Part shown: positions 1 through 28,451 of the stretch, piece after piece
How the letters are laid out: every line of letters starts with the position of its first letter
Position numbering within the stretch: position 1 is the first letter of the stretch
NCBI GenBank assembly: GCA_905233295.1
Contig: CAJODX010000008.1
Coordinates: 1 to 28,451, forward strand
From: an uncultured Synergistales bacterium
Lineage (GTDB): Bacteria > Synergistota > Synergistia > Synergistales > Aminobacteriaceae
Length of the DNA stretch: 28,451 nt
Direction of reading: 5' to 3'
Notes under the pieces: generated by a model
Seen by the model: only the letters and a program-made list of their open reading frames with translations
Databases searched by the model: none
Told to the model about the DNA's origin: nothing
Translations under genes and position numbers: made by a program

Positions 1-1454
1 AATGAAATTTCAGGAACGCCCTTAAAATTTTTGAGTTTTATGTCGGAATAATTTTTCATATTCGGGAACAGTGAAAGCACAATATTTTTTAAATTTTCTG
101 GTTCGGGATTCGCATCTTTCATCATAAAATCGTTCCATGAACCTCTCAGAAGGATTCTGACATTTCCGTTTAATAATCCGTTTTCGGAAAGCTGAAGATC
201 CATTATCGCCGACATTCTGTTGTCTGTGGATTTTAACGCAGGAATCCGGCGCGGCGTGAGTTTCCCTGTGCTTGTATTAAATCCGAAAATTTTCGCGCCC
301 GCAAGCAGAGCCGGAGAGTTCATGTCGTGAAAATTTGAATCTTTGCCTCTCATGTATTCAAGCACTGGACTGAAAAACATTTCGGAACATAAAGGCGTTT
401 CGTCATCAATTTCAAACGGGAGCTGCCAGTCAAGATAAGATTCGATTTTATTTGCCGACAGCCATGAACGTGCAAGCAGAATTTTTTCACGTTTTGTCAG
501 CGGCATTGAAAGGTTGGGGATTTTCCGCGCCTTACCTTCAGCGAGTTCTGTTTCAGGATGTTTCATAAGCCACGAAATTATTTTCTGCGGATTATTGCCA
601 GCCTCTGATGGTGCGGATATTCCTGTGTTTTCGTTTTCTTTTAAAAGACCTGTGAGTGTCGTGCCGCCGGTGCGTGTTCCGAAAATAACTCCCTGTCTTT
701 GAAGCCGCGCGAGTTCGCCTGACGTATAAGGTTCAATGTTGATTCTCCGCCATGTGTATGAATATTCGCCGTTTAAAAATTCACGTTCTGAAGGATATAT
801 AGCCGGAAATGTTTTATATTTAAGTTCCTGAGGCGATGCAATATCGACAACGGACTCCCAGACCCTTAAATCTTCCTGAAACCAGCAAAGTCCTTCGATT
901 GAAAGCTGTTTCGGCAAAATTTCACGCCACGCGACAACCAAAATAAAATTTTCGGGCAGCCCCAGAAAATCTATTTTTTTGATTCCGGCTTCGTTATTTT
1001 CCTCAATGTTTGCGCTTGAAATTTTATTCAGCGTTGTAACGTCGTGAACATCTGCAAGCAAAATTTCCGTTTCGCCGTCTGCAGGTGTCTGGATATTCCA
1101 TTCGAGCCATTTTTTATCAAGACCGCGCCTGCCGAGAATGACATAAAGCCGCGTAATTTCAAGTCCGCTGCCGGAGTTTGCGACGTCAGAATATTTAAGC
1201 CAGATTATTCCGTTATCATTCGGATAAGTCGTAAAATCTGGATTCATACTCTTCATTCTGGATAAATTAAAATCCGGAGTGTCTGACTGTGTGAAATTTC
1301 CAGTGCCTTTGTAATTCGGCATCAGTCCTGACATGTTCATATCTTCAAGATTTCGGACGTTCACCGAAAAATTTTCCATTAAATCTCCGCCGTATGAGAT
1401 TCCGGCGAAAGTAAAAATAAAAACAAAAATTAAATAATTCCTGAGTTTTTTCAT
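1..1454 (-). CDS. Exported DUF3857 / transglutaminase-like domain protein (partial, runs off the left edge)
   Basis: Not in the ORF track. Manual translation from ATG at 1454 gives 484 codons with no stop to the window edge. N-terminus MKKLRNYLIFVFIFTFAGISYG is a signal peptide. Motifs YPNDNGIIWLKY, WFQEDLRVWESVVDI, YSYTWRRINIEP and NRMSAIMDLQLSENGLLNGNVRILLRG resemble the DUF3857-transglutaminase-DUF3858 architecture. Confidence 0.75.
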   Translation of the reverse strand, partial: MKKLRNYLIFVFIFTFAGISYGGDLMENFSVNVRNLEDMNMSGLMPNYKGTGNFTQSDTPDFNLSRMKSMNPDFTTYPNDNGIIWLKYSDVANSGSGLEITRLYVILGRRGLDKKWLEWNIQTPADGETEILLADVHDVTTLNKISSANIEENNEAGIKKIDFLGLPENFILVVAWREILPKQLSIEGLCWFQEDLRVWESVVDIASPQELKYKTFPAIYPSEREFLNGEYSYTWRRINIEPYTSGELARLQRQGVIFGTRTGGTTLTGLLKENENTGISAPSEAGNNPQKIISWLMKHPETELAEGKARKIPNLSMPLTKREKILLARSWLSANKIESYLDWQLPFEIDDETPLCSEMFFSPVLEYMRGKDSNFHDMNSPALLAGAKIFGFNTSTGKLTPRRIPALKSTDNRMSAIMDLQLSENGLLNGNVRILLRGSWNDFMMKDANPEPENLKNIVLSLFPNMKNYSDIKLKNFKGVPEIS

Positions 1455-1485
1455 TATTTTCATTCCCGTTTCCTGAGATTTTGCT

Positions 1486-1520
1486 ATCTTAACATGAAAA
1501 AAAATTTTTTGTGATAAGAT
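1486..1520. promoter_or_regulatory. Candidate back-to-back extended -10 elements / inverted repeat between divergent genes
   Basis: TGTTAAGAT on the minus strand (1486-1494) and TGATAAGAT on the plus strand (1512-1520), 17 bp apart, in the only spacer between two divergent genes. Confidence 0.4.
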
Positions 1521-1529
1521 ATTTTCACT

Positions 1530-2252
1530 ATGATTTACATTACAGGAATCGGACCGGGCAATATGGAAGGTCTTACTGCGGAGGCACTGTCAGCGTTAAG
1601 AAAATGCGACATAATTTCGGGGTATAAAGTTTATGCTGACCTTGTAAAAAAATTTCTGCCGGAAAAAAATTTTTCAGTTTATCCAATGCGGAGTGAAATT
1701 GAACGTTGCGAAGATGCCCTTGAACTTTCAAAAAACGGCAAATGCGCGGCTTTAATTTCGAGCGGCGATCCGGGCGTTTACGGAATGGCGGGTTTAATGC
1801 TTGAAATCGCAAAAGACTCGAACGAAGAAATAAAAATTATTCCCGGTGTAACGGCTGCAAATTCTGCGGCGGCAATTTTAGGCGCACCATTGATGAATGA
1901 TTACGCTGTCATAAGCCTGAGCGATTTAATGACAAGCTGGGAAATAATTTTAAAACGTCTCAAGGCTGCGTGTGATGGAGATTTTGTAATTTGCATTTAT
2001 AATCCTGCGAGCCGCGGCAGACCGAAAAATTTCAAGAAAGCCTGTGAGTTTTTGCTGAAATATAAATCCCCTGAAACTCCTTGTGGCTATGTACGCAACA
2101 TAAAACGCGAAAATCCCGAAGCTGAAATTATGACGCTTGAAAAAATTCGGGACTGCGAAAAAATTGACATGCTCACGACTGTAATAATCGGAAATTCAAA
2201 AACTTATGTTCTGAACGGAAAATTAATCACACCTAGGGGATATGAAATTTAA
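1530..2252 (+). CDS. cobJ: Precorrin-3B C17-methyltransferase
   Basis: N-terminal IYITGIGPG, ISSGDPGVYGMAG, IPGVTAANSAAAILGAPLMNDYAVISLSD and C-terminal DMLTTVIIGNSKT...ITPRGY are hallmarks of CobJ/CbiH. Confidence 0.93.
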   Translation: MIYITGIGPGNMEGLTAEALSALRKCDIISGYKVYADLVKKFLPEKNFSVYPMRSEIERCEDALELSKNGKCAALISSGDPGVYGMAGLMLEIAKDSNEEIKIIPGVTAANSAAAILGAPLMNDYAVISLSDLMTSWEIILKRLKAACDGDFVICIYNPASRGRPKNFKKACEFLLKYKSPETPCGYVRNIKRENPEAEIMTLEKIRDCEKIDMLTTVIIGNSKTYVLNGKLITPRGYEI

Positions 2253-2302
2253 TTAAAAAAATAAAAGAGGCGGAAAGTTTCTGTTCATGCTTCCCAGCCT
2301 CT
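2253..2302 (-). terminator. Imperfect hairpin terminator between convergent cobJ and MCP
   Basis: AGAGGC-GGAA...TTCC-CA-GCCTCT (2266-2302), followed on the minus strand by TTTTATTTTTTT. Confidence 0.5.
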
Positions 2303-2314
2303 GAATATTTTATT

Positions 2315-4009
2315 TTATTCTATTTCACTGTCAAAATGCGCGACTGCTTTTCTCAAATCTTCAGCAAGAGAATTAATCGTGTCTGTGTCTTGTGCAACGC
2401 TTTCAACGTTCTCTGCAATGACTTCGACGGACGCAGCGACTTCTTCATTTGTTGCCGATGTGTGTTCTGCGATTTCAACAAGGCTGGCAACGGAGTTTAA
2501 TATCAGATTTTTAATTTCTTCAAGTTTTGCCGTAACTTCAGAAACTGAATTTATTTCTTTGATGGACGTTCCGATCCCATCATTAAGCATTTTGAATTTG
2601 TCCCGCGTTTCCTTGAGCAGCTCATCTTCACCGCTCATAATGTTATGAACATTCGTTGTTTCGGCAACACATTCATCTGAAAGAGATCTGATCTCAGTTA
2701 CAACATCCTGAATCTGTTCTGCCGACTCTTCGGACTGTTCAGCGAGTTTTTTGATTTCGGCGGCAACAACTCCGAAACCGCGTCCGGCTTCACCTGCTCT
2801 TGCGGCTTCGATGCTGGCGTTGAGCGATAATAAATTTGTCTGTGATGCTATGCCGCTGATTATCGTTACCATGTCATTGATTTTTGAAATTGAGCTGTTT
2901 GTCGTGTTGACTTTTTCGGTGATAATGTCAACCGCCTTAGCCGTTTTCAATGAAGATTCAGCAACGCTTTCAAAACATTCAGCCGCCTGACCGTTTGCCT
3001 CATTCATTATTCCGGAATGTTTCGTCAGAGTTTCGACATTCGCAGCTGCCTTGTCAATGATTTCGCCCAAGTCAATAACGTTTTTGTTTATGTCTCTGAC
3101 GTTTTCGCTCATTGTAACGGTTTTCTTTGCGAGGTCTTCTATTGAGTTCGCAATCTGAGATGCCGAGTGTGATGACTCGTGAGCCATATTTTCTGTTGAA
3201 CCTATCGTTTCGATTAATGATGCCACGGATTCGTGAATCACTCCGATTGAATCGCGCAGGACTTCGCCGAGTTTGTCAGTCGCGTCCAAAAGCTGAGAGG
3301 TTTCTTTTATTGCCGTTTTGGAATTTGTGTAAATGTCAAGGTTTCCGTGAGAAAGTTTTTCCATGTTAAGAGCAACATCTTGGAGCGGAGATGAAATTCT
3401 GCTGGCAACAATAAATGATATAACAGTCAAGACACATATCAGCGTTGCGCTGATCCAGATTATGTGTTTGTAGATGCTGGCTTCGGCTGCTTTGATATGC
3501 GTCGCGGGTTTGCCTGCGAAAGCCATTCCGATAATTTTATTATTGTGTTTCAGGGGCATGTAATAAACATAATAATCAGTATCGTTTATCACTACATCAT
3601 CGTCATAGAAATCTTTGCCTTCTTTTACGATGTTCCAGACGGAATCAGAGGCTTTTGTGCCTTCAATCCTGTTGCCGTTCCCGTCTTTGATGCTCGTAAC
3701 GTGCCTTACATTGTCTTTGAACAGAGTTAAATCCACGCCAAGGGTTTTCATCGAGTCAACATAAGACGGATCGTAAGGCGGAAATCTGCCGTAGGTCATA
3801 TTAATTCTATTTTCATAAAATTCCTTCATTGAGCGCGATGCAACCATTAATTCTTCTTTTGTGCCGGCTTCAAGATTTTCGACCACGATGTCTGAAGTAA
3901 TATAAGCGATAGTTGACACAGCCAAAATCATAGGCAGCAAACCAATCATAACCAGAACTATTCTGATGTTGATGTTACCTTTTAATTTTCGATTGAAAGT
4001 GAGAGCCAT
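2315..4009 (-). CDS. Methyl-accepting chemotaxis protein (TM-Cache-TM-HAMP-MA)
   Basis: Two TM segments flank a Cache-like sensor ([41 protein letters not shown]). Signalling hairpin [45 protein letters not shown] upstream. Confidence 0.95.
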
Positions 4010-4103
4010 GACAAAAACACCTCAAATAAAAAATAATCAGAATTTTATAATAAAAAAAATTTTTTTGCTATATCTGAAAAAATTTAAAAAATTTTTGTTA
4101 ATA

Positions 4104-5168
4104 TTATTTGAAAAATTTTGATGTGGGATATTTTGCTCTTGCTGAGTTAATCGCTTTCAAAAGATTTTTCCGTAAATCTTCAGCTGAGGTCATTCCTTTT
4201 ACATTCTTCGCGGCAAGTCTGTTCCCGATGTATAAATTTCCGTTCCGCGTTTGAATTTCATAAGGCGCGAGTTCAACCTGCAAAAATTTGTCGATATTGT
4301 CTTTAATCTCGCTGACGATTTTTGAATTTTCCTGATTTTTTTCAGCTGTCAGTACCGTTGCACCGTCAATCTCAAGATTAATTTTATTTTTGTCTTCTTT
4401 TATCGAAGTCCGCAGTATTCCCAGCGAATATTTTCTTTCAATCGGAATGTTTCGTGCGTGAAGAATTTTCACCGCCGCGTCAAGTCTTTTCGGTGTGTCA
4501 GGGTGATTCATATAAATTCCGTAATCGTGAATCGGCTGCTTGTATTCCTCCGCCATGAAGCCTTCAAACAGCGTTATCATTCCAGTCGGTGAATATCCGG
4601 ACTGAATAAGAGCCTCAAGCCCGAGCCTGTCAGCTTCAGTTTCAAGTTCAAGAGTGTATGAACTCGTCATGGCAATCTGTGCAACCTGTGCCAAAATTAT
4701 CGGAGCTGCCGCACCGCCGCTCAAAATCATCACAGCCAGTGCGCCTAATGTAACCTTTTGACTTTCAGCGGCGATTTTCAAGCCGTGTTTTCTGTCCGCG
4801 TGAATCATTTCGTGAGCCATGACAGCGGCAATTTCCGAATCCGTTTCGAGCGCTCTCATAATTCCCGTTGTAAAAAAAATAAATCCTCCCGGCAAACAGA
4901 AAGCGTTTAACTCTTCACTGTTTACAAGGCGGACTTCCCAGTCGATACGGCGTTGCATGTAAGGCTCAAGACGGTTGACAATCATCTCCAGCTTTGAAAG
5001 AACCGCAGGATCTGAAGCTAACGGCCATTCTTTTTCGATTTGCTCGATTGCCTTGCGCCCGATCTCGCGCTCTTTTACCAGATCAGGATCAGGCTCTGCT
5101 GCATCTGCGTAATTAAAGGAAAATAAAAAAATTAAAACAAAAAAAATAAAAGCAAAATTTTTTTTCAT
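4104..5168 (-). CDS. M48-family Zn metallopeptidase, exported
   Basis: Signal peptide; NAFCLPGGFIFFTTG; HEMIH (HExxH); ELETEADRLG; NHP. The start overlaps the upstream stop (ATGA). Confidence 0.88.
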   Translation of the reverse strand: MKKNFAFIFFVLIFLFSFNYADAAEPDPDLVKEREIGRKAIEQIEKEWPLASDPAVLSKLEMIVNRLEPYMQRRIDWEVRLVNSEELNAFCLPGGFIFFTTGIMRALETDSEIAAVMAHEMIHADRKHGLKIAAESQKVTLGALAVMILSGGAAAPIILAQVAQIAMTSSYTLELETEADRLGLEALIQSGYSPTGMITLFEGFMAEEYKQPIHDYGIYMNHPDTPKRLDAAVKILHARNIPIERKYSLGILRTSIKEDKNKINLEIDGATVLTAEKNQENSKIVSEIKDNIDKFLQVELAPYEIQTRNGNLYIGNRLAAKNVKGMTSAEDLRKNLLKAINSARAKYPTSKFFK

Positions 5169-5620
5169 ATCATCGAACCTCCCATGCGTGCATAACTTGC
5201 GGCGGCGTTGCGTCCCAGAACACGCGAGGAGATTTGAGAACGCAGAGAATCTTTGTATCTTTCAAGTTCAGCGATTGCGTTGTCCTCTGCCTGCATAATG
5301 CTGTCAGCGATGTTCCGACTCTCCTGAATGAGTTCGGGAAGCTCCGTATCGTCCGGATATAATTCTAACAGACGGTTTCTCAGACCGTTCGGTGAATTGC
5401 TCATGACGGGATTGCTCAAAACATCGCGCCAGCCGTCAGCAAGAAGCTGAAGCTCGGATAAAACGCTGTCTTTCTGTTCAAGCACTCTGAAAAGTTCGTC
5501 CATGTCGCTGTCAAGGACAATGACCTCAAGCTCGCGTGAGATCATTGCCCTCAACTTTTTGCAGAGTTTAATTTCGCGTGAAATCAACTCTTTGGACTGT
5601 TCGAGAACATTAGACTGCAA
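5165..5620 (-). CDS. flgN: FlgN/FliT-like flagellar export chaperone
   Basis: All-helical protein of about 150 aa with a FlgN-like C-terminus (...GRNAAASYAR) directly after fliS. The TTG at 5620 has an AAGGAG SD, so I prefer it to the track start at 5644. Confidence 0.65.
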   Translation of the reverse strand: MQSNVLEQSKELISREIKLCKKLRAMISRELEVIVLDSDMDELFRVLEQKDSVLSELQLLADGWRDVLSNPVMSNSPNGLRNRLLELYPDDTELPELIQESRNIADSIMQAEDNAIAELERYKDSLRSQISSRVLGRNAAASYARMGGSMI

Positions 5621-6170
5621 GAGAAAAACTCCTTGGTGCTGCATTTGCTGTTGTTTTCGGCGGTGTTACCGTTTTCAGAGGTGTTGACGCAGGAGACTGT
5701 GCTGCGGGTTTTTTGCCTTCGATTTCAGCCATTGCATTCTGAAGATCTTTGTCATCAGGGTGTTCGGTCTGATACTCTTTCAACAGTTTCATCAACGCGT
5801 TTTCCCATGTCTGTTTCAGTTCTTCGAGCATTCCGCGTACTGTTCTGAGGTTTTCGGGTTCTTTTTTCATATTTGCATCGACAAGAAGCTGATACATATA
5901 TTCATAAAGCTGAATGAGTTTGTCGCCCATTTCGCCGCCTTTTTCACGGTTGAGCGTTACCATCAGTTCGCGTACAACTTCCTGAGCGCGTATAATCTCA
6001 CGGTTTGCGAGATCATAATCCGGTGTTGCGCCGTTTTTTGCGAGCATAGCATTTTCTGCTGTGTGGCATGCCTTGATGCCAATATCGTAAGTGATGAGAA
6101 GGAGCTGTTCTTTTGTTGCCGTTGAAATTCTGGTTGCCTGATATTTAAACTGTGCGCTGTTGTTAATCAT
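5610..6170 (-). CDS. fliS: Flagellin export chaperone FliS with C-terminal extension
   Basis: YQATRISTATKEQLLLITYD, IIRAQEVVRELMVTLN, LIQLYEYMYQLLVDAN, VRGMLEELKQTW. Confidence 0.93.
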   Translation of the reverse strand: MINNSAQFKYQATRISTATKEQLLLITYDIGIKACHTAENAMLAKNGATPDYDLANREIIRAQEVVRELMVTLNREKGGEMGDKLIQLYEYMYQLLVDANMKKEPENLRTVRGMLEELKQTWENALMKLLKEYQTEHPDDKDLQNAMAEIEGKKPAAQSPASTPLKTVTPPKTTANAAPRSFSLAV

Positions 6171-6210
6171 TTTACTGACCCCCGTTAGTTTTTATTAGCT
6201 GCTGTGTAAT

Positions 6211-6237
6211 ATATCGGCATGAAAAAGAAACTTTTTA
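6211..6237 (-). promoter_or_regulatory. Sigma28 (FliA) promoter of the fliS operon
   Basis: The minus strand reads TAAA-aagtttctttttcat-GCCGATAT: exact TAAA-N15-GCCGAT consensus, 41 nt upstream of the fliS ATG. Confidence 0.85.
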
Positions 6238-6269
6238 ACTTTTTGTTTTCAGGGTTCATTAAAATTAAT

Positions 6270-6291
6270 TGTAAACTTAGTCAGGTTTACA
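6270..6291. promoter_or_regulatory. Palindromic candidate operator TGTAAAC-N8-GTTTACA
   Basis: Perfect 7-bp inverted repeat with an 8-bp spacer in an intergenic region. Confidence 0.45.
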
Positions 6292-6392
6292 TTTCAAAAA
6301 TTTCATTGTTTTTTTAAGGTAGAATATAATTTTAACGTATTAAAAAATTTTTTTGCAGGAGGTTTGAAATAACATTTTGAAAATTTTTATGT

Positions 6393-6416
6393 CTCCCTTC
6401 AAAGGGAGTTTTTTTG
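6393..6416 (+). terminator. Rho-independent terminator (plus strand)
   Basis: CTCCCT-TCAA-AGGGAG followed by a long T tract. Confidence 0.7.
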
Positions 6417-6441
6417 TTTTTTTGCAAATGAAACGGCGGCG

Positions 6442-6478
6442 AAAAAAAATTAAAGCAGACCCATGATTACAGGTCTGC
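6442..6478 (-). terminator. Rho-independent terminator of the lipoprotein gene
   Basis: Minus strand GCAGACC-N10-GGTCTGC followed by TTTAATTTTTTTT, 28 nt after the stop at 6507. Confidence 0.75.
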
Positions 6479-6506
6479 CCCAAAATTCACATAAAATCTG
6501 CGGTGT

Positions 6507-7970
6507 TTAATTTGCCTTAAATCGCAGAACAAATTCGCCCTCTACTGGTGCTTGCTCATTTGAAATAATTGAGAGAAACGCTTCTGTGTCTGAAATGAAT
6601 GAAAGGTTATACGTTGTGTCGTCATCATGGAACTGCAGGAAATTTCCAGAACGGGTCATCTCAAACTGCGCAGTCTCTGATATATTTACAGTTTCTTGCG
6701 ACAGTCCTAAAGAAGCGAGAAAACTGTTTGTGAGCGAGAATGATGTATTAAGATTCATTGAAGCAGTTACAGTATCATCATCATTCATGTTTATATCGGA
6801 AAAACTGAGAGTAGCATTTTGCAGAGTAAATGAAAACGTGTCAAGCAATTTGATAAACTCAATTTCCGGATCATTATCCGGATTAGAAATGTCGCCGACT
6901 TTTACATAACCGCCGCCGTCAAAAGCAGTCCATGTTTTATTCATAGCCGCTTCAAGATCAACGCCGGCTTTTTTCAACGGTAAAAACATGCAGGTCTGTC
7001 CGGCATTGTCCTCAGTTTCAGCCATGAATACAAAAATTTCATCGGTATTCTCAACAAATACAATACCTTCGCCGTTTGTTCCCGTGAATCTGTAAACGTT
7101 GTCATATACTTTCGTCAATGTTTCGCCGGATGCCGGATTAACGATTTGCAAAACAGACGCTTCATCGTTGCCTTCGGTGTTTGAAGTCTTCATGTATAAA
7201 GAATAGAAAGATGACACGTTGCTTGTGAGAGCTGAAGCTTCTTCTTTAGTATTCTTGAAGTGCATTGAAACTGCTTCCGGAACAATAGTTGCGGCAACCT
7301 TGGAGTCAACAGCTAAATAGCCGCCGCCCTGATCTCCGTCTAAATTCCATGTGCCGTCCAAAATCGTTTGCGGACTTATTGAGTTATGCGTTTTATTTAT
7401 AACCGTGCTGAACTCGCAGACATAGTCAAGATAATTAATTTCTCCCGAAAGATTAATTTTTTCTTCTGAAACCATCGTTATTGATAACGTGTCTCCATCG
7501 GGAGTTGTCGCTGTCCATTCATTTGTGCCGTTACGCTGAGTGGATATTGCAACGCCGTTATAGAACACCGGCAAAGAGAAGGAATCGTTGCTGAGAATCA
7601 CGATTGCGGTAAATTTTGCTGTACCGTTTTCCTCTTTGACGTTGCAGTCCTCAAAGAGAGCCATCGCACTCGTTACAGGAACATCAATTTTATTTTCCTG
7701 AAGTTTTGCCTTTTCTTCTTCATATTGTGCCTGTACGTCGTCCGGGAGTTCTTCTTCAAATGCACCAATCCAAGCTTCAACGTCAGCAAGCTCATCACTA
7801 TTATCAGCATTTGTTAGTGAAGCTGTGCCGTCAGATGATGATGTCCATGCGCCGTTCAAAGCCGTGTTCACATCTGTTGAGCCGGTTACGGAATGGCTAC
7901 TGCCTCCGCAGCCCCCTGCAAAAACTATCAGAGAAATTACAAAAAGACCGATAAAAATTTTTCTGTTCAT
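6507..7970 (-). CDS. Hypothetical lipoprotein with three divergent internal repeats
   Basis: Lipoprotein signal MNRKIFIGLFVISLIVFAGGC-GGSS; SD AAGGAG; acidic and beta-rich; recurring (L/M)(N/D)(G/K)(A/T)W..(D)GG motif. Confidence 0.8.
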   Translation of the reverse strand: MNRKIFIGLFVISLIVFAGGCGGSSHSVTGSTDVNTALNGAWTSSSDGTASLTNADNSDELADVEAWIGAFEEELPDDVQAQYEEEKAKLQENKIDVPVTSAMALFEDCNVKEENGTAKFTAIVILSNDSFSLPVFYNGVAISTQRNGTNEWTATTPDGDTLSITMVSEEKINLSGEINYLDYVCEFSTVINKTHNSISPQTILDGTWNLDGDQGGGYLAVDSKVAATIVPEAVSMHFKNTKEEASALTSNVSSFYSLYMKTSNTEGNDEASVLQIVNPASGETLTKVYDNVYRFTGTNGEGIVFVENTDEIFVFMAETEDNAGQTCMFLPLKKAGVDLEAAMNKTWTAFDGGGYVKVGDISNPDNDPEIEFIKLLDTFSFTLQNATLSFSDINMNDDDTVTASMNLNTSFSLTNSFLASLGLSQETVNISETAQFEMTRSGNFLQFHDDDTTYNLSFISDTEAFLSIISNEQAPVEGEFVLRFKAN

Positions 7971-7995
7971 TTATTTTTCTCCTTGCTGACTTTGT

Positions 7996-8802
7996 TTATT
8001 GTACCGTTGAATCTGCATCATAATATACATCGCCTGATTGAGGGGCTGTATTGCCTGAAATATCGCAATCGCTGCTTGTCAGGCTTGCTTTTATAAGAGC
8101 GACACCGCCGCCTTTGCCTTTATCTTTGCCATTATTTGAAGCACTATTTTCCGTAATCTTACATTCATTCATAGTGATAGTGCTACTCACAGCCACAACA
8201 CCGCCGCCGTACAGTTGAGCCTCGTTGCTGATAATATCACAGCTGATCATCGTAATTGAACCTCTTATGGCAGAAATTCCGCCGCCTGTAAATGCTGAAA
8301 TATTATTTGAAATTTTACTGTTTGTTAAAGTAAAATCTTCTGCCTGTGAATGTATGCCGCCTCCGCCAAAAACGCCCGTATTACCGTAAATGTCGCAGCT
8401 TATTAGTTTGACTGTTCCGCCGTCAAGTTTTACTCCACCGCCATTTAACGAGTAACCGCCAGTGATTGTAAGATTTTCAAGAGTAATATTCCCCTGACAT
8501 CTTATTACGCGGTCTGTACCTGCGGCTTGGATGCGTTCTAAAACAGCATTGTTCACGCCCCTAATCGTGAGATTTTTCTTGATGTTGATAGTTTTGTTCA
8601 GCTTAAAATCTCCCGATAATTCAATAGTTCCGCCGTCTTTAATACGCTCGACAGCGTTTTGAATTGCCGTACCGTCAGAACTTGTAATCAGAACGTTTGA
8701 AAAGCCGTCCTGCACGTGGCAACCTTCACCAAGGTCTATATCAGCCGCAAACGCACTTCCGGCAAATATAAACGTTATAAACAACGCGGCAATTTTTTTC
8801 AT
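7996..8802 (-). CDS. Secreted right-handed beta-helix protein with Pmp-like GGG(I/V) repeats
   Basis: Signal peptide MKKIAALFITFIFAGSAFA; five GGG(V/I) motifs, most preceded by I..N segments about 28 aa apart; SD AAGGAGG. Alternative TTG start at 8808. Confidence 0.78.
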   Translation of the reverse strand: MKKIAALFITFIFAGSAFAADIDLGEGCHVQDGFSNVLITSSDGTAIQNAVERIKDGGTIELSGDFKLNKTINIKKNLTIRGVNNAVLERIQAAGTDRVIRCQGNITLENLTITGGYSLNGGGVKLDGGTVKLISCDIYGNTGVFGGGGIHSQAEDFTLTNSKISNNISAFTGGGISAIRGSITMISCDIISNEAQLYGGGVVAVSSTITMNECKITENSASNNGKDKGKGGGVALIKASLTSSDCDISGNTAPQSGDVYYDADSTVQ

Positions 8803-8980
8803 TGCCAAAAATCCTCCTTAATAAAATTTATTTTTATATACATATTATACTTAAAATTTTTAAATAATTAAGTGCGAATTTGGAACGGACTGACGGCTGA
8901 TATAATTCATATTGCCTGCATTTATTATTCTATGCAGCATTTCTTCAATATCTGTTTTAACGTTATTCAAACACCATTCA

Positions 8981-9196
8981 AATACGATTTTCAAAGGCAG
9001 CATAGGCAGCACAATGTATCCCGGAGGCAACGGCGATGACTTGAGAAAAAGCATAACTGAAAAAATTTTTGCTCTTCCTGATGAAACTGTACTATTATCG
9101 GGACATTCAGAACCAACGACGGTAAAAGCAGAGCGAACACGATACAAACTTTATTACCCAAAAAATGAACAGACTCTCAAGCAAAAAATATTTTAA
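8981..9196 (+). pseudogene. C-terminal fragment of an MBL-fold metallo-hydrolase (glyoxalase II-like)
   Basis: TIFKGSIGSTMYPGGNGDDLRKSITEKIFALPDETVLLSGHSEPTTVKAER matches the family C-terminus (GDTLFxGSIGRTDxPGG...LPDETxVxPGHGxxTT). The N-terminal HxHxDH half is absent. Confidence 0.7.
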
Positions 9197-10239
9197 TCGT
9201 GTGTACGCAAGGGATCTCCGCGGGCAGTAACGATTTCAAAGCCGATTTTTTTCATTCTGCTGCTTAAACATTCGCGGCATTGCGCACTCTCTTCGCCGGT
9301 GCAGATTTTGTTGTCATAAAGTTCATATTTTTTTCTGACATTTACAGGCGAAAGATTTGGCATTACAACATTTGCGCCAGACATTACGCCGAGTTCGCGC
9401 CCCATCGGATGAATAGTTCCGAGTGCTGTCGTTGCAGGGAGCAAAACGGGCGGATAAATCAATCTTATAATCGAAAGAAGATAGCATGTAAGCTCAACCG
9501 TTCCGGCTGAAAAATTTTTGAACGGCGTGTCTTTATGCGGCACAAAAGGTCCGATGCCGCACATATCGGGCTTAAAATTTTCGATGAACTTCAAATCCTG
9601 CGCAAGATTTTTTTCCGTCTGATACGGCGAGCCTACCATAAAGCCGCAGCCAACCTGATAGCCGAGTCCGCGTAAATTTTTCAGGCACTCAATGCGGTTT
9701 TCAAAAGACATTGAAGCCGGATGAAGCTTTGAATAATGTTCGGGGTCTGCTGTCTCGTGTCTTAACAAATATCTGTCAGCACCGCACTCACGCAAAAATT
9801 TATAGCTTTCAAAACTCCGTTCGCCCATCGAAAGGGTTACGGCACAGTCTGAATGCCGCGATTTTATTTTTTTGACGATGCCGCCAAGGATTTCGTCAGT
9901 GAAAAAAGAATCTTCGCCGCCCTGAAGCACAAAAGTTCGGAAGCCGAGTTCATAGCCTTCATCAGCGCACGAAATTATTTCATCGGGTGTTAGTCTGTAA
10001 CGTTCGCAGCTTGAGTTGCTGTGTCTTATACCGCAGTAAAAGCAATCGTTTTTGCAGATGTTTGAAATTTCAATCAGACCCCGGACGAAAATTTTGTTGC
10101 CGTAAATCTCTCTGCGTGTCCTGTCAGCGGATTTTCGTAAAATTTTCGCGAGTTCATCATTTCGATTTCTGATTAAACTCTCATATTCATCAAGTTCAAG
10201 CAAATGTGAATACGAGAGTTTTTCAATTAAATTTTTCAT
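9193..10239 (-). CDS. hydE: [FeFe]-hydrogenase maturase radical SAM HydE
   Basis: GLIEISNICKNDCFYCG (CX3CX2C), LQGGED, YLLRHET, GIGPFVPHKDTPF, PATTAL, GANVVMPN, YELYDNK (YxxY) and C-terminal CX7CX2C. Confidence 0.9.
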   Translation of the reverse strand: MKNLIEKLSYSHLLELDEYESLIRNRNDELAKILRKSADRTRREIYGNKIFVRGLIEISNICKNDCFYCGIRHSNSSCERYRLTPDEIISCADEGYELGFRTFVLQGGEDSFFTDEILGGIVKKIKSRHSDCAVTLSMGERSFESYKFLRECGADRYLLRHETADPEHYSKLHPASMSFENRIECLKNLRGLGYQVGCGFMVGSPYQTEKNLAQDLKFIENFKPDMCGIGPFVPHKDTPFKNFSAGTVELTCYLLSIIRLIYPPVLLPATTALGTIHPMGRELGVMSGANVVMPNLSPVNVRKKYELYDNKICTGEESAQCRECLSSRMKKIGFEIVTARGDPLRTHD

Positions 10240-10254
10240 GTTTAAAAAATAATT

Positions 10255-11358
10255 TCAAATCCTGTCAACACGCCACGCGAAGAAAAACGCAATGAGCATA
10301 AAAACAAAATTCGGTCCCCATCCTGCAACAGCAGCAGGAATATTCCCAGCTTCACCCAATGCGCGGCAGAAAGACATCACGACATAATACGCGAAGACTA
10401 TTACAACGCTGATGCCGAAGCCGACTCCGCCGCCTGAACGCCCGCGTCTTGAAGCTCCGAATCCTGCGCCTAACACAGCCATAATGACGCACGCCCAAGG
10501 GACTGCGAGTTTCAGATGGAACATTACCCAGAGCTGAGATAAATCCGAGCCGAGTTCACCTGCCTGTTTAATGTAACTCCAAAGTTCGTGCGCACTCATA
10601 TTAGAGGGCTTTCGTGTACTGCGCTGTAGCTGTTCAGGCGATAATCTCAGCGCGAGTTTCTGACGGTCAAAACGCAAAAGCAAAACTATTTCGCCTTCAG
10701 CCGTTACGTTGTACATTCGTCCGTCTTCAATCCACCATTGATTGTCGAGCCACATTCCGCGCCGTGCGTTTAATGTTGTAGCCAGTCTGCCCTCATCGTC
10801 AAACTCATGCATCATTATGCCGCTCATCAAGCCTTTGCCGGTGTCAAGTTCATCGACATATAAAACCCGTTTTAATTTTCCGTTTTCGTTATCACGGAGA
10901 AAAACTTTTTGCTGTATAGCCGAAGCCTGATTTTTCATTATTTCGTATCTCATAAGCCTGTCAGCGGCTATCGAAGCAAAAGGAACGACCGTTTCATTAA
11001 AGCCCAGCGCGGCAAAAGCAATGAGCATTGAAGTTAAAATGACGGGTCTTAAAATTCTTGTGAAAGGAATCCCCAACGACTTCAAGGCGATCAACTCGCT
11101 TCCGGAGTTCAGCGTTGACATTCCCAAAAGTCCCGCAAGCAACGAAGACATAGGGATCGTCATTACAACGACTTCTGGAAGTCTGTAAAAAAACAGACGC
11201 GTAACAACTCCGAACGCTACTCCCTGTTCGATTATCAATTTCGCAGCCTGAAACAACAAATCTCCGGCAACAAAAATCAGAACGAAAATTAATATTCCGA
11301 ACATAAACGGAGCAGCGCACGCACCTAAAATCAATTTGTTAAGCAAACTTCTTTTCAT
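10255..11358 (-). CDS. LptF/LptG family permease
   Basis: Three TM, periplasmic beta-jellyroll, three TM; SGSELIALKSLGIPFTRILRP; PSNMSAHEL; AAVAGWGPN. Confidence 0.88.
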   Translation of the reverse strand: MKRSLLNKLILGACAAPFMFGILIFVLIFVAGDLLFQAAKLIIEQGVAFGVVTRLFFYRLPEVVVMTIPMSSLLAGLLGMSTLNSGSELIALKSLGIPFTRILRPVILTSMLIAFAALGFNETVVPFASIAADRLMRYEIMKNQASAIQQKVFLRDNENGKLKRVLYVDELDTGKGLMSGIMMHEFDDEGRLATTLNARRGMWLDNQWWIEDGRMYNVTAEGEIVLLLRFDRQKLALRLSPEQLQRSTRKPSNMSAHELWSYIKQAGELGSDLSQLWVMFHLKLAVPWACVIMAVLGAGFGASRRGRSGGGVGFGISVVIVFAYYVVMSFCRALGEAGNIPAAVAGWGPNFVFMLIAFFFAWRVDRI

Positions 11359-11376
11359 TGCACCATTAAAAATTTT

Positions 11377-12534
11377 TTAACTCGACAACGCGTTGGCGGA
11401 ATATTTTCGCGTCATCTCGTGAGTCATCTGCTCGACAAGCTCCTTAGATGACGGAATGTTATTTTCGTTTTCAAACGTCTGATGCACTGTAAGAACAGTA
11501 ACGTTAAAGAAAACATCAAATGTCGGGCAGAGCGCGTTCACAATAGCCGTCAGACGCTCTGAAACATTTTCCACCATTTGATACGGACATTCGGACAAAA
11601 GAACCAAAATCTGAAATTCTCCGGTTTGTATTGCCGTATCGGACTGTCTTAAATCTTTCATTACCCTTGCCGTGTAGGCTCTGAACGGTCTCACGTATTT
11701 GTCCATATCGTCATCAGGGAGCAGCTGCGGGAACACGACACGAATCATCAAGGCACTGACGGGATGACGATAGCGTGCCGCACGGTAAAGTTCGTCAGAA
11801 ATTCTTGCAAGCCCGTAAGTGTATGTGTAAAGTGTTGTGTCTGGATCAATGAACTGAACGCCCTCAGCCGATGCGGAATGTTCTCCTGTTTCGTCGCTGT
11901 TGCCGGTTGGAAGTCCTTTAGGATTAAGTTCAAAATAAAATCTTCGTCCGTCTTCCATTTGAACGCGTTTAACGTCCCAGATTTTTTCGTTTATTTCCGC
12001 AGTTTTTGAGACAGGATTGAACCATTCCGTTACATTTTTCCCGATTGTGTCAAGACGTTCGAGTTTCAAAATTTTCAGCATCTCTTCACTGAGATTTAAA
12101 ATAAGCCCTGTTTCGTCAGTGATTAAGAAATTTAACGGAAGACGTTTTATATCATCTTCAATGGCAACGGGTACGATTTTATTCCGTTCGCTTTCAGCCT
12201 GATTGTATTCAACCACGAGAGCCGCCGCTCCGCACACAGCGATTATGACGCCGAGCCACTGAAACATTCTCGCGCCGTAAGCAATCGACATCGGGCAAAG
12301 TAAAATTCCCTGCGCAAGTGCCTCAAGCGGAATTAATCCAACGCTGAATCCGTTAGCAATGAACATTCCGTATAAAATACTCAGCGTTATGAAAATCAGC
12401 CACGCGAGTCCCCAGATTGATAAATCGACTTCGCCTATAATGTTGCCTTCGCCCATAGTGCGCGCAAGTATTATCGTGAATACCGCGATAACGGGCGGAA
12501 AGCCAATCCATTTAAAAAAATTGTTCTGTCCCAT
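11377..12534 (-). CDS. Membrane protein: 3-4 TM + PAS-like + degenerate GGDEF domain
   Basis: Hydrophobic N-terminus; LPLNFLITDETGLILNLS (PAS-like); DPDTTLYTYTYGLARISDELYRAARYRHPVSALMI (GGDEF-domain start); RQSDTAIQTGEFQILVLL at the I-site/A-site position. Confidence 0.72.
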   Translation of the reverse strand: MGQNNFFKWIGFPPVIAVFTIILARTMGEGNIIGEVDLSIWGLAWLIFITLSILYGMFIANGFSVGLIPLEALAQGILLCPMSIAYGARMFQWLGVIIAVCGAAALVVEYNQAESERNKIVPVAIEDDIKRLPLNFLITDETGLILNLSEEMLKILKLERLDTIGKNVTEWFNPVSKTAEINEKIWDVKRVQMEDGRRFYFELNPKGLPTGNSDETGEHSASAEGVQFIDPDTTLYTYTYGLARISDELYRAARYRHPVSALMIRVVFPQLLPDDDMDKYVRPFRAYTARVMKDLRQSDTAIQTGEFQILVLLSECPYQMVENVSERLTAIVNALCPTFDVFFNVTVLTVHQTFENENNIPSSKELVEQMTHEMTRKYSANALSS

Positions 12535-12544
12535 TTGAAATTTT

Positions 12545-14147
12545 CTACCTGTAAAGAAGTTCTTCGCCGCTCGGATAACTCAATTTATAGTCAACGATAA
12601 TCGGCACTGTCGTTCCGGCAGGGACTGTAATTTCCCACGTAAGTCTGTTTTCGGGGTCGCGTTCTCTTTCTTTCGGTTCAATGCGGTTGACGTCGAGTTT
12701 AATTTTTTCGTCAGTCGGGAATCGGCAGACGGTCTTTCACAGTGATGACCCTCTCTGTTTTTGTTCCGTTCGTGATTTCAAGTTTGTAGCCGCTTGTGAA
12801 GACTCCGCTGAACCAAGACACTCCCGTTTTTTCGACTAAAGCCTCTTTCTTTACCGTGATAGCTTCGGCATAACCGAAAGGAATCTGTTTTTGAGTTTCA
12901 TATTCGCCGATGTTAATTTTCCCTGTCGTTTCACCGTCAACGCGAAGTTCGGCAACAGCTGGAATCAATTTGTCGCTGCTCTCGTCCATGCTTGCAATGA
13001 GCCACGCGTTGTTACGCTGTTCGGGTATCATCATTATGACGAGATCGCCTTTTAATTTTATGTCGCCGATGAAAAGTTCAAGTTCCTGTTCAGAACCATC
13101 GCCGGGCAAAGCTCCTTCAGCATCGAGAGTTCTGTCCGCGAGAGTTTCTTTTATTGCAGGAGCCGCCGCAATTGTCTTTTTCATAACGCCGTCATCTTTT
13201 TCAAAGTCAGCCATTTCTTCCATTGACATAGCATCTGCGTCTATCATTTTTGCTGACTGATACATTCTGTTCGTGCGAGAGAAACTTGCAGCACCGACAG
13301 TCGCGATTTTTTCTTCTTTAGGTTTGATTCCGACTCTTAACGGCTTAAGCTCAGGATACGTAACGCGTTCGTCAGGAGTTTTAGTGTGAAGGACTATATC
13401 GCCGTGTTTGAAGTCCAGACCTGTTTTCTGTGATGCTCTTACGTAAAGTTCCGTTTCAATTTTTCCGTTCGCTGAATTGAGATCGAGAACGTAACGTGGC
13501 TGCCACGAAGCCGCCGTAGTGAACGCTGAAAACTCGACATTATCTGAAGCCCTGCCGGTGATGGCGATGTAACTTGAATCGCCGCGAGGTTTTCTTGAAT
13601 TTATTTCGCTGTTGATGGCTTTGAGTTTTGCCTGTTCCTCTGAAATTTCCTTTTTGAGAGTTACGAGTTCGTTTTCGGTTTCAAGTCTCAAAGTCTGAGA
13701 ATCTTTAATGTAGCTTAAAAGTTCTTCGGGTTTTGATTTTTCAGGCTTAAGATCTTCAAGCATCTCAAGTGTCTGTTCGAGTGCGGAACGTTTTGCCGTA
13801 AGTCCGGAAATTTTTTCAGAAATTTCATCAGCCTGTGTCTTCAGTGCCGCGAGACGTGAAGGAAGCCACGGCTGTCTGCTGAAAACTTCAACGTGAATAT
13901 CGCCCTCGACAAACTCGGGATTCAATAATTTTACTGAATCGGCATTGAACGAACCCGGCAGAAAAGCTTTGAAATTTCCCTCAGCGTCATAAGGTTCAAC
14001 AGTGAAAGAAAATTTTGCTCCGCTCGGATAAAATTCAAGACCTGTGATTGTGTCTGTGTAATTTTCGGGAACTTCAAGCGCCTGTGAAAAATCCGCGCTG
14101 AAAAAAAACGCCGAAATAATAGTCATTAAGAAAATGAATATCTTCAT
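12545..14147 (-). CDS. DUF4139/DUF4140 (MuiA-like) exported protein, interrupted by a +1 frameshift near the 3' end
   Basis: Signal peptide from ATG at 14147; ITGLEFYPSGAKF; coiled coil; AASWQPRYVLDL; ASQKTGLDF; KLEITNGT...VKDRLPIP. Removing one G from GGG at 12717-12719 restores TDEKIKLDV...RLTWEITVPAG...IIVDYKLSYP to a TAG at 12545. Confidence 0.8.
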
Positions 14148-14465
14148 TAAAAAAAATCCTTTCTGATAAAAAATCTTAAGTTCCTCATTTTGAAAATTAT
14201 AATGTATAATCAAAAAAAAATTTTGCGCCTTGCCTTGGAAAATTGAACGAAAAATTTTTCCTGTGCGTTCAAAACAAAAATTTAAGGTGTAAAATTAACG
14301 TGATAAAAATTAAAGGAGCGAAAAGAATTTTATTGCCGGTTAGCCATTCAGGAAGAAGGCTGCAAGTGTCGGCTCTCCAGTAACATATCAATAAAATTTG
14401 AAAATTATGAAGCATATCGACGGAGCGAGAAAAATAAATTATTTAACCGGGAGGCTTGCGACTCA

Positions 14466-14813
14466 ATGGAGCGTCTTTTAATAGATTTTTCACAGGTGTA
14501 TGGGCAAAACGGAACTCAAAGCGCGGCACGGAGCGTTTATAACACACAGGCAGCCAGGCTTAGAGATTCTGATAAAACACAGGAAACTCCGAGAATTTCA
14601 TTCGAGGATATGCTTTCAGACTCAATAAAAAATGTAAATAACCTTCAGCTAGAAGCCGAAAAAAAAGTTCGTGATATGGCTCTCGGCGATGTTGATGATA
14701 TTTCCGAAGTCGTGCTGGCATCATCAAGAGCTGACACGGCTTTGCGTCTGGTCATGGAAATGAGAAACAAGTTCCTTGACGCTTATCAGGCACTGTCGCG
14801 CATAACCGGCTAA
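14466..14813 (+). CDS. fliE: Flagellar hook-basal body protein FliE
   Basis: SFEDMLSDSIKNVNNLQ...GDVDDISEVVLASSRADTALRLVMEMRNKFLDAYQ; precedes fliF. Confidence 0.93.
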   Translation: MERLLIDFSQVYGQNGTQSAARSVYNTQAARLRDSDKTQETPRISFEDMLSDSIKNVNNLQLEAEKKVRDMALGDVDDISEVVLASSRADTALRLVMEMRNKFLDAYQALSRITG

Positions 14814-14833
14814 ATTAAAAAAATAAAATCATT

Positions 14834-16411
14834 ATGGACAGTATAAGACGCTGGACAGCCTCGTTCTTAAATTTCTGGGGTGCGTTAAAACTCTGGCAGA
14901 GAGCGTCGATAATTTTAGCGGTGCTTTTTGTTTTCGGAGGGCTAGGCGCGTTGATTTTTATGACGGGCACAACTAACTATGAGCCTTTGTACGCGGGTCT
15001 TGAAGTTGAAGATCAGGCGGCAATCGTTGATTATTTAAAAGAAAACAATCTGCCTTACAGACTTGACCCTAAAGCAAACGCAATTTTAATGCCGGGCGGC
15101 GCAGTTTATGAAACCCGATTGGCACTCGCACAGATGGGACTTCCTAAAGGCGGCACAACGGGCTTTGAAATTTTTGACGATTCCAAAATGGGAATGAGCG
15201 AATTTCAGCAGCGCATAGCCTACATGAGAGCAATCGAAGGTGAACTCGCACGAACGATTTCGCAGATGGCTTCCGTTGAAAACGCAAGAGTCAGTGTTGT
15301 CATTCCCGAACAGAGATTATTTTTGGAACAGCAGAAACCTTCGACAGCTTCAGTCCTGTTGAGATTAAGACAGGGCGCAACGATCGGACCTACTCAGGTA
15401 AAATCAATAATTCATCTTGTCGCGCACAGCGTTGACGGGCTTACTCCTGATTCAGTTACGGTCGTCGATACGAACGGACGAATTTTATCCGACATGATTT
15501 CGGATTCAATGATAATGTACAATCCGGACGGCTCAAACTCCGTTACGTCTGTTCAAAGAGAACTCGAACGCCAGCACGAACATGAACTTGAAAATAAAGT
15601 CCGCGCGATGCTCGAACAGGTTTTCGGTCCCGGCACAGCAGTTGTCAGAGTGAAAATAGATTTAGACTTTGACAAAAAAACGAGTTCATATGTTGAATAC
15701 ACCCCTAACCCCGAAACAGGAACAGGCGTTCCCCGCAGCAACGAACGTCAGGAAGAAAGCTACACAGGTCAGGGCAACCCCGTCAACGGAAATCCCGGCA
15801 CAACGACAAACATTCCGGGCTATGCAATCAACTCCAACACGGTTGAAAGTGAATATAACCGTTCAAACGCAACTACAAACTATGAAATTTCCACACGCAA
15901 GGGTGATCAGATCGTAACGCCCGGCGGTGTGCGGAGACTTTCAGCCTCTGTCCTTATTGATGACAGAAACAACGACATCTCTGAAGAAAGATTAGAGGCT
16001 TTGCAGGAAATAATTTCCTCGGCAATCGGCTTTAATAAAGAACGCGGAGACAGTCTTGTCGTTCACGCCATGAGATTCTCAACGGCTTTTGCGGACTCGA
16101 TGGCTGAACAGCTCCGTCAGGACAGAATGTGGAAAATAATTTACGGTTCTGTTGCTGCGTTCCTTGTGTTGTTGATCCTTGCCATAGCGTTCTATGTCTG
16201 GATCAGAATGAAACGCGCCAAGCTTGCTGTACAGGAAATCGAAGCCGAAGGAAAGAAAGTCCCGACGATTCAGGAAATGCTCACATCGCCCGATCTTCTT
16301 GCGTTCCAAGGAGAAATGGCGGTGCTTGAAGAACAGCTCAAAGCCTATGCAAAGAGTCATCCCGATGAAATCGCGACTCTTGTTAATGAATGGCTCTCAT
16401 CTGAAAATTAA
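14834..16411 (+). CDS. fliF: Flagellar MS-ring protein FliF
   Basis: YETRLALAQMGLP, GFEIFD, RAIEGELARTI, ARVSVVIPE, PSTASVLL; two TM segments. Confidence 0.96.
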   Translation: MDSIRRWTASFLNFWGALKLWQRASIILAVLFVFGGLGALIFMTGTTNYEPLYAGLEVEDQAAIVDYLKENNLPYRLDPKANAILMPGGAVYETRLALAQMGLPKGGTTGFEIFDDSKMGMSEFQQRIAYMRAIEGELARTISQMASVENARVSVVIPEQRLFLEQQKPSTASVLLRLRQGATIGPTQVKSIIHLVAHSVDGLTPDSVTVVDTNGRILSDMISDSMIMYNPDGSNSVTSVQRELERQHEHELENKVRAMLEQVFGPGTAVVRVKIDLDFDKKTSSYVEYTPNPETGTGVPRSNERQEESYTGQGNPVNGNPGTTTNIPGYAINSNTVESEYNRSNATTNYEISTRKGDQIVTPGGVRRLSASVLIDDRNNDISEERLEALQEIISSAIGFNKERGDSLVVHAMRFSTAFADSMAEQLRQDRMWKIIYGSVAAFLVLLILAIAFYVWIRMKRAKLAVQEIEAEGKKVPTIQEMLTSPDLLAFQGEMAVLEEQLKAYAKSHPDEIATLVNEWLSSEN

Positions 16412-16434
16412 TTTTTATAAAAGGAGTGCGTGAT

Positions 16435-17460
16435 ATGCCCAAAGAAGATAAATCTGATGCCAAAGGACTTACAGGACGAGAAAAAGTTGCGGTCTTGATG
16501 GTCGCGCTCGGGAGTGATGTTGCGCCTGAAGTTTATAAAAGGCTTGACGATTCGACGATTGAGTTAATCACGCTCGAAATAGCAAATTTAAGAAAGGTAT
16601 CGCCCGACGTAAAACTCAGCGTCCTGAAAGAAGCGCAGGAAATTTTAATGGCGCGTGAGTTTATGGCGCGCGGAGGTGTTGAATATGCAAGAGATGTTCT
16701 TGAAAAAGCTCTTGGTCCGGAGAGAGCTGCCTCGCTGCTTGCGAGAATTACGGCAAGTTTGCAGGTCAAACCGTTCGACTTTATGAGACATACAGATGCA
16801 GGTCAGATTCTCGGCTTCATTCAGAACGAACACCCGCAGACTATCGCTTTGATTCTCTCATATCTTGAACCTCAGCAGGCGGCAATGATATTGAGCGGAT
16901 TGAATCCTATTCTGCAGGCTGATGTTACAAAACGAATCGCCAACATGGACAGGATTACGCCCGAAGTTTTGAGGGAGGTTGAAAGAGTGCTTGAACGCAA
17001 ACTCAGCAGCATAATGGGTCAGGACTTCACCGTTGCCGGCGGCATTGATGCGGTTGTCGCCATTGTCAACAGCACCGACAGAGCAACAGAACGCAACATC
17101 ATGGAATATCTTGAAGAAAACGATCCCGAACTCGCCGAAGAAATTAAAAAGAGACTGTTCGTGTTCGAGGACTCAATGCGGCTTGATGACAGATCGCTCC
17201 AGCGCGTGCTGCGTGAGGTTGACATGAAAGAACTCAGCCTTGCACTCAAAGGCGCGACAGAAGACCTCAAGACGAAATATCTCAAGAACATGTCGAAACG
17301 TGCAGCGGAAATGTTACAGGAAGACATGGACTTTATGGGACCTGTGCGCGTGAAAGATGTCGAAGAGGCACAGCAGAAAGTCGTAAACATAATACGCGGC
17401 TTGGAGGAACAGGGCGAAATCGTCATTGCGTCCGGCGGAGGAGACGATATGATTGTCTAG
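16435..17460 (+). CDS. fliG: Flagellar motor switch protein FliG
   Basis: GREKVAVLMVALG, GGVEYARDVLEKALG, EHPQTIALILSY, MFxFED-like LFVFED, GPVRVKDVEEAQQKVV. ATG at 16435 follows an AAGGAG SD. Confidence 0.96.
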   Translation: MPKEDKSDAKGLTGREKVAVLMVALGSDVAPEVYKRLDDSTIELITLEIANLRKVSPDVKLSVLKEAQEILMAREFMARGGVEYARDVLEKALGPERAASLLARITASLQVKPFDFMRHTDAGQILGFIQNEHPQTIALILSYLEPQQAAMILSGLNPILQADVTKRIANMDRITPEVLREVERVLERKLSSIMGQDFTVAGGIDAVVAIVNSTDRATERNIMEYLEENDPELAEEIKKRLFVFEDSMRLDDRSLQRVLREVDMKELSLALKGATEDLKTKYLKNMSKRAAEMLQEDMDFMGPVRVKDVEEAQQKVVNIIRGLEEQGEIVIASGGGDDMIV

Positions 17461-18388
17461 TCTTGCCCATCAGCGCGTAATCCGAACAGCAAGACTTTTG
17501 CCGCAGGCTGTCAAGATTGGCGTGCTTGAAAGTGAGATTAAACAGTCCGGCACAAAACCAGCCGAACAGAAACAGAGTGCGCCGGAAAAAAAGCCCGCGC
17601 CGCGTCCGCCTGTACAAAAAGTTCAGGTGAAAATGCCTGAGCAAAATTCAAAGGAAATCGCAGAACTTACCGCTCAGATAAAAGCTTTAACGAACAGCTT
17701 AAGCAATGCTGAAGTTGCCAACGCTGAACTTACAGAGGCAAAAAATAAACTTGAAAGCGAAATCGGCGGCATTAAATCAGAATACGAAAAACGCAGAAAA
17801 ACTCTTGAATCCGAAGCTCAGTCAAACGCAAAAAAAATCGCTGATCAGGCTCGCGAAAAAGCTATGTCCGAAGGTCAGATTAAAGGCTACGAAGAAGGAC
17901 TGGCAAAAGCCCGCGCAGAAATCGAGCAGGAATATCTGAAAAAATTTTCAGCCCTTGCAGGTGTCATTGACGGTGTAGGAAAAAAACTTGACGAAAATTT
18001 TGCCGAACTCGTGAAACTTCATCAGCCTAAAATGATTCGTATGTGGACGGAAATGTTAAAACGAATGCTTCACCGTCAGGTTGAATTAAATCCGGATACA
18101 ATAGACAGCGTTTTGTCGGATTTACTGTCGAGGCTCAGTGATAAAAATCAGATTTTGATTTATGTTTCGCCCGATGATATTAAACATGTTGAGGAAGAAC
18201 TTGACGCGAAATTTCAGGAGGCTCTGCGCGGTTCAAAACGTGTTGAAGTGAAATCAGACCCGAATGTCCAGAACGGAAGCTGCATTGTAGAGACATCTCT
18301 CGGAGTTTATGACGCACGCTGGCGGACGCAAATGAATCAGATTGAAGCGGTTGTCGATGAAATTTTCCAGCAGTCTTCAAAAGGATAA
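17453..18388 (+). CDS. fliH: Flagellar assembly protein FliH
   Basis: AxxxG repeats (AREKAMSEGQIKGYEEG), C-terminal GSCIVETSLGVYDAR; lies between fliG and fliI. Confidence 0.88.
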   Translation: MSSLAHQRVIRTARLLPQAVKIGVLESEIKQSGTKPAEQKQSAPEKKPAPRPPVQKVQVKMPEQNSKEIAELTAQIKALTNSLSNAEVANAELTEAKNKLESEIGGIKSEYEKRRKTLESEAQSNAKKIADQAREKAMSEGQIKGYEEGLAKARAEIEQEYLKKFSALAGVIDGVGKKLDENFAELVKLHQPKMIRMWTEMLKRMLHRQVELNPDTIDSVLSDLLSRLSDKNQILIYVSPDDIKHVEEELDAKFQEALRGSKRVEVKSDPNVQNGSCIVETSLGVYDARWRTQMNQIEAVVDEIFQQSSKG

Positions 18389-18394
18389 CGACCA

Positions 18395-19747
18395 ATGAAC
18401 GATTTGGAAGACGTAGATTTATTTCAGTTATTTTCAGTTGATCTTCTCCAGAAACCTTTAATAAAAATTAACGGGCGGATAGTTCAGGTAGTCGGACTTG
18501 TCGCTGAGTCTCAAGGACCAGATGTCCGTGTAGGAGATTTATGCCATATATGTTTCAGAGACGGCTCGCACGAACTTGACGCTGAAGTTGTCGGCTGCCG
18601 TGATGACAGAGTTTTGTTGATGCCGCTGGGAGCTTTACAGGAAGTCGGACCTGGCTGTGATGTCGTTTCAACAAACAGACCTCTTGAAGTTCCGGTAGGC
18701 GAAGCTCTTTTAGGACGTGTTCTTGGCGGGCTTGGAAATCCCATTGACGATAAAGGACCGATAGCTGCGACAGATTTTTATCCGTTATACGCGACGCCGC
18801 CGCACCCGTTAAGAAGAAAAATGGTTGACACTCCGCTCTCTGTCGGAGTTCGGGTTGTTGACGGAATGCTGACGCTCGGCAAAGGTCAGAGAATCGGAAT
18901 TTTTGCAGGCTCAGGTGTCGGCAAAAGCACTTTGCTTGGAATGATGGCGAGATATACAACAGCTGATGTTAATGTAATTTCGTTAGTCGGTGAACGCGGA
19001 CGCGAGGTTCGTGAATTTATTGAACGTGATTTAGGACCTGAAGGACTGAAACGCTCTGTTTTAGTCATAGCGACTTCGGATCAGCCTGCGTTAATAAGAT
19101 TAAAATCCGCAATGACAGCTACGGCGATCGCCGAATATTTCCGCGATCAGGGCAAAGACGTTTTACTGATGATGGACACTGTAACGCGTGTGGCTCGTGC
19201 CCAGCGCGAAATCGGGCTTGCAATCGGCGAACCTCCTGCAACACGGGGCTACACGCCTTCAGTTTTTGAAATGCTGCCGAGATTGCTTGAGCGTGCCGGA
19301 GCTGGTGAAGTCGGAAGCATAACAGGAATTTACACAGTGCTTGTCGATGGCGATGATATGAACGAGCCTGTTGCTGATAACGTCCGCGGAATTTTGGACG
19401 GACACATAGTTTTGTCGCGAAAAATCGCCGCAAGAAATTTTTATCCTGCCGTCAGTGTTCTTGACAGTGTAAGCCGTGTCATGCCGGCGCTTGTGTCGCG
19501 TGAACATTTAGACGCTGCGGGACGTGTTCGGGATTTGCTCGCAACATATGCCGAAGCTGAAGATCTGATTAACATAGGCGCATATAAATCAGGTTCAAAT
19601 ATGCGGGTCGATTGGGCATTGGCAAACATGGAAGACGTCAGAAAATTTTTGTCGCAGAGAGTTGAAGACCCCACAGGCTTTGAAGAAACGGACAAAAGAT
19701 TATTAAATCTTGCGCCATATCCGACACAGCCGCAACAGGGAAATTAA
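18395..19747 (+). CDS. fliI: Flagellar export ATPase FliI
   Basis: GQRIGIFAGSGVGKSTLLGM (Walker A), LVGERGREVREF, GEPPATRGYTPS, VRGILDGHIVL. Confidence 0.96.
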   Translation: MNDLEDVDLFQLFSVDLLQKPLIKINGRIVQVVGLVAESQGPDVRVGDLCHICFRDGSHELDAEVVGCRDDRVLLMPLGALQEVGPGCDVVSTNRPLEVPVGEALLGRVLGGLGNPIDDKGPIAATDFYPLYATPPHPLRRKMVDTPLSVGVRVVDGMLTLGKGQRIGIFAGSGVGKSTLLGMMARYTTADVNVISLVGERGREVREFIERDLGPEGLKRSVLVIATSDQPALIRLKSAMTATAIAEYFRDQGKDVLLMMDTVTRVARAQREIGLAIGEPPATRGYTPSVFEMLPRLLERAGAGEVGSITGIYTVLVDGDDMNEPVADNVRGILDGHIVLSRKIAARNFYPAVSVLDSVSRVMPALVSREHLDAAGRVRDLLATYAEAEDLINIGAYKSGSNMRVDWALANMEDVRKFLSQRVEDPTGFEETDKRLLNLAPYPTQPQQGN

Positions 19748-19756
19748 ATTTTTATC

Positions 19757-20206
19757 ATGCAGCAGCGTATAGCAAGATTCAATCGAATATTAAAAATAAG
19801 GGAAGACAGCCGCCGCAACGAGCAGGCAATTTTAGCCGCAGAACGCAGCGAGGAGCGTGCAGTCATAAGCCACATAACAAAGCTTGAAAATGAAAAAACT
19901 CAGGCGATTCAAGACTTTGGAACGGCGGGCGAAAAAATGATTTCCGCAGCGGATTTATGGTTTCAAAGACAGTTCATTGACGCTATTAATACAGATATAA
20001 CAAAAGGCAAAGACTCATTGAATGAAGTCCGTAACAGAATTGTGAACACCGAAGCAAGACTTGTCGAAAAACATAAAGATGTTCGCGTCATGGAAACTTA
20101 TATAGAACATTTGAAAGAAATAGATTTTCAGGAACAGCTTGACATTGAACAGAATGAACTCGATGATGTCGCTACAATGCAATTTTCAAGGAAGGGAGCG
20201 TATTAA
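19757..20206 (+). CDS. fliJ: Flagellar export protein FliJ
   Basis: 149-aa coiled coil after fliI; RILKIRE...EQ; C-terminal EQNELDDVA. Confidence 0.85.
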   Translation: MQQRIARFNRILKIREDSRRNEQAILAAERSEERAVISHITKLENEKTQAIQDFGTAGEKMISAADLWFQRQFIDAINTDITKGKDSLNEVRNRIVNTEARLVEKHKDVRVMETYIEHLKEIDFQEQLDIEQNELDDVATMQFSRKGAY

Positions 20207-20208
20207 AA

Positions 20209-20775
20209 ATGATTGGACCAGACTTTACGAACATCAGCAGGGTTTTGAGCCGTATAGACGAAATCAATAGACAGTTCAATATGTACCAGCAGGACACCGC
20301 GCCTGTTAAAAGCAGATTCGTTGACGTTCTCGATGAAGTTCAGAACGGCAAAAAGAGAGTCCGTGTCAAAAATATTTCCGGAAAAACAAGTTACACGGAA
20401 CTTCAAAGCGTTATTGACGAATGTGCTGAAAAATATAACATCGACAACGAGCTTATAAGAGCAATGATTCAGGTTGAGTCGGGCTGGAACACTGACGCTG
20501 TTTCAAATAAAGGCGCACAGGGATTAATGCAGCTTATGCCGCGTACTGCAGCGATGTTAGGAGTTAAAAATCCTTTTGATCCCGAACAGAATATCGAAGG
20601 CGGAGTAAGATATATCTCGGATTTAACCGATAAATATCGCGGAGACATTGAAAAAGCTCTCGCGGCATATAACGCTGGACCTGCGCGAGTTGATTCCGGA
20701 GATATTCCTGACGTTTCAAAACGCTATGTAAAAAATATAATGGCGATTTACCGCAAATTAAGGGAGATGAGCTGA
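20209..20775 (+). CDS. Lytic transglycosylase (SLT domain)
   Basis: AMIQVESGWN (catalytic Glu), SNKGAQGLMQLMP, NIEGGVRYI, ALAAYNAGP. Confidence 0.93.
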   Translation: MIGPDFTNISRVLSRIDEINRQFNMYQQDTAPVKSRFVDVLDEVQNGKKRVRVKNISGKTSYTELQSVIDECAEKYNIDNELIRAMIQVESGWNTDAVSNKGAQGLMQLMPRTAAMLGVKNPFDPEQNIEGGVRYISDLTDKYRGDIEKALAAYNAGPARVDSGDIPDVSKRYVKNIMAIYRKLREMS

Positions 20776-20776
20776 T

Positions 20777-21487
20777 ATGGCTGAAGAAAGACCCGCACCG
20801 GCTCCGGCGGCTGAACAGAATCCTGCTCCTGCGAGCGAACCTGTTGTGCGGAAAAAGAAAAAGAAAAAAAAGCTGGGAAAATTAACTTTTTTATTTTGGC
20901 TTATCCTTCTCGGACTCGGAACGGCAACAGGAATGCACCTGAGCGGAATATGGGACGGAAGACCTTTATTCTGGACAATAATTCCGAATATTCCCTATGT
21001 TGGAAAACAGCTAGCGGATTTCTTTCATGTTCCGGAGTTTTACGCCCTGAGTGTCGGTGAACGCAGAGCCGTTGAACTTGAGCAGTGGCAGAGAAGGCTC
21101 GATGCACAGGAACGCGCTCTTCAGGACAGAGATACCGAGCAGATGGCAGTGTATGAAAGCCGTGAACTTGCACTCGTTGAACTTTCAAGAGACGTTTCAA
21201 GGCTTCAAAGACGTTTGCGTAATCAACAGGCTGAAGCCGCCGCGCAGGGTGATGCTGAAGGAGCTACGGCAGAAGAGCAGGAATTAATGAATCAGGTTGC
21301 ACGGACGTATCAGGATATGTCAGCACGAAACGCCGCCGCAATAGTTGAACAGCTCCGCGATGTCCTCGCAGTTGAGCTGATGATGAAGCTTCCAAACGAT
21401 GCAAGGGCTTCAATACTCGGAAAGTTAAAACCGACTAAAGCCGCGAGAATTACAGAATTAATGTCCCGACCTCAGCAACATAGATAA
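20777..21487 (+). CDS. MotE/YlxF-like flagellar protein (TM + coiled coil + MgtE-N-like domain)
   Basis: Poly-Lys, then a TM segment, then a coiled coil; YQDMSARNAAAIVEQL...ASILGKLKPTKAARI; located just before fliK. Confidence 0.8.
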   Translation: MAEERPAPAPAAEQNPAPASEPVVRKKKKKKKLGKLTFLFWLILLGLGTATGMHLSGIWDGRPLFWTIIPNIPYVGKQLADFFHVPEFYALSVGERRAVELEQWQRRLDAQERALQDRDTEQMAVYESRELALVELSRDVSRLQRRLRNQQAEAAAQGDAEGATAEEQELMNQVARTYQDMSARNAAAIVEQLRDVLAVELMMKLPNDARASILGKLKPTKAARITELMSRPQQHR

Positions 21488-21517
21488 AAATTAAAATTTT
21501 TACAGGAGGCATTGATC

Positions 21518-23152
21518 ATGGCGGATTTATTAACGTTCGTTGACATACAGACACAGGTATCGCCGCAGACAGTTTCACCGGCAGGCAATAATATTTCAGA
21601 AGGCGGCGCAGGCTTTTTTGATTCACTGATGAATGAAATCGCCGCTGATACAGAAATTTTGAATATTCAAATGCCTGAAATTGCAACGGAAATAACGGAT
21701 TCAAATTTAATAACGTTCAAAGGCGGAAAATTATTTTCAAATTCCGTCCTTGATATTATCACGGCGGACACGCAGGAAAACGTCGAAATAAATTTTAATG
21801 GCGAGGCTGAAAATCTTTTGGCGGCATTGAAAGATTCTTTTGCAAAAATTCAGGATGCACAGCCCGAAGTTTTTTACAGCGAGGAAGAAATCAATCTCAA
21901 TGAAGAATTTTCACAGCTTTTAAATCTCACGGACGAAGAACTCAGCGAAAAGTTAAATTCTTTGCCGGAAGATTTGAAAAACGAAATTAAAAATCTTATT
22001 GATGAAATAAATAACGCTCTCGAAAACGGCGAAGATTTTGTTTCCGTAAAGTCCGCGGTCGAAAAATTATCCGTGCTGTTCAACAGAAACGCAACGAAAA
22101 GCGAAATTTCTCCTGAAGCAAAAAATGACGGAAAAATTTTAGAAAAAGAAAAAAATACCGGCGAAAAACTGAAATCCGAAGCTGAAATCAATTCCGCAAA
22201 CGCTGCCGGAGCTGTTGCTGTAATGTCAAATGTAAATCCGGCTTCAGAAAATGTAAATTTTGAAACAAAATCACAAAATTCAAATGCGAACGATGAAACG
22301 TCAAAATTAAATTCAAAAATTTCACAGCACGTTCAGACACGCGAAATTAAAACTCAAAACGAAATTAAAGCCGGTGCTGAAACAGACTCTGTTGTGAAAT
22401 CTGACGAAGCCGCTGAAAATCCTGATGAAAAAAATCAAAATTTAACGGGCGAAAAACTTAATCTTGATGATGAATCAGAATCTGAAAAACAAAATTCAGA
22501 TTCAAATTTCGGTCAGGCACGCGAAAATTTTTCGGGTTCACATGGTCAGCAGCGTTCACGTAACGACAGCAGAAAAATCTCAAACGAAAATTCACTCGAC
22601 TATGAAGGCAGCGAAAATTCAACAGCGCACAAAACAAATCCGCACGGTAATTTTCAGAATTTTTTCGATGGAATCCTGAACAGCCGCCGGACATCTTCGA
22701 CAGCGTTATCACAGCCGTTGAACCTTCGTGAAAATTTTAATTTTAATCAGAGCGAAACTCTCAGGGACGGACTTGTCAATGTTGTGAGATTCATACGCGC
22801 TGACGGAGTTCAGAAAGCCAGCATCGTGATTGATCCTCCGGCACTCGGAAGAATTTCAGTTGAACTTACTTCAAATTCTTCTGGCGTTGAAGCTTCAATT
22901 AAAGTCGCAAGCGAGCAAATCCGACAATTAGTTCAAGACCAGTTGACCCAGCTTCGTATGAATTTGTCTGAACAAGGCGTGCAGGTCGCTGAATTTACTG
23001 TCGATATACAGCAGGACAGCAGTAACGGCGGAAATTCTCAAAACCCCGATCAGCAGAACAGACGCGAAAATTTCTTCACCGAAGCTGAGGAAGACGATGA
23101 AGAAGAATTTAGAATCGACTTAGAAGAAGGGCTATTATACTGGATAGCATAA
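21518..23152 (+). CDS. fliK: Hook-length control protein FliK
   Basis: Long low-complexity N-terminus; C-terminal ASIVIDPPALGRISVEL...LRMNLSEQGVQV; AGGAGG SD 8 nt before ATG at 21518. Confidence 0.9.
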   Translation: MADLLTFVDIQTQVSPQTVSPAGNNISEGGAGFFDSLMNEIAADTEILNIQMPEIATEITDSNLITFKGGKLFSNSVLDIITADTQENVEINFNGEAENLLAALKDSFAKIQDAQPEVFYSEEEINLNEEFSQLLNLTDEELSEKLNSLPEDLKNEIKNLIDEINNALENGEDFVSVKSAVEKLSVLFNRNATKSEISPEAKNDGKILEKEKNTGEKLKSEAEINSANAAGAVAVMSNVNPASENVNFETKSQNSNANDETSKLNSKISQHVQTREIKTQNEIKAGAETDSVVKSDEAAENPDEKNQNLTGEKLNLDDESESEKQNSDSNFGQARENFSGSHGQQRSRNDSRKISNENSLDYEGSENSTAHKTNPHGNFQNFFDGILNSRRTSSTALSQPLNLRENFNFNQSETLRDGLVNVVRFIRADGVQKASIVIDPPALGRISVELTSNSSGVEASIKVASEQIRQLVQDQLTQLRMNLSEQGVQVAEFTVDIQQDSSNGGNSQNPDQQNRRENFFTEAEEDDEEEFRIDLEEGLLYWIA

Positions 23153-23173
23153 GAAATAAAGGGGAATCGAAAA

Positions 23174-23632
23174 ATGTCGGTAACGAGTACAAACAATTAT
23201 ACTAACCTTGCGGATTTGAATGTAACAGCGGCGAGTACTGCATCGTCAGCAACCTCGACTGCCTCGGCAGTTACGACTGCAACGAATAACGAACTCGGCA
23301 AAGACGCTTTTCTGAAATTATTAATCGCCGAGCTTTCCAATCAGGATCCTACCAACCCTGTTGAAGACAGAGAGTTTATTTCTCAGATGGCAACGTTCTC
23401 AACTCTTGAACAGATGCAGAATATGAACAAAACTATGGAAGGTATTGCCGAAACAAATAAATTTTCAGCTGTGAACTACATCGGCAAGGCGGTAGCGTTC
23501 ACAAATGATGAAGGCAAACAGGTTCCGGCACTCGTCAACGCGGTCTGGTTTGAAAACGGCAAAACTATTCTTGACACCAGCGAAGGCGATGTACCGCTCG
23601 AAAAAGTTGAAGGAATTTCAGAATTAAGCTGA
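23174..23632 (+). CDS. flgD: Hook capping protein FlgD
   Basis: LGKDAFLKLLIAELSNQDPTNPVEDREFISQMATFSTLEQM. Confidence 0.95.
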   Translation: MSVTSTNNYTNLADLNVTAASTASSATSTASAVTTATNNELGKDAFLKLLIAELSNQDPTNPVEDREFISQMATFSTLEQMQNMNKTMEGIAETNKFSAVNYIGKAVAFTNDEGKQVPALVNAVWFENGKTILDTSEGDVPLEKVEGISELS

Positions 23633-23645
23633 TTTAAAATAAAAA

Positions 23646-23725
23646 TTGCTCTCACGGACGAGACAAAGGCAGGAAGCAGGAAGAACGCCCGCCGATATAA
23701 AATATTATTAGATTAAGAAAGGAAA
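23646..23725 (+). promoter_or_regulatory. Structured flgE leader with CsrA-type GGA sites
   Basis: Hairpin TTG(C)TCTC-ACGGAC-GAGACAA, tandem CAGGAAG CAGGAAG, and a fourth GGA in the SD (AAGGAAA). Confidence 0.5.
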
Positions 23726-23732
23726 ATTAAAA

Positions 23733-26351
23733 ATGCTAAGATCATTGATGACAGCAGTAACGGGTGTTCGCGCTCATCAGACAATGCTCGACGTTACGGG
23801 CAATAACATAGCCAACGCAAACACAACAGGCTTTAAAAAAGATTCAACGATTTTCGCCGATTTAATGTATCAGGCGAACAAATACGCTTCAGGCGCAAAC
23901 GACACACGCGGCGGTATCAACCCGGCACAGGTCGGTTTAGGTGTCAGCGTTTCCGCAATCGAAACGATTCATACTCAAGGTTCAGGCTCATATACGGGCA
24001 ACGCTTCAGATATGATGATTCAGGACAAAGGCTTCTTTGTCTATAAAGATGGCAACACTCAGCTTTTCAGCCGTTCGGGCGCATTAGTCCTTGATGGGAA
24101 CAGCGACATGGTAATGTCCGGACAGGGCTACCAGCTTCAGGGCTATAAAATGGAAGAAACTCCGCTTGACGGCTATCAGCAGGCGGCGGAACTTTCAACC
24201 GTTAATATTCCGCTCGGACAGAAAATCGACGCTAAGGCAACTACTCAGGTAGATTACCAGTGCAACCTTGACAGCAGAACGAGCGCGTATCTTTCATACG
24301 GCTTTGCAGATTTGCCTTACAATGCTTTCGCGGCATGGAACGGAAGCGAAACCGGCAAAGCTTCAATTCCAATCGCAGGCTCGAATTACGACATCAGCTT
24401 TTTAACAACGGGCGTGCGTTCAAGTCAGGTTACCTACAACCTTGACAGCACTGGCGCAACAACAAACGCTACGGATATAAACTATCTTGATATTGAACTC
24501 GCAAACGGAACGGCAACAACGACATTAAAATTTGACATTACCGACGTTAGCAATGATACAGGACTTCCTGTTCTGAGCCTTCCGAAACTCAAGGCTGATG
24601 CTGCCGGAGGGGCTTCATATCCAACAGCTACGACAAACAGTGCAGATACGAATTTTGTTGGCTGGTTTGATACGAGAGTCAGCACCGTTACAGCCGCAGC
24701 AACAGGAATATACGACGGCACTAATGCTTACCCGACAGCGACACAGGAGGAACTCGATAAATATTTTGTTCCTGTTTACAGTTTTCCCGGTCAGACACCT
24801 CCTCAGTATTTTGCCGCGCAGTATGACAGCGAAACAGGAGATTTGAAAATCCGCAAACTGACTCTTCTCAACGGTACAACCGAAGTTTCGGCTACGGCTG
24901 GACAGACCCTTCAGCAGGACATTACAGCGCGTGCAGTAGCTACACCTCCTGCAGGCACGACTGCTATTACGCAGATAAAGCTGGAGCCGTCAAGTTTCAC
25001 TTACAATCTCAATGACAATATGAACTACACAAACTTCCAGCTCAAGGGTTCGCCGACAGTTGCATATATTAACGATACCGGTGCTGTGGCATATGGAGTT
25101 CAGGAAATCGAATACAATTTTGTCGCTGAGTTTGACGAAAGCACAACACGACAGGTCAATGACGGTTCAAGCCTTTCCAAAACCGCCGCAGATCTGAAGC
25201 TCTGGTATTATGGCTACAGCAACGCCGATTTGAACGGCTTCGCAGCAACGACAGAAATGAAAATGCACAGAATGGAAGCTACCGTGTATTTCAATGCTGA
25301 CGGAACATTCGACTCTGTTGACTGGGTATCAGGCAACGACGATGCTCCTATGGGCTATCGAATCACTGATGATCCTGTTACGATAGGCACAGACACGTTT
25401 ACAGGAGCGAATTTCCAGATTTCAGTCGGCTCATCGAGCAAAACTTCAAGCGCAACAGACACCTTGAATTTCAGATCCGCAAAGAACCTTGACACTCCCG
25501 GACCTGCTGACAGCGAAGGAGTATGGGACACCGTAGGCACAACGTATCAGGGCGGCTATCACGCAACAAAACTCACGATTTACGATGACAACGGCAAAGA
25601 ACATACACTCGAAGTTACGTTCAAAAAAATCACAGAAAACCGTTGGCGCTGGGAGGCGTTCCTCGTTGAAAGAAACGAAAGCACAGGACTTGATGAACTT
25701 GTGAACATAATCCCGTCTCCAAGGTCGGGCGAAATTGAATTTGACGGCTCAGGACGCATCAGCAACGCATTCGCTGATGACAACGACAAGTCAAGACGCG
25801 GCGATAACAATGACAGATACCCGAACGCTGAAGTCGAAATTGAAATCCCGTTCAGCCTTAACGGTCAGCCCAACAGCGTTGTAACTCTGAATTTCGGCGG
25901 CGGAGTCGGTAGCGGCGGCACTGCGCTTGACGGCGTTACTCAGTTTGCTTCAGAGACGACAACAAAGCCCGTTTATCAGGACGGCTACACGATGGGAGTT
26001 TTGAAGAGCTATTCAGTCGCAGTCAACGGCTTAATCACAGGTTCATATGACAACGGCGTGAACATTCCGCTTTACCGCGTGGCTCTCGCAACATTTGCGA
26101 ACGAGCAGGGGCTTGAAAAAGTCGGCAACACGATGTTCAAGGCAACAGTGAACTCCGGCAACGCGAATATTGACGGCGCGACAACAAACGGCAAAGGCTC
26201 GATAATGTCGCAGTATGTAGAGATGTCAAACGTTGACCTTACGGAAGAGTTTACGCACCTGATAATCGCTCAGAGAGGTTTCCAGGCAAACGCAAGAACG
26301 GTTACGGTTAGCGATCAGATTCTTGAAGAAGTCGTGAACCTGAAGAGATAA
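23733..26351 (+). CDS. flgE: Flagellar hook protein FlgE, giant (872 aa)
   Basis: MLRSLMTAVTGVRAHQTMLDVTGNNIANANTTGFK; FlaE-type TIYDDNGKEHTLEVTFKK; C-terminal EMSNVDLTEEFTHLIIAQRGFQANAR. Confidence 0.95.
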   Translation: MLRSLMTAVTGVRAHQTMLDVTGNNIANANTTGFKKDSTIFADLMYQANKYASGANDTRGGINPAQVGLGVSVSAIETIHTQGSGSYTGNASDMMIQDKGFFVYKDGNTQLFSRSGALVLDGNSDMVMSGQGYQLQGYKMEETPLDGYQQAAELSTVNIPLGQKIDAKATTQVDYQCNLDSRTSAYLSYGFADLPYNAFAAWNGSETGKASIPIAGSNYDISFLTTGVRSSQVTYNLDSTGATTNATDINYLDIELANGTATTTLKFDITDVSNDTGLPVLSLPKLKADAAGGASYPTATTNSADTNFVGWFDTRVSTVTAAATGIYDGTNAYPTATQEELDKYFVPVYSFPGQTPPQYFAAQYDSETGDLKIRKLTLLNGTTEVSATAGQTLQQDITARAVATPPAGTTAITQIKLEPSSFTYNLNDNMNYTNFQLKGSPTVAYINDTGAVAYGVQEIEYNFVAEFDESTTRQVNDGSSLSKTAADLKLWYYGYSNADLNGFAATTEMKMHRMEATVYFNADGTFDSVDWVSGNDDAPMGYRITDDPVTIGTDTFTGANFQISVGSSSKTSSATDTLNFRSAKNLDTPGPADSEGVWDTVGTTYQGGYHATKLTIYDDNGKEHTLEVTFKKITENRWRWEAFLVERNESTGLDELVNIIPSPRSGEIEFDGSGRISNAFADDNDKSRRGDNNDRYPNAEVEIEIPFSLNGQPNSVVTLNFGGGVGSGGTALDGVTQFASETTTKPVYQDGYTMGVLKSYSVAVNGLITGSYDNGVNIPLYRVALATFANEQGLEKVGNTMFKATVNSGNANIDGATTNGKGSIMSQYVEMSNVDLTEEFTHLIIAQRGFQANARTVTVSDQILEEVVNLKR

Positions 26352-26368
26352 ATAATTTAATTCATGTT

Positions 26369-26411
26369 AAAAAATGCGCTTCAGATCTCAGGATTTGAAG
26401 CGTGTTTTTTT
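26369..26411. terminator. Bidirectional terminator between flgE and queA
   Basis: A-run, then ATGCGCTTCAGAT-CTCAGG-ATTTGAAGCGTGT (stem with G-U pairs), then T-run. Confidence 0.8.
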
Positions 26412-26420
26412 ATTATATTT

Positions 26421-27512
26421 TCACTGTATGAACATTGCGTCTCCGAAAGAAAAAAATCTCCATTTATCTTTTGCGCAGCCCTCGTAAATTTCCAGAAGCT
26501 GCGGCAGAATTTCTTCTTCACAACCGAATTTTTCGGCTTTATTTGCGGCAAACGCAGCCACGAGCATTATCAAAGAGCTTTCCGGTAAATGAAAATTTGT
26601 AATCAGCGCATCGACAATTTTGAATTTATATCCGGGATAAATGTACAAATTTGTATCTAAAATTCCGGAAGATATTTTGCCGTTTTGTGCAAAAGATTCG
26701 AGAGTTCTCGCTGCTGTTGTTCCTGATGCGATGACACGTCCGCCTTTAGCTTTGCATTCGCTGATTAAATTTGCAGTTTCTTCGGATAATTCACAATGCT
26801 CGGAATGAATTTCATGCTCTCTGATGTCAGGAGTTTTTACAGGTCTGAACGTTCCCAAGCCAACGTGAAGAGTTACAAAAGAAATTTTCACACCAATATC
26901 CTTAATTTTATTTAAAAGTTCCGGCGTGAAATGCAAACTCGCGGTAGGTGCTGCGACAGAGCCGTCGTTACGCGCAAACACAGTCTGATAAGCTTCGCGC
27001 ATGTCATTTTCATTTTTTATGTACGGCGGCAGAGGAACATTCCCGGATTCATCCAAAAATTTTATAAATTCATCACGTGATGTAAAATTAAATTTTATTT
27101 CTCGAATGCCTTCAGGCTTCTCATCAAGAATATTTATGAAAACATCTCCGGCTTTTAATTTTGCATTTTTATGAATTTTCCGCGCAGGTTTTACCAATGC
27201 CTCCCAAGTCAGGAAATCGCCGGTGAGATTTTTCAGCAAAAAAATTTCACACTGACCGCCTGATTCACGTATTCCCTTCAATCGAGCCGGAATAACTTTT
27301 GTGTCATTTAACACCAATAAATCATTCGGACGCAAAAATTTTGTAATATCGCGGAAAATATTTTCACGCAAAATTTTATTTCCTTTTACGTTCCACACCA
27401 GCAGTCGCGAGGAGTCGCGCGGTGAAGCCGGAAACTGTGCAATATTCTCCGGCGGGAGTTCATAAAAATACGAACTTAATTTGTATAAATCTTCGTGCGC
27501 TATCGTTTTCAC
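26421..27512 (-). CDS. queA: tRNA preQ1(34) S-adenosylmethionine ribosyltransferase-isomerase QueA
   Basis: [23 protein letters not shown]...[47 protein letters not shown] start overlaps the spoIID stop. Confidence 0.96.
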
Positions 27513-28451
27513 TTGAATCTCTTAATTTCCGTTCCGGGATAATAATGCGTTAAAATCTGTTCAGCAGTGTAGCCCTGTTCCGCCATTGCCATAGCTCCCC
27601 ACTGGCACATTCCGACACCATGTCCCCAGCCGCGCCCGTAAAATACAAATTCGTTGCCGGATTTTTCGATTGAATAGCCGTATTTGTTTAATTTTGGCGG
27701 CTGAGCAGTTACATTTGTAATTGTTTTTGTTTGCGATTTTTTCTGTTGTGCGCTGCGATCAAGCCCGATTTTGTAATAATTTTTCTTTTTATCCGTATTT
27801 GTGAGCATGTCTATTAACTCTGTTGTTGTAAAAATCCCGTTAGCACTCATTTGAGCTATTCCCTGCTCTTCCTCAAATGTTAAATTTGAAGCAGTATCTG
27901 AATTTTTATGTACGCCGACAAGCCCGCCGCCCGTTGAATCTTTATTACTGGCGTTGTACGCTCCGCCCGAAGGCGTAAACATTGTACTTTTAAGCGTTCT
28001 TGGGTCAAGATTCAGTCTAAACTGGCTTGCTTTAATCGTTTGAGTTCCGTTCGTGCCTATGAAAGTCATATCAATCGCGCGACCGCCCTCATCGACATCT
28101 GAAACCTGAATTTCTTTAATGTTACCAACGTCAGAGCCTGAAACTTTGCGGACAACTCCGCGGATTTTTTCATTTGAAAATTTTGCGTTCCACACTGCGA
28201 CAGGTGATTTGTAATTTACAATTTCAGGTACGCCTGTTAAATATGGTACATCGCGCCCCCATACGTCTTTGATGTTTGCGGTATGTCCGCCGCTGTCTGA
28301 ATGAAAATACGTTTGAGCGAGTTCATTTCCGTACGTTAAAACCGCGCCTGATGTACTGGATACAGCTTTGTTTGTTTTCGCGGTCTCAACGCCGGCACCT
28401 TTATAAACCTGATCCGCGTCTGTATCTACAACGTCATAACCCTTTTCGGCA
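27509..28451 (-). CDS. SpoIID/LytB-domain protein (partial, 5' end beyond the right edge)
   Basis: The frame is open to the window edge: [53 protein letters not shown]...ILTHYYPGT. Confidence 0.9.

Follow-up and report, generated by a model that had tools for sequence, protein, structure and literature searches.

The window, by which we mean the whole stretch of 28,451 nucleotides analysed, carries a set of flagellar genes on its forward strand. An upstream flagellar operon (14466-21487, +) comprises, according to Pfam, fliE, fliF, fliG, fliH, fliI and fliJ together with an SLT lytic transglycosylase and a protein with an MgtE_N-like region. It is followed by the hook-length control gene fliK (21512-23152, +; Pfam Flg_hook, E 2.4e-16), the hook cap gene flgD (23174-23632, +; Pfam FlgD, E 1.1e-26) and flgE (23733-26351, +), which encodes a flagellar hook protein of 872 amino acids (aa). 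The order fliK-flgD-flgE is thus found at the end of an intact fliE-to-fliJ operon. The last gene had been read as flgE from the sequence alone and Pfam agreed, with Flg_bb_rod, FlgE_D2 and Flg_bbr_C above the cut-off and LlgE_F_G_D1 below it. The annotation was based on the open reading frame, on Pfam and on sequence and fold matches in the PDB. The protein has D0 segments at both termini, a D1 and the D2 of FlgE, as indicated by Pfam, by structural matches with Z scores of 20-22 and by the gene order.

The nearest proteins to this FlgE were annotated as 'Synergistaceae bacterium', and the named genomes with a 60-70% identical FlgE were metagenome-assembled genomes (MAGs) from goat, sheep, reindeer and red-deer gut, labelled as Synergistaceae, Synergistales or 'uncultured Fretibacterium sp.'. 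The host genome bin (1.47 Mb in 187 contigs, 83.7% complete) contains at least five flagellin genes. The host is therefore a motile non-spirochaete represented by a Synergistaceae MAG, in agreement with the non-spirochaete origin proposed in the sequence-only reading.

Residues of the predicted crosslink site

Positions 24213-24278 translate to LGQKIDAKATTQVDYQCNLDSR, which belongs to the D1-D2 linker and the first D2 strand (N158-R182, NIPLGQK...YQCNLDSR; 24204-24278, +). This region was modelled with pLDDT values of 81-90 and aligned without gaps to the FlgE of both Treponema denticola (chain 6ndx_B) and Thermanaerovibrio acidaminovorans (T. acidaminovorans below). It contains K164 (codon AAA, 24222-24224, +), the predicted nucleophile, and the triplet C177-N178-L179 (codons TGC AAC CTT, 24261-24269, +), in which C177 (TGC, 24261-24263, +) is the predicted dehydroalanine precursor and the only cysteine of the 872-aa protein. 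K164 and C177 are separated by 13 residues. Translation confirmed the coordinates, the residue numbers, the codon positions 24222 and 24261 and the 13-aa spacing given by the sequence-only reading, which had also proposed that K164, C177 and N178 are the equivalents of T. denticola K165, C178 and N179, and that a later segment, VTQFASETTTKPVYQDGY (25935-25988), supplies the equivalent of T334. Both proposals were sustained by the alignments described below.

A phmmer search against PDB sequences aligned NIPLGQKIDAKATTQVDYQCNLDSR without gaps to T. denticola FlgE chain 6ndx_B. Around the site 19 of 25 residues were identical, counting the cysteine although it is Ala in that crosslinked chain. 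The whole match covered window residues 92-183 and its sole gap was a one-residue insertion in the T. denticola chain near residue 144. In this ungapped stretch K164 fell on K165, C177 on C178, N178 on N179 and L179 on L180. At the third site (T743-T744-K745, 25959-25967, +) the middle Thr of ETTTK, T743 (25959-25961), aligned with T. denticola T334, and K745 with K336. The T. denticola numbering was anchored by the title of entry 6ndw, in which the D2 construct is given as A168-T344. The chain offset of 90 that we derived fits both this title and a report from the same laboratory naming I162, A177, T334 and K336 around the dehydroalanine pocket (doi 10.1101/2024.11.01.621575). According to these ungapped alignments, the window's FlgE has the cysteine of a C/S-N-L motif at the first D2 strand (C177-N178-L179), the linker lysine of T. 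denticola K165 and T. acidaminovorans K167 (K164), the asparagine next to the cysteine (N178 for N179), the dehydroalanine-activating threonine of T. denticola T334 and T. acidaminovorans T507 (T743) and the pocket lysine (K745 for K336).

In the same search the Lys and Cys columns were occupied by L and I in Salmonella FlgE and by I and A in Campylobacter jejuni FlgE, and the N-L pair after the Cys column was common to all FlgEs found. Given that N-L is general, the lysine and the cysteine are the discriminating residues, and not the motif as a whole. Compared with T. denticola FlgE (PDB 6NDX, 6NDT and 6NDW; lysinoalanine K165-C178), the K, C-N-L, T and K set is identical and D2 superposes with Z scores of 13.5-14.8. 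Unlike the window's protein, the T. denticola one is 463 aa long, comes from a spirochaete with periplasmic flagella and has no outer-domain insert, and the pocket neighbours also differ (Q176 in the window and A177 in T. denticola; D733 and N324, respectively).

The closest experimental reference is a protein of Synergistota. The preprint of Lynch, Charon and Crane (2026; doi 10.64898/2026.05.22.727228) reports that T. acidaminovorans FlgE crosslinks by lysinoalanine in vitro and in vivo, with K167, C180 and T507 as the relevant residues. The protein formed SDS-resistant high-molecular-weight multimers, a process sped up by NEM and DTNB; crosslinking was lost in C180A, a small residual complex formation that the authors credit to other lysines was left in K167A, and complex formation fell by about 40% in T507A (doi 10.64898/2026.05.22.727228). 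Lysinoalanine and dehydroalanine peptides were detected by MS, and the link was seen in T. acidaminovorans cell lysates (doi 10.64898/2026.05.22.727228). In the same preprint about 30,000 non-spirochaete FlgE sequences were screened for CNL, the linker Lys and the Thr, which yielded 175 candidates, 96 of them from Synergistota, and every motile member of this phylum in its tree was a predicted crosslinker (doi 10.64898/2026.05.22.727228). The suspicion of the sequence-only reading that conservation of the motif in Synergistota had already been noted was therefore well founded, and the FlgE of the relative T. acidaminovorans is experimentally proven.

Among the order-level relatives, genome G029 encodes a 636-aa FlgE with CNL at 180 in which residues 152-167 are YVEGPLGDINIPVGQK, a tryptic peptide given in the preprint, and for these reasons we identified it as the T. 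acidaminovorans FlgE studied there. BLASTP of the window's FlgE against it gave 51% identity over window residues 2-191 and 44% over 610-872, and no alignment in the region between 191 and 610. Both sites aligned without gaps, with K164 on K167, C177 on C180 (C177-N178-L179 corresponding to C180-N181-L182), T743 on T507 and K745 on K509. T507 is the first Thr of the TTK of T. acidaminovorans and aligns with both T. denticola T334 and window T743. The two proteins come from the same taxonomic order, T. acidaminovorans having external flagella as is predicted for the window's organism, and share an identical CNLDSR hexapeptide and extra outer domains at the same point of D2. They differ in size (636 aa in T. 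acidaminovorans and 872 aa in the window, with an insert of roughly double the length in the latter) and in source, the former being from a thermophilic isolate and the latter from an uncultured gut or rumen-type Synergistaceae. In addition, the residue before the Cys is Q in the window and R in T. acidaminovorans, and therefore a longer tryptic Cys peptide is expected from the window's FlgE.

Conservation, phylogeny and structure

Conservation was evaluated in a set of 120 close homologues with 48-100% identity. K164 and C177 were invariant (120/120), N178 and L179 were each present in 119 of the 120, and T742, T743, T744 and K745 were found in all 119 homologues covering that region. K168 was conserved in 92 of 120. 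The site was also kept in every named ruminant MAG relative covering it. A wider alignment of 84 sequences spanned eight Synergistales families, seven of them added beyond the window's own. There, K164, C177, T743, T744 and K745 were invariant (84/84) with a mean column identity of only 43%, and the insert varied strongly.

For the background outside these sets, residues 1-200 were scanned with HMMER against 1.84 billion cluster representatives at 50% identity and the nearest 150 clusters were taken. In the aligned set of 150 rows, formed by the window and the 149 nearest representatives, K and C were present together in 45 and K with S in 10. The remaining rows had mostly T, V, Q or S at position 164 and mostly G, N, S, K or H at position 177. 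Of 95 full-length FlgEs, 36 had both C and K, 2 had C without K, 10 had K without C and 47 had neither, with TTK at the third site in 27 of the 36 sequences having K and C. The naive Fisher p value for this 36/2/10/47 table is 2e-14, which is not independent of relatedness and is given as a description only. An independent-pairs test of the joint change of K and C yielded only four such pairs on well-supported branches, which is not enough to reach significance.

In a tree of the 95 FlgE D0/D1 cores, built with the site columns removed, the window fell within a clade of 30 rows that had an SH-aLRT support of 97. K and C were present in 26 of these rows, and the T. acidaminovorans protein was among the members. 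Outside this Synergistota clade, occurrences of K and C were scattered among representatives without taxonomy, with at least five changes forced by well-supported branches, a pattern that argues neither for one origin in common with spirochaetes nor for horizontal transfer. The window's protein adjoins in this tree P0128, of 687 aa and labelled by NCBI as 'Synergistaceae bacterium', which has T and G at the Lys and Cys positions, and further residue losses within the clade were seen in P0151 and P0155. No flgD or other recognisable flagellar gene was found upstream of P0128, which may be a stand-alone paralogue. Since P0128 has neither K nor C, Synergistaceae hook proteins can exist without the link. 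It may be added that, within the same family, the Lys and the Cys were lost together in some putative flgE paralogues, for example P0128.

An AlphaFold2 monomer model obtained with the 84-sequence alignment as input had a mean pLDDT of 77.9, with 71 in the TTTK region, mostly high values in the insert and low values at the D0 termini, as expected for a monomer. Its best structural matches by Foldseek and VIA-align were the FlgE proteins of Salmonella, Pseudomonas and Campylobacter (Z 20-22). The T. denticola D2 crystal domains 6ndt, 6ndv and 6ndw (A168-T344) mapped to model residues 167-753 and superposed with an rmsd of 2.8-3.0 Å over 152-157 of 177 residues (Z 13.5-14.8), 6ndt being the dehydroalanine intermediate. 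The monomer model thus has the D2 fold of the T. denticola crystal structures and, from this superposition, D2 would be formed by residues ~167-186 and 608-753. The beta-rich segment of about 425 aa in between (residues ~187-607; 24291-25553, +) is modelled as an insertion looped out of D2 that would form outer D3/D4-like domains, as supported by the structural alignment, the gap in the BLASTP alignment and the model itself.

The insert starts a few residues past the CNLDSR strand and lies at the topological point of D2 where T. acidaminovorans and C. jejuni FlgE also carry their extra domains. As it is about twice that of T. acidaminovorans FlgE, the surface geometry could differ, and the site is only presumed to be accessible once the hook is assembled. 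The best whole-protein match of the window's FlgE, both in sequence and by Foldseek, was C. jejuni FlgE (PDB 5JXL and 5AZ4; 851 aa), which is likewise a giant protein with outer domains inserted in D2. With I in place of the Lys and A in place of the Cys, C. jejuni FlgE has no lysinoalanine site and its hook is reinforced by D3/D4 contacts only, whereas the window's protein has both Lys and Cys.

Proposed crosslinking and its alternatives

The residues of the site are present in the window's FlgE, correspond one-to-one with those of two experimentally proven proteins, do not vary within the lineage and are carried by a conserved D2 fold. The chemistry itself is proven in T. denticola and T. 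acidaminovorans FlgE, and by analogy with them the 872-aa protein would perform it as well. In attention to this, we consider it probable, at roughly 0.8, that the window's FlgE welds neighbouring hook subunits through a lysinoalanine between K164 and C177. In spirochaetes, assembly is driven by D0, the Cys is then converted to dehydroalanine by beta-elimination and the Lys adds to it in an aza-Michael reaction, with N179 being required in vivo (PMC10691653). By the same route, the window's FlgE would polymerise into an external hook in which neighbours are joined covalently by lysinoalanine with no helper enzyme. Subunits would first assemble via their D0 helices, and C177, at the start of D2, would then beta-eliminate sulfide to give dehydroalanine, with N178 assisting this elimination in a pocket lined by T743 and K745. 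Finally, K164 from the D1-D2 linker of the adjacent subunit would add to the dehydroalanine through its epsilon-amine, in an aza-Michael reaction, and the outcome would be an SDS-resistant and mechanically reinforced hook.

The size of the insert must be considered in this regard. The residues might have been inherited from a crosslinking ancestor, the link being poor or absent in such a giant FlgE and the hook being reinforced by its outer domains, as with D3/D4 in C. jejuni. An insert of ~425 aa, about twice that of the T. acidaminovorans protein, is compatible with this, as are the large outer domains of C. jejuni FlgE, which has I and A at both positions and no lysinoalanine link, the stabilising role for which D3/D4 are cited in the preprint (doi 10.64898/2026.05.22.727228) and the loss of K and C in some Synergistaceae FlgEs. 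However, residues without a use should drift, as K and C did together in P0128, whereas K164, C177, T743 and K745 are invariant in the 84-sequence set and in the close homologues covering them while the rest of the outer surface varies, and C177 is retained as the sole cysteine. We therefore regard a merely inherited site as unlikely.

The identity of the lysine deserves similar attention. C177 could be converted to dehydroalanine and have a main partner other than K164, such as K168, with several isoforms as in Leptospira, or the Cys and the Lys could have a structural, non-covalent role. Leptospira interrogans FlgE resembles the proposed system in its hook crosslink chemistry and its linker lysine, and forms several lysinoalanine isoforms via K145, K148 and K166 (PMC10691653); its donor, however, is Ser179 and it uses several Lys partners (PMC10691653), whereas the window has a Cys-type site. 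The weak complexes kept by T. acidaminovorans K167A, credited by the authors to other lysines (doi 10.64898/2026.05.22.727228), and the position of K168, four residues downstream of K164 and kept in 92 of 120 homologues, also point in this direction. Against it, K164 is invariant in those 120 homologues and K168 is not, the aligned Lys is the partner identified by MS in both Cys-type proteins studied, and among the 95 full-length FlgEs C occurs with K in 36 and without it in just 2, which makes a different partner or a purely structural role very unlikely. As for a chance likeness, limited to a short motif where FlgE is conserved anyway, the N-L pair and a nearby A-T-T motif are indeed general features of FlgE. 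Nevertheless, K and C are seldom found except in particular clades, here they are accompanied by the T and K of the third site (TTK in 27 of 36), and the window lies in the well-supported clade of 30 rows, 26 of them with K and C, that includes the experimentally proven protein. Such a coincidence is extremely improbable, and chance resemblance was ruled out by the alignments and the conservation.

Relevance of the K164-C177 site

Lysinoalanine crosslinking of the hook in Synergistota is already described, and the window's FlgE is, judging by its sequence, an expected further member. It adds little novelty, given that the phenomenon, the conservation of the motif across the phylum and an experimental proof have been public since 2026. 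What is new is the presence of the predicted crosslink site together with an insert of ~425 aa looped out of D2, as well as the existence of a few Synergistaceae FlgE variants that have lost K and C. Whether this reflects a doubly reinforced hook, in which a lysinoalanine weld coexists with large, fast-evolving outer domains, and lineages or cells that may build either welded or unwelded hooks, is doubtful, and we put it forward as a speculation.

For a long time hook lysinoalanine was regarded as peculiar to spirochaetes and linked with their periplasmic flagella, and it is being pursued as a spirochaete-specific drug target. This spirochaete-only view is changed by the finding, in the preprint, of lysinoalanine in Synergistota with external flagella. 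The window extends this finding, as a prediction, to an uncultured branch associated with the gut. Conservation of the site is strict there, and the hook subunits that carry it are the largest of the group. Second flgE copies or fragments present in two genomes of the same genus (G002 and G009) also keep the K and the CNL, which speaks for the proposed crosslink. The window raises no new question on its own, but it supports the modification as general in motile Synergistota and bears on the specificity of lysinoalanine inhibitors.

Synergistota FlgEs lacking predicted crosslink residues

According to Lynch, Charon and Crane (2026 preprint; doi 10.64898/2026.05.22.727228), all motile Synergistota are predicted crosslinkers. 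This claim is qualified by several FlgEs of the Synergistota clade (P0127, P0128, P0151, P0153, and P0155) in which the Lys and/or the Cys of the predicted lysinoalanine pair, K164 and C177 in the window FlgE, has been lost. Three of them (P0127, P0128, and P0153) are annotated to Synergistaceae MAGs. P0127 has E/N at the Lys/Cys positions, while P0128 (L045:3684-5747), a near neighbor of the window FlgE in the tree, has T/G at these positions together with TAK at the third part of the site. At locus L045, no flgD was found ahead of the P0128 gene. These proteins may be extra paralogues.

Multiple and misplaced flgE genes

Three flgE paralogues were found in tandem in each of two genomes of another Synergistales family, G021 (contig C14, 28000-37100; L014) and G030 (contig C8, 25200-33000; L019), their products being 927/692, 649, and 430/432 aa in length. 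Every tandem copy kept the CNL motif (C177-N178-L179 in the window FlgE). The short paralogue has its linker Lys 24 residues upstream of the Cys, inside a loop of greater length, and carries TTR in place of TTK.

Several flgE genes were also present in MAGs of the same genus as the window: G002 carries flgE on two contigs (C43 and C58; L047 and L048), which break at the identical residue (LSTVNIPLGQK...), and G009 (L046, contig C76) has two flgE genes. This suggests paralogues or co-assembled strains with a common N-terminus and different inserts.

In addition, a Synergistaceae-type FlgE gene (60% identity; K, CNL, and TTTK all present) was found on JAFSTO010000055.1 (L037), a 2436-bp contig of a "Paludibacteraceae bacterium" bin, which is probably mis-binned.

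The FlgE insert and other flagellar genes

The window FlgE carries a beta-rich insert of 425 aa looped out of D2 (24291-25553; residues about 187-607), mostly confident in the AlphaFold model. This insert did not align to that of Thermanaerovibrio acidaminovorans FlgE. Insert length was strongly variable among relatives, in which FlgE totals 804-899 aa.

Between fliJ and fliK, the flagellar operon includes a gene (20209-20775) for an SLT-domain lytic transglycosylase. This enzyme may be the rod-penetration muramidase, with a gene distinct from that of FlgJ. Genes with a flagellin-N domain number at least five or six in the window's genome (contigs C168, C135, C43, C66, C152, and C18) and lie in unusually long open frames, of 530-814 aa and in one case 1389 aa. 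An in-frame TAA was observed inside one flagellin-N-domain gene.
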